A stretch of DNA of 58,950 nt from an uncultured Pseudomonadales bacterium (GTDB taxonomy: Bacteria > Patescibacteriota > Microgenomatia > UBA1400). The stretch covers positions 1 through 58,950 of the forward strand of contig CAZPUR010000004.1 in the NCBI GenBank assembly GCA_964589815.1, given 5' to 3'. Of this stretch, positions 1 to 58,950 are shown piece by piece. Numbering within the stretch: the stretch's first letter is position 1; each line of letters opens with the position of its first letter. Under the pieces are notes generated by a model. That model ran no database searches. It was not told the DNA's origin and worked only from the letters and a program-made list of their open reading frames with translations. Both the position numbers and the translations under genes were made by a program.

Positions 1-1266
1 GATGTTCATCCGCCTTTATATCAGTTAATCTTGCATTTTTGGTGTAAAGTTTTGCCTTATAATGAATTTTTTCTGAGATTACCGAGTATTATCTTTAGCT
101 TATTAACTTGCTGTTTTATCTATAAAATCTATCAATTAATTTTTAAAGATAAACAAGGGGCTTTTTTTTGTTTTCTATTTTTACTAACTTCGCCTTTATT
201 TATTTACTATGCCCAAGAGGCAAGAATGTATAGCTTATCTGCTTTTTTGGTCACTGCCTCGGTGTATTATTTAATTAAATTTTTTAAGATTAAAAAGATT
301 AAATTCTTAATTCTTAATTCTGCGTTTTTAATCCTTAGTTTTTATTCTCATTATTTATGCTGGTTGATTCTGCCGGTTCAATGGTTATTTTTTTTAATCC
401 AAAAAAACAAAAATAAAAGAATAATTCTCAATTATTTAATTATTCAATTCCTCAGTTACTTTTTCTATTTGCCTTGGTTTCCTGTTCTATTTAACCAATG
501 GAAGATTGGCCAGCAAGCGGCTTTGACGAATAAAGTTTGGGCTCAAACAGTAGGCGGCTTAACCTTTAAAAGCCTGGCTTTATTGCCAATTAAATTTATT
601 ATAGGCAGAACCTCTTTTGATAATAAATTAGTTTATGGTTTTATTGTCTCAGGTTTACTAATTTTTTTCGCTTATTTATTTTGGCGGACGCTAAAAAATA
701 TAAACAATCAGTTTATAAGGTTTTTTTGGTTATGGTTAATTCTGGCGCCATTATTAGGAGCAATCATTAGTCTTAAAACACCGGTTTTTACTTATCATCG
801 CTTTCTTTTTTGCTTGCCTGCTTTTTCCCTGTTACTCAGTAGAGGGATTCTTAGTTTCAAAAGTAGAAAGGTGGTTAACATAATGGCGGGACTGGTTTTA
901 TTAATTAATTTATTTTTTAGTTTTAGATATTTATTAAATCCTAATTTTCATCGCGAAAATTGGAAAGAAGCAGTAAAGATACTCCATCAAAAAAACAAGG
1001 AAGAGGCACCAGTTTTAATTCTTCAAAATGTTACTGCCCCTTTTGATTATTATGATCAAGGGAGAAGCCACAAGGTTTACTTATATCAAAAAGAGGCGAT
1101 TGGGGGGGTTGATTCGGTTTGGTTAATCCCTTATGCTTTGCCTATTTTTGATCCCCTGGATGAAACCAGAGCCTTTTTAGAAAGTAGGGGATTCGTGAGG
1201 GTTTATGAAGAACATTTCAGCGGAGTAACTCTAGAAAAGTGGGGGAAAATTTTAGCGAAGAATTGA
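1..1266 (+). CDS. GT-C fold membrane glycosyltransferase (GT39/PMT/ArnT-like), 5' end outside window
   Basis: Frame is open from base 1 (DVHPPLYQLILHFW), giving the DxHPPLY motif; also the AQEARMYSL motif and many TM segments. Confidence 0.8.
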   Translation, partial: DVHPPLYQLILHFWCKVLPYNEFFLRLPSIIFSLLTCCFIYKIYQLIFKDKQGAFFCFLFLLTSPLFIYYAQEARMYSLSAFLVTASVYYLIKFFKIKKIKFLILNSAFLILSFYSHYLCWLILPVQWLFFLIQKNKNKRIILNYLIIQFLSYFFYLPWFPVLFNQWKIGQQAALTNKVWAQTVGGLTFKSLALLPIKFIIGRTSFDNKLVYGFIVSGLLIFFAYLFWRTLKNINNQFIRFFWLWLILAPLLGAIISLKTPVFTYHRFLFCLPAFSLLLSRGILSFKSRKVVNIMAGLVLLINLFFSFRYLLNPNFHRENWKEAVKILHQKNKEEAPVLILQNVTAPFDYYDQGRSHKVYLYQKEAIGGVDSVWLIPYALPIFDPLDETRAFLESRGFVRVYEEHFSGVTLEKWGKILAKN

Positions 1267-1286
1267 TATAATGAAGAAGGTGTTTT

Positions 1287-2414
1287 ATGAAAATCGGAAT
1301 TGATATTTCTCAGATTGTTTATCCGGGCGGAGTAGGGGTTTATACCAAGAATTTAATTTCTCATTTAGTTAAGATTGATGGCCAAGATCAATATGTTTTT
1401 TTTGCCGCTTCTTTGAGAAAAAAACAGCTTTTAGAAACCTGGTTTTCTCAATTAAAAAAAAAGGCCACGAAAACTAATGTTCAGAGCAGGTTTTTTCCTT
1501 TACCCCCCGTCCTAACGCAGTTGCTTTTTAACCAACTGAGATTTACCAGGATAGAAATTTTTACCGGTAAAATCGACCTTTTTCATACCAGCGACTGGAC
1601 CGAGCCTAAAACAAATTGTTCTAAGGTAACGACGGTTCATGATTTGGCGCCTTTAATCTATCCCCATTTACATCATCCCAAAATTGTGAAGGTTTTCAGC
1701 CAGAAATTAGCTTTAGTAAAGAGAGAGTCTGATTTTATTATCGCTGTTTCCAAAAGCACTAAAAAAGACTTGGTTAATAAATTAGGGATTAAATCAGAAA
1801 AAATAAAAGTGATTTACGAAGCCTTAGATGATGATTTTAAAAAGGCTGAGCCAGACATAAGTTGGTTTAAAAGTTTAGATCTAGGCAATTTTATTGTTTC
1901 TGATGCGATTAAAAACCCCAGAAAAAATCTTAAAAATTTACTTAGGGCTTTTGAGAAAGTTAAAAACAAAAAAATAAAACTGGTTCTTGTAGGCCAGCCT
2001 TTATGGCAGCAAAAAGAATTAGAAGCCTTACTGGAAAAATCAGTTTTTAAAAATAGAATTGTTAAGCTAGATAGAGTTTCTTTAGCCCAGCTTAAAGCCT
2101 TATATCAGAAGGCCAAACTGGCTGTTTTCCCTTCTTTTTATGAGGGCTTTGGCTTACCTCTTTTAGAAGCTTTAAGTTGCGGTTGTCCAGTGGTTTGCTC
2201 TGATAATTCTTCTTTTCCTGAAATAGGAGGAAAAGAAGCCTTATATTGTAGCCCCAATAAGCCAAATCAAATAGCCCAAAAGATTAATCAATTGATTGAA
2301 AATCCAGACTTAAGACTAGAGTTGAAACAAGCAGCTAAGAAGCAAATAAAAAAATTTTCTTGGCAAAAAACAGCCAAAGAAACATTAGAAGCTTATCAAG
2401 AGGCAGTAAGATGA
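1287..2414 (+). CDS. GT4 glycosyltransferase
   Basis: MKIGID N-terminus, TTVHDL, PRKNL, PSFYEGFGLPLLEA. Confidence 0.92.
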   Translation: MKIGIDISQIVYPGGVGVYTKNLISHLVKIDGQDQYVFFAASLRKKQLLETWFSQLKKKATKTNVQSRFFPLPPVLTQLLFNQLRFTRIEIFTGKIDLFHTSDWTEPKTNCSKVTTVHDLAPLIYPHLHHPKIVKVFSQKLALVKRESDFIIAVSKSTKKDLVNKLGIKSEKIKVIYEALDDDFKKAEPDISWFKSLDLGNFIVSDAIKNPRKNLKNLLRAFEKVKNKKIKLVLVGQPLWQQKELEALLEKSVFKNRIVKLDRVSLAQLKALYQKAKLAVFPSFYEGFGLPLLEALSCGCPVVCSDNSSFPEIGGKEALYCSPNKPNQIAQKINQLIENPDLRLELKQAAKKQIKKFSWQKTAKETLEAYQEAVR

Positions 2415-3577
2415 TAATCGGCATTGACGCTAATGAAGCTAATGTAAAAAATAGGGTAGGCAGTAATGAATATGCATATCAAGTGCTAATGCACTTGTAT
2501 AAAAATCAATCCGCCGGCCGGCGGATAAAATTTAAAATTTTTCTCAAAGAAAAACCTTTAAAAGATTTACCCAAAGAAGCAAGTTGGTGGCAATACAGGG
2601 TGTTAAAACCCAAATTTTTATGGACCCAGTGGCGTTTGCCTTTAGCACTGATTTTAAATAGGGGAGAGGTTGATGTTTTTTTTAGCCCCGGGCACTATGC
2701 TCCCCGCTTTTGCCCCAATCCCCTAGTAATTTCGATTATGGACTTGGCTTTTTTACGCTTTCCTAAACAGTTTAAAAAAGACGATCTGTATCAGCTTAAA
2801 AACTGGACCGAAAGGTCAGTTAAGCAAGCTGATCATATTTTAACCATTTCTGAGTTTACTAAAAAAGAAATTATTCATTTTTATAATTATCCGGCTGATA
2901 AAATTACGGTCACTTACCCTGGAACAAGAAAGTTAAAAGTTAAAAGTGAAAATTCAAAAGTGAAAATTCAAAAGGCAAAGATTTTAGAACAATATAAGAT
3001 AGAAAAAAATAAATACTTTCTTTATATTGGTACGCTTCAACCGCGAAAGAATTTAATTAGGCTAATAGAGGCATTTGCCCGAGCAATCAACAATGAAACA
3101 ATGAAACAATTTAACAATTTGGTTATCGTAGGTAAGAAGGGTTGGTTGTATCAAGAAATATTTGAGAAAGTAGAATCCTTGGGCCTAGAGAAAAATGTCA
3201 TTTTTACTGGTTATGTTGAGGAAAAAGAAAAGAATGCTTTTTTAGAAAATGCTTTTGCTTTAATTCTTCCCTCTTTATATGAGGGTTTTGGTATCCCGGT
3301 TCTGGAAGCAATGCAACTAGGTTGTCCTGTGATTGTTTCCCAAAACTCTTCTTTACCGGAATTAGTAGGGAAAGGAGGATTATATATAGATAATCCTCTA
3401 TCTGTCGATTCTATTTATAAAGCTTTGTTAAAAATGGTAAAATTAGATAATAAGACAAGAAAAGAATTAATCAATAGAGCCCTTAAACAAGCTAAAAAAT
3501 TTTCTTGGCCAAAAGTAGCTAAAGAGATATTGGAGGTTTTATGTTTTACCTTGAAACTAAATCAGGCGAGAAGTTAA
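2411..3577 (+). CDS. GT4 glycosyltransferase
   Basis: Likely start ATG 2411 (MIIGIDA) overlapping upstream stop; GTLQPRKN, PSLYEGFGIPVLEA. Confidence 0.92.
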   Translation: MIIGIDANEANVKNRVGSNEYAYQVLMHLYKNQSAGRRIKFKIFLKEKPLKDLPKEASWWQYRVLKPKFLWTQWRLPLALILNRGEVDVFFSPGHYAPRFCPNPLVISIMDLAFLRFPKQFKKDDLYQLKNWTERSVKQADHILTISEFTKKEIIHFYNYPADKITVTYPGTRKLKVKSENSKVKIQKAKILEQYKIEKNKYFLYIGTLQPRKNLIRLIEAFARAINNETMKQFNNLVIVGKKGWLYQEIFEKVESLGLEKNVIFTGYVEEKEKNAFLENAFALILPSLYEGFGIPVLEAMQLGCPVIVSQNSSLPELVGKGGLYIDNPLSVDSIYKALLKMVKLDNKTRKELINRALKQAKKFSWPKVAKEILEVLCFTLKLNQARS

Positions 3578-4143
3578 ATATTAAACAAGCCTTACCGAAA
3601 ATAATCAATCGTTGGTATAATTATTGCCTTGATTTCAAGTTAATGCTACTTTGTTATGTTGGTTATATTCCTTCTCATTGTTTTCGCCGGTTTTGTTATC
3701 GATTGGCGGGAATTAAAATTGGTCGAGGTTCTACTATTCATATGTGGGCCAGGTTTTATGAGTCAAAGAATATTGTTATTGGAGAAGATACGATTATTGG
3801 CGACCATTGTTTTTTAGACGGCAGAGCCTCGCTTAAAATTGGTTCTCATACCGCCATTGCTTCTCAGGTTTTGATTTATAACAGCCAGCATGATGTTGAT
3901 TCTGAAGATTTTCGGCCAGTTGAATACCCAATCGAGATTGGCGATTATTGTTTTATTGGTGTCCGAGCCATTATTCTTCCTGGAGTAAAAATTGGTAGAG
4001 GAGCAATAGTTGCTTCTGGAGCAGTGGTGACCAAAGATGTAGCTCCAATGATGATTGTAGCCGGAGTGCCGGCTAAGGAAATAAGAAAAAGAGGGGTGAA
4101 AAAGCTTAATTATAGATTAGGACGGGCAAGACTGTTTCAATAA
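3541..4143 (+). CDS. Left-handed beta-helix sugar O-acyltransferase
   Basis: Hexapeptide repeats (IVIGEDTIIG, IEIGDYCFIG, VKIGRGAIVASGAVVTKDV), VAGVPAK. Confidence 0.88.
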   Translation: MFYLETKSGEKLNIKQALPKIINRWYNYCLDFKLMLLCYVGYIPSHCFRRFCYRLAGIKIGRGSTIHMWARFYESKNIVIGEDTIIGDHCFLDGRASLKIGSHTAIASQVLIYNSQHDVDSEDFRPVEYPIEIGDYCFIGVRAIILPGVKIGRGAIVASGAVVTKDVAPMMIVAGVPAKEIRKRGVKKLNYRLGRARLFQ

Positions 4144-4145
4144 TT

Positions 4146-4362
4146 TTAAGAATATGCTGAGGTCGTTTAGTTAAAAATTTTTTCTTCCAATCGCACGCGA
4201 ATATATTTGGAAGACCTAAAATAGTTGGTATTAAATAAGGCATAAAGACGCCCTCGAGTTATTAAAGAACAATCCTTAGGGCGAGGGAAGAGTAAAGTCA
4301 AAGGCGCGATGCTATCAATAGGAAGAAAGAAAATTTTTCCTAAACTTCCCGCATATTCTTAA
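4146..4362. mobile_element. 217-bp non-coding element with long imperfect terminal inverted repeats (MITE-like)
   Basis: Perfect 12-bp TIR ttaagaatatgc/gcatattcttaa extended by about 30 bp of imperfect IR; inner stems atcgc/gcgat and cgccct/agggcg; no ORF. Confidence 0.5.
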
Positions 4363-4366
4363 TAAA

Positions 4367-5263
4367 TTGTTAGTTTCCATCATTATTCCCAGCTTTAATA
4401 CTAAAAAACTTTTGCAAAACTGCCTAAGGTCTATTTTTGAACAAACAAAAAATATTAGTTTTGAGGTGATTGTAGCGGATAATGCTTCGACTGATGGTAC
4501 CGTTAAACTGATTCAAACTAAATTTCCCCAAGTAAAGTTGATCAAGAATCGAACTAACTTAGGTTATGCTAAGGCCAATAATCAAGCCCTGCGGCAAGCT
4601 CAAGGCAGGGTCATTTTATTTCTTAATTCAGACACCATCATTTTAGAGAAGGCCATAGAAAAATCAGTTGAGTTTATAAGACAAAGAGAAGATGTTGATA
4701 TTTTGGGCTGCCAGCTTTTATATCAGGATAAAACCATTCAACCATCAGGCGGCTTTTTCCCCAGCTTAACAAGAGTTTTTTTACAAATGTTCTTTATTGA
4801 CGATTTGCCTTTAGTTAATCATTTGGTAAAACCTTATCAGCAAAAAAGAAAAAGCTTTTATCGAAAAACTCAAAAATTGGATTGGGTTACGGGAGCATTT
4901 TTAATGGCAAAAAAGAAAGTGGTTGATAAGATTAAGGGTTTTGATGAAAAGTTTTTTATGTATAGCGAAGAAGTTGATTTTTGCTATCGAGCTAAAAAAG
5001 CGGGTTTTCAAGTTTGGTTTTGCCCCTTGGCTAAAATAGTTCATTTAAAGGGAAAAAGTTCGGCTGATGGTTTCAGAACCGCAGTTTTAGGCGAATACCA
5101 GGGACTGAGAAAATTTTATGAGAAATACCAGCCTGGATTAGGCTTGCTTATCTTAAGATTTTTGCTTAAAATAGGGGCCCTTTTAAGAATCTTTGTTTTT
5201 GGTATACTTAAAGGAGACAAGAATAAAAAGGAGATTTATGAAAAAGCTTTTGCTTTGGCTTGA
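4367..5263 (+). CDS. GT2 glycosyltransferase (rhamnosyltransferase-like), TTG start
   Basis: VSIIIPSFN, DNASTDGT, FLNSDT, DWVTGAF, FFMYSEEVDFC. Confidence 0.9.
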   Translation: MLVSIIIPSFNTKKLLQNCLRSIFEQTKNISFEVIVADNASTDGTVKLIQTKFPQVKLIKNRTNLGYAKANNQALRQAQGRVILFLNSDTIILEKAIEKSVEFIRQREDVDILGCQLLYQDKTIQPSGGFFPSLTRVFLQMFFIDDLPLVNHLVKPYQQKRKSFYRKTQKLDWVTGAFLMAKKKVVDKIKGFDEKFFMYSEEVDFCYRAKKAGFQVWFCPLAKIVHLKGKSSADGFRTAVLGEYQGLRKFYEKYQPGLGLLILRFLLKIGALLRIFVFGILKGDKNKKEIYEKAFALA

Positions 5264-6860
5264 CGAGAACATTTTGACGGTTTTTTCCTTTTTCTTGATT
5301 ATTTTCATCCCTCTATATCCTAAGATTCCTTTGTTTGAGGCGATTCCTGGTTACATTGTCAGAGTCCGCTTAGAAGATGTTTTTATTTTAATCGCCTTTT
5401 TGGTTTTTTTGATTCAGGTAATAAGAAAAAAAGCCCAGTTTAAATCGATTATTTTTTGGCCTATGGTGGCCTATCTTTTTTTTGGCCTGATTTCTATTCC
5501 TTCGGCAGTTTTTATTTCCAAAACCATTCCTTTGGACAAACTTCATATTTATAAGGCGGGGCTCCATTGGTTGAGGAGAATAGAATATTTTAGCCTCCTT
5601 TTTATTTTTTACAACGGCATTAGAACTCTAAGAAAGGGAAAGAAACTTTTTCTTTTGGTTTTACTGGCTTTGATTTTAGTTTCTATTTACGGTTTTGGTC
5701 AAAAATATCTTTATTGGCCGCTTTACTCGACTATGAACCGGGAGTTTTCCAAAGGGATGAAACTTTATTTGACTGAACATGCCCGAGTCCCTTCTACTTT
5801 TGGCGGCCATTATGACTTGGCCGCCTTTTTAGTTTTATTTTTAACCTTATTAATGAGTTTCTTTGTTATTTTAAAAGGGAAGGTTTTAAGATGGCTTTAT
5901 TTACTGGCTTTTATACTTAGCTACTGGCTTTTAATTTTAACTGCCTCCAGAACCTCATTTATTGCCTATATTGCGGCGATTACAGTTTTATTTTTTATTT
6001 TTATTTTTAAAAAGGGTTTTTTGTGGTCTTTGCCCCGTTGGTTGAGTATTATTTTATTTAGTTTTTCAGTGATGCTTATGTTTGGTGACTTATCAGATCG
6101 CTTTGCCCACTTTTTTAAGATGCCCCAGATTAAGGAAAAATTAAAACTTAATACCCTTCTTCAACCGCTTAGACCCGCCCCTAAAGAAGCCTTAAAGATT
6201 AGCGATGAGATTGCTTTGGTTATGGATAAAACTGACGAACGACCGGTTTTAGAAAAACCAGAAGACTTAGGCGGGAACCAGAGCGGTAGAGCCACTAGTT
6301 CTGCTGGGCTTCCACCTGATGTTTACGAAGACATTCCTGATTATTACCTTGAAGCAACAGGAAGCGCTACTATGGCAGCAGTTTTAATTCCGGTTCAGCG
6401 TACTTTTTCTGAAAACGCTTATAAATATGGTTTATCTACCGCTATTAGATTGGACGCTTTATGGCCTCGGGCGATTGCCGGTTTTAAGAAAAATCCCCTC
6501 TTAGGATCAGGTTATTCTACTCTGAGTAAAAACGCGGTTGAGCAATTTACCGAAGCTGAATCAACAGATAATGATTATTTAAGAACTTTAGGAGAAACAG
6601 GAATTTTAGGCTTTCTTTCTTTTTTCAGTATTATTTTCTTACTGATTAAAACCAGCTTTGAACTTTTAAAAAGAAAAAAACTAGACCCTTATGTTTTAGC
6701 TTTTAGCGCCGCCTTTTTATCTTTTACCGTAGGGCTTCTGATTAATGCTTTGTATATTGATGTTTTTGAGGCCTCAAAAGTAGCTTTTATGTTTTGGGCT
6801 CTAAGCGGGGTTTTATTGGCTTTTGCCAGCGAAATAAAAAATCCGGCCATTAAAAGATGA
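5238..6860 (+). CDS. O-antigen ligase/polymerase family membrane protein
   Basis: Multi-TM; RVPSTFGGHYDLA, LTASRTS, NPLLGSGY, DNDYLRTLGETGILG; start placed at ATG 5238 after GGAG. Confidence 0.85.
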   Translation: MKKLLLWLDENILTVFSFFLIIFIPLYPKIPLFEAIPGYIVRVRLEDVFILIAFLVFLIQVIRKKAQFKSIIFWPMVAYLFFGLISIPSAVFISKTIPLDKLHIYKAGLHWLRRIEYFSLLFIFYNGIRTLRKGKKLFLLVLLALILVSIYGFGQKYLYWPLYSTMNREFSKGMKLYLTEHARVPSTFGGHYDLAAFLVLFLTLLMSFFVILKGKVLRWLYLLAFILSYWLLILTASRTSFIAYIAAITVLFFIFIFKKGFLWSLPRWLSIILFSFSVMLMFGDLSDRFAHFFKMPQIKEKLKLNTLLQPLRPAPKEALKISDEIALVMDKTDERPVLEKPEDLGGNQSGRATSSAGLPPDVYEDIPDYYLEATGSATMAAVLIPVQRTFSENAYKYGLSTAIRLDALWPRAIAGFKKNPLLGSGYSTLSKNAVEQFTEAESTDNDYLRTLGETGILGFLSFFSIIFLLIKTSFELLKRKKLDPYVLAFSAAFLSFTVGLLINALYIDVFEASKVAFMFWALSGVLLAFASEIKNPAIKR

Positions 6861-8296
6861 AGTTTAAAATTATTTTTTTAATTCTTATTTTTCTGTTAAG
6901 TTTTGCTTTGAGAACCTACCGGATTGACAATCCGATCGCTGACTGGCATTCTTGGCGTCAAGCGGATACCGCCGCCGTGGCTAGGAATTTTGCTACTCAA
7001 GGGGTTAACTTTTTATATCCTCAAAATCATAACTTTTTTAAGCAAAACCCTAATGATTTGCCTAATCCCAATCGTTATTTTCTTAATGAATTTCCTTTAT
7101 ATAATGCCGCCGTAGCTGGAGTTTATAAAATTTTCGGTATTGAAGAAAGATATGCTCGTTTGGTAAGCGTTTTTATGGCTTCTTTGACAGGAGTTTTCCT
7201 TTATTTGTTAGTAGAAAAACATTCTTCTAAACTAGCCGCTTATTTATCAGCTTTTTTTTGGGCAGTTTTACCTTATAACATTTACTATGGCCGGGTGGTT
7301 ATGCCGGACCCGACTTTTATCTTTTTTTCTGTTTTATCTTTATACTTGATTTCTTTATGGACAGAAAAAGAGGGTCTGATTTGGGCCATTTTTTCAGGCA
7401 TGGCTTTGACTTTAGGGATGTTGGTTAAACCTTATACTATTTTCTTAGGTTTACCGGCGGCCTATTTAATTTTTAAAAAATGGGGTCTTAAAAGTTTTAA
7501 AAAGCCCGAGGTTTATTTATTTGGGATGGTTAGTTTACTGCCCTTTTTGGCTTGGCGCTGGCACATCAACCAGCATCCTGAAGGAATGTTTGGTTCAAAC
7601 TGGCTGATTAATGCGACTGAAATTAGGTTTAAAGGCGCTTTTTTCCGTTGGATTATTTTTGACCGGATGAACCGCCTGATTTTTGCCACCGGTGGTTTTG
7701 TGCTCTTCTTTTTTGGTCTGGTGGCCAAGAAAAATAAAGATGAAGCTTTATTTTTCTTCTCTTGGTTGGTGGCCATAGCCGCTTATATCACTTTTTTTGC
7801 TATGGGTAATGTTACTCATGATTATTACCAGATGCCTTTGGTGCCGATTGGCTGTTATTTTATGGCCAAAGGGGTAGAATTTTTAGTGGTTAAAAAGAGA
7901 AACTTTTTTGAGCAGATTTTTAATATCGGTCTGGCTTTGGCTTTAATCTTATTAATGCTGGCTTTTGGTTGGTATGAAGTGAGGGGGTTTTTCAGTATTA
8001 ACCGCTGGGAAATCGTCGAAGCAGGCAGAGAAGTTGATCAAATTGTTCCTCAGGGGGCCAAAGTGATTGCCCCCTATAACCGGGACCCAGCTTTTTTATA
8101 TCAGACCAATCGCAATGGCTGGTCAGGCTTAAGAAATATGGAAGAATTGAAGGAATATATGCAAGAAGGAGCCACCCATTATGTCAGCGTAGATTTTGAT
8201 GAGATGACCAATGAATTAATGCAGGCCTGCCAGGCAATGGAAAGAACAGACAAGTATGTTATCATTGACCTTCAAGAGTGTGATAATCTAAATTAA
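6857..8296 (+). CDS. GT-C fold glycosyltransferase (ArnT/GT39-like)
   Basis: WRQADTAAVARNF, EFPLYN, YGRVVMPD, HDYYQ; many TM segments. Confidence 0.8.
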   Translation: MKFKIIFLILIFLLSFALRTYRIDNPIADWHSWRQADTAAVARNFATQGVNFLYPQNHNFFKQNPNDLPNPNRYFLNEFPLYNAAVAGVYKIFGIEERYARLVSVFMASLTGVFLYLLVEKHSSKLAAYLSAFFWAVLPYNIYYGRVVMPDPTFIFFSVLSLYLISLWTEKEGLIWAIFSGMALTLGMLVKPYTIFLGLPAAYLIFKKWGLKSFKKPEVYLFGMVSLLPFLAWRWHINQHPEGMFGSNWLINATEIRFKGAFFRWIIFDRMNRLIFATGGFVLFFFGLVAKKNKDEALFFFSWLVAIAAYITFFAMGNVTHDYYQMPLVPIGCYFMAKGVEFLVVKKRNFFEQIFNIGLALALILLMLAFGWYEVRGFFSINRWEIVEAGREVDQIVPQGAKVIAPYNRDPAFLYQTNRNGWSGLRNMEELKEYMQEGATHYVSVDFDEMTNELMQACQAMERTDKYVIIDLQECDNLN

Positions 8297-8428
8297 ATGA
8301 TCAAATTCCAAGCAACAAATTCCAAACAATATTCAATGTCAAAATTCAAAACTCAAAACAGTTTAGAATTTGAGAAATTTGAATTTAGAATTTGTTTGCG
8401 ATTTGTAATTTGTTATTTGTGATTTATT
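8297..8428. repeat. Intergenic imperfect inverted repeat built of 7-8-nt periodic units
   Basis: A/C-rich arm (caaattc, caaaact) followed by complementary G/T-rich arm (gaatttg, gtaatttg, gttatttg). Confidence 0.75.
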
Positions 8429-9634
8429 ATGAAAATCCTCATGCTTACTTCCTACCTTCCTTATCCTCTTTTTTCTGGCGGGCAAATAAGGACATACAAT
8501 CTTTTAAAAAACCTGGCGGCCAAACACCAAATAACTTTATTTTCTTTTATTAGACACGAAAAAGAGACTCAATATATTCCTAAGTTGCAAAAGTTTTGTT
8601 ATAAAGTCAAAGTTTTTAAACGCCGGTCAGCCTGGAATTGGCGCAATATCCTTTTTGCCATCTTGAGCCCTTTCCCTTTTGTGATGATTTCTACTTATCT
8701 TTCTTTGCGGGTGCGCCAGGCCATTTTAAAAGAAATGCAAGGTGATGCCTATGACTTGATTCACGCCGAACCCTTTTATATGGTGCCTAATATTCCCAAG
8801 ACGGATATCCCTATTTTATTAGTAGAGCAAACCATAGAGTATTTGGTTTATAAAAAATACGTTGATAATTTTCCTTTAGGTTTTGTTAGGCCTCTGATGT
8901 ACCTTGATGTTTTGAAACTGAAGATTTGGGAGGAAGGTTATTGGCGAAAAGCCACTTCTTTAGTCGCCATGTCTGAGGCGGACAAGGAAATTATGGCCAA
9001 AGCGGCTCCAGAGAAGACCATCAATATTGTTTCCAATGGCGTAGATATTGAGTTTTTTAATCAAACTTTGATTAAAAAACCTCAAAAACCAACCGTTTTA
9101 TTTGTGGGTAATTTCAAGTGGCTGCCTAATAAAGACGCGGCTAAGTTTTTAACCCATAAGATTTGGCCTAGAATCAAAAAAGAGATTCCTGGTGCCAAAC
9201 TTTGGATTGTAGGCAAAAACCCGACTCCAGAAATTTGGGCCTTAGCTAAGAAGAGCGATGTCGAAGTTGAGGATAAGATTAAGGATATTAGGCAGGCCTT
9301 TGGTCAAGCCTCGGTTCTTTTAGCGCCAATCAGAAATGGGCGGGGGACCAAATACAAAGTTTTAGAAGCGATGGCGACCAAACTGCCAGTGGTGGCCACA
9401 CCTTTAGGAGTTGAAGGGACAGGAGCAGAGAACAGGAGAGAAGCTTTAGTGGCTCAGGGGGCTGTTGATCTCGCTTCAGCGACAGTGGAATTACTTAAAA
9501 ATCCTAAGTTGGGAGAAAAATTAAGCTCCTCAGCCTATGAGTTAGTTAGAAAAAAGTACAATTGGCAGTTAATTTCTAAAAACTTGGACAAAATTTACCA
9601 GGAGCTAGGAGAAAAAGTACTTGGAGCGTCCTAG
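8429..9634 (+). CDS. GT4 glycosyltransferase
   Basis: PYPLFSGGQIR, VSNGVD, FVGNFKWLPNKDA, GTKYKVLEAMA. Confidence 0.9.
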   Translation: MKILMLTSYLPYPLFSGGQIRTYNLLKNLAAKHQITLFSFIRHEKETQYIPKLQKFCYKVKVFKRRSAWNWRNILFAILSPFPFVMISTYLSLRVRQAILKEMQGDAYDLIHAEPFYMVPNIPKTDIPILLVEQTIEYLVYKKYVDNFPLGFVRPLMYLDVLKLKIWEEGYWRKATSLVAMSEADKEIMAKAAPEKTINIVSNGVDIEFFNQTLIKKPQKPTVLFVGNFKWLPNKDAAKFLTHKIWPRIKKEIPGAKLWIVGKNPTPEIWALAKKSDVEVEDKIKDIRQAFGQASVLLAPIRNGRGTKYKVLEAMATKLPVVATPLGVEGTGAENRREALVAQGAVDLASATVELLKNPKLGEKLSSSAYELVRKKYNWQLISKNLDKIYQELGEKVLGAS

Positions 9635-9646
9635 TAAATAATTAAA

Positions 9647-10561
9647 ATGAAAAAAGTTGACCTTTCAATTATTATTGTTAATTACAATACAAAAAAACTT
9701 TTAAAGAATTTGTTAGATTCTTTATATAAATCAAAGCTAGATAATTACAAACTAGAAGTTTTTGTAGTAGACAATAGTTCGGCTGACGGAAGTAAAGAAT
9801 ATCTCAAATCTCATCCGCTATCTACCAGCTGGCGGAGCGGATCAAAACTCAAAATAATTTTAAATACAGAAAATTTAGGTTATGCTAGAGCCAATAATAA
9901 AGCCCTTCGACGAGCTCAGGGTGAAAACATTCTTCTTTTAAACTCAGATACCTTATTGCAAAAGGAGACTCTTTTTAAAATGCTTAGATTTATGGAGGAA
10001 AATCAGGAGTGGGTGGCGGCTACTTGTAAAGTGGAGCTGGCTGACGGCCGGGTTGACCCGGCTTGCCACCGAGGCTTCCCTACGCCTTGGGCAGCCTTCA
10101 CTTATTTTTCCGGTTTGGAAGAACTTTTTCCCCAATCAAGAACTTTTGGTCAGTACCATCAGACTTGGAAAAGATTGGACTTAGTCCATGAAGTTGATGT
10201 TATTTCCGGCGCTTTTTTCTTGGTGAGAAAAAAGATTCTTGACCAAATTGGTTTGTTGGACGAAAGATTTTTTGTTTATGCTGAAGATATTGACTTGTGT
10301 TTCAGAATTAGGCAGAGGGGATATAAAATTTGTTATAATCCGATGACAAAAATTATTCATTTTAAAACTTCTTCGGGAAGAAAGAAATATCAGGATAAAA
10401 AAATTACCCTAAAAGATAAAAAGATGAAGAAAGAAGCGACTAAACATTTTTTTGAAACGATGAAATTGTTTTATGATAAACATTATAAGGATAAATACCC
10501 TTGGTTGATGAGAAAAATGGTTTTGTTGGGAATATGGGTTGTGAGTAAATTTAAAAATTAG
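9647..10561 (+). CDS. GT2 glycosyltransferase
   Basis: LSIIIVNYN, LLLNSDT, DVISGAF, FFVYAEDIDLC. Confidence 0.9.
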   Translation: MKKVDLSIIIVNYNTKKLLKNLLDSLYKSKLDNYKLEVFVVDNSSADGSKEYLKSHPLSTSWRSGSKLKIILNTENLGYARANNKALRRAQGENILLLNSDTLLQKETLFKMLRFMEENQEWVAATCKVELADGRVDPACHRGFPTPWAAFTYFSGLEELFPQSRTFGQYHQTWKRLDLVHEVDVISGAFFLVRKKILDQIGLLDERFFVYAEDIDLCFRIRQRGYKICYNPMTKIIHFKTSSGRKKYQDKKITLKDKKMKKEATKHFFETMKLFYDKHYKDKYPWLMRKMVLLGIWVVSKFKN

Positions 10562-10610
10562 AAATTATCATCCAGAGGATGATCGTCCCCTGGATGAGGA
10601 ATTAGAAATT
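10556..10610. repeat. 33-bp palindromic insert flanked by 11-bp direct repeats
   Basis: aattagaaatt (10556-10566) atcatccagaggatgatcgtcccctggatgagg aattagaaatt (10600-10610). Confidence 0.8.
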
Positions 10611-11752
10611 TGCGAATAGCAATAGATTGCCGTTTTTGGGGCACAAAACATACGGGTTTGGGTAGATATACTGAGAACCTTGTTTTAAATCTGCTCGAAA
10701 TAGACAAGGTTAATCGTTATTTTCTTTTTGTTTCTGAGAACAATGAAACAATGAAACAATGTAACAAGGCAACAGTTCTCCCACTTAATACCCCGCACTA
10801 TTCTTTAAAAGAACAAATTATCATTCCGAAAATTTTAAAAGAAATCAATCCCGACTTAGTCCACTTTCCTCATTTTAATGTGCCGATTCTTAATAATTTT
10901 CCTTATTTGATTACCATTCATGATTTAATCAAACACTATTCCAAAGGCAAAGAAACAACCACCAGAAACTCTTGGATTTATTTATTAAAATATTGGGGAT
11001 ATAAAACTGTTTTTACTCAAGCAGTAGGAAAAGCTAAAAAAATCATTGTTCCTTCAAAGTTCGTCAAAAGAGGATTATTGAAAAATTATCTCTTGGCTGA
11101 AGATAAAATCGAAGTTATTTATGAGGGAGTAGATAATAAGCTCAAAGCTCAAAGCTCAAAGCTCAAAGCTAAATCTCAAAAATCAAAACTTTTGAATAAA
11201 TATAAAATTAGAAGGCCCTATCTTTTATATGTTGGGAATGTTTATCCTCATAAAAACATCAGACGTTTAATTCTTGCAGTCAAAAAAATTAATCAAACAT
11301 TAATCATTGTTTGTTCCCGGGATGTTTTTTACCAGCGTTTGCAGCAGGTGGTTAAAGAATTTAAAGCAGAAAAATTTGTTAAATTAACAGGTTATGTTAC
11401 TGATAAAGAGCTAAACGTTTTATATGCTCAAGCTAAGGCTTTTATTAATCCTTCGCTAATGGAAGGCTTTGGTTTACCTGGCCTGGAAGCGATGCAGGCC
11501 GGTTGTCCGGTCGTTTGCAGCCAGATTCCTACTTTTAAAGAAGTTTATGACCAAGCGGTAGTTTATTTTAATCCCAAAAACATTGATGATATAGCAGAGA
11601 AAATCTTAAAAGTGATTAATTTTTCAGATAAAGAGAGGAAAGAGTTGATTAAAAAGGGAAAAAATCAGGCAAGCAAATACTCTTGGCAAAAATGCGCCCA
11701 AGAAACCCTTCAGCTATATCAGTCAATGGACAAATCAATAATCGGTAGATAA
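10610..11752 (+). CDS. GT4 glycosyltransferase, TTG start
   Basis: RIAIDCRF, GLGRY, ITIHDL, YPHKN, PSLMEGFGLPGLEA. Confidence 0.9.
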   Translation: MRIAIDCRFWGTKHTGLGRYTENLVLNLLEIDKVNRYFLFVSENNETMKQCNKATVLPLNTPHYSLKEQIIIPKILKEINPDLVHFPHFNVPILNNFPYLITIHDLIKHYSKGKETTTRNSWIYLLKYWGYKTVFTQAVGKAKKIIVPSKFVKRGLLKNYLLAEDKIEVIYEGVDNKLKAQSSKLKAKSQKSKLLNKYKIRRPYLLYVGNVYPHKNIRRLILAVKKINQTLIIVCSRDVFYQRLQQVVKEFKAEKFVKLTGYVTDKELNVLYAQAKAFINPSLMEGFGLPGLEAMQAGCPVVCSQIPTFKEVYDQAVVYFNPKNIDDIAEKILKVINFSDKERKELIKKGKNQASKYSWQKCAQETLQLYQSMDKSIIGR

Positions 11753-11759
11753 ATTATTT

Positions 11760-12884
11760 ATGAAGATTGCTTTAGTTTACGATCGGGTTAATAAGTTTGG
11801 CGGGGCAGAAAGGGTTTTGTTGGCCCTTCACCAAATCTGGCCTCAGGCCCCGCTTTATACTTCTGTTTATAATCCTGCTGGGGCAACTTGGGCCAAGGAT
11901 TTTGAAGTGATTCCTTCATTTGTTAATAAACTGCCTTTGGCTAAAAGTAATCACGAAATTTATCCTTGGTTAATGCCTTTAGCTTTTGAGTCCTTTGATT
12001 TTTCTGAATTTGATGTGGTGATTTCCGTCACGTCAGCTGAAGCAAAAGGAATTATTACCAGGCCAGAAACCCTTCATTTATGCTATTGTTTAACGCCTAC
12101 CCGCTATTTATGGAGCGGCTACCGTCATTATTATAAAAATCCCCGTTATGGTCTTTTAAATCCTTTGGCCAAAGTTTTGCTTCGGCCCATGCTTTTAAAG
12201 CTTAAACAATGGGACAAAATCGCTAGCCAGAGACCGGATTATTATTTGGCTATTTCTAAAACAGTTAAGAAAAGAATAAAAAAATATTATCAAAGAGACT
12301 CAAAGGTTATTTATCCAGCAGTTGATGTAAATAAATTTAAATCAACTAGACGCTATTTACTAGACGCTGGACGCTATTTTCTTGTTGTTTCTCGGCTGGT
12401 TTCTTATAAGCGGGTGGATGTTATTGTAGATGCCTTTAATCAACTAGGGTTGCCTTTAAAGATAATTGGCGATGGAAGTGAAAGAAAATATTTAGGAGCC
12501 AAAGCTAAGAAAAATATAGAATTTTTAGGACAGGAGTTGACGGACAATCAATTGGTAGGTTATTATCAAGAATGTTTAAGTTTGGTTTTTGCGGGTGAAG
12601 AAGACCTTGGTTTGGTTTCTTTAGAAGCTCAGGCTTGCGGTAAACCAGTGATTGCTTATAAAATGGGAGGAGTGGGAGAAACAGTTATTGATGGTAAAAC
12701 CGGCATCCTGTTTTATCCCCAAACCAGTCAAGCCTTGATTAAGGCAGTGAAAAATTTTAAAGCCGAGAATTTTGAAACCAAAGAGATTCGCCAAAATGCT
12801 TTAAAATATAGTGAGAAAATTTTTTGTCAAAAATTTAAAGCCAAAGTGGAGGATTTATGGCTGAAACACCAAAAATTGATATAA
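11760..12884 (+). CDS. GT4 glycosyltransferase
   Basis: GGAERV, CLTPTRYLW, VSRLVSYKRVD, EEDLGLVSLEAQACGKPVIA. Confidence 0.9.
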   Translation: MKIALVYDRVNKFGGAERVLLALHQIWPQAPLYTSVYNPAGATWAKDFEVIPSFVNKLPLAKSNHEIYPWLMPLAFESFDFSEFDVVISVTSAEAKGIITRPETLHLCYCLTPTRYLWSGYRHYYKNPRYGLLNPLAKVLLRPMLLKLKQWDKIASQRPDYYLAISKTVKKRIKKYYQRDSKVIYPAVDVNKFKSTRRYLLDAGRYFLVVSRLVSYKRVDVIVDAFNQLGLPLKIIGDGSERKYLGAKAKKNIEFLGQELTDNQLVGYYQECLSLVFAGEEDLGLVSLEAQACGKPVIAYKMGGVGETVIDGKTGILFYPQTSQALIKAVKNFKAENFETKEIRQNALKYSEKIFCQKFKAKVEDLWLKHQKLI

Positions 12885-13966
12885 AAGCAGTGGTTTTTGC
12901 GGGTGGAGTGGGGACAAGGATGTGGCCCTTGAGCCGGACACAGAGCCCAAAACAATTTGAGAAAATGGTAGACAACAAATCTACGGTTCAATTAACAGTT
13001 GCTCGCCTTCGTCCCGAGGTCGACTGGGGCAATATTTACCTTTCCACGGGCGAAGTTTATGCCCCTTTGGTAAAAAAACAGCTTCCCCGGATTCCCAAGA
13101 AGAATATTGTGGGTGAGCCAAAAATGAGAGATGTGGCCGGAGCCGTTGGTCTGATGGCGGCTATTATTGCTAAAAAGGACCCGGATGGTCCTTTGGCAAT
13201 TTTATGGAGCGACCACATTATGAAGCGAGTAGGTCAGTTTAAAAAAGCTTTAAGAGTAGGAAGCGAATATATTAGAAAGAATCCTGATAAGATTTTATTT
13301 CTAGGGCACAAACCTCGTTACGCTAATCAGAATTTAGGCTGGGTGCAGATGGGGAAGGAACTTAAAAAACTTAATGGCTTCAGAATTTTTGAGTTCAAAA
13401 GCTGGAAGTATAGGCCGGACTTTGAATTAGTCCAGAAATTTTTTAAAGATAAAAAATATAGCTGGAATCCAGGCTACTTTATCTCTACGCCTAAATTTAT
13501 TCTCAATCAGTACCAAAGATTTATGCCTCAGATGTATAAAAAGATAATGGAATTACAGCAAGCCTACGGAAGATTTAGTTATAAAAGAAAATTGAAGAAA
13601 ATTTATCCTACTTTTGAAAAGATCTCTTTTGATGACGCCATTTTAGAAAGGTTAGAACCGGAAAAAGCCGTGGTGATGTCCGTTGATTTTGGCTGGAGCG
13701 ATTTAGGGACTTGGTTGGCACTAAAAGAAGCTTTACAGAAATCCAATAAAGATAATGTGGCTAAAGGGAAAGTATTTTTATATCAATCAGAAGACAGTTT
13801 AGTTTACAACTGTTCTGACCAACTGCTGACCGCCATCGACCTTAAAGGCATGGTTGTTGTTAATACGGAAGATGTTCTTTTAGTTTGTCCTAAAGAATCA
13901 ATGAAAAATATTAAGAAAGTAGTTAATCAATTTAAAGAAAATAAAAATTACAAAAAGTTCACTTAA
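12857..13966 (+). CDS. manC: Mannose-1-phosphate guanylyltransferase
   Basis: AGGVGTRMWPLSR..PKQF, SDH, WNPGYF, ISFDDAILE, FGWSDLGTW. Confidence 0.85.
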   Translation: MAETPKIDIKAVVFAGGVGTRMWPLSRTQSPKQFEKMVDNKSTVQLTVARLRPEVDWGNIYLSTGEVYAPLVKKQLPRIPKKNIVGEPKMRDVAGAVGLMAAIIAKKDPDGPLAILWSDHIMKRVGQFKKALRVGSEYIRKNPDKILFLGHKPRYANQNLGWVQMGKELKKLNGFRIFEFKSWKYRPDFELVQKFFKDKKYSWNPGYFISTPKFILNQYQRFMPQMYKKIMELQQAYGRFSYKRKLKKIYPTFEKISFDDAILERLEPEKAVVMSVDFGWSDLGTWLALKEALQKSNKDNVAKGKVFLYQSEDSLVYNCSDQLLTAIDLKGMVVVNTEDVLLVCPKESMKNIKKVVNQFKENKNYKKFT

Positions 13967-13974
13967 AAAAAATA

Positions 13975-14592
13975 ATGGGTTATCAAGAAATTAAAAGGGT
14001 ATTAGACCTTTCATTAGCCCTATTTTTAGCTATCCTGTTTTTTCCTATCTGGATAATTGTGCCCCTGGTGGTTTTAATTGACTCCGGTCGGCCTATTTTT
14101 TACCGTCACCGTCGGGTAGGTAAAGGCGGGAAAGAATTTTGGTTGTATAAATTTAGGAGTATGGTGGTTAATGCGGATAAGATGTTGCTTTGGAATAAAA
14201 GACTTTTAGCCGAATTCAAAAACAGTGATTGGAAGCTTGAGAATGACCCCCGGATAACCAAATTAGGCAGGATTTTACGTAATTTAACCATCGATGAGTT
14301 TCCTCAGTTGTTCAATGTTTTTAAGGGAGAGATGAGCATGATTGGGCCGAGAGCTTATGTTAAGAATGAGTTAAAAGAACAAGGCAAAAAATATCCCTCG
14401 ACTAAAAAATATATTGAAACCATTCTTGCCGTCAGGCCGGGAATCACCGGTGTTTGGCAAACCTCAGGCAGAAACGAAATCCCCTTTACTCAAAGAGCAA
14501 AAATGGACTATGATTATGTCAGGAAAATGTCCTTTTGGGAGGATTTAAAAATTATTTTGAAAACACCCAAGGCCATGATTTCTAAATGGTAG
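13975..14592 (+). CDS. Initiating sugar-phosphate transferase (Bac_transf, WbaP/WcaJ-like)
   Basis: IKRVLD, YKFRSM, DPRITKLG, IDEFPQLFNV..GEMSMIGPR, RPGITGVWQTSGR. Confidence 0.92.
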   Translation: MGYQEIKRVLDLSLALFLAILFFPIWIIVPLVVLIDSGRPIFYRHRRVGKGGKEFWLYKFRSMVVNADKMLLWNKRLLAEFKNSDWKLENDPRITKLGRILRNLTIDEFPQLFNVFKGEMSMIGPRAYVKNELKEQGKKYPSTKKYIETILAVRPGITGVWQTSGRNEIPFTQRAKMDYDYVRKMSFWEDLKIILKTPKAMISKW

Positions 14593-16550
14593 AAGGTTTA
14601 CAAAAGATTAAGGTAGGTGAGGAAAAAGAGTCTGTCCAAGACGAATCGGCGCCGGCGGTAAAAAAATCTAAATTGGGCAAGCGCATTTTAATTTTTCCCC
14701 TCGTTTTATTTTCTTTACTGGTTTTAATTGCTCTGCCTGGTTTCCTTTTGGCCCGACCCTTAATTAATTCAGTTCAAAAAACTTATAACTTAGCCCAGGA
14801 AGCATATCAGGCAGGAAAAAGTCAGGATTTGGTGACCACGGAGGTAAAACTAAAAGAAACCCAAGATGCCCTTCAAGAGACTCGGCAAAAATATCAAAAA
14901 TTGGCTTGGCTTAAAGTTATTCCTTTTTTAAGAGCTTATTATAAAGACGGAGAATATGGTTTAAATGCGGTTGCCAATGGTTTGGAGGCAGGAAAAATTT
15001 TGGTAGAGGCAATTACTCCTTATGCTGATGTTTTGGGTTTTAAAGGGCAGGGAAGTTTTATGGGCGGAACAGCCGAAGACCGGATTGCCAAGATTGTTCA
15101 AACCTTAGATAAAGTGACGCCGAAATTAGACGAGGTATCCGCCAAATTAAAACTAGTTGAGGAAGATGTAGAAAAGATTAACCCCCAGCGTTATCCTGAG
15201 GAAGTTAAAGGTAAGAAAATCAGGGGAAGAATAGAAAAACTCAAAACCACGATTAAAGAAATAACCTTAGGCATTGACGAAGCTCGGCCCATTATTAAGG
15301 TTTTGCCCCAAATTTTAGGCTACCCTGATTCTAAAGATTACCTGGTAATTTTTCAAAATGACGGCGAACTAAGAGCGACGGGTGGATTTATGACCGCTTT
15401 TTCCGTTTTACATTTAGAATCAGGCAAGGTCAAACCGGAAAAGAGCGACGACATTTATTCGTTGGATAAAAAGCTTAAGAGCCATTTGAAGCCGCCGGAG
15501 CCAATTGAAAAATACCTTTTCAGCACCGAATATAGCGCCAAGCTGGTGCCTTATTTCTATTTGAGGGATATGAATTTTTCTCCTGATTTTAAAGTTTCCA
15601 TGGAAACTTTTAAGACTTATTATGATAAAGTTCCGGGTGAATATGAAGTTGACGGTATTATTACGGTTGACACTTATGTTTTAAGAGATTTAGTTACCAT
15701 TTTGGGCCCGGTTGATGTGCCCGGTTACGGCACTTTTACCATAGAACCAGATGAACGCTGCCATAACATCCCTAATATTATTTGTGAGCTGGAATACATT
15801 GTCGATGAGCCTTTACCGACTCAATCAGGCAACCGGAAGCAGACTATTTTGGGGCCAATGATGCAGCAAATTTTGCTTAAGGCGATGGGTAGCCCTAAAA
15901 ATTTATGGCCTCAGCTCTTTACTACCGGCCTGAGATTGGTAAAAGAAAAACACGTTTTATTTTATTTAACCAATGGAGAGATTCAACAAGCGGTTGAGGC
16001 TTTTAATGCGGCCGGCAGGATTAAAGATTTCGAGGGCGACTATCTCCATATTAATGATTCCAATTTTGGAGGGGCTAAGGCCAACATGTTTACTAAACAA
16101 TCAGTGGAACAGGAGATTGAGATTGCCGAGTCAGGCAGAGTGACTAAAACTTTGACGATTGTTTACGAAAATCCGGAACCGATGGATGATTGCTATTTGG
16201 AAAGAAAAGGCGGTTTATGCTTAAACAGCATTCTTCGTAATTATTTTAGAATTTATGTCCCTCAGGGCTCCAAACTAATAGAAGCTTTGGGTTCAGAGGA
16301 AGAGGTAAAGACGCAGGAAGAGTTGGGTAAAACTTATTTTGATGGTTTCTTGACTGTCCGCGGTGAAGGCGGCCGGGCAAAATTGGTGATTAAATATGAA
16401 TTGCCTTTTACGGTTAATCCGGATGATAATTTTAAACTCTTGATCCAAAAGCAGCCAGGCACTTTAGGACATAAATACAAAGTTATTTTTGGCGAACAGG
16501 TTGAAGAGTTTGACCTTAGAACCGATCGAGAGTTTGTATTTGACTTTTAG
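14586..16550 (+). CDS. DUF4012-like membrane-anchored protein
   Basis: N-terminal TM; FQNDGELRATGGF, RDMNFSPDF, INDSNFGGAKAN, KQPGT. Confidence 0.8.
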   Translation: MVEGLQKIKVGEEKESVQDESAPAVKKSKLGKRILIFPLVLFSLLVLIALPGFLLARPLINSVQKTYNLAQEAYQAGKSQDLVTTEVKLKETQDALQETRQKYQKLAWLKVIPFLRAYYKDGEYGLNAVANGLEAGKILVEAITPYADVLGFKGQGSFMGGTAEDRIAKIVQTLDKVTPKLDEVSAKLKLVEEDVEKINPQRYPEEVKGKKIRGRIEKLKTTIKEITLGIDEARPIIKVLPQILGYPDSKDYLVIFQNDGELRATGGFMTAFSVLHLESGKVKPEKSDDIYSLDKKLKSHLKPPEPIEKYLFSTEYSAKLVPYFYLRDMNFSPDFKVSMETFKTYYDKVPGEYEVDGIITVDTYVLRDLVTILGPVDVPGYGTFTIEPDERCHNIPNIICELEYIVDEPLPTQSGNRKQTILGPMMQQILLKAMGSPKNLWPQLFTTGLRLVKEKHVLFYLTNGEIQQAVEAFNAAGRIKDFEGDYLHINDSNFGGAKANMFTKQSVEQEIEIAESGRVTKTLTIVYENPEPMDDCYLERKGGLCLNSILRNYFRIYVPQGSKLIEALGSEEEVKTQEELGKTYFDGFLTVRGEGGRAKLVIKYELPFTVNPDDNFKLLIQKQPGTLGHKYKVIFGEQVEEFDLRTDREFVFDF

Positions 16551-16553
16551 TCA

Positions 16554-16658
16554 GGAAACGTCATTCCTGAAATTAATTCAGGACAGGCTCCGAATCCTGA
16601 TATTCATCAGGACAAGCCTTATTGAAGGAAACGTCATCCTGAACTTGTTTCAGGATCT
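16554..16658. repeat. Cluster of three REP-like hairpins
   Basis: tcctgaa-attaa-ttcagga; tcctga-tattca-tcagga; gtcatcctgaacttgtttcaggatct; ggaaacgtcat repeated at 16554 and 16627. Confidence 0.85.
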
Positions 16659-16947
16659 ATATAATCTCCCCATATAAGTCTTTAAATCGAGGATTTTTTA
16701 ATTTAATAAGATTTAATTTCCATTGGCGATGCCAATTTTTTAATTGTTTTTCTCTTCGTATAGCTTCTTCAATTGATTCAAAACATTCATAATAGAGTAA
16801 CTTTGTTAGTTTATATTTTTGGCTAAAACCTTTAACTAAATGTTGTTTATGCTGGTAAACTCTTTTGATTAAATTAGAAGTTACTCCAATGTATATTGTA
16901 GGCCTATTATTACCAATAAAGTAAACATATCCTTTGTCTTTTGACAT
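16657..16947 (-). CDS. Small GIY-YIG nuclease family protein
   Basis: GYVYFI..IYIGVT..KRVYQH..YYE..AIRREKQLKNWHRQWK. Confidence 0.93.
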   Translation of the reverse strand: MSKDKGYVYFIGNNRPTIYIGVTSNLIKRVYQHKQHLVKGFSQKYKLTKLLYYECFESIEEAIRREKQLKNWHRQWKLNLIKLKNPRFKDLYGEII

Positions 16948-16968
16948 TAATTAAGTATACTTAATTAA
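16947..16968. promoter_or_regulatory. Perfect 22-bp palindrome at the GIY-YIG start codon
   Basis: ttaattaagtatacttaattaa, with tatact on both strands. Confidence 0.55.
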
Positions 16969-16997
16969 AATGTTGAAATAAATTAGATGCTGAAATG

Positions 16998-17023
16998 AGA
17001 TTCTGAAATAAATTCAGAATGAC
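16998..17023 (-). repeat. REP-like hairpin, inverted relative to the 16633 copy
   Basis: agattctgaaataaattcagaatgac; reverse complement gtcattctgaatttatttcagaatct matches 16633-16658. Confidence 0.85.
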
Positions 17024-17029
17024 GAGGAT

Positions 17030-17575
17030 ATGAAAACCTACAAAACAGAAGCTTTCGTGATTAAAAGAATCAATTTTGGTGAGGCGGATAAAATTCTAAC
17101 AGTTTATTCTAAGCATTATGGCAAGATTCGCTGTTTGGCTAAAGGAGTGAGAAAATTAACTTCCCGTAAAGCCGGTGCCCTAGATCTTTTTAACCAAGTA
17201 GTTATTTTTGTCGCCAAAGGCAAAAATTTGGACTTAATCACCGAGGCTAGGATTTTGAGATCTTTTAGCAGCTTTAAAAAAGACCTGAAAAAAGTGGCTT
17301 TGGCTTATAAATTTGTGGAATTAGTCGACCGCTTAAATGCTGAAAATCAAGCCAATCATTCAGTCTACCAACTTTTACTTGATTCTTTAAGAAAACTGAC
17401 TCGTTCCCAGGTGAACTTAAGTCAACTCTCTTTAGATTTTAAAAAAGATCTTTTGCAGTGGACAGGTTTTGGCTTGCCTGATGAGATTAGCAACCGGAGT
17501 TTAAACGAAGCTTTAGAAAAAATTATCGAAAAAAAGATTAACTCTCATTCTCTCTTGAAAAAGGTGATGGATTGA
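17030..17575 (+). CDS. recO: DNA repair protein RecO (short form)
   Basis: FGEADKILTVYSKHYGKI..AKGVRK..SRK..LDLFN. Confidence 0.9.
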   Translation: MKTYKTEAFVIKRINFGEADKILTVYSKHYGKIRCLAKGVRKLTSRKAGALDLFNQVVIFVAKGKNLDLITEARILRSFSSFKKDLKKVALAYKFVELVDRLNAENQANHSVYQLLLDSLRKLTRSQVNLSQLSLDFKKDLLQWTGFGLPDEISNRSLNEALEKIIEKKINSHSLLKKVMD

Positions 17576-17591
17576 AGGTAGAATAAAATTT

Positions 17592-18878
17592 ATGAAAAAC
17601 TTGATGCAAAAGATTGTTTCACTTTCTAAACGCCGGGGTTTTATTTTCCCCTCCTCAGAAATTTACGGCGGTTTTGGCGGCTTCTGGGATTTTGGCCCTC
17701 TGGGAGTGTTACTGAAAAACAATCTTAAGAAAATTTGGTGGCATGATTTGGTAGAGGTTAATGACAATATTTATGGCCTTGATTCCACTATTATTCTTAA
17801 TCCCAAGGTTTGGCAGGCGAGCGGTCATACCGGACCAGGATTTGCCGACCCCCTGCGAGAATGTAAAATCTGTCACCATCGTTTTCGGGGAGACGATTTG
17901 AAGACAGATAAATGCCCTGATTGCGGCGGAGAATTAACTAAGGAAAAGAAATTTAATATTTTAGTCAAGACTTTTATTGGGCCGGTAGAGGATCAATCAA
18001 CCCTAAGCTATTTAAGGGGTGAAACTTGTCAGGGAATATTTGTTAACTTTAAAAATGTAGTCGATGTGGTTAGACCAAAGATGCCTTTTGGGATTGCTCA
18101 GATTGGTAAAGCTTTTCGCAATGAAATTACTCCCGGTAATTTTAACTTTCGTTCTCGGGAATTTGAACAAATGGAGTTAGAGTTTTTTGTCAGGCCCGGT
18201 GAAGATGAGAAATGGTTCGAATTTTGGAAAAAAGAAAGAATGAAATGGCATTTATCTTTAGGGATTAAAAAAGACAAACTTCGTTTTTACGAGCATCCTC
18301 AGGAAAAACTGGCCCATTATTCAAAAAGAACGGTGGATGTGGAATATAAATTTCCTTTTGGCTGGGGTGAGATCGAAGGGGTGGCTAATCGAACTGATTT
18401 TGATTTAAAAAATCACAGCCAGCAGTCGGGCAGAGACTTAAGTTTTACTGATGAAAAAGGAAAGAAATTCTATCCTTATGTGATTGAACCTTCAGTAGGA
18501 ACCGACCGTTTAGCCTTAACTCTTTTAGTTGATGCTTATACTGAAGAAAAGGATCGAGTCGTTTTAAAACTGGAGCCATGTTTGTCACCCTATCAAGTGG
18601 CGGTTTTCCCTCTTTTGAGAAACAAGCCTCAGTTAGTCAGTCTGGCTAAAAAAGTTTACCAGGGTTTACAAAAAGAGCTTATTTGTGTTTGGGATGAGCG
18701 GGGCAATATCGGCAAGCGTTATTATGCTCAGGACGAGATTGGCACGCCTTGGTGCGTCACCATTGACTTTGACTCCTTAAAAAATCAGGATCTTACTGTC
18801 AGAGACAGGGATACGATGAAACAAAAAAGAGTGAAAATCAGTAAGTTAAAAGAATACTTTGACTCTAAACTTAAATAA
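17592..18878 (+). CDS. glyQS: Glycine--tRNA ligase, alpha2 type
   Basis: KRRGFIFPSSEIYGG, YLRGETCQG, GKAFRNEITP, FRSREFEQMELEFF, VIEPSVG. Confidence 0.96.
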   Translation: MKNLMQKIVSLSKRRGFIFPSSEIYGGFGGFWDFGPLGVLLKNNLKKIWWHDLVEVNDNIYGLDSTIILNPKVWQASGHTGPGFADPLRECKICHHRFRGDDLKTDKCPDCGGELTKEKKFNILVKTFIGPVEDQSTLSYLRGETCQGIFVNFKNVVDVVRPKMPFGIAQIGKAFRNEITPGNFNFRSREFEQMELEFFVRPGEDEKWFEFWKKERMKWHLSLGIKKDKLRFYEHPQEKLAHYSKRTVDVEYKFPFGWGEIEGVANRTDFDLKNHSQQSGRDLSFTDEKGKKFYPYVIEPSVGTDRLALTLLVDAYTEEKDRVVLKLEPCLSPYQVAVFPLLRNKPQLVSLAKKVYQGLQKELICVWDERGNIGKRYYAQDEIGTPWCVTIDFDSLKNQDLTVRDRDTMKQKRVKISKLKEYFDSKLK

Positions 18879-18911
18879 TTTAGAACTTTTATTTTTTCAA
18901 GGGTTATTTTT

Positions 18912-19733
18912 ATGAAAAAGATACTGTTAATTGTAGTCATTTTTATCATTTTAGGAGTTGGTGGTTTTTTTGTTTATAAAAAGGTGATCAGTAGGCCTAA
19001 AGATGAGGCTAGAAAAACCATTACCAGTAAAAAACCGGAGGTTAACCTTTTAGAGCGGGAGAAAAGACCTTATGTGACTCTTATTCCCCGAGCTGATGGC
19101 CGTGAAGTTTCCATGACCATTAATGACCTGAAAAACCAAGAAGAGCTGGTGGAATATGAGCTTGAATATCAAGCCGGCAGTATGCTTCAAGGGGCGGGCG
19201 GCAGAATTGATTTTAGTGAAGAACCGGCGCCGGTGACCAAGAAGCTCTTATTCGGCTCCTGCTCCAAAGGTAAATGTAAATATGACGAAGATGTTTCCGG
19301 AGGCAGTCTGACTTTATACTTTACCGGCCAAGAAGAATATGGTTTGAAAACGGAATTTACTTTAAATAAGATGGAAGATAAAAAAGGTGTTTTTACTTCC
19401 AGAGATGTTAAAACTAGCTTAGATGTGGGAGAAAAGGGTTTAGATAATGATGTTTTTGTGATCGTGGCTTCAACCATGGGGTTGCCTGCCTCGCCGGCAG
19501 GCGGGCCGAGTGAAGTAGGGGGAGAAGTGGTAGCTGGTCCAATTGGATTTTTTACCGCCGAGAAACAGACAATTAAAAAAGCGACCTTGACTTTTAAAGG
19601 CATTAAAGCAGAAGGAAACTTGAAAGTTTTAGGCTGGGACGGAAGCAATTGGCAAGAATATGAGACAAAATTAGAGGATAATACGGCCACTGCCCAGGTT
19701 GACCAATTAGCCACTTTTGTTTTGGTTAAATAA
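18912..19733 (+). CDS. Membrane-anchored hypothetical protein
   Basis: N-terminal TM, long ORF with beta-rich content; no family recognised. Confidence 0.7.
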   Translation: MKKILLIVVIFIILGVGGFFVYKKVISRPKDEARKTITSKKPEVNLLEREKRPYVTLIPRADGREVSMTINDLKNQEELVEYELEYQAGSMLQGAGGRIDFSEEPAPVTKKLLFGSCSKGKCKYDEDVSGGSLTLYFTGQEEYGLKTEFTLNKMEDKKGVFTSRDVKTSLDVGEKGLDNDVFVIVASTMGLPASPAGGPSEVGGEVVAGPIGFFTAEKQTIKKATLTFKGIKAEGNLKVLGWDGSNWQEYETKLEDNTATAQVDQLATFVLVK

Positions 19734-19788
19734 GAGAACAGGAATAACTTTGTCTATATTTTGTATCAGATATGGTAAAATAATTAAT

Positions 19789-20073
19789 ATGGACGAAAAA
19801 AAAGAGATAACTCCCGAAAATTGTCGTTTTCGGGTAACCACTAAACCTCGGGCAGAAGGCACCCTCGGGAACGAAAATATATGTGCTCCAAGCTTTGGCA
19901 GCCAAGGAGGTTTTAGTAGTACTTTAGTCTGTTTGAAGCAAGGAGATGGACAATACGCCCATCTTTGCCCCCTCGAGCAAGCTTTAAAAGCCGACGAGTT
20001 TTTTAGAGAACGGAAATTAGCAGAGTTAGATAAAAGTTTAGCTAGGTTAAAAGATTTAGGTTATATTGATTAG
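19789..20073 (+). CDS. Small Cys-containing hypothetical protein
   Basis: ATG 19789 preferred over upstream TTG; no family recognised. Confidence 0.5.
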   Translation: MDEKKEITPENCRFRVTTKPRAEGTLGNENICAPSFGSQGGFSSTLVCLKQGDGQYAHLCPLEQALKADEFFRERKLAELDKSLARLKDLGYID

Positions 20074-20081
20074 TAGAATTT

Positions 20082-20170
20082 ATGCCTCCACAGCAATTTC
20101 CTGAGCCCACGGTCGGCGCCTTGATTTAGAGCCTTATACCAGGAAAGTAATCAAAGAATATAAAAAATAA
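20082..20170 (+). pseudogene. Internally deleted NUDIX hydrolase remnant
   Basis: MPPQQFPEPTVGALI* fused out of frame to LEPYTRKVIKEYKK*; resembles NUDIX termini with the core missing. Confidence 0.45.
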
Positions 20171-20211
20171 TTATAGTGTCTGAGTTGGCGTGAAAACGCT
20201 AGAACTGCTTC

Positions 20212-20273
20212 TTGACAGTTTCCGTGAAAATATATAAAAATAGATAATAGTGGCATAAAGTGGTGAAAAAGGG
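20212..20273 (+). promoter_or_regulatory. dcw promoter region with MraZ-type repeats
   Basis: ttgaca at 20212; gtgg-N6-gtgg-N6-aggg at 20250-20273 upstream of mraZ. Confidence 0.7.
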
Positions 20274-20298
20274 TGCTTAATCATCCAGAGGACGATAA

Positions 20299-20736
20299 AT
20301 GTTAATTGGTAATTATCAGGGTAAATTAGATTTGGAAAAAGGAAGAACCGCTCTTCCCAAGAAGTTTCGTTCTTTATTGGGCAAAAAAGTAATTATTACC
20401 GCCGGATATGAGAAATCTTTAATGATTATTAGCCTTGACTCTTGGGAGAAAGTCGTCGGTCAGATTGTTAATAAGCCTTTTATTTCTGGTTCTGCCCGAG
20501 AAACTGACCGGTTTTTGCTTGGTTCTGCTTTTGAGGTAGAACTTGATAATCAGGGAAGAATGATTATTCCTGTTTCTTTAAGAAGTTATGCCGCTTTGTC
20601 CGCTGATATTGTTTTTGTTGGCATCGGCAATCGAGTTGAAGTTTGGGATCAGACAGGCTGGGAAAAACACCAGCAATATTTAGATGAAAATATCAGCCAG
20701 ATAAGCGAGAAACTTGATGAAACAGAGAACAAATAG
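20299..20736 (+). CDS. mraZ: Transcriptional regulator MraZ
   Basis: GRTALPKKFR, ELDNQGRMIIP, GIGNRVEVWD. Confidence 0.95.
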   Translation: MLIGNYQGKLDLEKGRTALPKKFRSLLGKKVIITAGYEKSLMIISLDSWEKVVGQIVNKPFISGSARETDRFLLGSAFEVELDNQGRMIIPVSLRSYAALSADIVFVGIGNRVEVWDQTGWEKHQQYLDENISQISEKLDETENK

Positions 20737-21640
20737 GGCTAAAGAGGGCTCGAAACCCTTTCATCAGCCCGTACTTTTAAAAGAAGTAATAGAATTTTTA
20801 AATATCAAACCCGGTGAGGTTTATATTGATGCCACTGTCGGCGGCGGAGGCCACACAGCGGCGATTTTGAAGAAAGGAGGCAGGGTTTTTGGCTTAGACC
20901 GCGATCCTGAAGCAGTAAGTTTTGCTAATCAACGTTTAAAATCTGTCTGCCCTAACGCTGATTATCAAATTGTTCAAGGTAATTTTGTTGATTTAGAAAA
21001 GATTATGGTTAGCCATCAGGTTCAACGGCCGGCTGGAATCCTTTTCGACCTGGGGGTTTCATCCCATCAGTTAGACAAGAAAGAACGCGGTTTTTCCTTT
21101 TCAGCTGAAGCACCCTTAGACATGCGGATGGAACCCTCATTAGCCGTTAAAGCGGCTGACTTAATCAACGGTCTGCATCAAGGAGAACTGGAAAAGCTTT
21201 TTTCCCGCCTGGGTGAAGAACTTTTGGCCGTACCCATTGCTAAAGTGATTGTTCGGGCCCGGAAGAGAGCGGCAATTAAGACTACTAAACAATTGGCCGC
21301 AATCGTCAGCCGAGTTTATCAAAGGAGGTATAGAAGCAAAAGTAGGATTCATCCGGCGACTAAAGTGTTTTTAGCCCTAAGGATTGCGGTTAATGACGAG
21401 CTTAATAATTTAAAAGAAGGTTTAGTTCAGGCAATGAGGGTTTTAAAGAAAAAGGGTCGGTTAGTGGTAATTAGTTTTCATGGCTTGGAAGATAAAATAG
21501 TCAAAGATTTTTTTAAGAAAGGAGGTCAATCAGAATGGTGGGAGATTTTAACCAAAAAACCAGTTGTTCCCCAAGAGGAGGAAATAAAAGACAATCCTCG
21601 CTCTCGCAGCGCCAAGCTGAGAGCCGTGGAAAAAATCTAA
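20717..21640 (+). CDS. rsmH: 16S rRNA m4C1402 methyltransferase
   Basis: HQPVLL, DATVGGGGHT, FDLGVSSHQLD, PLDMRM, HPATKVFLALRIAVNDE, NPRSRSAKLR. Confidence 0.97.
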   Translation: MKQRTNRAKEGSKPFHQPVLLKEVIEFLNIKPGEVYIDATVGGGGHTAAILKKGGRVFGLDRDPEAVSFANQRLKSVCPNADYQIVQGNFVDLEKIMVSHQVQRPAGILFDLGVSSHQLDKKERGFSFSAEAPLDMRMEPSLAVKAADLINGLHQGELEKLFSRLGEELLAVPIAKVIVRARKRAAIKTTKQLAAIVSRVYQRRYRSKSRIHPATKVFLALRIAVNDELNNLKEGLVQAMRVLKKKGRLVVISFHGLEDKIVKDFFKKGGQSEWWEILTKKPVVPQEEEIKDNPRSRSAKLRAVEKI

Positions 21641-21924
21641 CCAAAAGGAAAAAATTGTTTTATTTCATCCCCTTGTTTTTAATGGTTGTTTTAGGTGTGG
21701 CCCAAATATACTTTTCGACGCAATTAGCCACTAAAGGTAAAAAAATCACCACCTTAGAAAAAGAAACGCAAATTTTAGAGGAGGAAAACAAAAATTTAAA
21801 AAGCGAAATTGCCTCTTTTGGCGGCCTAAATAAACTTTTAAGCCTGGCGGCGGAAAAAGGTTTTACTAAAGACTTTCAGATTATTAACTTAAGTAGTAAA
21901 GTTCCTGTAGCCCTGAACCCATAA
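21535..21924 (+). CDS. ftsL: FtsL-like cell division protein (start uncertain, probably downstream)
   Basis: Single TM plus coiled coil, between rsmH and the PBP gene. Confidence 0.6.
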   Translation: MVGDFNQKTSCSPRGGNKRQSSLSQRQAESRGKNLTKRKKLFYFIPLFLMVVLGVAQIYFSTQLATKGKKITTLEKETQILEEENKNLKSEIASFGGLNKLLSLAAEKGFTKDFQIINLSSKVPVALNP

Positions 21925-21928
21925 TTTT

Positions 21929-22018
21929 ATCCCGCAGTCCCGACGTAACGTCGGGGTACGGGATGAAAACTATTACTTTTTAGGAACTGCAGATTTAAAA
22001 AATCTGCAGAGTTTTCAT
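21929..22018. repeat. Two-hairpin element, copy A
   Basis: atcccgca..tacgggat stem, then atgaaaact..ctgcagatt/aatctgcag..agttttcat; second copy at 37273. Confidence 0.75.
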
Positions 22019-23783
22019 GAAAAAGAAATTTACTAACTGGCGACCCCTAGTTTTAGTGGTCGTTTTTTTTATTCTTTTTTTGCTTATTCTGCTGCGTTTA
22101 TTTTATTGGCAGGTTTTAGCCAGCGAAAAACTGCTTCAACTGGCTAAAAATCAATACCATTCTCAAGAAGAAATCATGCCTAATCGGGGAGAAATATTAG
22201 CGACCGACGGCTTTCCCTTGGTGACTAACAAAAAGGCCTATTTACTTTACAGTGCTCTAGGCCAACTGGATAAGCCCAGCGACGAAGTGGCGGAAACCTT
22301 AGCGCCTTTATTAATTGAACCTGAGAATGTTGAAGCCAGTCTGTCAGCTGGAGAAAAAGAAAAATTAACTAAAAATTTGATTAAAGATAAAGAAGAAGAC
22401 TTAAAGACAAAGCTAAGTTTAGACCTTTCCTGGATTATTTTGGAGCATAAACTTTCTGAAGAAATTAAAGAAAAGATAAAGCAGTTGGAAATAACTGGTT
22501 TAGGTTTTGAAAACGAATCAACCAGATTTTATCCTGAAGCTTCAATGGCTGCTCATCTCCTGGGTTTTGTCGGTAAAAATGAGACCGGTTTGGACACGGG
22601 TTATTTTGGACTGGAAGGTTTTTATGATATGGAGCTTAGAGGCAGGCAGGGAGTTCTTATCCAAGAAAAAGACGCCGCCAACAGGCCGATCTTGGTCGGC
22701 TTTTTTTCCACCGAGGAAAAAAAGGACGGCCAAAATTTGGTTTTGCATTTAGACCGAACGGTTCAGTTTATCGTCGAACAAGAATTGGAAAAAGCAGTCA
22801 AAAGATATGGAGCCAAATCTGGCTCGGTCATTATTATGGATCCTAATACCGGTGGGATTATAGCCATGGCCAGCTGGCCTAAATTTGAACCGCAAAAATA
22901 TTTTAAATCGGATAAAACTCTTTTTAAAAATCCTCTTATTTCTGATACCTATGAACCGGGCTCCACTTTCAAAATTTTTGTCATGGCCGCCGCCTTAGAT
23001 AGTGAAGCGGTAGAAAAGGAAACCAAATGTGATGTTTGTGACCACGCCCTGAAAATTGATAAATATGAAATTAAAAATTGGAATGATAAATATCATCCTC
23101 AGTCGACCATGGATGAAATCATCCAGCATTCAGATAATATTGGGATGGTTTTTGTCAGCCGCAAACTGGGTTTAGATAATTTCTTAAAGTATATTAAAGA
23201 TTTTGGTTTTGGTCAGGAAACTAATATTGACCTTCAAGGAGAAGCGGCCAGTCCTTTAAGGCCTGATAATCAATGGAGTGAAGTTGATTTGGCCACGGCT
23301 GCTTTTGGGCAAGGAATCACGGTGACCGGCATCCAAATGGTTCAGGCCTGTAGTGTCATTGCCAACGGCGGCTGGTTAATAGAGCCTCAAGTGGTTAAAA
23401 AAGTCATTTCGGGCAAGGAAGAAATAGAAATGAAAGTAAAAAAAATCAGACAAGTAATTAAGCCTAAAACAGCCAGAATAGTTAAAGAAATGATGGTTCA
23501 AGCGGTGGACAAAGGAGAAGCCAGTTACCTGAAGAAAAAAATACCCGGATTTAAGATTGCCGGTAAAACCGGCACCGCCCAGATTCCGGTGGCCGGGCAC
23601 TATGACGAAGAAAAAACCATTGCTTCATTCATTGGTTTTGCTCCGGCGGATAAACCCCGATTGGTGATGCTGACCAGTCTGCGGGAGCCAGAATCGTCTC
23701 CTTGGGGTTCAGAAACAGCAGCCCCTTTATTTTTTAATATTGCCAAACAACTTTTCCCCTATTATGGCATTCAACCGGAGTAA
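22017..23783 (+). CDS. ftsI: Class B penicillin-binding protein (FtsI-like)
   Basis: EPGSTFK (SxxK), SDN (SxN), GKTGTAQ; N-terminal TM; dcw position. Confidence 0.88.
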   Translation: MKKKFTNWRPLVLVVVFFILFLLILLRLFYWQVLASEKLLQLAKNQYHSQEEIMPNRGEILATDGFPLVTNKKAYLLYSALGQLDKPSDEVAETLAPLLIEPENVEASLSAGEKEKLTKNLIKDKEEDLKTKLSLDLSWIILEHKLSEEIKEKIKQLEITGLGFENESTRFYPEASMAAHLLGFVGKNETGLDTGYFGLEGFYDMELRGRQGVLIQEKDAANRPILVGFFSTEEKKDGQNLVLHLDRTVQFIVEQELEKAVKRYGAKSGSVIIMDPNTGGIIAMASWPKFEPQKYFKSDKTLFKNPLISDTYEPGSTFKIFVMAAALDSEAVEKETKCDVCDHALKIDKYEIKNWNDKYHPQSTMDEIIQHSDNIGMVFVSRKLGLDNFLKYIKDFGFGQETNIDLQGEAASPLRPDNQWSEVDLATAAFGQGITVTGIQMVQACSVIANGGWLIEPQVVKKVISGKEEIEMKVKKIRQVIKPKTARIVKEMMVQAVDKGEASYLKKKIPGFKIAGKTGTAQIPVAGHYDEEKTIASFIGFAPADKPRLVMLTSLREPESSPWGSETAAPLFFNIAKQLFPYYGIQPE

Positions 23784-23799
23784 ATTGATATAATACTTA

Positions 23800-25035
23800 A
23801 TGTTTATGGCAAAGCTATTAAAAACAGTTAGGAACTGCTCCTTTATTTGTCGATTAAGAGGGTTAATCCCCGAAGTTTTAGTCAACTACATTTATCATTT
23901 CCCCCAAGCCTTGTTAGCCATTAGCTATTATGGTTATCCGGCCAAAGATTTAAAAGTGATTGGGGTAACCGGTACGGACGGCAAAACTACCACCGCCACT
24001 TTAATTTATGAGATTTTAAAAAAGGCCGGCTTGAAAACTGCCCTGATTTCCACGGTTTCGGCCAAAATCGGAAGCAAAGATTTACCGACTGGCCTTCATG
24101 TAACTTCACCCCATCCCTGGGAACTGCAAAGACTTTTAAAATTAATCAGAGACAAAGGATTTAAGTATCTGGTTTTAGAAACCACCTCTCATGGTCTGGA
24201 GCAATTCAGGCTTTTGGGAGCCAATTTTTACATTGGTTTAATTACTAACGTTACTCATGAGCATTTAGACTACCATAAGACTTTTAAAAACTATCTCAAA
24301 GCCAAAGCCAAACTTTTTAAAAAGACTAAATTCAGCGTTTTAAATCAAGATGATAGCTCTTTTGCTCCGCTCAAAAAAGTGGCGTCAGGTAAAATCATTA
24401 GTTATGGCCTAAAAAGCGGTGATTATCATCTCAAAAACTTTGCTTTTAAAACCAGACTTTTGGGAGAATACAATTTATACAACTGTTTGGCCGCCATTAG
24501 CGTCGCTAAAACCTTAGGCATCAAAAATGAGGTTATTCGTCAAGTAATCGCCGATTTTAAAGGGATGATTGGCCGCATGGAGGAGATAAAAACCAATAAA
24601 GGATTTAGGGTTTTTGTTGACTTTGCCCACACGCCCAATGGGCTTAAAAATGCCCTAAAAACCCTTAAAAGCCTAAAACCTGAGCATCTAATGGCTGTTT
24701 TTGGTGCCGCCGGATTAAGGGACCGAACGAAAAGACCTTTAATGGGGCAAGTTGCCTGTCAACTGGCTGATAAAGTGATTTTAACTGCCGAAGATCCGCG
24801 AACAGAAGCAGTTAATCAAATTATTAAGGCAATAGCTAGCGGTTGCAAGAGCCAGGATAAGATTATTAAAGAACCAGACAGGCAGAAGGCGATTAATTTA
24901 GCCCTTAAAATGGCCCAGAAAGGCGATATTGTTGGTATTTTTGGCAAGGGCCATGAACAATCTCTGTGTTTTGGGACCCAAGAATACCCCTGGTCAGACC
25001 AGGAGGCAGTTAAAAAAGCCCTGAAGAAAAAATAA
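23800..25035 (+). CDS. murE: UDP-MurNAc-dipeptide amino acid ligase MurE
   Basis: GVTGTDGKTTT, ETTSHGL, HEHLDYH, VDFAHTPN, GAAGLRD, EDPR, GKGHE. Confidence 0.92.
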   Translation: MFMAKLLKTVRNCSFICRLRGLIPEVLVNYIYHFPQALLAISYYGYPAKDLKVIGVTGTDGKTTTATLIYEILKKAGLKTALISTVSAKIGSKDLPTGLHVTSPHPWELQRLLKLIRDKGFKYLVLETTSHGLEQFRLLGANFYIGLITNVTHEHLDYHKTFKNYLKAKAKLFKKTKFSVLNQDDSSFAPLKKVASGKIISYGLKSGDYHLKNFAFKTRLLGEYNLYNCLAAISVAKTLGIKNEVIRQVIADFKGMIGRMEEIKTNKGFRVFVDFAHTPNGLKNALKTLKSLKPEHLMAVFGAAGLRDRTKRPLMGQVACQLADKVILTAEDPRTEAVNQIIKAIASGCKSQDKIIKEPDRQKAINLALKMAQKGDIVGIFGKGHEQSLCFGTQEYPWSDQEAVKKALKKK

Positions 25036-25036
25036 A

Positions 25037-25654
25037 ATGAATTTTCCCTTAATTGACCAATTTTTTAACCTTAAAGACTTCCGTCATCAAAGTCTTTTTA
25101 AGAAGATTAAATATCCCTGGGAGATTTTAAAAAGACTTGACCAATATGTCTCCGAGTTTTTAAAAGAAAAAAAGAAAAAAGACGTTTTTATTGGTCAAGG
25201 AGTCAAAATTGATGAGTCAGCCAGAATCAAAGGGCCGGTTCTAATTGGTAAAAATACGGTTATTGGTTTTGGAGCTCTACTAAGAGGGCCTCTTATTATT
25301 GGTGACAACTGCATCATTGGTAGGAGCGAGATTAAACATTCGATTCTTTTAAATCAGGTTTTCGCGGAGCACTTTAATTATATTGGCGACAGCATTATTG
25401 GTAACAAAGTTAATTTTGGGGCCGGAACAAAAGTGGCCAATTTAAGATTTGACTGGCAGAATATTAAGATTGACTATCAAGAGAAAAAGATTGACACCAG
25501 TTTACAAAAATTAGGGGCTATTATTGCTGATGGTTGCCAGCTGGGTTGTAACTCAGTTTTGAATCCAGGCACAATTTTAGGTAAAAAATGTTCTGTTTAC
25601 CCTTTAGTTTCGGTTAAAGCCGGAGTTTATAAAGATAATTCGATAATTAAATGA
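25037..25654 (+). CDS. Stand-alone LbH acetyltransferase (GlmU C-terminal-like)
   Basis: Hexapeptide repeats, HFNYIGDSIIG, NFGAGT, KLGAII. Confidence 0.75.
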   Translation: MNFPLIDQFFNLKDFRHQSLFKKIKYPWEILKRLDQYVSEFLKEKKKKDVFIGQGVKIDESARIKGPVLIGKNTVIGFGALLRGPLIIGDNCIIGRSEIKHSILLNQVFAEHFNYIGDSIIGNKVNFGAGTKVANLRFDWQNIKIDYQEKKIDTSLQKLGAIIADGCQLGCNSVLNPGTILGKKCSVYPLVSVKAGVYKDNSIIK

Positions 25655-25690
25655 GAGGAATGATAAAATAATAACTGCCCTGAAGGGAGA

Positions 25691-26440
25691 ATGATGAATT
25701 TCAAGAATATGGCCGCCATTGTTTTGGCGGCGGGTAAAGGCACCAGAATTAATGCCAAAGAGATCAATAAAGTGATGTATCCCTTGGCCGGGAAGCCGAT
25801 GCTTTGGTATACCATTAATCTTTTAAAAAAAGTGGGTTTCTCAAAGATTATTATTGTGGTAGGGTTTTTAAAAGAATCAATCATTAATTATTTTGGTAGG
25901 AAAGATTTCATCTACGCGGAACAAAGAAAAAGGCTGGGGACAGCTCATGCGGTCAAAACCGGCCTTAAAAAAATACCTTCAGGAATTAAAAATGTTTTAG
26001 TTCTCCATGCGGATGATTCAGCTTTTTATCCAGTAAAGGTGATTAGAAACATGATTAATCAACATCTAAGAAAGGGAAATGACTTAAGCTTTCTAACGGT
26101 GGAAATAAAAAATCCAAACATTGCCAGAGTGATTAGAGATAAAAAAGGAAAAGTTTTGGGGATAGTTGAACAGCAAAATCTCAAGCCTGGTCAGGAAAAA
26201 TTTAAAGAAATCAATTGTGGTTGTTATTGCTTTAAAATAGAATTTTTGAAAAAATTTCTGCCTCAAATTAAAAAGAACTCTCTAACTAAAGAATATTATT
26301 TGCCTTTATTAATTGATTTAGGTATCCAAAATAAGGCAAAGGTGAGGGCTTTTAAAATGAATAAATCCGATTACTGGCATGGAATTAATACTAGAGGAGA
26401 ATTGCAAAGAGCAGAAGGAGTAATGCGGAAAAATGTTTAA
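25691..26440 (+). CDS. Stand-alone nucleotidyltransferase (GlmU N-terminal-like)
   Basis: LAAGKGTR, QRKRLGTAHAV, EINCG, EYYL, GINTR. Confidence 0.82.
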   Translation: MMNFKNMAAIVLAAGKGTRINAKEINKVMYPLAGKPMLWYTINLLKKVGFSKIIIVVGFLKESIINYFGRKDFIYAEQRKRLGTAHAVKTGLKKIPSGIKNVLVLHADDSAFYPVKVIRNMINQHLRKGNDLSFLTVEIKNPNIARVIRDKKGKVLGIVEQQNLKPGQEKFKEINCGCYCFKIEFLKKFLPQIKKNSLTKEYYLPLLIDLGIQNKAKVRAFKMNKSDYWHGINTRGELQRAEGVMRKNV

Positions 26441-27197
26441 GAAGTACCTTAAGTTTAAGAATCTCAGTAAACAAAAAAAATTAGTTCATGGGATTTTTGA
26501 TAAAAATTTTGGCAATTTAAGTCTGAAATATGGGAGCAAGAAAGAAGTAGAAAAGAATAAAAAAAATGTAGCTAAAATTTTAAACATTAATGGACAAAAA
26601 ATCTTTTCTCTTAACCAAATTCATAGCAGTAAAGTTAAAATAATTAAAAAGGATAAAAATTTCTTAAAAGAAGAAAAAGCAGATGCTTTAGTTACCAATC
26701 AGAGGGACATATTTTTAATGATTAAAACCGCCGATTGTTTTCCGGTTTTGATGTTTGATCCCAGGCAAGAAGTAATGGCCGCAATTCACGTTGGTTGGCG
26801 CGGAGCGATCGAAAAAATCTTTTTAAACGTCTTACTGAAAATGATAACCAATTTTAATTGCCGGCCTCAAGACATATTAGTAGCCATCGGTCCGGGCATG
26901 GGCCCCTGTTGTTTTAAACATAGACATTTAATTCAGGAAAAACTACCTGACTGGCAAGAATTCATTAAGGTAGATAAGAATGATTGGAGAACCTTAAACC
27001 TTAGGAAATTTATTGAAGATAAATTAATTGAGGCGGGGATTAGGAAAAACAATATCGAAACAATGGATATCTGTAATAGTTGCAATGCGACCCCGAACAA
27101 TAAATATTCGGGGCAAAGGTTTTTTTCCCATTTACGTAGTTTAAATACGGGTGAGCCAGAAGGCCGTTTTGCCACCATTATTGGTTTAAATGATTGA
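26433..27197 (+). CDS. pgeF: Peptidoglycan editing factor PgeF/YfiH family
   Basis: QIHS, ADALVT, TADCFPV, HVGWRG, IGPG. Confidence 0.88.
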   Translation: MFKKYLKFKNLSKQKKLVHGIFDKNFGNLSLKYGSKKEVEKNKKNVAKILNINGQKIFSLNQIHSSKVKIIKKDKNFLKEEKADALVTNQRDIFLMIKTADCFPVLMFDPRQEVMAAIHVGWRGAIEKIFLNVLLKMITNFNCRPQDILVAIGPGMGPCCFKHRHLIQEKLPDWQEFIKVDKNDWRTLNLRKFIEDKLIEAGIRKNNIETMDICNSCNATPNNKYSGQRFFSHLRSLNTGEPEGRFATIIGLND

Positions 27198-28641
27198 TCT
27201 AAAGAAAATTAAAAAAATTCATTTTACCGGCATTAAAGGTGTGGGTTTAACCGCCTTGGCCTTGGTGGCTAAAGATATGGGTTTTAAGATTTCTGGTAGT
27301 GATGTGGCCGAATCTTTTGTGACTGATGAAGCATTGAAGAAAGCAGGCATTAAGACTCAAATTGGTTTTAATGAGAAAAGAATTAAGGATGCAGATTTGG
27401 TGATTTTTTCTGCCGGTCATGGTGGATCGGAGAATATTGAAGTTCAATCAGCTAGAAAACAGGCAATTCCGATTTTATCTCATGCTCAGGCTTTGGCTTT
27501 GCTGGTAAAGTCAAAAAAAGCCATTTGTGTGGCTGGGGTGGGAGGGAAAACCACGACTTCTTCGATGATTGCTACCGTTTTCCAAGTGGCTGGGGTTCAT
27601 CCCAGTTATGCCATTGGCGTGGGTGGGATTAGACCTTTAGGCCTACCGGCAAAATTTGACAAAAAAGGTAAATATTTTGTGGCCGAGGCGGATGAATATT
27701 TTTCTCCACCCCCAGACTCTAAACCTAAATTTTGGTATCAAAATCCTTTTGTAGCCGTAATTACCAATCTAGAATATGATCATCCTGATGTTTATAAAAA
27801 CCTGGAACATACTTTAAAAGTTTTTGCTAAATTTATTGAAAGGACGCCAAAAGAAGGTTTGGTTCTAGTTTGTATTGATAATCCCAATACAGAAAAGCTA
27901 ATTCAATTTTGGCCAAAGACCAATCGTCCTTTGGACGAAATTAAAGTACCAATTAGTACCTATGGTTTTTCCAGAAAAGCTGATTGGCAAATTACTTTAA
28001 TTGATAAAAGTGAAGAAAAAATCAGTTTTAACTTAAAGTATAAGAATAAAGTTTTCAAGAATATCGAGTTAAATATTCCAGGAGAGTTTAATGTTAGAAA
28101 TGCGGCGGCCGCTTTTGCTGTCGGCCGCTTTTGCGGCATTAGCCCCAGAAAAATCAGGGAAGGGTTAAAGGCCTTTAAGGGTACCCAAAGAAGATTTGAG
28201 CTTATTAGGGAAATCAAGGGGATTAAACTTTATGATGATTATGCTCATCATCCAGTCCAAATAAAAGCAACTCTAAAAGGAGCCAGAGACTGGTTTGGTA
28301 AGAAAAGAATTATCGTTGTTTTCCAACCCCACACTTATAGCCGCACTAAAGCCTTATTAAAAGAATTCAGTTTGGCTTTTAATGAGGTTGACTTAGTAAT
28401 TATTACTGATATTTATGCTTCGGCTCGAGAAAAAGATAATCCTACCATTTCAGGAAGGCTGTTAGCTAAAAAAATAAAAGAACATCAGGCCAATGTGGTT
28501 TACCAGGGTGGGGAGAAAGAAGTGGCCAGTTATTTAGGAAAAATAGCTAAAAAAGGAGATGTAATTTTTACTTTAGGAGCCGGAGATATATTTAAGTGGC
28601 ACAACTCAATTGCAAAAGCAATTGAGAGAAATCAGAAATAA
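27190..28641 (+). CDS. murC: UDP-N-acetylmuramate--L-alanine ligase
   Basis: HFTGIKGVGL, GVGGKTTT, EADEY, YDHPD, RRFE, DDYAHHP, FQPHTYSRT. Confidence 0.96.
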   Translation: MIDLKKIKKIHFTGIKGVGLTALALVAKDMGFKISGSDVAESFVTDEALKKAGIKTQIGFNEKRIKDADLVIFSAGHGGSENIEVQSARKQAIPILSHAQALALLVKSKKAICVAGVGGKTTTSSMIATVFQVAGVHPSYAIGVGGIRPLGLPAKFDKKGKYFVAEADEYFSPPPDSKPKFWYQNPFVAVITNLEYDHPDVYKNLEHTLKVFAKFIERTPKEGLVLVCIDNPNTEKLIQFWPKTNRPLDEIKVPISTYGFSRKADWQITLIDKSEEKISFNLKYKNKVFKNIELNIPGEFNVRNAAAAFAVGRFCGISPRKIREGLKAFKGTQRRFELIREIKGIKLYDDYAHHPVQIKATLKGARDWFGKKRIIVVFQPHTYSRTKALLKEFSLAFNEVDLVIITDIYASAREKDNPTISGRLLAKKIKEHQANVVYQGGEKEVASYLGKIAKKGDVIFTLGAGDIFKWHNSIAKAIERNQK

Positions 28642-28676
28642 GTTCATTAGGTTATTAAGTTATTAGCAATTAAGGG

Positions 28677-29534
28677 ATGAAAATATTAAAAAACAAAATT
28701 TTAGCTCCATATACGACTTTTAGCATTGGTGGGCCAGCTGATTATTTGGTTGAAGCAAAGACAAAAAAAGAAATTATCAAGGCGCTAATTTGGGCAAAAA
28801 AAAGAAAAATTCCCTGGTTTGTTTTAGGCAGTGGCAGTAATATATTGGTCAGCGATAAGGGACTTAGGGGGCTAGTGATAATGAATAAAAACTCCAAAAC
28901 TCCAAAACTCCAAAACTCCAAGATTATGGCTTCTTCAGGCGTGAGTTTGGCAAAATTAATAGACTTTGCTACTCAACATCATCTTGCTGGGTTGGAGTTT
29001 CTGGCGGGGGTTCCGGGGACAGTAGGAGGGGCGATTGTGGGCAATAGTGGACCCAAGAATGACTCTATGGCTCAAGCTGTAGAAAAGGTGATTGTTTTGG
29101 GAGAAGATGGCTTAATTTATGATTTAACCAAGGAAGAATGTCAGTTTAATTATCGTAGCAGTCGATTTAAAAAAACAAAAGAAATTATTTTAGAAGTAGT
29201 TTTTAAATTAAAACCTTCAAAACCAGAATTAATCAAGAAAAAAATTGAACGAGCTTTATCTTTAAGAAAAAGTCAGCCTCAGGGGAAAAGCGCGGGCAGT
29301 ATTTTTAAAAACCCGCCAGGAGAAAAGGCCGGCCATCTGATTGATAAAGCCGGGTTAAAAGGAAAGAAAATAGGCGGGGCGATGATTAGCAAAGAACATG
29401 CTAATTGGATTGTCAATTTAGGCCATGCCCAAGCTAAAGATGTGATAAAATTAATCGGTCTTTGCAAAAAGAAAGTTAAAGAGAAGTTTAACATTGAGTT
29501 GGAAGAAGAAATTAGGTTGATAGGGAATTTTTAA
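28677..29534 (+). CDS. murB: UDP-N-acetylenolpyruvoylglucosamine reductase
   Basis: TTFSIGG, GSGSN, GVPGTVGGA, YRSSRF, SAGSIFKNP, HANWIVN. Confidence 0.96.
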   Translation: MKILKNKILAPYTTFSIGGPADYLVEAKTKKEIIKALIWAKKRKIPWFVLGSGSNILVSDKGLRGLVIMNKNSKTPKLQNSKIMASSGVSLAKLIDFATQHHLAGLEFLAGVPGTVGGAIVGNSGPKNDSMAQAVEKVIVLGEDGLIYDLTKEECQFNYRSSRFKKTKEIILEVVFKLKPSKPELIKKKIERALSLRKSQPQGKSAGSIFKNPPGEKAGHLIDKAGLKGKKIGGAMISKEHANWIVNLGHAQAKDVIKLIGLCKKKVKEKFNIELEEEIRLIGNF

Positions 29535-29675
29535 AATTGACCTAATTAATTTAATTTCTAATTGACCTAAATAAGCACCAAGTACCAATTAAAATTTTAA
29601 ACTTTTTGAAAATTGGAATTTAGAATAATTGCGGTTTGTTTAGAATAATTAGGTTAATTAGAATAATTAGAAATT
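29535..29675. repeat. Intergenic periodic inverted-repeat element
   Basis: aattgacct units facing agaataatt units; aatttctaatt (29553) pairs with aattagaaatt (29665). Confidence 0.7.
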
Positions 29676-29682
29676 CAAAGAT

Positions 29683-30999
29683 ATGTCTAAATTCATTATC
29701 CAGGGCGGTCGACCTTTAAAAGGGGCGGTTAGGTTAGGCGGCGCCAAAAATGCCGGCTTCAAATTAATGATTGCCGCCGCCTTAGGCGAAACAGATTCGC
29801 GCATTTTGAATTTATCTTATATTAATGACGTAGAAATGACGGCTATGTCTTTAAAAAGACTGGGCGTTAAAGTCAAGCAGTGTGGCGAGAGAACTTTTTT
29901 TGTTGGTTCGGATGGAGTTAAAAGTAAAAAACTGCCTCAGTTTAGCGGGAAAAAAACTCGGGGCTCAACTTTATTTGCCGGCATGCTTTTGGCCAAAAAG
30001 GGCGAGGCGATTATTCCTCTACCAGGCGGTTGTGTTTTAGGAGCTCGACCTATCAATCGTCATCTTCAGGCTTTCGCCAGCTTGGGAGCAAAGATCAAAT
30101 ATCAAGATAAATTTATTTATATTAAAGCGAAAAAACTCAGAGGCGCTACTTTTAGATTTTCTAAAAAAACTCATACCGGAACCGAAGCCATGCTTTTGGC
30201 AGCGGTTAAAGCCCGGGGGACAACGGTGATTGAAAATGCCGGCCAAGAACCGGAAATAGATGATATGATTTTGTTTTTAAATAAAATGGGAGCTAAAGTT
30301 AAACGGATTCATCCAGAAAAAATCATTATCCAAGGAGTCAGACATTTGAAAGGAGCGATCCATAGGGTTATGCCTGATAGAAATGAGGCAGTTTCTTATG
30401 CCGTAGCTGCTTTGGCGACTAAAGGAGATGTTGTCTTGGAAAATGCTCGGCAAGAAGATCTGAAAGTTTTTTTGGAAAAATTAGATGGAGCCGGAGCCAA
30501 ATTTAAAATTTCCGAGTTTGGGATCAGATTTTGGTATCAAAAACAACTTAAGGCCACTAGTTTAGAAACCGCGCCGGCCCCTGGCTTTATGACAGATTGG
30601 CAGCCTCTTTGGACGGTTTTAATGACTCAAGCAAAAGGAACAAGTTATATTGTCGAAAGAGTTCACAATAATCGTTTTCAGTTTGCCCAGCAATTAAATC
30701 AAATGGGAGCTAAAATTACCTTTTATAATCCTCAGGTGAAAAACCTGCAAGAATATTATGAATTTGACGAACCAGAAAAAGATCCTAATTTTCATGCGGC
30801 CAAAGTAACTGGTCCTAGCTTGTTAAAGGGAAAAAACCTTCAAATAACTGATCTTCGGGCCGGTGCCACTTTAGCCATTGCTGCCTTGGTGGCCAGAGGC
30901 AAGTCGACTTTGACCAATATCGAACATATTGATCGTGGTTATGAACAATTAGATGAAAAACTGAAACAATTAGGAGCCAAGATTAAAAGAACCAGCTAG
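29683..30999 (+). CDS. murA: UDP-N-acetylglucosamine 1-carboxyvinyltransferase
   Basis: GAKNA, PGGCVLGARP, EPEIDD, PDRNEA, DLRAGA, IDRGYE. Confidence 0.96.
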   Translation: MSKFIIQGGRPLKGAVRLGGAKNAGFKLMIAAALGETDSRILNLSYINDVEMTAMSLKRLGVKVKQCGERTFFVGSDGVKSKKLPQFSGKKTRGSTLFAGMLLAKKGEAIIPLPGGCVLGARPINRHLQAFASLGAKIKYQDKFIYIKAKKLRGATFRFSKKTHTGTEAMLLAAVKARGTTVIENAGQEPEIDDMILFLNKMGAKVKRIHPEKIIIQGVRHLKGAIHRVMPDRNEAVSYAVAALATKGDVVLENARQEDLKVFLEKLDGAGAKFKISEFGIRFWYQKQLKATSLETAPAPGFMTDWQPLWTVLMTQAKGTSYIVERVHNNRFQFAQQLNQMGAKITFYNPQVKNLQEYYEFDEPEKDPNFHAAKVTGPSLLKGKNLQITDLRAGATLAIAALVARGKSTLTNIEHIDRGYEQLDEKLKQLGAKIKRTS

Positions 31000-31733
31000 A
31001 GCATTCGCCAGAGATGGTTAAAAATGAGCTTCATAGTTTGACTGATGCTTTCTTCCCGAATAACTACCGCATAAGGCAACTCATCTTTAGTTAAAGAGAT
31101 TAGGGATAATTTATTAGCATAAATGATAATATAGCTGGAACCAGTATCATTACGAGAACTTAACCATTTTCTTTGGGCCAAAGCCGCTTCTTCGCCACCT
31201 TTACCCAGAGCAATAACTTTAACCCTGATTTTGTGTTTAATTCTTTGTTTAGTGTAGGCTGGGAAAAAGCGGTAAAGGTATTTTCTTAAAAGCCTGGCAG
31301 AAAAAACAAAATATTCTTTAGGCTTAGTTTTTTTCATAATGGCCAATACATCTTTAAGCACTTTTTCAATTCCTTCATCGCCTTCATAATACTGAACCAC
31401 AGGTTTTTCCGGGATAAAGCTTTGATCTTTTAATTGAGGAATTAACTCGTTTTTTAAAAATTTTTCAGTTTGGTTTAAAAATTGGTGTTTTTGCTGGAGG
31501 AGAGAATTAAGTTTCTCTGCTGGCTCAGCTAAGTAATGTTTTCTTTTTCCCTTGAGCTGAAAACTAACCAAACCTTTATTTTTCAACTGCCTAAGGATTT
31601 CGTGAGTCGTACCCCGATTAATCTGAGTTTTTTCTGCCACTTCCCTGATAGAAGTAGCCCCTAATTGAAGCAGCGTTTTATAAACCAAATATTCTTTTTT
31701 ATTTAAGCCTAAAGCCTGCCAAAAGTTTTTCAT
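30996..31733 (-). CDS. TrmB-family transcriptional regulator
   Basis: N-terminal wHTH (LGLNKKEYLVYKTLL..INRGTTHEIL), YYEGDEG, C-terminal IYANKLSLI. Confidence 0.82.
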   Translation of the reverse strand: MKNFWQALGLNKKEYLVYKTLLQLGATSIREVAEKTQINRGTTHEILRQLKNKGLVSFQLKGKRKHYLAEPAEKLNSLLQQKHQFLNQTEKFLKNELIPQLKDQSFIPEKPVVQYYEGDEGIEKVLKDVLAIMKKTKPKEYFVFSARLLRKYLYRFFPAYTKQRIKHKIRVKVIALGKGGEEAALAQRKWLSSRNDTGSSYIIIYANKLSLISLTKDELPYAVVIREESISQTMKLIFNHLWRML

Positions 31734-31872
31734 AAATAATGATTTTAGATGAGTTAATTATAGGGTAGTATTTAATAATTGTCAAAAAATTGTTGACAAA
31801 AGATATTGACATAAGAAAAATATATCCATAAAATTATTGACATTTGTTGAAATTTGAAGAGGCGATATAAAA

Positions 31873-33642
31873 ATGTGCGGTATTGTTGCCTACATCGGTC
31901 CAAAAAAAACAGCAGCCCAGATTGTTTTTCAAGGTTTGAAAAAACTGGAATATCGTGGTTATGATTCTTGGGGGGTGGCAGTTAAACCTTTTAAGGCCAA
32001 TCAACTTAGGATTGAAAAACGTATCGGCAAGATTGGTCAAGCGAAACTAAGACTGCCTCAAGGGAACCTGGCGATTGGTCATACCCGCTGGGCCACCCAC
32101 GGTGGGGTTACTAATACCAACGCTCATCCTCATCTTGATTGTCAGAAAAAATTGGCCGTGATTCATAACGGAATTGTGGAGAATTACCAAGCTTTAAGGC
32201 AGGGTTTGAAAAATAGAGGCCACCTTTTTACTTCCGAAACAGACACCGAAGTAGTCGCTCATTTGATTGAAGAAAAATTAAAGAAAGAGTCTGTTGAAAA
32301 AGCGGTTTTCTCCTCTTTTAAAAACTTAGTTGGTTCTAATGCCATTGCCATTCTGGATTTAACCTCAGAGAAGATTATTGCCTGTCGTGACGGTTCACCC
32401 TTGGTCGTCGGCGTAGGCAAAGATGAATATTTTTTAGCCTCAGATGTAACTCCCTTTTTACCCTACACGAAAAAGGCCTTGTTTTTAAATGACGGTGAGG
32501 CGGTAGTTTTAAGTAAGAAAGGGGTTAAGCTTTATGATTTTAAGACTGGCAGAGAGAAAAAATATAGACTTAAAATTATTGATTGGCAAATAGAAGATGC
32601 CCAAAAAGCAGGTTACCCCCATTTTCTCATCAAGGAAATTATGGAACAGAAAAAAACCATTCCTCAAACGGCTTTTTTAAACGAAGCAGTGATTAAGGAC
32701 TTAGCTTTAGAAATTAAAAAGAAAAGGAAAGTTTTCTTAACTGCCTGCGGCACGGCCGCTTATTGTGCCTTAGCGGCGGAATATTTTTTTGCCAAAGAAG
32801 GCATTAATGTTGCCAGCTATGGTGCTTACGAGTTTTTACCTTTTGTGGATTTTTGTGACCAAAATAGTTTTTTAATTGCCATTTCTCAGAGTGGAGAGAC
32901 AGCAGACACTTTAATTGCCGCTAAAAAAGCTAAAGCAAAAGGGGCTAAAATTGTGGTGCTAGTCAATGCGGTCGGTTCGACTTTAGAGAGAATGGCAGAT
33001 TATGTTTTGTCTGTTGGCGCCGGTCCAGAGATTGCCGTTGTTTCTACCAAAGCTTTTACTTCTCAGCTGACCACTTTATATCTTTTATCTCGGGCAATCA
33101 CGGGTAAATATTTGTCAGCCAAAAAGCAAATTGCCAACCTTAAATCAAGATTAACCAGATGGCTAAATAAAAATTTACAGCAAAAAATTATAAATCTGGC
33201 TAAAAAACTTAAAGACCATCAGGATATTTATTTGATTGGTAAACATTTAAATTATCCTGGCGTTTTGGAAATAGCCTTAAAAATTAAAGAGACTTCTTAC
33301 CTTCATTCAGAAGCTTTTGCTTCAGGCGAGCTTAAACATGGGGTGATTAGTTTAATTCAAAAAGGGACACCCTGTATTGTTTTGGCCAACTTAGAAGGAG
33401 AAACCAGAAGAGAAGTGCTTTCTTCAGCCACAGAACTTAAGTCTAGGGGCGCAAAAATTATTGGTATTTCTCCCTTAAACGCGCCAGAATTTGATGAATA
33501 TATCAAAACTCCTGACCTAGGTGACCTAACTATTTTAGGCAATGTAATCGTCGGTCAACTATTGGGTTATTATTTAGCCATTGGTTGTGGTTGTGACCCA
33601 GATAAACCAAGAAATCTGGCTAAAAGTGTCACGGTAAAATGA
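31873..33642 (+). CDS. glmS: Glutamine--fructose-6-phosphate aminotransferase
   Basis: MCGI, EYRGYDS, GHTRWATHG, SQSGETADT, KETSY, PRNLAKSVTV. Confidence 0.97.
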   Translation: MCGIVAYIGPKKTAAQIVFQGLKKLEYRGYDSWGVAVKPFKANQLRIEKRIGKIGQAKLRLPQGNLAIGHTRWATHGGVTNTNAHPHLDCQKKLAVIHNGIVENYQALRQGLKNRGHLFTSETDTEVVAHLIEEKLKKESVEKAVFSSFKNLVGSNAIAILDLTSEKIIACRDGSPLVVGVGKDEYFLASDVTPFLPYTKKALFLNDGEAVVLSKKGVKLYDFKTGREKKYRLKIIDWQIEDAQKAGYPHFLIKEIMEQKKTIPQTAFLNEAVIKDLALEIKKKRKVFLTACGTAAYCALAAEYFFAKEGINVASYGAYEFLPFVDFCDQNSFLIAISQSGETADTLIAAKKAKAKGAKIVVLVNAVGSTLERMADYVLSVGAGPEIAVVSTKAFTSQLTTLYLLSRAITGKYLSAKKQIANLKSRLTRWLNKNLQQKIINLAKKLKDHQDIYLIGKHLNYPGVLEIALKIKETSYLHSEAFASGELKHGVISLIQKGTPCIVLANLEGETRREVLSSATELKSRGAKIIGISPLNAPEFDEYIKTPDLGDLTILGNVIVGQLLGYYLAIGCGCDPDKPRNLAKSVTVK

Positions 33643-33670
33643 TTCCGCTTAGCGGGATAAAATTAATTTT

Positions 33671-34657
33671 ATGAGAAAGAAAAAAGATAAGATTGTGGTC
33701 ATTGGCGGTGGCACCGGCAGTTTTGTAGTTCTTTCCGGTTTAAGAAATTATCCGGTTGATTTAACGGCCATTGTCACCGTGGCCGATAGCGGCGGTTCCA
33801 CCGGTAGACTGCGGACAGAATTTGGCTTTTTGCCGGTAGGAGATATGCGTCAGTGTTTGGCCGCTTTAGCCTCAGAGAGCGGTGAGAATTATATCCAAAA
33901 ATTACTTTTATACCGGTTTGCCAAATGTAAAGGACTTAAGGGTCATAACCTGGGTAATCTTATTCTTACCGCTTTAACAGACTTGAGCGGTTCTGAAGCT
34001 AAAGCCCTAGAAATAGCTGCTCGAATTTTTCGTTTACACGGCACAATTTTACCCATTACCAAAACCAATATTGATTTAGTCGCTACTTATGAAGATGGTA
34101 AGACAGTGATAGGTGAGCATGAGATTGATGAGCCTAAACATCAAGGAGGGAAAAGGATTGTTAAACTCACCACTAAACCACGAGCCAAGATTTATCCACC
34201 AGCTCAAAAAGCAATTGAGCAAGCAGGCCTAGTCGTTTTAGGACCAGGTGATCTTTATACCAGTATTTTGCCAAACTTGGTCATTGAAGGGATTAAGAAG
34301 GCTTTTAACCGCTCAAAAGCAAAAATAGTCTATGTAGTTAATTTAATGACTCGCTATAGCCAAACTCATAATTTTACCGCTCAAGACCATCTTAATGAAA
34401 TAGAGAGGTATTTAGATCAAAAAGTAGACTTTGTTTTAATCAATAATCACAGGATACCCAATAATATTCTAAAACTTTATCAAAAAGAAAAAGGGATTCC
34501 GGTCAAAGATGACTTAGTTACCCAAGCTCATTGCAAAGTGATCAGAAAAGATTTGCTAGCCCCAACAGTAATCATCAAACCCAAGGGAGATTTATTAAAG
34601 CGAAGCTATCTACGTCATAACTCGGCTAAATTAGCTCAAGCTCTAATTCAGCTTTAA
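33671..34657 (+). CDS. yvcK: YvcK/GlmR (CofD-like) family protein
   Basis: GGGTG, VADSGGSTGRLR, GDMRQC, GHNLGNL, GPGDLYTSI. Confidence 0.9.
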   Translation: MRKKKDKIVVIGGGTGSFVVLSGLRNYPVDLTAIVTVADSGGSTGRLRTEFGFLPVGDMRQCLAALASESGENYIQKLLLYRFAKCKGLKGHNLGNLILTALTDLSGSEAKALEIAARIFRLHGTILPITKTNIDLVATYEDGKTVIGEHEIDEPKHQGGKRIVKLTTKPRAKIYPPAQKAIEQAGLVVLGPGDLYTSILPNLVIEGIKKAFNRSKAKIVYVVNLMTRYSQTHNFTAQDHLNEIERYLDQKVDFVLINNHRIPNNILKLYQKEKGIPVKDDLVTQAHCKVIRKDLLAPTVIIKPKGDLLKRSYLRHNSAKLAQALIQL

Positions 34658-34707
34658 GCCTAGTATAATTTCGCTACTATAGGACTAGAAGTACAATTAT
34701 AAGAAGA

Positions 34708-34735
34708 TTGACTTCTGTCTATTTTAGGATATAAT
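34708..34735 (+). promoter_or_regulatory. Sigma70-type promoter
   Basis: ttgact-N16-tataat upstream of ORF 34774. Confidence 0.65.
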
Positions 34736-34773
34736 GCTTGTTTGCTATAGGCATTATATTTTTTTAAACAAAT

Positions 34774-35043
34774 ATGGCTGCAGAAGCGTCAGATCAACAA
34801 TTACGAAGAGCAATAGAATCTCTTTCTTCTGAGGAAGCTCGTGTAGTAATGGGAGTTTTGAAGGAAACCACGCGATTTCTCCAGGGGGGGCCTGAACCAA
34901 ATTATGATCTAGTTCCGGGCCTGGACAGTCTCACTCCAGAGGGTGAAACGAGGGTGGCTAAGGTCATTAACGGAGTCAGCGAAGGTATTCAGGTTAGCAT
35001 GGCTTTACATCAAATCAACCTTCCCAAAACTTGGCAAGCCTAA
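34774..35043 (+). CDS. Hypothetical protein
   Basis: 89-aa ORF with its own promoter; no family recognised. Confidence 0.55.
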   Translation: MAAEASDQQLRRAIESLSSEEARVVMGVLKETTRFLQGGPEPNYDLVPGLDSLTPEGETRVAKVINGVSEGIQVSMALHQINLPKTWQA

Positions 35044-35114
35044 TTTCACAAGCTCTGTTTAAAACTTAATTTAACTCTTGTCAAATTTTTTTAACTTGCC
35101 TAAAATGAAAATAT

Positions 35115-35828
35115 ATGGATATGCCGATTATTATTCTTCATGGTTGGGACAGCAAGATTAAGAGATGGAGGAATTTCCAAGAGCAAATGGAGAAAAAAGG
35201 TTTTTTGACTTTTCTGCCTTCTTTACCAGGTTTTGGTAAAAGCCAATTAAAAGAAGTCTGGAGTCTTGATGATTATGTCAGCTGGCTGGAAAAGTATATC
35301 GCTATTAATCAATTCAAAAAATTTTATCTTTTGGGACATTCTTTCGGCGGTCAGGTGGCGATTAAATTCAGCTCTTTACGGCCCAAAGGCTTAGAAAAGC
35401 TGATTTTAGTTAACAGCGCCGGCATGAGGAAAAAATTAAGCTTAAAAAAATTGCTTTTTTGGGTTTTGGCTAAAACAGGAAAAATATTTTTTTATATTCC
35501 TCCTTTTTTGTTTTTTAGAAAACCGGCCCAATGGTTGCTTTATAAATTAGTGAGAGAAAGAGATTATTATCAGGCCTCGCAAATAATGAAAAAGACTTTA
35601 AAGAAAGTTTTGCAGCAAGATGTCAGTAAGAGTTTAAAAAAGATAAAAGCGCCGACTTTAATTGTTTGGGGGGAAAATGATAAAAAGACGCCTTTAAGCG
35701 ACGGTTTATTAATCAACAGCAAAATAAGAAAATCTAAATTAGTAGTTATTAAAGGAACCGGTCATGGTCTGCCTTTTGAAAAAACCGATTTACTAGTAGC
35801 CCAAATAGAAAGTTTTATTTTCGAATGA
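35115..35828 (+). CDS. Alpha/beta hydrolase
   Basis: LHGW, GHSFGG nucleophile elbow, WGENDKKTP, GH. Confidence 0.9.
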   Translation: MDMPIIILHGWDSKIKRWRNFQEQMEKKGFLTFLPSLPGFGKSQLKEVWSLDDYVSWLEKYIAINQFKKFYLLGHSFGGQVAIKFSSLRPKGLEKLILVNSAGMRKKLSLKKLLFWVLAKTGKIFFYIPPFLFFRKPAQWLLYKLVRERDYYQASQIMKKTLKKVLQQDVSKSLKKIKAPTLIVWGENDKKTPLSDGLLINSKIRKSKLVVIKGTGHGLPFEKTDLLVAQIESFIFE

Positions 35829-37270
35829 AATATTTAAATTTACTTTTACCACTGTTTTTTTTCTTTTTTATCTACTTGGGTATCCAGATTGTAAAAATTA
35901 ATTTATTTTTTATTTATCTGGTTCAGTTGAAAGAGTATCGTTGGGATAGGATTAAGGCCCATTTGAAAACTTTAACTGGGAGAAGACAGTTAATTGGTTA
36001 CTTTAATTTATTAAAGTGGCGGAAGTTTTATTCTCCTAAATTTACCTTAAGGGTAATTTTAATTTTAATTTTTACTTTTATAGCTCAATACAATTTTTTC
36101 TTTTTCGGCCTACGCTTCCTTTTCCGTTCTCTTGAAGATATTTCTAGCCTCATTCCTTTGTTGGTCTTATTAGTTTTGTTTTTGATAAACTTGATTACCC
36201 CTTTAGTTGTTTTTTTTGCCGCCGCCATTTCTGTTTTACTTACTGCTCCCATAAAAAAATTAACCATCTCTTTAGCCAAAGTCAAGATGAAGAGACGCCC
36301 TCATTTATTGGTTATTGGTATTACCGGCAGTTATGGTAAAACCGCGGTTAAAGAAATTCTTAGTTTTATTTTGAGTAATTTTTATCAAGTTTTGAAAACG
36401 CCATTGAATTGCAATACTCAGCTGGGAGTGGCTAAGTGGATTCTAAAGAAGCTGAAAAGAAAAGATGAAATTTTCATTGTAGAGATGGGAGCTTATAAAA
36501 AAGGAGAGATAAAGAAGATGGCCAAGATGGTTAAACCAAAAATTGGGATCATTACCGCGGTTAACGAACAACATTTAGCTCTTTTTGGTTCCATTACCAA
36601 AACTCAGTGGGCCAAATATGAATTAATTAAATCTTTACCCGAAGACGGTTTGGCCATCTTCAACGCTAACAATAAATACACCAAATATTTATATCAGGTT
36701 TGCAAAAAGCCTAAAAAATTATATGGTCAAAGAGGCAGCCGATTGCAAACTAAAATATTGGGTGATTGGCACAGAGATAATATCCAGGCAGCTTTGGCAG
36801 TTTGTGATTATTTGAAAATTCCCCGAAAAAAAGTTTACCGTCAAGTTAAAAAATTAAAAGAGTTTCCCCTGGGAATCCAAATTAAGAAAGGGAAAAGAGG
36901 AGCAAAAATTATCGATGATGCTTACAGCGCTAATCCGACTGGTTTTTTGGCGGCCTTAGAACTGCTCAGAAAGACTCCGGGGAAACAAAAAATTCTAGTG
37001 GCTCAAGGCATTATTGAGCTTGGCAACATGAGTCAAAAGATTCACCGGCAGATTGGTCAGAAAGCGGGAGAATTCTGTGACAAAGTTTTTCTGATTCAGC
37101 CTGATTTTTACCAAGCCATCATTGAGGGGGCCAATCGGGAAAAAACCTTTGTTGATGTCGAGGAAGATGGGGCTTTGTTATTGGCTAAAATTAAAGGCTT
37201 ATTAAATAAAAATACCGTGGTTCTTCTTGAGGGCGTACCTCCTTATTTAGGGAAAAAATTGACTGCCTGA
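35825..37270 (+). CDS. murF: MurF with N-terminal TM extension
   Basis: GITGSYGKTAVK, VEMGAY, QHLALFG, IDDAYSANP, ELG. Confidence 0.88.
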   Translation: MKYLNLLLPLFFFFFIYLGIQIVKINLFFIYLVQLKEYRWDRIKAHLKTLTGRRQLIGYFNLLKWRKFYSPKFTLRVILILIFTFIAQYNFFFFGLRFLFRSLEDISSLIPLLVLLVLFLINLITPLVVFFAAAISVLLTAPIKKLTISLAKVKMKRRPHLLVIGITGSYGKTAVKEILSFILSNFYQVLKTPLNCNTQLGVAKWILKKLKRKDEIFIVEMGAYKKGEIKKMAKMVKPKIGIITAVNEQHLALFGSITKTQWAKYELIKSLPEDGLAIFNANNKYTKYLYQVCKKPKKLYGQRGSRLQTKILGDWHRDNIQAALAVCDYLKIPRKKVYRQVKKLKEFPLGIQIKKGKRGAKIIDDAYSANPTGFLAALELLRKTPGKQKILVAQGIIELGNMSQKIHRQIGQKAGEFCDKVFLIQPDFYQAIIEGANREKTFVDVEEDGALLLAKIKGLLNKNTVVLLEGVPPYLGKKLTA

Positions 37271-37272
37271 TT

Positions 37273-37400
37273 ATACCGCACCAAAGAAAACTCCGTCAGA
37301 ATGATGAATTTAATCTAAAAGTATGATAAAGTTTTCTTGGTACGGTATGAAAACTATTACTTTTGAAAAACTGCAGATTAGAAATCTGCAGAGTTTTCAT
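37273..37400. repeat. Two-hairpin element, copy B
   Basis: ataccgcaccaaagaaaact/agttttcttggtacggtat stem, then atgaaaact..agttttcat as in copy A. Confidence 0.75.
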
Positions 37401-37412
37401 AATTAGAAAGAA

Positions 37413-38429
37413 ATGATCAGAACAGATTTTATAAAAGATAAAGAACTCTGGGAAAGATTTGTCTTAAATTTTCCTTCTGCCTCTTTTTTACAATCCTGGA
37501 ATTGGGGAGAAGTACATTCTGCCTTAGGAAAGAAAATTTTCCGCCTGGGATTTTTTGAAAAACAAAAGTTAACCGGCGCCTGCCTTCTGGTGAAACAGGA
37601 AGCCAAACGAGGTTTTTACTTAGAGTGTCCAGGCGGGCCCTTAATCGACTGGACTAAACCCATTTATCAAGAGGAATTTTTAAATCAAATTAAAAAAATT
37701 GGTCAAGAGGAGAATTGTGTTTTTGTTCGAGTAAGGCCGCAAATTTTAGAGACTTTAGCCAATAGGCTTTTATTTAAAAAACTGGGTTTTCTTCCTGCGC
37801 CCATGCATCTTCACGCTGAATTGACGCTTCAGCTTGATCTTCAGAAAAATGAAGAACAACTTTTGAGAGGGATGCGGAAAAATACCCGTTATTTAGTTAA
37901 AAAAGCCATTAAAGGAAATATAATAGTTGAACAAAGTACTAATTTAGAAGACATTGAAATGCTATACAAACTTCAACTAGAGACGGTTAAAAGAAGACAC
38001 TTTACTCCTTTTGCCAAAAAATTTTTTTTGGGAGAATTTAAAACTTTTTTAAAAGACGACCAGATTCGACTTTTTAAAGTTATTTATAAAAATAAAGTTC
38101 TAGCCGCGGCTCTAATTATTTTCTATGGTGGCGAGGCTATCTATCATTATTCTGGTTCCTCCTTGCGTTTTAGGAAAATTCCTGCTTCTTATGCTCTGCA
38201 ATGGGCGGCGATCAAAGAAGCAAAAAGGCGTGGTTGCCAAAGGTATAATTTTTGGGGAGTGGCTCCGCTTGATAAGCCTAAGCATCGTTTTGCCGGTGTC
38301 AGCTTGTTTAAAAGGGGCTTTGGCGGAGAAGAAGTCAGCTATTTACATGCCCATGATTTACCTTTAAACTTAAAATACTGGGTGGTTTATGTTTTTGAAA
38401 CTTTAAGAAAAATCTGCCGCGGTCTTTGA
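37413..38429 (+). CDS. FemABX-family lipid II aminoacyltransferase
   Basis: FLQSWNWG, GGP, MRKNTRY, YHYSGS, YNFWG, FKRGFGG. Confidence 0.88.
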   Translation: MIRTDFIKDKELWERFVLNFPSASFLQSWNWGEVHSALGKKIFRLGFFEKQKLTGACLLVKQEAKRGFYLECPGGPLIDWTKPIYQEEFLNQIKKIGQEENCVFVRVRPQILETLANRLLFKKLGFLPAPMHLHAELTLQLDLQKNEEQLLRGMRKNTRYLVKKAIKGNIIVEQSTNLEDIEMLYKLQLETVKRRHFTPFAKKFFLGEFKTFLKDDQIRLFKVIYKNKVLAAALIIFYGGEAIYHYSGSSLRFRKIPASYALQWAAIKEAKRRGCQRYNFWGVAPLDKPKHRFAGVSLFKRGFGGEEVSYLHAHDLPLNLKYWVVYVFETLRKICRGL

Positions 38430-38438
38430 AAAAGGAGA

Positions 38439-39488
38439 ATGCTGATGCATAAATCAATGGCTTTATTTTTAGGTCTACTTATTTTTTCTTTCATCATTAC
38501 CAGCATTTGTCTCGTGCCCTTTATTAATTTGCTTTATAAATTAAAGATGACGCGGAGGAAACAAAAAACCAAAGATTTTCAAAATAAACCGACTCCGATT
38601 TTTGACCGCTTTCATCAACATAAAGCCGGCACGCCGGTAGGCGGAGGCTTTTTAATCGTCGTCTTGGTTTGCCTGCTTTTTGCTTTCCTTTTCCCCTTGG
38701 GCAAATATTTGGGCGTGTTTGTGACTTATGTTTATCCTATTGCCGAAGAGATCAACATTATCTTTTTTAGCTTTTTATCTTTTGCCTTATTAGGTTTTTA
38801 TGATGATATTTTGAAATTCTTTAACTTCAAAAAAAGCGGCTTTTTTGGTCTGCGTATGCGCCATAAATTCATTATCCAGTGGATTTTAGCCTTAGTTATC
38901 AGTTTGCTTTTATATCAAAATCTTAAAATTGATATTTTTTATGTGCCTTTTGTTGGTGTTTTTCGATTGGGATGGCTTTATGTCCCTCTGGCGGCCATGG
39001 TGATTGTCGCCTTTGCCAACGCGGTTAATGTTACCGATGGCTTAGACGGTTTGGCCTCAGGAATTTTAATGATTTGTCTTTTTGCTTTTTGGATTTTATC
39101 AGCCTCAATTTTAGACACGCCTTTATCTTTCTTTATTTCTCTGTGGATAGGCTCTTTAATTGCCTTTTTATACTTTAATATTTATCCGGCTAGGATTTGG
39201 TTGGGCGATGTAGGCGCCTTGTCTTTTGGAGCTACCTTAGCGGTGGTGGGTTTGCTTTTAGGTAAAGTGATGGGTTTAGTCGTCATTGGCGGTATTTTCG
39301 TGGCGGAGATACTTTCCAGTTTGATGCAGATTGTCTGGAAGAAATTTAAAGGTAGAAAATTGTTTCCGGTAGCCCCTCTCCATCTTTGGCTTCAGTTAAT
39401 TGGTTGGGAAGAACCTAAAATCGTTCAGCGCGCTTGGTTGGCAGGAATTATGCTAGCCATTTTTGGTGTCTGGTTAGCCGTAATTTAA
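38439..39488 (+). CDS. mraY: Phospho-MurNAc-pentapeptide transferase
   Basis: KAGTPVGGG, GFYDD, NAVNVTDGLDGLA, WLGDVG, APLH. Confidence 0.95.
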   Translation: MLMHKSMALFLGLLIFSFIITSICLVPFINLLYKLKMTRRKQKTKDFQNKPTPIFDRFHQHKAGTPVGGGFLIVVLVCLLFAFLFPLGKYLGVFVTYVYPIAEEINIIFFSFLSFALLGFYDDILKFFNFKKSGFFGLRMRHKFIIQWILALVISLLLYQNLKIDIFYVPFVGVFRLGWLYVPLAAMVIVAFANAVNVTDGLDGLASGILMICLFAFWILSASILDTPLSFFISLWIGSLIAFLYFNIYPARIWLGDVGALSFGATLAVVGLLLGKVMGLVVIGGIFVAEILSSLMQIVWKKFKGRKLFPVAPLHLWLQLIGWEEPKIVQRAWLAGIMLAIFGVWLAVI

Positions 39489-39489
39489 G

Positions 39490-40590
39490 ATGGCCAGGGT
39501 TAATTTAAACCTTAAACAGATTTTAATTTTGGTTTTATTTTTGCTTCACTTGTTTTTACTTCTTAGAGTGCGTTTATTAAAAGCCCTTTTTTTTGGTTCA
39601 ATTAAGTTTTTGGATTTTGATAATTATTACTGGAGTTTAAAGGATATCTTGGCTGGGCAACATCCTTACCAATTGCCCTATATGCAAACTTTGGGTCCGC
39701 CTTTAGTCTATGTTTTTTTTCTTCCTTTTGTTTGGCTGCCTTTAAATCTGGCTAGAAGTTTGATTACCGGACTCAATTTATTCGGCGCCTACTTTTCTTC
39801 TTACCTTTTAGCTAAGAAGTTTGTTAAAAAAGAGAAGTTAATCATGACTTTAATCTTAAGTTTAATGCTTTTATCTTCTTTTACCGCTCGTTTCAATCTT
39901 TTGATGGGACAGCCGAATTTAATCATTACCTTGTCATTAACTATTTTTTTGTTGACGAAAAAATCTTACCTCCAGGGATTAAGTTTAGCTCTGGTAGCGG
40001 TAATCAAAACTTATTTAGGTTTTATTGCCGGTTCTTTGGTCCGTTTTAAAAGAAAATCTTTTTTATGGTTTGTGATTTTTTTCAGTTTCTTGTTTTGCAG
40101 CGCTTTACTAATCATTAAACCCAATTTTTACACCGATTATTTTCAAGAATCATTTTTAAACATTGCTTTTAAACCAACTTCGCTTAAAAATCTGGATTAT
40201 TATAACCAAAGTTTAAAAAGCACTTTGTCTCGTTTAGGCATGGAACAGACATATTTCTACTTTTATTCAGTCAGTTTAATTTTGGGCGGGATTTATTTGG
40301 TTTTTAGCGGCAATCAATTAGCGGCAATTCCTTTATCTCTTTTACTCTCACCCGTTTGCTGGCAGCACTATTTTGTGATTTTATTTCCCGTGATTATAAA
40401 ATTGTTTTATGACTTATGGATGAAGAAAGACCTGAAAGGACTGATTCTTTGGTCAATTGCCTTTTTTTTCTGGTGGATAGAGAGACCCTGGTTGCATTCA
40501 GGGCAAATGAATTTTTTAAACGGACTTTTGGCCTCTCATTACTTTCTCAGCAGCTTAATTTTTTTATTTTTGGCTTTAAAAAAGAAATAA
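39490..40590 (+). CDS. GT87-like GT-C membrane glycosyltransferase
   Basis: DFDNYY, PP-containing loop, GQPN, YNQS, SPVCWQHY; many TM segments. Confidence 0.7.
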   Translation: MARVNLNLKQILILVLFLLHLFLLLRVRLLKALFFGSIKFLDFDNYYWSLKDILAGQHPYQLPYMQTLGPPLVYVFFLPFVWLPLNLARSLITGLNLFGAYFSSYLLAKKFVKKEKLIMTLILSLMLLSSFTARFNLLMGQPNLIITLSLTIFLLTKKSYLQGLSLALVAVIKTYLGFIAGSLVRFKRKSFLWFVIFFSFLFCSALLIIKPNFYTDYFQESFLNIAFKPTSLKNLDYYNQSLKSTLSRLGMEQTYFYFYSVSLILGGIYLVFSGNQLAAIPLSLLLSPVCWQHYFVILFPVIIKLFYDLWMKKDLKGLILWSIAFFFWWIERPWLHSGQMNFLNGLLASHYFLSSLIFLFLALKKK

Positions 40591-40633
40591 ATAATGGATA
40601 AATAATGGAGATAATAGAGAAGTTTTTAAGATT

Positions 40634-41452
40634 TCATTTTGATGGTTTTAATGAAGGATAAAAGGTTTTAATTCTTTTTAATTCTTTCAGGTAAAAGTAA
40701 TAAGCACCTTCTCCTAAATAATTATCTCTCATTAGCTCAAAAGGGAGTTGAGGATCCTTTTTAAGAATGGAAAGATAAATTAATATTAATTGGATCTTTT
40801 TTAGTTTACCTTTTTCAACTTGATCAATGAACTTTCTATACTCACTATTTATTTTTTTAATCTCATAAACTTCCCCTAAGACATCTCTCATATCTTTACC
40901 ACCAATATGACTTCCTTCTCTTAATTCTGAAACTAAAACTAGCCCTATTGTTCCTGTTTGTTTAACAAAATCAGCAATTAATCTTTTGGGATTGTATGGA
41001 GTAATCCAGACACTTTGCTGAAGCATGCCACAACCTAATTTTTTAAGATAATTTCTTAAATAATCTCGAAATCTTTTCCTCTCTTCCGGAATATCATAGG
41101 TGATTAAATAAAGAATTCCGTCCCAAAGCCTCTTTTGTTCATATACTGGTAAGTTCCTTTTTAATCTTTTTAAGCCAAATCGAGTGATTTTAAAGTAATC
41201 TTCTTTCCTCTGAAGATAACCCTTAGTAGTAAGGTAGTAAATTGTTCTCTTCAAATTTTTTCTATGGACAATTTTTGTAAGATGAACAGCCTCGCTAATA
41301 ACGCCAGAAAGATCCTTATTACTTTTATAAGTTCCTATTAAACTCAGTTTAAAAAAGACAGTAAATAAGCATATATCAATTAAAGTGTCAAAAAGTCCAA
41401 GGGTTAACTTATTGAGTCTTTTCTTATAATTTTTTTTATGTTTTCTTGCCAT
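40634..41452 (-). CDS. PaaX-family regulator (wHTH + Cas2-like fold + PaaX C-terminal)
   Basis: WDG..YDIPEERKRFRD..LG..LQQSVWITP; DPQLPFEL. Confidence 0.82.
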   Translation of the reverse strand: MARKHKKNYKKRLNKLTLGLFDTLIDICLFTVFFKLSLIGTYKSNKDLSGVISEAVHLTKIVHRKNLKRTIYYLTTKGYLQRKEDYFKITRFGLKRLKRNLPVYEQKRLWDGILYLITYDIPEERKRFRDYLRNYLKKLGCGMLQQSVWITPYNPKRLIADFVKQTGTIGLVLVSELREGSHIGGKDMRDVLGEVYEIKKINSEYRKFIDQVEKGKLKKIQLILIYLSILKKDPQLPFELMRDNYLGEGAYYFYLKELKRIKTFYPSLKPSK

Positions 41453-41469
41453 AACTTGTTATAATTTTA

Positions 41470-41503
41470 TAATAATTGACACGCGGCCGCGTGTCAATTA
41501 TTA
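41470..41503. promoter_or_regulatory. Perfect 34-bp palindrome in divergent promoter region
   Basis: taataattgacacgcggccgcgtgtcaattatta, with ttgaca on both strands. Confidence 0.7.
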
Positions 41504-41599
41504 AGATTTATTTTTATTAAGATTTAGATTAGTATTCAGGGTAGAGAAAAGTAGTGGCTTGAGGTAGAATAAAAGAGTTAAAATAAAAAATCATCGTTT

Positions 41600-43003
41600 A
41601 TGCCAAACTTATTATTAACAGATTTAAGAAATAAATATCCAGAGTTTGTTTATCAGGACTTTTCTTATAAAAAAGTCGGTTCTGATTTAAGACTTGTTTT
41701 TGATTTTTTTATAAGACCAGATATTTATTTTAAACCTCAAATTATTATTAAAAATATTAAATTTTCTCAGTTAAACTCTCTGAATAAACAAACTCTTGAT
41801 AATTTTGTGTTTCATTTAGGCTTAATAGAGATGCTAAGTTATTGGAAGGTCACTTGTTCGCCAATAATAAGAATTGGGGCAGGTAGCCTTAGTCTTGCAC
41901 AGATTGACCGGTGGAAAGATTTATTTATTAAAGGTATGGGCCAGTTTTTTTATACCAATAAAATAGATTTTACTTCACCAGATTTTCTAGAGATTATTGC
42001 TGACAAAAACAAGAAATTCCCTATTTCTAAGAAGAAAGTTAATCAAAAAAATTTGTTAGCTTTGGTTGGCGGAGGCAAAGATTCGGCAGTAATGCTGGAA
42101 CTGTTAAAAAAAACCAAAAAAGAGATTTTCTGCTTCGCTGTTAATCCCAATAAAGCCATAAGGCAGGTTATTAAATTATCGGGAGTTAAGAATGAAGTAA
42201 TAGTAGAAAGAAGGATAGATCAGAAACTTTTAGAGTTAAATAAAAAAGGTTTTTTAAATGGCCATACTCCTTTTTCTGCTCTTTTGGCGTTTTTATCTGC
42301 TTTTTGTGGTTTGCTTTTTGATTGTGGCCAAATAGTAGTTGCCCAAGAGAGGAGTTCAAATGAGGGGAATGTTAATTATTTAGGCTATGAGGTTAACCAT
42401 CAGTACTCAAAGAGCTTTGAATTTGAAAATAAATTTAGAAGCTATTTAAATAAGTATTTAATTGCCAATTTAAATTATTTTAGTTTCTTAAGACCTTTAT
42501 ATGAGTTGCAGATTGGCAAAATTTTTTCTTCATATCCTCAATATTTTTCTATTTTTAAAAGTTGTAATGTTGGTCAGAAAACCAATACTTGGTGCACCCA
42601 GTGTCCGAAATGTTTATTTGTTTTTATTGCTCTTTATCCTTTTTTAAAATACGAAGATTTAGTGGAGATTTTTGGCCAGGATTTGTTTAAAAAAAGATCT
42701 CTTTTACCGGTTTTAAAAGGTTTGATTGGTTTAAAAGAATGCAAGCCATTTGAATGCGTAGGCACAAGAGAAGAAACTTTGGTGGCTTTGAAATTATGTT
42801 ATAAAAAAGCAGAGGAAAAAGAAGCGGAATTACCTTGTCTGCTACAGTTTTTTAAAAAGCAGATTACTATAACTAAGCCACGATCGTGGATGAGTTATAG
42901 TAAAATAAGAAGCGTGGAAGGAAACATTTTGAAAGGTTGGAATAAAGATAATAATTTACCTTTGGATTTTAAAAAGATTTTAAAAAAGGAATTAAATGAT
43001 TAA
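41600..43003 (+). CDS. murL: UDP-MurNAc-L-Ala-L-Glu epimerase MurL
   Basis: GGGKDS, NGHTPFS, SSNEG, NHQYSKS, YFSFLRP..ELQI, SCN, WC..CPKC, KPFECVG; directly upstream of murD. Confidence 0.8.
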   Translation: MPNLLLTDLRNKYPEFVYQDFSYKKVGSDLRLVFDFFIRPDIYFKPQIIIKNIKFSQLNSLNKQTLDNFVFHLGLIEMLSYWKVTCSPIIRIGAGSLSLAQIDRWKDLFIKGMGQFFYTNKIDFTSPDFLEIIADKNKKFPISKKKVNQKNLLALVGGGKDSAVMLELLKKTKKEIFCFAVNPNKAIRQVIKLSGVKNEVIVERRIDQKLLELNKKGFLNGHTPFSALLAFLSAFCGLLFDCGQIVVAQERSSNEGNVNYLGYEVNHQYSKSFEFENKFRSYLNKYLIANLNYFSFLRPLYELQIGKIFSSYPQYFSIFKSCNVGQKTNTWCTQCPKCLFVFIALYPFLKYEDLVEIFGQDLFKKRSLLPVLKGLIGLKECKPFECVGTREETLVALKLCYKKAEEKEAELPCLLQFFKKQITITKPRSWMSYSKIRSVEGNILKGWNKDNNLPLDFKKILKKELND

Positions 43004-44387
43004 AGCTTGGGAAGATAAAAAAATATTGATTCTCGGTTTTGGCCGTGAAGGTTTAAGCAGTTTGGAGTTTTTACGCCAAAAATTTCATGATAAAGAAATT
43101 GGTGTAGCTGATCAATTAAAATTTAGAGATTTAAACTATAAACTTAAAGAAAAAATTAAAAAATTTTCTCCCCTGAAATTGCATTTAGGAAAAGACTATT
43201 TAAAAGCAATTGATAAATATAACATTATTATTAGATCGCCAGGTTTGTCTATGGCTTCGCCAGCGCTAATTAGAGCCAAAGAGAAAGGTAAAATAATTAG
43301 CTCGCAGACAAAAATCTTCTTTGATCTTTGCCCGGGAATAATTATTGGAGTGACAGGGACAAAGGGCAAGAGCACAACATCTTCTTTAATCTTTGCAATT
43401 TTAAAGGCAGCCAGGAAAAAGGTTAAGTTAATTGGTAATATTGGTAAACCAGCTCTAACTTTTTTAAACGGAAATGGTAAAGATACTATCTTTATTTTTG
43501 AGCTTTCTTCTCATCAGTTAGTTGATTTAAAAAAAAGTCCTCACACTGCAGTTTTATTAAACATTGTCCCCGAGCATTTGGATTATTATAAAAATTTTAA
43601 AGAATATCTGAATGCTAAAAAGAGCTTTATCCTTTATCAAGACAAAGATGATTATTTAATTTACAATGCTTCTTTTCCTGTTACTAGAAAATTATCAAAA
43701 ATAAGCAAAGCTAAAAAAATTCCTTTTTATATTGATAGACAAAAATGCCCCGGTTGTTTTCCAGATGGAGGTAAGCTTGTTTATTGTTATTCTCAATCAG
43801 GCAAGGAAGAAATAATCAAAATAAAAGATATTCCCTTAAGAGGAAAATTTAATTTACAAAACGTAATGCCGGCGATTATCGTGGCTAAAATATTTAATCT
43901 TGATAATCAAACCATTGCTAGAGCGATTAAAAAATTTAAACCTTTACCTCATCGTTTAGAATTAGTCGGTATTTTTAAAGGCATTACTTTTTACAATGAC
44001 TCTTTAGCTACCAACCCTAATGCTACCATAGCCGCCATTGATACCTTTAAAAATAAAATTGGGACGATTTTTTTAGGTGGCCATGAGAGAAATTTAGACT
44101 TTAGCGCTCTGGCCAAACAAATTTTGCTTTATAAAATCAAAAATATTATTCTTTTTCCGGTCAATGGAAAAAGAATTTGGCAAGAGATTCAAAAAAGAGC
44201 AGGAACATTTTCTCCTCAACACTTTTTTGCTAAAAACATGAAAGAAGCAGTTAAATTAGCTTATCAACATACGCCTCAAGGGAAAATTTGTTTACTTTCT
44301 TGTGCGGCTCCAAGTTTTGGTTTGTTTAAGGACTATAAGGATAGGGGAGACCAGTTTAAAAAGTGGGTAAAGAAGTTAAGATCCTGA
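42996..44387 (+). CDS. murD: MurD-family glutamate ligase (probably MurD2)
   Basis: GFGREG, RSPG, GVTGTKGKSTT, ELSSHQL, EHLDY, HRLE, NDSLATN. Confidence 0.9.
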   Translation: MIKAWEDKKILILGFGREGLSSLEFLRQKFHDKEIGVADQLKFRDLNYKLKEKIKKFSPLKLHLGKDYLKAIDKYNIIIRSPGLSMASPALIRAKEKGKIISSQTKIFFDLCPGIIIGVTGTKGKSTTSSLIFAILKAARKKVKLIGNIGKPALTFLNGNGKDTIFIFELSSHQLVDLKKSPHTAVLLNIVPEHLDYYKNFKEYLNAKKSFILYQDKDDYLIYNASFPVTRKLSKISKAKKIPFYIDRQKCPGCFPDGGKLVYCYSQSGKEEIIKIKDIPLRGKFNLQNVMPAIIVAKIFNLDNQTIARAIKKFKPLPHRLELVGIFKGITFYNDSLATNPNATIAAIDTFKNKIGTIFLGGHERNLDFSALAKQILLYKIKNIILFPVNGKRIWQEIQKRAGTFSPQHFFAKNMKEAVKLAYQHTPQGKICLLSCAAPSFGLFKDYKDRGDQFKKWVKKLRS

Positions 44388-44404
44388 AATAAATTCAGGA
44401 TGAC
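44379..44404 (-). repeat. REP-like hairpin containing the murD stop codon
   Basis: agatcctgaaataaattcaggatgac, near-identical to 16998-17023. Confidence 0.85.
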
Positions 44405-44409
44405 AAAAT

Positions 44410-45510
44410 ATGGCTAAAAGAGATTGGGGAAATCATCGTAAAAAATCCTCATCAAAAAAGTTAGATTGGGCCTTGTTTGTTTTAGTCGGGGCTTTGACTT
44501 TATTTGGGGTTTTAATGGTCTACAATGCTTCGGTGGTGGAAGCGGATAGGGTTTTTAATGATAAATATTATTATTTAAAAAATCAAGCCTTATGGGCGGG
44601 CATCGGTTTGCTGCTGATGTTGGTTTTTTCCCGGATTAACTTTAATCTTATTAAAAAAATGGCCGCTCCCCTGTTTGTGATTAATTTAATTCTGCTAGTT
44701 TTAGTTTTAATTCCGGGAGTGGGGACGCAAATTAAAGGCGCTAGACGTTGGCTTAACTTTGGTTTTTTTATTTTACAGCCCTCAGAACTGATAAAGTTGA
44801 CCATGGTTTGCTATCTAGCTTCTTGGTTGGAGAAAAAAAGAAGAATCTGGCAATTCTTAAGCCTGATTGGTTTTATCTCTCTTTTGGTCCTGCTGGAGCC
44901 GGACTTAGGCACTTTGGCCGTAATTGTGGTTAATGCTTTTTTAATTTATTTCTTGTCCGGCGCTTCAGTTTTGAAATTGATTCCAATGGTGGTTTTAGTT
45001 TTTCTTGGAGGGCTTTTGGCGATTCTGAGCTCTTCTTATCGTCGGGATAGGCTATTAACTTTCCTCAATCCTACCCGCGACCCTTTAGGCAGTTCTTACC
45101 ATATTACCCAGGTTTTAATTGCCTTAAGTTCGGGAGGGATTTTTGGTTTGGGCTTGGGACAATCAAGGCAGAAATACGCCTATTTACCTGAGGTAACCAC
45201 TGATTCTATTTTTGCCATTATTGCCGAAGAGCTGGGTTTTATCGGCGCCGGGGTGGTGATTCTTATTTTTTTAGCCATTTTATTAAAAGGTTTTTTAATT
45301 GTTAAAAAAGCTGATCCTGGTTTCGCTCAGCTTTTATCCGGCGGCATTATTGGTTGGATTGGAATTCAAACTTTAATTAATTTGGCGGCGATGGTGGCTT
45401 TAGTGCCTTTGACAGGTTTACCCTTGCCTTTTATTTCTTACGGCGGGTCATCTTTAATTGTAACTTTAGTGGGAGTTGGGATATTATTAAATATTAGTAA
45501 AGATACATAA
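44410..45510 (+). CDS. ftsW: SEDS protein FtsW
   Basis: GARRW, QPSELIK, EPDLGT, YLPEVTTDSIFA, LPFISYGGSS; upstream of murG. Confidence 0.93.
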   Translation: MAKRDWGNHRKKSSSKKLDWALFVLVGALTLFGVLMVYNASVVEADRVFNDKYYYLKNQALWAGIGLLLMLVFSRINFNLIKKMAAPLFVINLILLVLVLIPGVGTQIKGARRWLNFGFFILQPSELIKLTMVCYLASWLEKKRRIWQFLSLIGFISLLVLLEPDLGTLAVIVVNAFLIYFLSGASVLKLIPMVVLVFLGGLLAILSSSYRRDRLLTFLNPTRDPLGSSYHITQVLIALSSGGIFGLGLGQSRQKYAYLPEVTTDSIFAIIAEELGFIGAGVVILIFLAILLKGFLIVKKADPGFAQLLSGGIIGWIGIQTLINLAAMVALVPLTGLPLPFISYGGSSLIVTLVGVGILLNISKDT

Positions 45511-45512
45511 TT

Positions 45513-45634
45513 AATTATCAAATCACAAATTCCAAATCACAAATAAATTCAAATATTCAAAATTCAAAATACAAAACGTTTAGAATTTATAATTTAGGAT
45601 TTTGGTATTATTTGTTATTTGGTGCTTGATAATT
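45513..45634. repeat. Intergenic periodic inverted-repeat element
   Basis: Terminal IR aattatcaa/ttgataatt; caaat periodic left arm, atttg periodic right arm. Confidence 0.8.
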
Positions 45635-45642
45635 GGAGTTTT

Positions 45643-46734
45643 ATGAAAAAAATAGTTTTCATCGGTGGTCATCATAATTCTGCTTTAGTGGTGGCTAAGG
45701 CCTTAAAGAAAAAAGGCTATCAAGTTTATTGGTTTGGTCATAAGCATACGATGAGAAAAGATAAAAGCTTAAGCTTGGAATTTTTGGAGGTGACTAGGGA
45801 AAAGATTCCTTTTTTTGAACTCAAAACAGGCAAGTTTTATCGAGCTTTTAATCCTCTTCAATTGATTAAAGTTATTTGGGGCTTAGCTCAGTCTTTTTAT
45901 TTACTTTTAAAAATCAAACCTCAACTGGTAGTTTCTTTTGGCGGCTATCTTTCTTTTCCGGTTTGTTTAAGTTCTTTTTTATTAAGAATTCCGTTTATCA
46001 TTCATGAGCAAACCACCAGGGCCGGCTTGGCCAACAGAATCTTGGCTTCTGGGGCAAAAAAAATTCTTCTTACCTGGTCCAGTTCTCGAAAATATTTTCC
46101 TCAGCCAAAGACTTTAGTCATCGGCCTGCCCTTATCAGAAGAATTTTTTTCCGCTAAAAAACCAAAACCGCTTTTTAAAAATCATCTCCCCACGATTTTG
46201 GTGACCGGAGGCAAACAGGGTTCTCATATCATCAATAAAAACATTGAAAAAAATTTGGAAGAGATTTTATCTTTCGCCAATTTAGTTCATCAAACTGGAG
46301 CTAATCTTAGAACCAAAGACTTTTCAAGATTAAAAAAGAAAAGATCTTTTTTATCGCTGGAGCGGCAATCGAGATATCTGATAAGTAAATTTTTCTTTGA
46401 AGAAAAAATGATCCAAATGTTTAAACGGGCGGATTTAGTTATCAGTCGCGCCGGAGCTCATACGGTTTATCAATTAGCAGTTTTGCAAAAAGCCAGCATT
46501 TTGATTCCTCTGCCTTGGGCTTATAACCAGGAACAAGAGGCCAATGCCTTGGTTTTGAAAAAATCAGGTCAAACCCTCATTTTACCCCAGTCGGAATTGA
46601 AAGATAAAAATTTGCTTAACAAAATAAATTATGTTTTAAAAAATCTGGACCATTTTAGAAAAAAGAAACTTTTACTCCCCTCCAAGGCAGCCCAGAAAAT
46701 GACCGAGGTTATTAAGAATTTAGTTAACTCATGA
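45643..46734 (+). CDS. murG: MurG glycosyltransferase
   Basis: GGHH, SFGGY, HEQ, TGGKQGS, SRAGA, QEANA; ATG 45643 after GGAG. Confidence 0.93.
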   Translation: MKKIVFIGGHHNSALVVAKALKKKGYQVYWFGHKHTMRKDKSLSLEFLEVTREKIPFFELKTGKFYRAFNPLQLIKVIWGLAQSFYLLLKIKPQLVVSFGGYLSFPVCLSSFLLRIPFIIHEQTTRAGLANRILASGAKKILLTWSSSRKYFPQPKTLVIGLPLSEEFFSAKKPKPLFKNHLPTILVTGGKQGSHIINKNIEKNLEEILSFANLVHQTGANLRTKDFSRLKKKRSFLSLERQSRYLISKFFFEEKMIQMFKRADLVISRAGAHTVYQLAVLQKASILIPLPWAYNQEQEANALVLKKSGQTLILPQSELKDKNLLNKINYVLKNLDHFRKKKLLLPSKAAQKMTEVIKNLVNS

Positions 46735-47462
46735 GATTTTTTAAAAACCGGCTTGCTTTGATTATCAAATCAATTTCTGCTTTTTTGGTTTTTGTTGGTT
46801 TAATCTACCTGGTTATTTTTATTTTTAGAAGCGATTATTTTAAAGTTTCTAATTTGGTTTGTCAAAGAAACGGTTTACCCTGCACTGATAAAGAAAAAGT
46901 TCTTTTCTTTCAGGTTTTAGGCAAAAATATTTTCACTTTAGATAGCAAAAAAATCGCTGAGGATATCAAAGCAGAGAATTTTTTGATTAAAGAAGTTGAG
47001 ATAGAAAAAAAACTTTTAAACAAAGTGGTCGTCAGGCTAGAAATTTATCAACCTTTTGCCTATCTCAGCCCAGATGAAGAAAAATGGTTTATTTTAAGTG
47101 AGAGCGGTTATCTTATGGAAGAGAAACAAGAGGCTAAAGAAAACTTGCCTAAAATTATAATTAAAAATTTGGCAGCTGATTTAAAAGTGGGAGAGAAATT
47201 AGACCAGAAGGAAATCTTATCAGCCCTGGAAATTATTGGTTTAACCAAAGACAATTCCATTCAGCTGCAAAAAATTATGCTGGATAGAGAAAAGGTAATT
47301 ACTTTAGCTTTAAATGAAGATATTTTGGCTTCTTTCTCGGCTCAGAAAAATATTGGCTTACAAGTTGACTCTTTACTTTTTATTTTGAGGCAGAGTAAAA
47401 TAGAAGGCAGCTTGCCACGATTTATTGATCTCCGGTTTGATAAACCGGTAGTAAGATTTTGA
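46731..47462 (+). CDS. ftsQ: FtsQ/DivIB-like protein
   Basis: TM plus POTRA-like region, IDLRFDKPV terminus; position before ftsA. Confidence 0.8.
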   Translation: MRFFKNRLALIIKSISAFLVFVGLIYLVIFIFRSDYFKVSNLVCQRNGLPCTDKEKVLFFQVLGKNIFTLDSKKIAEDIKAENFLIKEVEIEKKLLNKVVVRLEIYQPFAYLSPDEEKWFILSESGYLMEEKQEAKENLPKIIIKNLAADLKVGEKLDQKEILSALEIIGLTKDNSIQLQKIMLDREKVITLALNEDILASFSAQKNIGLQVDSLLFILRQSKIEGSLPRFIDLRFDKPVVRF

Positions 47463-47465
47463 TTT

Positions 47466-48749
47466 ATGCCTAAAGGTAGGATTGTTAGTGCTATCGACAT
47501 TGGCACATCAAAGATAACCACCATTATTGCTTCTCAACAGGAAGATTCAGAAAAGATTAATGTCATTGGGGTAGCCACTTTTCCCTCAATTGGTTTAAGA
47601 AAGAGTCAGATTGTTGACATTGAGGAAGCCATCAATGCCATTACTCAAAGCGTCGAGGCAGCCGAAAGAATGGCGGGCTGCGCCATTGCCAAATCCTTTA
47701 TTTCTATTAGCGGTAATCATATTCAGTCAAAGAACTCTAAAGGAGTGGTGGCCGTGGCCGAACCTGAAGGAGAAATTAGCATGGAAGATGTTTCTCGGGT
47801 GATTGAGGCGGCCAGGGCAGTTTCCCTGCCTGCTTCCCGGGAAATCCTCCACGTTATTCCCAGAGATTTTATTGTTGATTCTCAGGAAGGCATCAAAGAC
47901 CCTTTGGGCATGACCGGCGTCAGGTTGGAGGTAGAAACTCATATTGTCACCGGCTCTTCAACCGCGATGAAGAATTTGGGAAAATGCGTGGCTGAACTAG
48001 GAGTCGATGTCGAAGCCCTAGTTTTTTCTGGTTTGGCCGCCTCTGAGGCAGTTTTGACTGATACAGAAAAGGAACTAGGGGTGTGCTTGGTAGATATTGG
48101 CGGCGGCACCACTGCCATTGCCATTTTCGTAGAAGGGTCTTTAGCCTATTCTTCAGTTTTGCCAGTCGGGGCTAAGAATATTACTAATGATTTAGCCATT
48201 GGTTTAAGAGTTTCTTTAGATAGCGCGGAGAAAATTAAAAAAGCCTTAAGCCGCTATAAAAAAGTTGACCAAGACCAAGAAGCTAAAGAAAAAGATGAAT
48301 TGGATTTAAGTAAACTTGATTTGGAGGAGGAGATTAAATCAGTTTCTAAAAAGACGGTGGTTGACGGTATTATTCAGCCTCGCTTAAAAGAAATTTTCCA
48401 GATGGTAGGGGAAGAGTTGAAAAAATCGGGCTATGGGGGAGCCACACCCGCTGGGATTGTGGTCACCGGTGGCGGCGCGCGGACTGCCGGCCTTATTCCA
48501 GTTTGTAAGCGAACCTTATCTTTACCAGTCAGAATTGGCAGGCCTAGCGGACTGGACGGTTTAATTGACGAGATTAGAGAACCCGAATTCAGCACGGGGC
48601 AAGGTCTAATTCTGTATGGTTTGAAAAATTTTGAAAAACCGGCTACGGCTGGCTTTTCTTTTAAAAAGATTGGTAGCATTCTAGGGAGAATTCCTGCTAA
48701 AGGAGTTGCAGAAAAAGTAGTTGATTTTGTAAAATCGTTCTTACCATGA
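47466..48749 (+). CDS. ftsA: Cell division protein FtsA
   Basis: IDIGTSKI, EKELGVCLVDIGGGTT, VVTGGG. Confidence 0.96.
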   Translation: MPKGRIVSAIDIGTSKITTIIASQQEDSEKINVIGVATFPSIGLRKSQIVDIEEAINAITQSVEAAERMAGCAIAKSFISISGNHIQSKNSKGVVAVAEPEGEISMEDVSRVIEAARAVSLPASREILHVIPRDFIVDSQEGIKDPLGMTGVRLEVETHIVTGSSTAMKNLGKCVAELGVDVEALVFSGLAASEAVLTDTEKELGVCLVDIGGGTTAIAIFVEGSLAYSSVLPVGAKNITNDLAIGLRVSLDSAEKIKKALSRYKKVDQDQEAKEKDELDLSKLDLEEEIKSVSKKTVVDGIIQPRLKEIFQMVGEELKKSGYGGATPAGIVVTGGGARTAGLIPVCKRTLSLPVRIGRPSGLDGLIDEIREPEFSTGQGLILYGLKNFEKPATAGFSFKKIGSILGRIPAKGVAEKVVDFVKSFLP

Positions 48750-48802
48750 TCTTGATTTAATCGGGATCATAAATTTCTCCTGCCCAGAAAAAGGAGCCAG
48801 AT

Positions 48803-49963
48803 ATGGCTTTGGTAAAACCTGATTTGAACACTTTTGCCAAAATTAGAGTAGTTGGCGTTGGTGGTGGTGGCAATAATGCCGTTTCTTCAATGATTCTCAA
48901 TCAAAATATTAAAGGAGTAGAGTTTGTGGCGATCAATACCGACGCTCAAGTGCTATTAAATTCTCAAGCTCAGACCAAGGTTCAGATTGGAGAGAAACTG
49001 ACGAAAGGCTTAGGTTCAGGAGCCGATCCGGAAGTCGGGACTCAGGCAGCCGAAGAATCAAAAGAAAAAATCAAAGAAGTTCTCATTGACTCAGATATGG
49101 TTTTTTTGACTTGCGGCATGGGTGGAGGTACGGGTACGGGCGCTTCGCCTATAATTGCGGATATTGCCCGCGAAGTAGGAGCTTTAACTGTTGGCGTCAT
49201 CACCAAGCCATTTTTATTTGAGGGTACCAGGAGAATGGTGGTGGCCGAAGAAGGCGTCGAAAAGCTTAAAGATAAAGTTGACACCTTAATTGTTATTCCT
49301 AACCAAAGACTTTTAGACATTGTTGATAAGAAGATGACCTTGATTGAAGCCTTTCAAGTGGCCGACTCGGTTTTAGGTCAGGGCGTTCAGGGTATTTCTG
49401 ATCTGATTACCACGCCAGGCTTAATCAACGTTGATTTTAATGACGTCAAATCAATTATGAGCGGCGCCGGTAGTGCTCTGATGGGTATGGGCATTGGCAC
49501 CGGCGAGAATCGGGCTCAGGTGGCCGCCAGGTCAGCCATTTCTTCGCCCTTGATTGATATCTCCATGGATGGAGCCAAAGGCGTTTTGTTTAATGTCACT
49601 GGCGGCAAAGATTTGACCATGAGCGAGGTTAATCAGGCCGCAGAAATTATTTCCGGAGCGGCTGATGTTGACGCTAATATTATTTTTGGAACGGTGATTG
49701 ATGATACTTTGGTTGATCAGGTAAAAATTACGGTTTTAGCCACGGGCTTTGATGAAACTAGGCAAAGATTACAAGAGATTGCCAGCACCGGACCCTTAAG
49801 GCAGCCGGTTAAGAAAGCCTTTGTTTCTGACTTTGACGAAGAGGAAACCGTCGAAGAAGCAGAGGAAAAGCAAAAAGAAAAAGAAGAAAAAGACAAAGAT
49901 GGAGAAACTCCTCCGGAAGATTCCAAATTTGATATTCCGGCTTTTTTAAGACAAGGAAGATAA
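48803..49963 (+). CDS. ftsZ: Cell division protein FtsZ
   Basis: [34 protein letters not shown]. Confidence 0.98.
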
Positions 49964-50140
49964 ATCAAGCTCCAAATATCAAGCACCAAATTTCAAATAA
50001 TTTTCAAATTCCAATTTCCAAACAATTTATAATTTTGAATTTGGAGCTTTGAATTCCTGCCGGCCGGCAGGTTTAGAATTTTTAATTTTGAAAATTGAGA
50101 TTTATTTGGGATTTGTAATTTGGGATTTGTGGTTTTGCTG
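49964..50140. repeat. Intergenic periodic inverted-repeat element with nested 16-bp palindrome
   Basis: caagcaccaaat/caaatt left arm, atttggg right arm; cctgccggccggcagg at 50056-50071. Confidence 0.8.
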
Positions 50141-50163
50141 GGAAGATTGATATAATAAACTTC

Positions 50164-53085
50164 ATGAAGAAATTCGAGAATGTTAATCCCAGGCCAGATT
50201 TTCCTCAAATGGAGAAGGAATTGCTTCAGTGGTGGTATCAAACGGGAATAGTAAAAAAATACCTTCATAAGAATAAAGGCAGTCAGAAACGGTTTGCTTT
50301 TATGGATGGACCAATTACCGCCAATAACCCGATGGGGGTTCATCATGCCTGGGGCAGAACTTATAAAGATCTTTGGCAGCGCTATAAAAACATGAAGGGT
50401 TATGAGCAGAGATTTCAAAATGGTTTTGACTGTCAAGGTCTTTGGGTGGAAGTGGAAGTAGAAAAAGAATTGGGCTTCAAATCCAAAAAAGATATTGAGA
50501 AATTCGGTATCGCCAAGTTTGTTAATTTATGCAAAGCCAGAGTGAAGAAATTTGCCCGAGTGCAAACCGAACAATCGAAAAGACTAGGATACTTTATGGA
50601 TTGGGAACATTCTTATTTCACTATGAGCGATGAAAATAACTATATGATTTGGTATTTTTTGCAAAAATGCTGGCGGAATAGTTGGTTGTACCAGGGAAGA
50701 GATTCAGTCCCTTGGTGTCCGCGCTGCGGCACGGCTATTTCCCAGCATGAGATGCTCACCGAGGACTATAAAGAGGTAACCCATGAGTCGATCTATTTTA
50801 AACTTCCCATTATTTCAAAAGGCTGGCCCAAGACTTATTTTTTAGTTTGGACCACGACTCCCTGGACGATTCCGGCTAATGTGGCCTTAGTCGTTGACCC
50901 TAAAAAAGACTATCTTTTAATCAAAAACGGCTCGGAGAAATTGGTGGTTTTAAAAGAAAGAGCGAAAGTCCTTTTTCCTCAAAAATATACCAAGGCCCAA
51001 GTCGTCAAAGGCAAGGAACTGATTGGGCTTAATTATCAGGCTCCTTTTGCTCATTTGCCTCGGCTAAAAAAAAGCTTGGGTAGCTACGTTCATAAAGTAG
51101 TGGCCTCAGATGCCTTGATTTTACCGGTAGCAGATAATGAAGGCACGGGCGTGGTTCATATTAATACCGGCGGCGGGGCTGAGGATTATAAGATTGGTCT
51201 TAAAGAAAATTTGCCTTTAGTAGAGTCGATAGACGAAGAAGCCAATTATTTGGAGCAAATGGGAAACTTAAGCGGTAAAAATGCCAAAAAACATCCGGAA
51301 TTGATTTTGGACTATCTTAGAAATAAAGACAAAGGCAAGTTTTTCCTTAAGACGGAGAGGGTGACTCACCGTTATCCAGCCTGCTGGCGCTGTAAAGAAG
51401 AATTGGTTTGGCGGGCGGTTGATGAGTGGTATATTAGTATGGACAAGAAAGATCCGAATGATAAAAAAGGCCGGACTTTACGCCAAAAAATGATTGATGT
51501 GGCCAAAAAAATCCGCTGGATTCCGGGCTTTGGTTTAAAAAGAGAACTGGATTGGCTGAAAAATATGGATGATTGGCTGATTTCTAAAAAACGCTATTGG
51601 GGGTTGGCCTTACCGATTTGGCAATGCCAGTGCGGCCATTTTCAGGTTATTGGTTCTGAGGAAGAATTAAGTCAAAAAGCAGCTCAAGGCTGGTCTGAGT
51701 TTAAGGGTCATAGTCCCCATCGTCCTTGGGTTGATAAAATTAAAATAAAATGCTCCCAGTGTGGTCAATTAGCTTCTCGGATTGCTGATGTAGGCAATCC
51801 TTGGCTGGACGCGGGCATTGTTAATTTTTCTACTCTGATTGATCCGAAAACCAAGAAATTAAGTTATACCACTGACAAAAAATATTTTAAAAAATGGTTT
51901 CCGGCTGATTTTATTACCGAGTCATTCCCAGGACAGTTCAAGAACTGGTTTTATTCGATGATTGCTATGGCCACGGTTTTAGAAGATCAGGAGCCTTATA
52001 AAACCGTTTTAGGTTTTGGGACTTTGTTGGGTGAGGATGGCCGGCCGATGCATAAATCTTGGGGTAATGCGATTGAATTTAATGAAGGGGCAGACAAAAT
52101 CGGAGTTGATGTGATGCGCTGGATGTATCTGACTCACCATCCGGAAAAAAACCTGCTTTTTGGTTATAAAATTGCTGATGAAACCAGAAGAAGATTTCAT
52201 TTGACCCTATGGAACGTCTATAATTTTTTGGTTACCTATGCTAATTTAAACCATTGGCAGCTAAAAAAACTTTCTCCCCAGGGATTAAAAATTTTAGATA
52301 AATGGATTTTAACCAAGCTTGACCTTTTGGCCTTTCAGGTGGGAGGATTTTTAGACGATTATAAGCCTGACGAGGCGGCTCTTTTAATAGAGAAATTTGT
52401 TCAAGACTTATCCACCTGGTATGTGAGGCGCTCTCGGGATAGAGTCAGCTTATTAACCGATGATAAAAATGACCTAAATGTTTGTTTAAATGTTTTAAGC
52501 CAAGTTTTATTAATGCTTTCAAGAATATTAGCTCCTTTTAACCCCTTTATTAGTGAAATAATTTATAAAAACCTTAGTGGAGAAGAATCAGTTCATCTGG
52601 CTTCCTGGCCGGAAAAAAATTCTGAGATTAAAAAAACAGACAAAGATTTACTTAAACAAATGGATTTAGTGCGTCAAATTTGTGAGTTAGGTCACAGTCA
52701 AAGAAAAGAGAAGGGGATTAAAGTTAGACAACCACTAAAGAAGTTAAAAGTTAAAAGTGAAAAGTTAAAAGTGAAATTAAAGAATCAGAAAGAATTAATT
52801 CAATTAATTAAAGAAGAGCTAAATGTTAAACAGGTAGAATTTATTAAAGGTAAAAAACTAGAGGTAAGCTTGGAGACGAAACTAACTCCCCTATTGAAAA
52901 AAGAAGGGGAGGCCAGAGAGTTGATGAGGAAAATTCAAGAGCAACGGAAAAAAGCTGGTTGCCAATTAAGTCAGTTAATAGTTATTACTCTCCCTTCTTG
53001 GCCTAAAGAATTTGAAAAGGAAATTAAGTCAAAAACTTTGGTTAAAGAGATAAGAAAAGGGAAAGAAATTAAGATTGTTGAATAA
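50164..53085 (+). CDS. ileS: Isoleucine--tRNA ligase, type 2, with GVHH and PMHKS motifs
   Basis: DGPITAN, GFDCQGL, WTTTPWT, RYWG, EGEARELMRKIQEQRKKAG C-terminus. Confidence 0.93.
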   Translation: MKKFENVNPRPDFPQMEKELLQWWYQTGIVKKYLHKNKGSQKRFAFMDGPITANNPMGVHHAWGRTYKDLWQRYKNMKGYEQRFQNGFDCQGLWVEVEVEKELGFKSKKDIEKFGIAKFVNLCKARVKKFARVQTEQSKRLGYFMDWEHSYFTMSDENNYMIWYFLQKCWRNSWLYQGRDSVPWCPRCGTAISQHEMLTEDYKEVTHESIYFKLPIISKGWPKTYFLVWTTTPWTIPANVALVVDPKKDYLLIKNGSEKLVVLKERAKVLFPQKYTKAQVVKGKELIGLNYQAPFAHLPRLKKSLGSYVHKVVASDALILPVADNEGTGVVHINTGGGAEDYKIGLKENLPLVESIDEEANYLEQMGNLSGKNAKKHPELILDYLRNKDKGKFFLKTERVTHRYPACWRCKEELVWRAVDEWYISMDKKDPNDKKGRTLRQKMIDVAKKIRWIPGFGLKRELDWLKNMDDWLISKKRYWGLALPIWQCQCGHFQVIGSEEELSQKAAQGWSEFKGHSPHRPWVDKIKIKCSQCGQLASRIADVGNPWLDAGIVNFSTLIDPKTKKLSYTTDKKYFKKWFPADFITESFPGQFKNWFYSMIAMATVLEDQEPYKTVLGFGTLLGEDGRPMHKSWGNAIEFNEGADKIGVDVMRWMYLTHHPEKNLLFGYKIADETRRRFHLTLWNVYNFLVTYANLNHWQLKKLSPQGLKILDKWILTKLDLLAFQVGGFLDDYKPDEAALLIEKFVQDLSTWYVRRSRDRVSLLTDDKNDLNVCLNVLSQVLLMLSRILAPFNPFISEIIYKNLSGEESVHLASWPEKNSEIKKTDKDLLKQMDLVRQICELGHSQRKEKGIKVRQPLKKLKVKSEKLKVKLKNQKELIQLIKEELNVKQVEFIKGKKLEVSLETKLTPLLKKEGEARELMRKIQEQRKKAGCQLSQLIVITLPSWPKEFEKEIKSKTLVKEIRKGKEIKIVE

Positions 53086-53087
53086 TT

Positions 53088-54158
53088 ATGTTCAGAAATC
53101 TTGACTGCTGGTTTATCCTTCCAGTGCTGGTTATTTTCAGTCTGGGGGCTTTGACTCTTTTCAGTATTGATAGGAGTTTTTTCCAAAACCAGCTTTTATT
53201 TTTTAGCATCGGGGTTTTAGTTTTTTTACTTTTTTCTCTTATTGATTACCAGGTTTTTGAAAAACTTTATTTTCATTTATATATTCTGGCAGTTTTTTTA
53301 CTTTTGCTGACCTTTATTTTAGGCAGTTTAACCCGTGGCTCAATCCGCTGGATTAGAATAGGAAATTTAAGTTTACAACCTTCAGAACTAGTCAAACCCC
53401 TTTTACTTTTGAGCTTTTCCGGCCTAGCTTTAAAATTGGATTTTAAAAAGATTAAAGATTTAATTATCTTTTTAGGCCTTCTTTTTTTACCGGTTTTTTT
53501 AATTTTCAAACAACCAGACTTAGGCAGCGCTTTAGTTGTTTTTGTCATCGGCTTGGCGATTATTTTAAGTAAAGGGATGAGATTAAGATATCTTATTTTA
53601 GGCTTATTAGTTTTTTTAGCCAGCCTGCCTTTAGGTTGGCGGGTTTTAAAACCATACCAACAAGAAAGGGCCTTAAGCTTTCTTTATCCAGGTTTTGATC
53701 CTTTAGGCAGCGGTTACAACCTAATTCAGGCCAAAATCGCTATTGGTTCAGGTCAATTTTTAGGCAAAGGCTTGGGCAGCGGCACCCAAAGCCAGCTTAG
53801 ATTTCTACCGGAGAGACACTCTGATTTTATTTTTGCCTGCCTGGCAGAAGAATGGGGTTTTTTAGGCAGCAGTTTATTAATTTTTGCTTTTTATATTTTA
53901 ATTTTGAAAATTTATCTTTTAGGCAGGGAGAGCGAAACTTTAACGGGAAGCTTAATCTGTGTTGGAGGCGCCAGCCTGCTTTTTTTTCAATCTTTTATTA
54001 ATATAGGGATGAATTTAGGCTTAATGCCGATTACTGGAATTACTCTGCCTTTAGTTTCTTATGGTGGCAGTTCTTTAATCTCTACTTTTGTTCTATTAGC
54101 CTTAATTCGATCAGTGGCCAGGAATAGGCAAAAAGAAAAATCAATTGAAATAAGATAA
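53088..54158 (+). CDS. rodA: SEDS protein RodA
   Basis: QPSELVK, QPDLGS, GYNLIQAKIAIGSG, FLPERHSDFIF, LPLVSYGGSS. Confidence 0.9.
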   Translation: MFRNLDCWFILPVLVIFSLGALTLFSIDRSFFQNQLLFFSIGVLVFLLFSLIDYQVFEKLYFHLYILAVFLLLLTFILGSLTRGSIRWIRIGNLSLQPSELVKPLLLLSFSGLALKLDFKKIKDLIIFLGLLFLPVFLIFKQPDLGSALVVFVIGLAIILSKGMRLRYLILGLLVFLASLPLGWRVLKPYQQERALSFLYPGFDPLGSGYNLIQAKIAIGSGQFLGKGLGSGTQSQLRFLPERHSDFIFACLAEEWGFLGSSLLIFAFYILILKIYLLGRESETLTGSLICVGGASLLFFQSFINIGMNLGLMPITGITLPLVSYGGSSLISTFVLLALIRSVARNRQKEKSIEIR

Positions 54159-54180
54159 ACATTAAGTTAAAATACAGTCT

Positions 54181-54507
54181 ATGGTTAAAATAATAAAAAC
54201 AGCCGTAGTTAATATTGCTGGCAAACAACACCTAGTAGCCGAAGGCGAAGTCATTACCACGGAAAAGATTGAAGGGAAAAAAGGGGATAAGATTAATTTT
54301 GATCAGGTTTTAATGGTAAAAGACAATAAATTAAGCCTCGGTACTCCCCTGGTCAAACAAGCTCGGGTAAAGGGAGAAGTTGTCGAGCAGTTCAAAGATA
54401 AGAAAATCCGGGTGGCCACTTATAAAGCTAAATCCCGTTATCGTCGGGTTAAAGGCCATCGTCAGCAAAAAACTAAAGTAAAGATTTTAAAAATTACTTC
54501 TTCTTAA
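54181..54507 (+). CDS. rplU: 50S ribosomal protein L21
   Basis: GKQHLVAEG, YKAKSRYRRVKGHRQ. Confidence 0.95.
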   Translation: MVKIIKTAVVNIAGKQHLVAEGEVITTEKIEGKKGDKINFDQVLMVKDNKLSLGTPLVKQARVKGEVVEQFKDKKIRVATYKAKSRYRRVKGHRQQKTKVKILKITSS

Positions 54508-54606
54508 TCTGTTCCTAGTCAGTTTAGACTGAGCCCGCATTTTGCGGGAGAAGTGTGAAAATAAATAGTTGACTTTTGTGAAAACTTATGGTTACATAAG
54601 GTTGTT

Positions 54607-54852
54607 ATGGCGAAAAAGAAAACCGGCGGGAGCACGGTTCAACACAAAGGCAGGGTCGGTAAGCGTCTGGGCATCAAAATTTACGGCGGCCAAAACATTA
54701 AAACCGGTCAGATTATTGTCCGGCAAAGGGGTAGCAAATTTCATGCCGGCCAGGGCGTAGGGATGGGTAGAGACCACACCCTTTTTGCCTTAAAGACAGG
54801 TAGAGTTAGTTTTTCTAGTTTGCGAGGTAAAAAAGTAGTCTCTATTATTTGA
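54607..54852 (+). CDS. rpmA: 50S ribosomal protein L27
   Basis: [25 protein letters not shown]. Confidence 0.96.
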
Positions 54853-54874
54853 TTTTAAATAAAAGGAGTCAGTT

Positions 54875-55747
54875 ATGGATCAAATGGGTCAAAAAAATAT
54901 CGTTGATTTAGACGTTGAACAGCTTCAAGCCAATCCCCTCCAGCCCCGAGGAGTAATTACTTCGGAATCAATTGCTGACTTAGTGGAATCTATTAAACAA
55001 CACGGTGTTTTAGAGCCCTTAGTGGTGGCCCATACGCCGGCCGGTTATCAGATTGTGGTGGGTGAAAGGCGTTGGCGGGCGTCCAAAATTGCCGGCCTTA
55101 AAGATGTTCCCTGCATTGTCAAAGAGACCAGTCCTCAGGGGATGTTGGAGATGGCTATTGTGGAAAACGTCCAGAGAGAGGATTTGAATCCTATTGATCG
55201 AGCTAAGGCCTTTGAACGTTTAGTCGAGGAATTTATGCTTTCCAAGGCAGAGATTGCCAAGAGAATTGGCAAAAGCGCCCCTTATATTTCCAACACCTTA
55301 AAACTGCTTCAACTGCCAGATGCGGTCAAAGATGGTCTGCTTTCAGGTTTGGTTACTGAAGGTCATGCCCGGGCCCTTCAGGGTATTCACGATATGCGTT
55401 TAATGATTGAAGCTTATAAAATGGTTTTGAAAGAATCAGCTTCAGTCAGAAGAACAGAAGAAATAGCCCGAAGAATGAAGCTGGCTTCCGGTCAGCCCAC
55501 AGTTAAATTAGGTGATAAGAGTGAAGCCCGATTAAATAAATTTATTGTTGATGAAAAAGTAGACCAATATGAGGATGAAATGCGCGGGGCTTTAGGTAAA
55601 AAGGTAAAAGTGAGATTGAGAAGGAGTCTAAGGGAAACTAAATTATACATTGGTTTGGTGGGAACGCCCGAAGAAACAGATGAGCAATTAAGAAAACTTC
55701 ACCAGGCGATCTTAGGAATCAGTCCGGAAGCAGAGGGCGGCCAGTAA
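54875..55747 (+). CDS. parB: ParB/Spo0J family protein
   Basis: NPLQPR, GERRWRA, ENVQREDLNP, HTH, GHARAL. Confidence 0.92.
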   Translation: MDQMGQKNIVDLDVEQLQANPLQPRGVITSESIADLVESIKQHGVLEPLVVAHTPAGYQIVVGERRWRASKIAGLKDVPCIVKETSPQGMLEMAIVENVQREDLNPIDRAKAFERLVEEFMLSKAEIAKRIGKSAPYISNTLKLLQLPDAVKDGLLSGLVTEGHARALQGIHDMRLMIEAYKMVLKESASVRRTEEIARRMKLASGQPTVKLGDKSEARLNKFIVDEKVDQYEDEMRGALGKKVKVRLRRSLRETKLYIGLVGTPEETDEQLRKLHQAILGISPEAEGGQ

Positions 55748-56262
55748 CGCAGCCAAGCCCTGCCCACAATATCATCTTTAGAAATGTAACCCCATTCTCT
55801 TGAGTCGCTGGAATGGGAGCGATTGTCTCCAGCCATAAAATATTGTTCTTCAGGCACCACTATTTCTCCACCCTCAGGTAAAAATTGACCGCCCTGAGTG
55901 TAAACATCTTCAGCTAAATAAGCCGATTCATCTAAAAACTTATCATCAATAAAAAATCTTCCTTGTTTTAAACTGACGCTTTCGTTTGGCAGACCAATAA
56001 TTCTTTTAATATAATCATAGCTTTGATTAACCGGAGCTTTAAAGATAATGACATCGCCTCTTTCAGGTTCATGGATACGATAGGTAATTTTATTGGTCAG
56101 CAGATATTCGCCGTTTTCAAAATTGGGCTGCATGGAGTTGCCTTTAACCTGATGGGGCTGGAAAAGAAAGAGGTAGATAATGACGAAAATAACCAGGGCG
56201 GTGACAATGGTTTCAATAAAGTCCAAAATAAAAGCGCCGATGATTCTTAGTATCCGAAACAT
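55699..56262 (-). CDS. lepB: Signal peptidase I
   Basis: GNSMQP, YIKRIIG, GDNRSHSSDSR. Confidence 0.95.
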   Translation of the reverse strand: MFRILRIIGAFILDFIETIVTALVIFVIIYLFLFQPHQVKGNSMQPNFENGEYLLTNKITYRIHEPERGDVIIFKAPVNQSYDYIKRIIGLPNESVSLKQGRFFIDDKFLDESAYLAEDVYTQGGQFLPEGGEIVVPEEQYFMAGDNRSHSSDSREWGYISKDDIVGRAWLRYWPPSASGLIPKIAW

Positions 56263-56329
56263 AATATTTCATTATAAAGGGAAATTAGATTGTGACGCAA
56301 GAGCAATTTTGGTAAAATCATATCTAAAA

Positions 56330-56381
56330 GGGTCCATAGCTTGAGCCAGAGGCTCATCGTCCTCTGGACGGCAGTGGTAGA
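56330..56381 (+). pseudogene. tRNA-Val 5' fragment with palindrome inserted in the D-arm
   Basis: gggtcca-tagct-[tgagccagaggctcatcgtcctctggacgg]-cagtggtaga, ending 3 nt before the GIY-YIG ATG. Confidence 0.7.
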
Positions 56382-56384
56382 TAG

Positions 56385-56636
56385 ATGTTTTACTATGTTT
56401 ATTTACTAATAAGCCTTAAAAACGGGAAAACCTATGTTGGTTTTACGAGCAAACAGCCCCAACAACGTCTGGTAGAACACAACATGGGCGTTAATAAATG
56501 GACAAAGCAAAACGGTCCTTTTAAATTGATATATTGGGAAAAGTTTTTTTGTAAAAAAGATGCCATCATGAGAAAAAAATTTTTTAAAAGTGGACAAGGA
56601 AAGAAATTAAAACAGATAATAGTTAAATATTATTAG
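56385..56636 (+). CDS. Small GIY-YIG nuclease family protein (catalytic Glu apparently replaced by Lys)
   Basis: YYVYLL..TYVGFT..RLVEHN..YWE..AIMRKKFFKSG. Confidence 0.88.
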   Translation: MFYYVYLLISLKNGKTYVGFTSKQPQQRLVEHNMGVNKWTKQNGPFKLIYWEKFFCKKDAIMRKKFFKSGQGKKLKQIIVKYY

Positions 56637-56641
56637 ATTTT

Positions 56642-56713
56642 GGGCTCGTAGCTCAGTGGTAGAGCGTTCCGTTCACATCGGAGAGGTCATAGGTTCAATC
56701 CCTATCGAGCCCA
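56642..56713 (+). tRNA. tRNA-Val(CAC)
   Basis: Acceptor gggctcg/cgagccc, D-arm gctc/gagc, anticodon ttccg-ttCACat-cggag, T-arm atagg-ttcaatc-cctat; CCA not encoded. Confidence 0.95.
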
Positions 56714-56783
56714 CTATTTTAATAATCTAGTTGTTCCCAAAAAATAGATTGTAGTAGAAGGGCAATGTGAAATCGTTCTACCA

Positions 56784-56997
56784 GGGTCCATAATAGCTTG
56801 AGCCAGAGGCTCACCGTCCTCTGGACGGCAGTGGTAGAGCGTTCGGTTCACATCCGAAAGGCCCCCTGGTTCAAATCCAGGCACGGTCACTAGCTTTGGC
56901 AGGCGGGTCCGAAAGGTCAGAGGTTCGATACCTCTCGAGTCCACAAGTCCAGTCTGGCGGGTCGTAGGGGTTGATGGTTCAAGTCCATCTGGACCCA
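56784..56997 (+). other. Composite tRNA-Val relic: interrupted 5' half plus three stacked 3' halves
   Basis: gggtcca, D-arm with palindrome, ttcgg-ttCACat-ccgaa, then T-arms at 56865, 56919 and 56973; final tggaccc-a pairs with the 5' gggtcca. Confidence 0.75.
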
Positions 56998-57011
56998 CAA
57001 ATTAAATAAAC

Positions 57012-57377
57012 TTGCCCAGAAAAAGGTTGATTATATTTGTGAGAGAGAAAGTAGGAAAAAAAAGTAGGGGATGGCTTGTAGGACAGCCAGGCTATGTTGC
57101 TGTTGCCAGAACTAAGGATGGTGAGATTAGAAGAGGTTTTCTTTGTCCCCAATTTACTGTTAACAATGCCCAAAGATATGCAGGGACCTCAGAGCACAAC
57201 TTAAGACGATGTGGTTTTTTAACTAATCTGAATGTGACTGATTTTAATCAAGGAATAGATTGTTTTATTGAAGCCTTAGGATTCCCAGCCAGCAGACTAG
57301 ATAAGGGGATAGAGGCTTTCCATGAGGCGGAATATGGATCAAGAGTAGATGTTCAAGGATTTGATATTGAAGATTAA
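57012..57377 (+). CDS. Hypothetical protein (start uncertain)
   Basis: 121-aa ORF; no family recognised. Confidence 0.45.
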   Translation: MPRKRLIIFVREKVGKKSRGWLVGQPGYVAVARTKDGEIRRGFLCPQFTVNNAQRYAGTSEHNLRRCGFLTNLNVTDFNQGIDCFIEALGFPASRLDKGIEAFHEAEYGSRVDVQGFDIED

Positions 57378-57500
57378 TGATAAACAGATTTTTCTGCTAT
57401 AATATCTTATAGTATATAACACTGTCTGTATTTTGTCGCGAGGGAGCGGGCATGATTTTTCCCTATTGGACATAAGAGTGATTTCTTGTAAACTTAAAAC

Positions 57501-57713
57501 ATGTCATTTTATGGGAATATAAAGAGGTCGGTAGCTAAGTCTGTGACTTTTAGGATTTTAGTGATACTGGCTGATGGCTTGATTATTTACGTCATTACCA
57601 AAAAAGTCCTTTTGGCTCTAGGCATAATAATTTTTTCAAACATATCTAGTACCATAATTTATTATCTTCACGAACGAGTTTGGCATAAGATCAAGTGGGG
57701 GAAGAGAAAGTAG
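57501..57713 (+). CDS. DUF2061-like small membrane protein
   Basis: RSVAKSVTFR..YYLHERVW..IKWG. Confidence 0.8.
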   Translation: MSFYGNIKRSVAKSVTFRILVILADGLIIYVITKKVLLALGIIIFSNISSTIIYYLHERVWHKIKWGKRK

Positions 57714-57848
57714 ATTAAGTTAATGTGCTTCTGGCGGTAATTTGATACTTAATCATAAATTATTTACATTTTTTATAGTACTCCTTGCTATTTATCTGAA
57801 AAGTAGCATATACTACAGTAATGTATTAGTACTTAGTAAGGAGCATTT

Positions 57849-58352
57849 ATGAGAAACTTTAACCCAGGTAATAGATCAAGAGACAGAAGAGATTTTCCCA
57901 GAAGGAGTTTTGGCGATAGAGATTCAAGAAGGCCTTCATTATATGATGCAGTTTGTGATGAATGCGGTAAAGATTGCCAAGTGCCTTTTAAGCCAAGCGG
58001 CAAGAAGCCAGTATATTGCAGTGATTGTTTTGAGAAAAAAGGCGGAAGCAATGGTAATAGATCAAGAGACAGAAGAGATTTTCCCAGAAGGAGTTTTGGC
58101 GATAGAGATTCAAGAAGGCCTTCGCAAAGCAATATAAATAATCGCAGCATTTCCCAGCTTGTAGAAAAAATTGAAATTCTAAATACTAGGCTTGATACAA
58201 TTATTGGCTTGCTATCGTCAGCCGGAGAGAAAAAACCAAAGTTAGTAGAGAATAAGACGAAAAAGAGCAAAAAATCAACAATCAAGAAAACAGGTAAAGC
58301 CATTCAAGTGTTAACGCCAGTCGAGAAAAAGATGCCTAAGAAAAAAAGCTAA
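57849..58352 (+). CDS. CxxC-x17-CxxC domain protein
   Basis: YDAVCDECGKDCQVPFKPSGKKPVYCSDCF; GGAG RBS; upstream ttgcta-N18-tatact. Confidence 0.85.
   Translation: MRNFNPGNRSRDRRDFPRRSFGDRDSRRPSLYDAVCDECGKDCQVPFKPSGKKPVYCSDCFEKKGGSNGNRSRDRRDFPRRSFGDRDSRRPSQSNINNRSISQLVEKIEILNTRLDTIIGLLSSAGEKKPKLVENKTKKSKKSTIKKTGKAIQVLTPVEKKMPKKKS
57867..58123 (+). repeat. Exact 71-bp direct repeat inside the CxxC gene
   Basis: 57867-57937 equals 58053-58123. Confidence 0.9.
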
Positions 58353-58546
58353 AAATTTTGAACTTTATCTAAAATCCGAATCAGGTAAAGCCTTTACTAA
58401 AGAAAGATAATTGTCGAGACACTCTGCCCCGTAGTAAACCTCATTTGAATAGGTGAAATTAAAGCTCAATATTCTTAATTTTAAGATAAATTAGTTTCAT
58501 GGGTGATATAATATGGGTTAAAGCTAAATTAATCTATCTCTGAACT

Positions 58547-58765
58547 ATGTCAATTTTAAGAGAAAAACTTCCAGATGGAACAATTATAGGATATTTTGAT
58601 GAGCAGATGTTTACCCAAAATGACTGGGCAGAACTCTTTAATGTGGGCGCTGTCACGGTTCAGCAGAAAATTCATCAAGCGAAAGCAGAGGTAATTGAGG
58701 TTTCAATGGGCAGGAGGAGATCACCCAAGAGGCTTACTCCTGTAGCTGATTTCCCATTATTATAG
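58547..58765 (+). CDS. Hypothetical protein
   Basis: 72-aa ORF; a -1 frame stays open from 58750 to the window end. Confidence 0.45.
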   Translation: MSILREKLPDGTIIGYFDEQMFTQNDWAELFNVGAVTVQQKIHQAKAEVIEVSMGRRRSPKRLTPVADFPLL

Positions 58766-58950
58766 AAGGAGTTGAACTCGAGACAGATGAAGTAGCGTTG
58801 AGGTTTGCTAACGAGAGACAAGAGCAAATGTGCCTGGGTTTAGAAGATGGGGTATTTTGGCGAGGAAAAGAGTGCCCATTTGGAATAGAATGTAGTCCAA
58901 GACAATCAGCAGCAAAGACAGATAATGGTTGGGTACCGGCAATTAGGCCA

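Follow-up and report, generated by a model that had tools for sequence, protein, structure and literature searches.

The window, by which we mean the whole stretch of 58,950 nucleotides analysed, carries towards its end an open reading frame (ORF) of 83 amino acids (56385–56636; all features given here lie on the + strand unless stated otherwise), which encodes a GIY-YIG protein and is flanked on both sides by tRNA sequence. In front of the ORF lies a tRNA 5′ fragment (56330–56381) that corresponds to tRNA nucleotides 1–22: nucleotides 1–12, GGGTCCATAGCT (GGGTCCA-TA-GCT, 56330–56341), are followed by a 30-nt double hairpin and then by D-loop nucleotides 13–22, CAGTGGTAGA (56372–56381), after which a TAG triplet leads directly into the ATG at 56385. 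Behind the ORF, 5 nt after its stop codon, begins an intact tRNA-Val(CAC) with the acceptor strands GGGCTCG/CGAGCCC. The sequence-only reading had placed a tRNA fragment with a double hairpin 3 nt before the ATG and an intact tRNA-Val(CAC) 5 nt past the stop; the former is borne out by direct reading, and the latter by both ARAGORN and Rfam, which call the tRNA intact (56642–56713/4; 69.7 bits, E = 5e-15). Judging from the sequence, the fragment is not a chance look-alike, because it is repeated with 98% identity over 46 nt at 56793–56838 and because the same design is found at 24 loci in other genomes. An Rfam 15 scan of 56200–57100 at E ≤ 10 found nothing matching the fragment (56330–56381) or the hairpins, and returned only the tRNA and tRNA-like noise, with no group I or group II intron. 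The neighbouring genes are parB, lepB, a conserved 121-aa ORF and a zinc-finger ORF, with no recombinase or integrase among them.

A consensus scan identified a promoter-like site, TTGTGA-17-TAAAAT with a TG-extended −10 element (56290–56318), 12 nt upstream of the fragment. A TTGTGAyGCAAG...TGGTAAAAT block directly precedes tRNA-Val in two relatives, L113 and L114, in which the site is empty (see below). The 56290–56318 site, promoter-like by its sequence, is on this ground taken as the native, conserved tRNA-Val promoter of the locus, from which the ORF could plausibly be transcribed. A second promoter-like site, TGGACA-18-GATAAT (56591–56620; 10/12 consensus matches), lies in the 3′ end of the ORF, with its −10 element ending 21 nt before tRNA nucleotide 1, and 15 of 43 homologous loci have a TTGGnA-16-TATAAT motif at the corresponding point of the ORF. 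We infer that this putative promoter serves the tRNA.

The 83-aa protein matches the Pfam GIY-YIG profile (PF01541) with E = 1e-14 and 55 bits, against a cut-off of 22.6, and the domain fills residues 3–64 or more, with no DNA-binding domain. Residues Y6, Y17, R28, H32 and N33 are invariant, and E64 is at least 90% conserved, in an 11-sequence alignment of homologues which are 48–72% identical. When a profile was compared with the PDB, the best matches were the UPF0213 proteins BH0048 (1.7e-08) and EF2693 (2.3e-08), followed by SLX1 (6e-03). Foldseek comparison of the AlphaFold model (pLDDT 95) likewise gave BH0048 and then Slx1 as best folds (TM 0.64–0.69, rmsd 2.2–3.0 Å for Slx1), I-TevI and UvrC scoring only E > 0.7. 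The protein is a member of the Slx1/UPF0213-like stand-alone GIY-YIG subfamily and, from its conserved residues and predicted structure, the nuclease looks active and Slx1-like. The two-domain build of I-TevI and the Seg proteins is absent, the NCBIfam group I intron endonuclease profile reaching 16 bits against a cut-off of 56. The family is large, with 2,652 clusters (50% identity) matched at E ≤ 1e-10 and 11,600 such clusters matching the profile at E ≤ 0.001. A comparison of the nuclease tree with tRNA type revealed partial clustering by isotype only, in a protein too short for firm conclusions. A PADLOC-DB profile search for anti-phage defence returned 0 families, and a defence-system reading was rejected; a phage origin was also set aside, as nothing was found in IMG/VR and the PHROG match is to a generic homing-endonuclease N-terminus only.

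The hairpins had been described as a double-triloop insert belonging to this D-arm. They are instead a separate 30-nt element, found also outside tRNAs, which we call the double-hairpin element (DHE) and which is made of two adjacent hairpins, each with a 6-bp stem and a 3-nt loop. There are 4 copies in the 59 kb of the window, 2 in tRNA fragments, 1 in a spacer and 1 in murC. The copy ahead of the ORF, TGAGCC-AGA-GGCTCA + TCGTCC-TCT-GGACGG (56342–56371), follows TAGCT at tRNA nucleotides 12/13, and a second, TGAGCC-AGA-GGCTCA + CCGTCC-TCT-GGACGG (56799–56828), lies in a tRNA pseudogene. A solitary DHE, TCATCC-AGA-GGATGA + TCGTCC-CCT-GGATGA (10568–10597), with TTAGAAATT on either flank, is found in the spacer between two glycosyltransferase genes. 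The fourth copy (27909–27938), slightly degenerate, lies in frame in a murC-like gene (27190–28641), where it encodes FWPKTNRPLD; solved MurC proteins are exactly 10 residues shorter at this position (gaps of 3 and 7).

Comparison across loci showed that the hairpin stems are 98.6% paired, a value reached by 0 of 500 shuffles; the stems covary, with 93 of 96 unconstrained pairs paired, and two loci from other genomes, L006 and L004, have compensatory changes in both stems. DHE insertion always follows TAGCT, CAGTT, CAATT or GGTT, amounts to exactly 30 nt and leaves no target duplication; some tRNA fragments carry two DHEs, and some DHEs occupy a T-loop position. The element also occurs independently of the ORF, ahead of tRNAs in other genomes as well as in the intergenic spacer and the in-frame murC site mentioned above. 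Wherever a DHE interrupts a full-length tRNA, an intact tRNA of the same anticodon lies close by, and DHEs were therefore rejected as tRNA introns. Target-site duplication was also rejected as the source of the repeated tRNA prefix, because the duplicated segment itself includes the hairpin, two hairpins occur in some fragments and the prefix varies in length (17–30 nt).

The 5′ fragment and the intact tRNA are, by their acceptor strands (GGGTCCA vs GGGCTCG), different tRNA-Val alleles, and remains of the fragment's own allele are found downstream (56784–56997), with its 3′ end ~350 nt away. A diverged second copy of the promoter and leader (56741–56783), identified from repeat families and pairwise alignment as ~73% identical to 56282–56329, precedes a tRNA-Val(CAC) pseudogene which carries the second DHE (56784–56889). 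Together they form a second tRNA-Val copy (56741–56889), almost complete, interrupted by the hairpins and equipped with a diverged promoter. The pseudogene, recognised by reading, by repeats and by a sub-threshold Rfam tRNA match (25.7 bits vs a cut-off of 29), consists in order of the GGGTCCA acceptor 5′ strand, a 3-nt insert, the DHE, the D-loop, the anticodon arm (TTCACAT) and the T arm. Its 3′ strand, CACGGTC, is unpaired with its own 5′ strand, its 3′ part is like the tRNA-Val allele of relative L116, and when the DHE is deleted in silico ARAGORN calls a tRNA-Val. Two tRNA 3′ fragments follow. Read against the intact tRNA, the sequence at 56900–56943 (...CCGAAAGGTC-AGAGG-TTCGATA-CCTCT-CGAGTCC-A) is a piece of a third tRNA-Val-like allele. 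The other (56944–56997), found as an inverted repeat and by a search for acceptor partners, reads GATGG-TTCAAGT-CCATC, TGGACCC (56990–56996) and A, and its TGGACCC is the exact Watson–Crick partner of GGGTCCA in both 5′ fragments; Rfam gives an antisense tRNA-like match at 56937–56998. The fold z-score of −3.3 for 56784–57000 is explained by the tRNA arms and hairpins, and a tmRNA or YrlA-like RNA in this region was rejected, as ARAGORN found no tmRNA and the Rfam tmRNA matches are insignificant.

The site is filled in the window, in its near-identical contigs and in L006, which is syntenic with the window (rodA-L21-L27-parB-lepB), L004 lying in a different neighbourhood. It is empty in four relatives (L113, L114, L115 and L116), whose LepB and ParB are 62–76% identical to those of the window: in these, the spacer beside lepB measures 137–170 nt and contains this promoter and tRNA-Val, but neither the fragment nor the hairpin nor the ORF. 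Presence and absence therefore alternate at one genomic site, as is characteristic of homing endonuclease genes. The earlier proposal of an insertion at a tRNA 5′ region with restoration of the gene stands in part, as the empty-site relatives support insertion at the 5′ side, beside a whole tRNA; however, the window's intact tRNA-Val is not the restored partner of the fragment, as its sequence is identical to that of the native tRNA-Val at the L114 empty site. Relatives that lack the gene at the lepB–tRNA locus also lack the fragment, and homologues elsewhere are tRNA-associated, as described below. As for how the gene came to be distributed in this way, long vertical residence with precise losses would fit as well as repeated gain, because the window and L006 are about as similar in their GIY-YIG proteins (54–56% identity) as in LepB and ParB (48–50%).

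We extended the comparison to homologues chosen by protein similarity alone, taking 80 loci from 332 tblastn-confirmed metagenome relatives and adding genome-derived loci, which gave 68 distinct proteins. A DHE lies within 300 nt upstream of the ATG in 53 of the 68, the density of DHEs being 7.6 per kb over the last 100 nt ahead of the ATG vs 0 in 140 kb more than 300 nt away, and for most of the 68 a tRNA is found directly 3′ of the ORF. The survey for tRNA-flanked small GIY-YIG genes that the sequence-only reading had called for thus finds a strong association with tRNAs in this sample. In ~35 of 66 loci the tRNA supplies the stop codon (TAG) of the ORF. The duplicated tRNA prefix measures 17–30 nt where fragment and tRNA match, and the 3′ strand that partners the fragment's acceptor strand is found downstream, right after the T arm, in 25 of 31 loci (6 of 31 in a reversed-sequence control). 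The 24 genome loci came from a search with a pattern whose stem bases were left free, and all their DHEs lie within tRNA 5′ fragments. The GIY-YIG ORF is directly 3′ in 8 of these 24, likewise in the window, L004 and L006; the remaining loci are without an adjacent ORF and have the next tRNA after 22–164 nt, and inspection by eye revealed no ORF remnants in these spacers, which are short and AT-rich. Most metagenome loci also have the fragment-plus-hairpin design.

The canonical unit has three parts. The displaced tRNA 5′ piece, from nucleotide 1 to ~17–30, always carries 1–2 DHEs, either after TAGCT (nucleotides 12/13) or after AGTT in the D-loop (nucleotides 17/18). The ORF of ~83 aa, encoding an Slx1/UPF0213-like nuclease, starts 0–30 nt past the hairpin. 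The third part is a complete tRNA, usually entered by the ORF, which as a rule ends at the tRNA's own U8-A9-G10 (TAG) or at a D-loop TAG. Cassettes occur at tRNAs of at least 10 isotypes, the fragment as a rule corresponding to the tRNA of its own locus. Among window-type loci the ORF is in frame with the tRNA TAG, despite its own earlier stop, in 6 of 16, a frequency expected by chance which we do not count as evidence. The cassette is widespread in ultra-small (CPR) bacteria and apparently undescribed: a literature search, in which subscription journals were thinly covered, so that earlier work is possible, found no description of an association between nuclease, hairpin and tRNA.

On balance, we favour the view that the GIY-YIG gene is carried by a selfish cassette of homing type which resides at tRNA-gene 5′ ends, because of the recurring architecture, the covariation of the stems, the linkage between ORF, hairpin and tRNA, the empty sites and the pile-up of tRNA-Val alleles. 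The mechanism that we infer is as follows. The ORF would be transcribed from the resident tRNA promoter, and the second promoter, in the 3′ end of the ORF, would keep the tRNA expressed. The nuclease would cut cassette-free tRNA alleles in the conserved D-arm, probably aided by DNA shape, as for Slx1, and the cut would then be repaired from an allele of that tRNA species which has the cassette, so that the cassette would be copied in, the host surviving since a whole tRNA is always retained. The DHE would be a small insertion in its own right that goes to ARYT sites and is probably moved by the same nuclease; it could persist only in tRNA copies that the cell can spare, in spacers and in protein loops that tolerate it. 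Where the stop codon lies inside the tRNA, RNase P processing may remove it, so that nuclease output would stay low.

Several observations sit uneasily with homing. At 83 aa and without a DNA-binding domain, the protein departs from all characterised GIY-YIG homing endonucleases. The presumed D-arm target is still present in the intact tRNA next to the cassette, which leaves self-immunity unexplained. Under all the repair and recombination schemes that we tried, transfer of the cassette to another tRNA species should yield a tRNA that is chimeric and mismatched, which clashes with the occupation of at least 10 isotypes by locally matching fragments. No vector for horizontal spread was found among IMG/VR viral contigs, at the DNA or the protein level.

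More tentatively, the bare 83-aa Slx1-like nuclease and the 30-nt double hairpin might together form a two-part mobile system, in which ORF cassettes are autonomous and hairpin copies non-autonomous. Such a system would recognise the tRNA D-arm, by ARYT sites or by DNA shape, and rebuild a whole tRNA behind itself, and the stop codon in the tRNA would tie expression to tRNA processing. If this possibility were true, it would provide the first biological role for the large UPF0213/YhbQ-type family and a class of bacterial mobile element so far undescribed.

The evidence also has to be weighed against other explanations. One of them makes the DHE the real mobile unit, a MITE- or REP-like element inserting after ARYT, with the GIY-YIG protein as its structure-specific nickase or 'transposase', by analogy with RAYT and REP or with TnpA and the hairpins of IS200/IS605; tRNA fragments would be collateral, arising as the D-arm and T-loop happen to hold AGCT, AGTT and GGTT. 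DHEs without an ORF (in ORF-less genome loci, the spacer and in-frame murC), fixed insertion motifs with exactly 30 nt and no target duplication, double DHEs in some fragments, DHEs in some T-loops and a DHE position nearly always beside the nuclease gene would all follow, and the fold is similar to that of Slx1, which according to PDB entry titles cuts branched and hairpin DNA. We nevertheless consider this explanation unlikely, as it accounts neither for the duplicated tRNA prefix nor for the fixed reading-frame junction of the ORF end with tRNA nucleotides 1–10, nor for the constant placement of the ORF between fragment and tRNA; no second element end is evident, and ARYT is very common in a genome of 37% GC, yet there are 4 DHEs in 59 kb. 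It overlaps with the homing-cassette reading and does not exclude it. A stable, host-beneficial operon seems to us rather improbable. In this view the nuclease would have a part in tRNA or RNA metabolism, with the fragment and hairpins as a structured mRNA leader of regulating or stabilising function, for example one that pairs with the tRNA 3′ acceptor strand to give a tmRNA-like 'mRNA inside a tRNA'. Intact ORFs with catalytic residues conserved over ~50% divergence, hairpin stems under structural selection in a fixed orientation, a 3′ partner in cis for nearly every fragment acceptor strand (including the nested window, L006 and L004), a locus common to the window and the distant L006 and a reported fusion of GIY-YIG to TrmH, the tRNA Gm18 methyltransferase (PMC1564403), would be expected of such an operon. 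On the other hand, it is entirely absent from closer relatives, the cassette is found at many different tRNAs, broken tRNA copies and allele pile-ups are left behind, DHEs also lie in a protein-coding gene and a spacer, and ORF-less remnants are common; patchiness, many tRNAs, debris, stray DHEs and ORF-less remnants point to selfish DNA and away from a housekeeping operon.

Three further explanations have very little to recommend them. The fragments might have been left by integrase-type islands, or by random tandem duplication at a tRNA gene, with the GIY-YIG gene there by chance, as the two tandem tRNA 3′ fragments (~56900–56997) are typical leftovers of integrative elements and the promoter and 5′ part are duplicated over ~100 nt. 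This is most improbable, and already contradicted by family-wide recurrence, since dozens of independent loci combine ORF, fragment, hairpin and tRNA in this way, with the ORF in a fixed frame relative to the tRNA; moreover, an integrase or other recombinase is absent nearby, the cassette measures ~0.3–0.7 kb and the recurring duplication is of the tRNA 5′ end, unlike in tRNA-targeting islands. Hardly more credible is a split or intron-containing tRNA, from whose RNA the hairpins, or the whole insert of ORF and tRNA, would be removed, leaving an outer tRNA able to function. Pairing between the outer 5′ and 3′ acceptor strands is indeed found in the window, L006 and L004, and in L011 an inner tRNA-Pro lies within the anticodon loop of an outer tRNA-Pro. 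However, the region matches neither a group I or II intron nor any other Rfam family, an intact same-anticodon copy accompanies every hairpin-bearing full-length tRNA, most fragments end at nucleotides 17–30 without a separate 3′ half, the adjacent intact tRNA of canonical loci owns the only matching 3′ acceptor strand, and the window's outer copy is without a matching set of arms. Nor does a group I intron in a tRNA gene fit, as the interruption is in the D-arm and the tRNA downstream is complete, which makes splicing unneeded. Finally, the tRNA-derived 12–17 nt and the double hairpin could guide the nuclease as an RNA, much as HEARO/omega RNA does for IscB, given that a structured, RNA-like element always adjoins a nuclease gene without a DNA-binding domain and that a variable, target-matching segment lies 5′ of a conserved scaffold. 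This too we regard as far-fetched: a single GIY-YIG domain of 83 aa has no obvious room for a guide and duplex opening, the hairpins are alike on both strands and also occur in coding sequence, which fits an element acting at the DNA level, and there is no precedent.

The DHE defeats tRNA gene finders, ARAGORN having missed the second tRNA-Val copy, which matters for the annotation of CPR genomes; it also gives rise to spurious gene calls over tRNA debris (a 94-aa opposite-strand ORF), and a DHE has added 10 residues to MurC. A nuclease so small, if it does find tRNA genes, would interest the field of structure-specific nucleases. Integrase islands classically land at the 3′ ends of tRNA genes; the homing-type cassette would be a different tenant, occupying the 5′ end and keeping the gene whole by duplication and not by att-site recombination.

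One close comparison is with SegB of phage T4, a GIY-YIG homing endonuclease in a tRNA gene cluster (PMC2330249). Like SegB-type genes, the cassette places a GIY-YIG gene among or beside tRNA genes and alternates between presence and absence in related genomes, and its expected spread would be by cleavage of a gene-free allele and repair from a gene-bearing one. Unlike SegB-type proteins, which exceed 200 aa and have a C-terminal DNA-binding domain, the cassette protein is a bare catalytic domain of 83 aa, closer to Slx1/UPF0213 than to I-TevI. Its ORF, unlike segB, overlaps the tRNA, borrows the tRNA's TAG as stop and has a duplicated tRNA 5′ piece ahead, and the cassette lies in the chromosomes of CPR bacteria, IMG/VR having yielded no phage relatives.

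The mobile ORF of Allomyces atp6 is akin to fungal-mitochondrial host-gene duplications beside homing-endonuclease ORFs. Next to degenerate homing-endonuclease ORFs, fungal mitochondrial genomes contain second, partial copies of the C-terminal parts of atp6 and cob (PMC6279837). There as here, a piece of the target gene is duplicated beside the endonuclease ORF and a complete copy is kept, which may reflect the same logic of insertion with restoration, a reading of the atp6 and cob cases that is ours and not that of PMC6279837. In those cases, however, the 3′ end of a protein gene is duplicated, whereas here it is the 5′ end of a tRNA gene, and both the protein family and the domain of life differ. 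Potentially mobile double-hairpin elements have been described from the mitochondria of chytrids and fission yeasts (Paquin et al. 2000, as cited in PMC10085805). As far as this secondary account goes, they too are short and GC-rich, fold into a pair of neighbouring hairpins, are scattered over spacers and structural RNA genes and are regarded as mobile; the bacterial DHE resembles them in kind, and no sequence relationship is expected. It differs from them in being exactly 30 nt long with CC-ARA-GG and CC-TYT-GG loops, in its ARYT sites, chiefly in the tRNA D-arm, and in its tight linkage to a nuclease gene.

Dispersed small palindromic hairpins are also known in bacteria as REP/BIME elements with RAYT, as PATEs of IS200/IS605 and as the Rickettsia palindromic elements, which insert in frame into protein genes. 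Like the REP/BIME-RAYT and IS200/IS605-PATE systems, DHEs are hairpin repeats linked to one nuclease or transposase gene, inserting by a short target motif without target duplication, and like the Rickettsia elements they can lie in frame in a protein gene (murC). In contrast to the HUH/Y1 transposases of REP- and IS200-type systems, the partner of the DHE is a GIY-YIG nuclease, and its preferred sites are inside tRNA sequences. The nuclease itself shares its minimal single-domain fold and catalytic motif with UPF0213 proteins of the BH0048, EF2693 and E. coli YhbQ type. Stand-alone proteins of the UPF0213/YhbQ type are very common, and a large subfamily of them now has a precise genomic context; for UPF0213/YhbQ proteins at large PMC1564403 reports no association with tRNA genes or hairpins, whereas the cassette subfamily is defined by exactly that context.

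Direct reading of the window sequence matched exactly the layout described by the sequence-only reading, in which a tRNA 5' fragment with a double hairpin precedes a GIY-YIG ORF and an intact tRNA-Val. The fragment starts with tRNA nt 1-12 (56330-41, GGGTCCA-TA-GCT), is interrupted by two adjacent hairpins, each with a 6-bp stem and a 3-nt loop (56342-71, TGAGCC-AGA-GGCTCA then TCGTCC-TCT-GGACGG; hereafter the double-hairpin element, DHE), and resumes with D-loop nt 13-22 (56372-81, CAGTGGTAGA), followed by TAG and by the ATG at 56385. The 83-aa GIY-YIG ORF (56385-56636; PF01541, E=1e-14) is separated by 5 nt from the intact tRNA-Val(CAC) (56642-56713), on which ARAGORN and Rfam agreed. A second copy of the promoter-like leader and hairpin-bearing 5' part, missed by that reading, lies at 56741-56838 (tRNA part 98% and upstream part approximately 73% identical, by repeat search and pairwise alignment). 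This copy extends into an anticodon arm and T arm of the Val type, and its 3' strand, CACGGTC, is mismatched to the 5' strand of the same copy. It is followed by two tRNA 3' fragments, the final one terminating in TGGACCC-A (56990-97). As this distal TGGACCC is the exact partner of the GGGTCCA of the upstream fragment, and the intact gene has the acceptor GGGCTCG/CGAGCCC, fragment and intact tRNA represent different tRNA-Val alleles. A 94-aa minus-strand ORF called in the public contigs of this organism (L001 and L007; window 56714-56998) is very likely spurious, since its whole length covers tRNA fragments and debris of the hairpins, and it gave no Pfam match. Further along, a 167-aa zinc-finger ORF (57849-58352, plus strand; Pfam zf_Tbcl_2 on the public contig) holds NRSRDRRDFPRRSFGDRDSRRPS in two near-identical copies, and a 156-aa ORF opposite it, probably spurious, mirrors this repeat.

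Sites without the cassette were reached through a LepB homologue search, which led to four relatives with the parB-lepB neighbourhood (LepB/ParB 62-76% identical; rodA, L21 and L27 also present in L113, L114 and L116). Comparison of the lepB-tRNA junctions, as proposed in the sequence-only reading, revealed in all four the same promoter block as in the window (TTGTGAyGCAAG...TGGTAAAAT) leading directly to tRNA-Val(CAC), within a spacer of 137-170 nt from which fragment, hairpin and ORF are all absent. Because the intact window tRNA is identical to the tRNA-Val of L114, and the 3' part of the broken second copy resembles the L116 allele, the window holds remnants of three or more tRNA-Val alleles surrounding a single intact gene. 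A syntenic locus with the cassette, L006, is more distant from the window (LepB/ParB only 48-50% identical) than these empty relatives, so the distribution of the cassette is patchy, implying independent gains or several precise losses; the comparison of the window with L006 is equally compatible with repeated gain and with prolonged vertical residence accompanied by precise loss. In this neighbourhood the 3' ends of the convergent parB (plus strand) and lepB (minus strand) ORFs share 49 nt (55699-55747), equally so in L007, L113, L114 and L116.

The loci encoding the closest homologues of the protein, L006 (rodA-L21-L27-parB-lepB neighbourhood as in the window, GIY-YIG protein approximately 55% identical) and L004 (different neighbourhood), are built in the same way, with a two-hairpin tRNA 5' piece, the ORF, a whole tRNA and a distal 3' strand pairing with the upstream fragment, and their hairpin stems carry compensatory changes. 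A DNA pattern with fixed loops and six free stem pairs matched 24 loci in a set of species-representative genomes, all within a tRNA 5' fragment, after TAGCT. By record title, on which taxonomy rests here, these belong to Patescibacteria (including Amesbacteria, Curtissbacteria and Saccharibacteria), an Omnitrophota MAG, a Pseudobdellovibrionaceae MAG and several Gammaproteobacteria-titled MAGs, and several MAGs hold two or three copies, each at a different tRNA. The GIY-YIG ORF comes immediately next in 8 of the 24, as in the window, L004 and L006. The other genome loci lack an adjacent ORF and have their next tRNA 22-164 nt on, its first 12 nt equal to those of the fragment in 9/17. In several ORF-less loci (L014, L017, L025, L027, L029, L030 and L087) the duplicated tRNA prefix gives way near nt 23 to a second GC-rich hairpin or box, CCyGCCCGCC...GGCGGG, which may be another small element using tRNA fragments. 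Fragment units can multiply, given that L010 (5636-5900, plus strand) carries a tandem pair of units (tRNA-Gly nt 1-12, DHE, nt 13-22 and a spacer of approximately 62 nt) before an intact tRNA-Gly(CCC). We also observed, in L011 (reverse strand, approximately 335-520 nt after the fragment start), one tRNA-Pro(TGG) nested within a second tRNA-Pro(TGG). The inner tRNA is complete, is bordered by a short helix (GAAATGAC / GTCATTTC) and occupies the anticodon loop of the outer one, whose two halves would fold into a cloverleaf with a single mismatch in the acceptor. L004 has the same arrangement with tRNA-Asp.

In order to sample loci without the hairpin as a selection criterion, metagenome contigs were searched by protein alignment. 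From the 332 relatives thus confirmed, 80 loci were retrieved; together with the genome loci these comprised 68 distinct proteins. The sequence-only reading had proposed surveying GIY-YIG genes for flanking tRNA fragments, and here at least one double hairpin was present within 300 nt upstream in 53/68, usually ending 0-30 nt before the ATG. DHEs occur at a density of 7.6 per kb over the 100 nt preceding the ATG, and 140 kb of sequence more than 300 nt distant contained none. Insertion sites follow TAGCT (nt 12/13), TAGCTC (nt 13/14) or AGTT/AATT in the D-loop (nt 17/18), rarely GGTT/AGTT in the T-loop, and some fragments hold two DHEs. Downstream tRNAs are mainly Pro and Val isoacceptors, with Asn, Lys, His, Gly, Asp, Ala, Arg and Met also found. 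In loci whose fragment matches the tRNA, 17-30 nt of tRNA prefix are duplicated, and the acceptor strand of the fragment has a downstream pairing partner right after a T arm in 25/31 loci (6/31 in the reversed-sequence control). In approximately 35 of 66 loci the ORF reads into the tRNA, which supplies the stop codon as U8-A9-G10 (TAG) or as the TAG of GGyTAGAGC in the D-loop.

The stems covary. Among the pattern matches, 93/96 unconstrained stem positions are paired (92 Watson-Crick), each position showing between two and four pair types; in a 27-sequence alignment 98.6% of cells are paired, with double changes in all six free pairs, a value not approached by any of 500 shuffles or by any slid register. 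This demonstrates selection for hairpins in single-stranded nucleic acid, be it RNA or DNA, or a mechanism generating them. The element reads nearly identically on either strand. Two solitary DHEs occur elsewhere in the window, both after AATT, as at D-loop sites. One (10568-97) occupies a 48-nt spacer between GT2 and GT4 glycosyltransferase genes, with the direct repeat TTAGAAATT at both flanks; this repeat could reflect either target duplication or coincidence. The other (27909-38) lies in frame inside a murC-like ORF (27190-28641), where it encodes FWPKTNRPLD; solved MurC proteins show gaps totalling exactly 10 residues at this spot, a situation resembling that of Rickettsia palindromic elements. 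Full-length tRNAs with a DHE always have an intact twin of the same anticodon nearby, which rules out the DHE as an intron and shows it as a mark of dispensable tRNA copies; a split or intron-containing tRNA is accordingly a very improbable account of the locus.

Among homologues of the protein 48-72% identical, Tyr, Tyr, Arg, His and Asn are fully conserved and Glu almost so. A search with the profile gave 2,652 clusters (50% identity) at E<=1e-10. A PDB profile search returned the UPF0213 proteins BH0048 and EF2693 first, then SLX1, and the AlphaFold model (pLDDT 95) superposed best on BH0048 and the Slx1 nuclease domain (TM 0.64-0.69, rmsd 2.2-3.0 A), and far more poorly on I-TevI and UvrC. 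Sequence and model thus show a predicted nuclease that is intact and Slx1-like. Given these matches to UPF0213/Slx1, it is a bare catalytic domain without a DNA-binding module, the minimal stand-alone form described by Dunin-Horkawicz et al. (PMC1564403). DNA- and protein-level searches found no phage relatives, and no defence-system profile matched.

Beyond the directly observed architecture, tRNA-gene linkage, stem covariation and filled and empty alleles, we infer that the cassette is most likely selfish DNA of the homing kind. It would be transcribed from the predicted resident tRNA promoter (56290-56318), and a second promoter-like site in the ORF 3' end (56591-56620) would keep the tRNA expressed. 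A sigma-70-like TTGGnA-16-TATAAT recurs at the same ORF codons (about 70-79) in 15/43 homologous loci, within a conserved G-K-K-x-K-K-x-I-I coding stretch and ending 8-26 nt before tRNA nt 1. The predicted nuclease would cut cassette-free alleles in the conserved D-arm, and repair templated on a cassette-bearing allele of the same tRNA species would copy the ORF with enough tRNA for a whole gene, leaving the displaced resident 5' piece upstream. The DHE would be a mini-insertion in its own right, placed at ARYT sites; the same enzyme probably mobilises it, and it would be visible only at harmless positions. Because the stop codon usually lies within the tRNA, RNase P processing would yield a non-stop message and hold nuclease levels down. 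Weak points of this homing reading are that the protein has no DNA-binding domain, that the adjacent intact tRNA retains the presumed target, and that no repair scheme we devised yields a correctly paired tRNA once the cassette has moved to a different tRNA species.

A transposon centred on the hairpin, for which the GIY-YIG protein would serve as nickase, would overlap with the homing model, but it leaves both the prefix duplication and the fixed ORF-tRNA junction unexplained, and we consider it unlikely. We give still less credence to an operon that benefits the host and begins with a structured, tmRNA-like leader, given that empty sites exist, that broken tRNAs are left behind and that DHEs have inserted in murC and in a spacer. 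Integrase scars or chance would be a highly improbable source of the arrangement, and a guide RNA is equally hard to credit.

The cassette contains neither integrase nor ribozyme and matches no Rfam family. Within the incompletely covered open literature, we found no description of a GIY-YIG cassette at tRNA 5' ends or of a bacterial DHE, and tentatively raise the possibility of a distinct two-part mobile system, which, if true, would be the first role assigned to the UPF0213 family. The cassette DHE is alike in kind to the double-hairpin elements of fungal mitochondria (PMC10085805). The protein falls outside the two-domain definition of GIY-YIG homing endonucleases. T4 SegB sits within a tRNA gene cluster (PMC2330249), and in mitochondrial genomes partial C-terminal duplications of atp6 and cob lie beside degenerate homing-endonuclease ORFs (PMC6279837). 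By analogy, the cassette would work most like a free-standing homing endonuclease gene.

Follow-up and report, generated by a model that had tools for sequence, protein, structure and literature searches.

Partial tRNA-Val copies beside an intact tRNA-Val gene as probable remnants left by a putative mobile cassette with a GIY-YIG nuclease gene and a 30-nt double hairpin

The stack of partial tRNA genes at positions 56784–56997 of the bacterial DNA analyzed here (58,950 nt, in the following the window) probably is non-functional wreckage of older tRNA-Val genes, left by a small, putatively mobile cassette beside a working copy of the gene; we assign this reading a probability of about 60%. The cassette would consist of a 30-nt double hairpin (HP), a minimal gene for an 83-aa GIY-YIG protein and a complete tRNA of the isoacceptor that it disrupts, and it would lie within an older resident tRNA-Val gene. 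We observed the underlying architecture directly, together with its recurrence at many tRNA genes, covariation within the HP and, in two genomes, complementarity of the tRNA ends that bracket the nuclease gene and the intact tRNA.

The window is gene-dense, with a G+C content of 30–43%. Upstream of the locus lie genes for IleRS and RodA/FtsW (both named from their translations alone), L21, L27, ParB and a signal peptidase (SPase); downstream follow an orphan ORF, a DUF2061 gene and a zinc-finger protein gene. The ORF at 57012–57377 gives no clue, a homologue search having returned the ORF itself alone and Pfam no match. Among species genomes, the SPase has distant relatives only, the closest of them in MAGs labelled Saccharibacteria and Moranbacteria, and the organism hence is probably CPR-like. 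ARAGORN and Rfam both place a single tRNA gene, an intact tRNA-Val(CAC), in the 59-kb window. A 94-aa antisense ORF that spans the stack is annotated as a gene in public assemblies.

From 5' to 3', the locus holds a tRNA 5' fragment with an HP, the GIY-YIG gene, the intact tRNA-Val, a spacer, a second 5' fragment with an HP that continues into the rest of a Val pseudogene, and two further 3' halves (Table 1). By sequence inspection, the stack is made up of a tRNA-Val(CAC) 5' part, a 30-nt palindrome that splits its D-arm, and three modules of T arm plus acceptor strand. The first-pass annotation had described it in these terms, and rightly so: palindrome and CAC anticodon arm are seen at 56784–56858, and the modules end in CACGGTC-A, CGAGTCC-A and TGGACCC-A. 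Also the pairings it proposed were found, with CGAGTCC of module 2 matching the 5' strand GGGCTCG of the intact tRNA with one G.U and TGGACCC of module 3 being the exact complement of GGGTCCA, and the sequence it had noted in front of modules 2 and 3 recurs as the GGCGGGT that ends both 19-nt linkers. It had overlooked an upstream interrupted 5' half and the nuclease gene, both of which alter the reading of the locus. Instead of the one interrupted 5' half that it reported there are two, the other reading GGGTCCA-TAGCT-HP-CAGTGGTAGA at 56330–56381, directly 5' of the GIY-YIG gene.

In this upstream copy A, GGGTCCA is complementary at 7/7 positions to TGGACCC at 56990–56996 and is unlike the GGGCTCG of the intact tRNA. 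Copy B, at the head of the stack, reads GGGTCCA-TA, a 3-nt insertion and then TAGCT. The two HP copies differ by 1 nt and score 46.2 bits (E=9e-10, copy A) and 46.7 bits (E=7e-10, copy B) with a covariance model. Linker 1 starts with a trailer-like CTA that is also present after the intact tRNA. Modules 2 and 3 form equal 54-nt units, each a 19-nt linker plus a 35-nt 3' half, and a GGCGGG or GCGGGG motif stands immediately 5' of displaced 3' fragments in three other contigs as well (L020, L033, L044). L020 also has an analogous spacer, of 59 nt. By eye, the 19-nt linkers could be taken for collapsed HP copies, as some HP variants end in ...TCTGGCGGG; the HP covariance model does not recognize them, and we regard this as no more than a weak possibility.

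Table 1. Features of the tRNA-Val locus, in window coordinates.
Feature	Position	Strand	Description
Copy A, displaced tRNA-Val 5' part	56330..56341	+	Acceptor GGGTCCA, U8 A9, G10-U12 (TAGCT)
HP (30-nt double hairpin), copy A	56342..56371	+	TGAGCCAGAGGCTCATCGTCCTCTGGACGG; between tRNA positions 12 and 13; exact pattern match
D-loop and D-stem remainder	56372..56381	+	CAGTGGTAGA; tRNA sequence ends here, 3 nt 5' of the GIY-YIG start codon
83-aa GIY-YIG gene	56385..56636	+	Pfam PF01541, E=1e-14
Intact tRNA-Val(CAC)	56642..56714	+	Acceptor GGGCTCG/CGAGCCC; ARAGORN; Rfam tRNA 69.7 bits
AT-rich spacer, intact tRNA to copy B	56715..56783	+	69 nt; sequence inspection
Copy B, displaced 5' part	56784..56798	+	GGGTCCA (56784-56790), then TAATAGCT (56791-56798)
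HP, copy B	56799..56828	+	TGAGCCAGAGGCTCACCGTCCTCTGGACGG; two hairpins, each 6 bp with a 3-nt loop
Remainder of tRNA-Val(CAC) pseudogene, including module 1	56829..56889	+	D loop, anticodon arm, T arm, CACGGTC-A
Sequence 3' of HP copy B	56829-56841	+	CAGTGGTAGAGCG; sequence inspection
CAC anticodon arm	56842-56858	+	TTCGG-TTCACAT-CCGAA; sequence inspection
Module 1 T arm	56865-56881	+	Sequence inspection
Module 1 acceptor 3' strand	56882-56889	+	CACGGTC-A; sequence inspection
Linker 1	56890..56908	+	19 nt, CTAGCTTTGGCAGGCGGGT, ending GGCGGGT; sequence inspection
Module 2	56909..56943	+	CCGAA-AGGTC-T arm-CGAGTCC-A; T-arm motif; Val 3' half close to the intact one
Linker 2	56944..56962	+	19 nt, CAAGTCCAGTCTGGCGGGT, ending GGCGGGT; sequence inspection
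Module 3	56963..56997	+	T arm GATGG-TTCAAGT-CCATC and TGGACCC-A; 7/7 complementarity to GGGTCCA

On both strands of the window together, a strict motif for T arms (5-bp stem, TTCRANN loop) has only four matches, namely the intact tRNA and the three modules, where about 0.3 matches would be expected in random sequence. Short repeats such as tRNA arms can fool short-read assemblers, and the stack might thus have been pieced together from reads of several tRNA-Val genes. However, it is found base for base in five further contigs, assembled from JGI and Logan samples (L001, L002, L003, L013, L014), with the same junctions in six independent assemblies of different samples and pipelines, so that misassembly is excluded as far as short-read data allow; moreover, analogous stacks are present in unrelated contigs. 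The chance of an assembly chimera is, in our view, negligible. Among the six assemblies there are 0 SNPs in the stack and 4 SNPs in 5.4 kb, which is too little variation to bear on constraint either way.

The tRNA body that carries module 1 is 96% identical to the intact tRNA over positions 13–38 (anticodon arm and D loop). GACCGTG, the 5' strand that would be complementary to its acceptor strand, is absent from the whole window. The best Rfam tRNA match in the stack, at 56827–56889, reached 25.7 bits, below the gathering score of 29, and ARAGORN called no tRNA in 56784–56997. Module 2 shares 29 of 36 positions with the 3' half of the intact tRNA-Val, the best match of the 86 tRNAs compared, and 28 of 36 with the Val(TAC) tRNA of L020. 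Across the three modules, identity to the intact 3' half ranges from 22/36 to 29/36, with differences scattered over the stems. All T arms are perfect, and their stems differ from one another by fully compensated changes, as do those of modules 1 and 2 from the intact gene, which argues for an origin of the modules in three separately functional genes and against a recent tandem duplication. The assignment of all three modules to tRNA-Val made in the first-pass annotation holds for module 1, which is contiguous with the CAC arm, and for module 2 by its identity to the intact gene, whereas module 3 gave no Val assignment. From its acceptor strand, we infer that module 3 is the original 3' end of a split tRNA whose 5' strand is GGGTCCA.

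The HP is exactly 30 nt long and is built from two adjacent 6-bp hairpins with the loops AGA and TCT, which are mutually complementary (AGA/UCU). An exact-pattern scan found it in at least 119 metagenome contigs. Among 2.9 million viral contigs the pattern had no match, and an origin of the HP as a phage element was rejected on these grounds. The two hairpins are maintained by compensatory change: the covariation score is 0.22, compared with 0.077 in shuffles (0/500 reach 0.22) and at most 0.051 in slid controls, and 88.5% of cells are paired. Positions that the search pattern leaves free pair with their partners in 83–95% of 117 contexts. Pair 3/13 is seen as C-G, G-C, A-U, U-G and U-A, and pairs 16/30, 18/28 and 19/27 are variable too. 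The HP sits in T loops (GGTTC-HP-GAATCC), in D arms or D loops and in other hairpin loops, typically in D- or T-loops of tRNA fragments, and the sequences on its two sides can pair in 38 of 109 contexts, versus 14.6 in permuted controls. Filled and empty sites can be compared at one and the same locus, where an intact tRNA and its fragment copy differ by exactly the 30-mer, placed between GGGTTC and GAATCC in L114 and between TAGCT and CAGTGG in the window. No Rfam family covered the stack or the HP, either at the gathering threshold in the window and 17 loci or at E<=10 in the region 56500–57200.

The 83-aa ORF encodes a GIY-YIG domain of the UPF0213/YhbQ type that stands alone and lacks a DNA-binding domain, and its nearest solved structures, 1ywl and 1zg2, both belong to UPF0213. 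In other contigs, homologues with 51–81% identity lie immediately 5' of tRNA-His, tRNA-Asp, tRNA-Pro and tRNA-Val genes. Loci L015–L018 and L138–L140 were retrieved by GIY-YIG protein similarity alone, and the HP model was built from other copies; every homologue locus with upstream sequence has an HP (30–43 bits) within about 100 nt 5' of the ORF. At most of them the HP lies inside a tRNA 5' fragment and an intact tRNA of that type comes directly after the ORF, as seen for His (L015), Asp (L016), Pro (L138, L140) and Val (L139). At two Asp loci (L017/L018) the HP directly precedes the ORF, with a 5'-half fragment (acceptor '...TCG' and D-arm TAGCTCAGTTGGTTAGAGCG) separating ORF and tRNA. The HP model had no match on the cassette-free SPase loci L004–L007.

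Loci retrieved by the HP pattern extend the same architecture to Pro (L020), Ser (L114, L107) and Gln (L085, L055), and a mirror form, with the intact tRNA followed by the GIY-YIG gene and a 3' fragment, is present in L015 and L033. The layout of L020 is that of the window: a fragment with HP, the ORF, an intact tRNA-Pro, the spacer and a second HP-bearing tRNA-Pro copy in which the anticodon arm is replaced. At least 20 contigs have an intact tRNA with partial copies of that tRNA beside it: 5' pieces precede it and 3' pieces follow, and the T loop of the latter usually carries an HP. In L114 (at least 5), L053 (3) and L044 (2), the 3' fragments are stacked in tandem. The stack in the window is one instance of this recurrent self-copy pattern. 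Furthermore, in the window, L020 and L114 an HP-bearing arm is present on both sides of the ORF and tRNA, which suggests recombination at that arm.

One of the Val loci, L139, is syntenic with the window and shares ParB, SPase (52% identity), GIY-YIG (56% identity) and tRNA-Val(CAC). Its 5' fragment reads GGGCGCA-TAGCT-HP-CAGCGGTAGAGCG-TTGCA-TT and its intact tRNA has the acceptor GGCCGAT/ATCGGCC, directly 3' of which follow a T arm with extra loop sequence and TGCGCCC-A. GGGCGCA pairs 7/7 with this TGCGCCC-A and not with the intact tRNA between them. The bracket in the window follows the same logic, with GGGTCCA and TGGACCC-A placed around GGGCTCG/CGAGCCC. Such 5'/3' brackets in two genomes point to an older tRNA-Val that was split and now holds the GIY-YIG gene and a different intact tRNA-Val inside. 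In L004, the SPase gene is followed by tRNA-Val(CAC), and neither cassette nor fragments are present; its SPase is only 53% identical to that of the window, and the SPases of the window, L139 and L004 are roughly equidistant (51–53% identity).

The window GIY-YIG protein is 72% identical to a His-associated, 81% to an Asp-associated and 56% to the syntenic Val-associated copy. It is thus nearer to the His and Asp copies than to that of L139, which leans toward movement between tRNA genes rather than simple vertical descent. Since the GIY-YIG identity between window and L139 (56%) is close to that of the SPases (52%), the cassette at the SPase locus could also be old and vertically inherited, and in that case the kept fragments would hint at a function.

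To account for the locus as a whole, we propose that the resident tRNA-Val gene was split such that its 5' part (GGGTCCA..., with the HP in the D-arm) would have been left 5' of the nuclease gene and its 3' end (...TGGACCC-A, module 3) at the far downstream end. The intact tRNA-Val beside the nuclease gene would be the working copy, probably traveling with the cassette, and would supply the tRNA-Val(CAC) of the cell. Modules 1 and 2 may derive from two other once-functional tRNA-Val genes and would most simply be relics of earlier replacement rounds, the nuclease genes of which have since been deleted. In the simplest presumed order of events, incoming cassettes would have replaced the working tRNA-Val repeatedly, and the older nuclease genes would have been lost later. 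A difficulty is that intermediate hybrids, e.g., GGGTCCA with CGAGTCC, would have had no paired acceptor stem, so that whole tRNAs must have been exchanged each time. In outline, the repeated insertion and repair at Val tRNAs that the first-pass annotation had considered is upheld, and a candidate agent can now be named, i.e., a GIY-YIG cassette with a 30-nt double hairpin that recurs at many tRNA genes.

The GIY-YIG protein presumably cuts tRNA genes. It may recognize the hairpin or cruciform shape of a D-arm or T-arm rather than a long sequence, given that it has no DNA-binding domain and that its cassette is found at many tRNA isotypes and in two different arms. For its spread, the cassette might rely on co-conversion during repair of the break from a cassette-bearing copy, or else recombine at the HP-bearing arm. 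The carried tRNA would keep the host viable and would make the cassette hard to lose, and the HP in the leftover arm might block re-cutting or stabilize a transcript from the old tRNA promoter. Two observations speak against simple nesting of successive cassettes. Remnants of the 5' parts of the module 1 and module 2 tRNAs would be expected upstream of the nuclease gene, where none is present, and copy B, in which the resident 5' strand is duplicated and joined to the module 1 body, lies 3' of the intact tRNA, which simple nesting fails to explain.

Apart from wreckage, the 214-nt stretch could be transcribed as a functional RNA, either as a precursor of alternative tRNA-Val molecules, which the first-pass annotation had envisaged, or as a tRNA-like decoy or processing element for the neighboring tRNA or nuclease. 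Such a function would be in line with the three perfect T arms, a promoter-like match ending at 56794 and the fact that arrangements of fragment and HP are kept across lineages as distant as 52% SPase identity. The stretch also folds better than shuffles, with z = -3.1 on the + strand and z = -3.3 on the - strand, and its ends GGGTCCA/TGGACCC close the structure; however, such a z-score is to be expected of any stretch with three T-arm hairpins, the HP and complementary ends. Among the chimeras of 5' halves and 3' modules no canonical cloverleaf was obtained. The copy B 5' part has a broken acceptor stem with module 1 and likewise with module 2, and with module 3 it forms a perfect acceptor stem and a broken anticodon stem; the intact 5' part with module 2 gives an acceptable acceptor stem (one G.U) and an anticodon stem with one C.C mismatch. 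When the HP is deleted from the stack, ARAGORN calls a Val tRNA, yet its acceptor strands GGGTCCA and CACGGTC are unpaired. No self-splicing intron, ribozyme or other family of Rfam matched, at the gathering threshold in the window or at E<=10 in 56500–57200. We also rejected the HP as an intron of working tRNAs: collection-wide, its excision leads to a complete tRNA in 3 of 120 contexts, all three with poor acceptor stems, and the HP-bearing tRNA pieces are fragments in the other 117. Archaeal split, tri-split and multi-intron tRNAs, with which the locus shares pieces that are combinable in principle, depend on bulge-helix-bulge junctions, on complementary leaders and on the archaeal splicing endonuclease. 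In contrast, the inserted 30-mer is a pair of triloop hairpins and not a bulge-helix-bulge, the window has no such junctions, and the combinations do not fold as tRNAs; to our knowledge, bacteria do not possess this archaeal splicing system. The idea of alternative tRNAs is thus not supported, and a functional RNA of any of these kinds seems very unlikely.

Two other histories were weighed as well. Integrative elements are known to leave attachment-site remnants, partial tRNA 3' copies downstream of an intact tRNA gene, and partial tRNA genes are known to arise from such fragments (PMC9897764). In the window, a tyrosine integrase could have exchanged attB and attP in the anticodon loop of tRNA-Val, with phages or islands deleted later and attR-like 3' halves left behind. 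Three 3' tRNA segments are indeed repeated downstream of the intact gene; they start from the anticodon-loop edge and are piled up with the original one last, as serial tRNA integration would leave them, and the GGCGGGT at the end of both linkers is a possible element end. However, attachment-site remnants share with the locus the 3' fragments only, to which the window adds 5' fragments and D-arm insertions. The modules are just 19 nt apart, with no element body between them and no integrase among the neighboring genes, and no block of identity with the intact 3' half extends beyond generic tRNA positions. The D-arm HP, which matched nothing in the viral contigs, the upstream 5' fragment and the recurrent GIY-YIG gene would be left unexplained, and we judge integrase scars to be distinctly unlikely. 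In the second history, several tandem tRNA-Val genes could have lost their 5' parts by deletions, possibly between hairpin elements, with no mobile cassette at work. The T arms, intact and mutually different as from separate functional genes, and the equal 54-nt units of modules 2 and 3 are compatible with such an eroded array. It is nevertheless unlikely: the 59-kb window holds no second tRNA gene, relatives have a single tRNA-Val(CAC) at the locus, and neither the upstream 5' fragment and the bracket in two genomes nor the same architecture at His, Pro, Ser, Gln and Asp genes would be explained.

A close likeness to the proposed cassette is found in fungal mitochondria. In the mobile ORFs (mORFs) of Allomyces atp6 and Glomus atp6, atp9, cox2 and nad3, an endonuclease ORF (GIY-YIG in atp9) is inserted together with a foreign part-copy of the gene, while the native gene part is left downstream and unexpressed, and inserted and native parts have diverged (PMC3630166). 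In the window, too, a nuclease ORF stands beside a foreign copy that works and native pieces that have been displaced. The ORF begins 3 nt downstream of the tRNA fragment and stops 5 nt short of the intact tRNA, a placement that fits an mORF-like cassette, and native and incoming copies have diverged here as well, with GGGTCCA/TGGACCC in the fragments versus GGGCTCG/CGAGCCC in the intact tRNA, and GGGCGCA/TGCGCCC versus GGCCGAT in L139. Unlike mORFs, the cassette targets a bacterial chromosomal tRNA gene, brings a whole tRNA rather than a gene end and has remnants on both sides; its ORF, which encodes a mere 83 aa and lacks a DNA-binding domain, always comes with a specific 30-nt double hairpin.

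Phage T4 SegB is a free-standing GIY-YIG homing endonuclease in a tRNA cluster that cuts the tRNA region of a related genome and is co-inherited with flanking tRNA sequence (PMC2330249). SegB, however, is a full-length phage enzyme for which neither a hairpin element nor partial duplication of tRNAs is described, whereas the element in the window is cellular and has no viral-contig match. The HP in turn resembles mitochondrial double-hairpin elements, repetitive hairpin-forming elements and GC clusters, which are short, dispersed and apparently mobile, are made up of a single hairpin or two neighboring ones with conserved stems, and occur in intergenic regions and RNA genes with no known function (PMC2800124). 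The HP differs from them in being bacterial, exactly 30 nt long, provided with the complementary loops AGA/UCU, enriched in the loops of hairpins, above all in D- and T-loops of tRNAs, and constantly linked to one GIY-YIG subfamily. The cassette thus differs from all systems compared in its bacterial tRNA target, its whole-tRNA cargo, its minimal enzyme and the obligatory 30-nt hairpin. Literature searches on the HP motif or on GIY-YIG/tRNA cassettes in CPR bacteria returned nothing specific, and the cassette family appears to be undescribed.

Tentatively, and with less confidence than we have in the origin of the stack, HP, GIY-YIG gene and tRNA may be taken together as mobile elements of ultrasmall (CPR-like) bacteria that form a family not described before. 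Their nuclease, a bare domain that probably is structure-specific, would attack the hairpin-forming arms of tRNA genes; the resident gene would be split and the element would supply its own copy of the tRNA, so that the host could not lose it without giving up an essential tRNA. The HP would serve as an end or an immunity mark and might also spread alone into hairpin loops, and stacks such as the one analyzed here would be a readable record of successive tRNA replacements and horizontal tRNA exchange.

The interest of the locus hence lies not in the stack, which is most likely debris, but in the cassette family that it exposes, i.e., a minimal nuclease gene, a whole tRNA and an HP in genome-reduced bacteria that leave partial tRNA copies behind. 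If the proposed mechanism holds, the cassette would parallel, in bacteria, the mobile ORFs by which gene ends are exchanged in mitochondria, and it would give rise to erroneous or misleading tRNA predictions in MAGs, with the 94-aa antisense ORF called as a gene as an example. It would furthermore point to possible structure-guided DNA targeting by an enzyme of 83 aa, and it would provide a route for horizontal tRNA replacement in organisms that have one copy of each tRNA.

The window and a second strain, represented by assemblies L013 and L014, differ by only four SNPs in the 5.4 kb compared. Three of these (window 56334, 56382 and 56574) are found in the upstream fragment, which carries a displaced tRNA-Val 5' part with the 30-nt double-hairpin element HP, and in the GIY-YIG gene; none of the four lies within the stack of the HP-split tRNA-Val 5' part and its three T-arm/acceptor modules. 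On the opposite strand, a 94-aa ORF spans the end of the intact tRNA and the entire stack. It is annotated as a gene in public assemblies (L001 1872-2156, L013 3127-3411), had no match in Pfam, and is almost certainly spurious. Likewise, the ORF that immediately follows the stack had no Pfam match, and among 5.8 billion proteins no homologue was found except the ORF itself. Further downstream, an exact direct repeat in the zinc-finger ORF leads to a RDRRDFPRRSFGDRDSRRPS segment that is present twice.

HP-like hairpins also occur elsewhere in the window (see table). The diverged double hairpin occupies an intergenic position, with one ORF on either side. A copy of the 11-nt direct repeat AATTAGAAATT borders it at both ends, and this repeat may represent a target-site duplication. 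The half-HP hairpin precedes the start codon (ATG) of an ORF at 20299-20736 by 2 nt.

Coordinates of hairpins, ORFs, repeats and altered tRNA copies
Feature	Sequence	Position	Strand	Details
Diverged HP-like double hairpin	window	10568-10597		TCATCCAGAGGATGATCGTCCCCTGGATGA; 19.8 bits, E=0.003
Single half-HP hairpin	window	20281-20297		TCATCC-AGA-GGACGA
Antisense ORF	window	56714-56998	-	94 aa
ORF immediately 3' of stack	window	57012-57377		121 aa; 112 aa called in public data
Exact 71-nt direct repeat	window	57867-57937 and 58053-58123		within zinc-finger ORF 57849-58352 (PF23477)
Two tandem 73-nt units	L015	176-321		each tRNA-Lys 5' fragment + HP + 20 nt
HP variant	L114	1236-1265		CCGGAGG/CCTCCGG replaces CCAGAGG/CCTCTGG
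Second tRNA-Pro copy	L020	4691-4795		HP in D loop
tRNA-Asp copy	L044	about 1215-1097	-

Other metagenome contigs contained further altered tRNA copies. In the tRNA-Pro copy, a single hairpin, CCCGCC-AGC-GGCGGG, takes the place of the entire anticodon arm. The tRNA-Asp copy is devoid of the 5' acceptor strand and its D loop features a different, GC-ended palindrome of ~48 nt (CCCGCCCGAACGA...TCGGGCGGG); this copy is part of a ~390-nt segmental repeat made of tRNA-Asp pieces.

The tandem units of contig L015 match except in hairpin 2 of HP, where four compensatory changes distinguish TCAGCC/GGCTGA in one unit from TCGTCC/GGACGA in the other. This pattern suggests the exchange of one HP variant for another. 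In the L114 variant, both altered bases are located in the hairpin loops, one in each, and are mutually complementary. This hints that loop-to-loop pairing, i.e., formation of a long hairpin, matters for HP as well.
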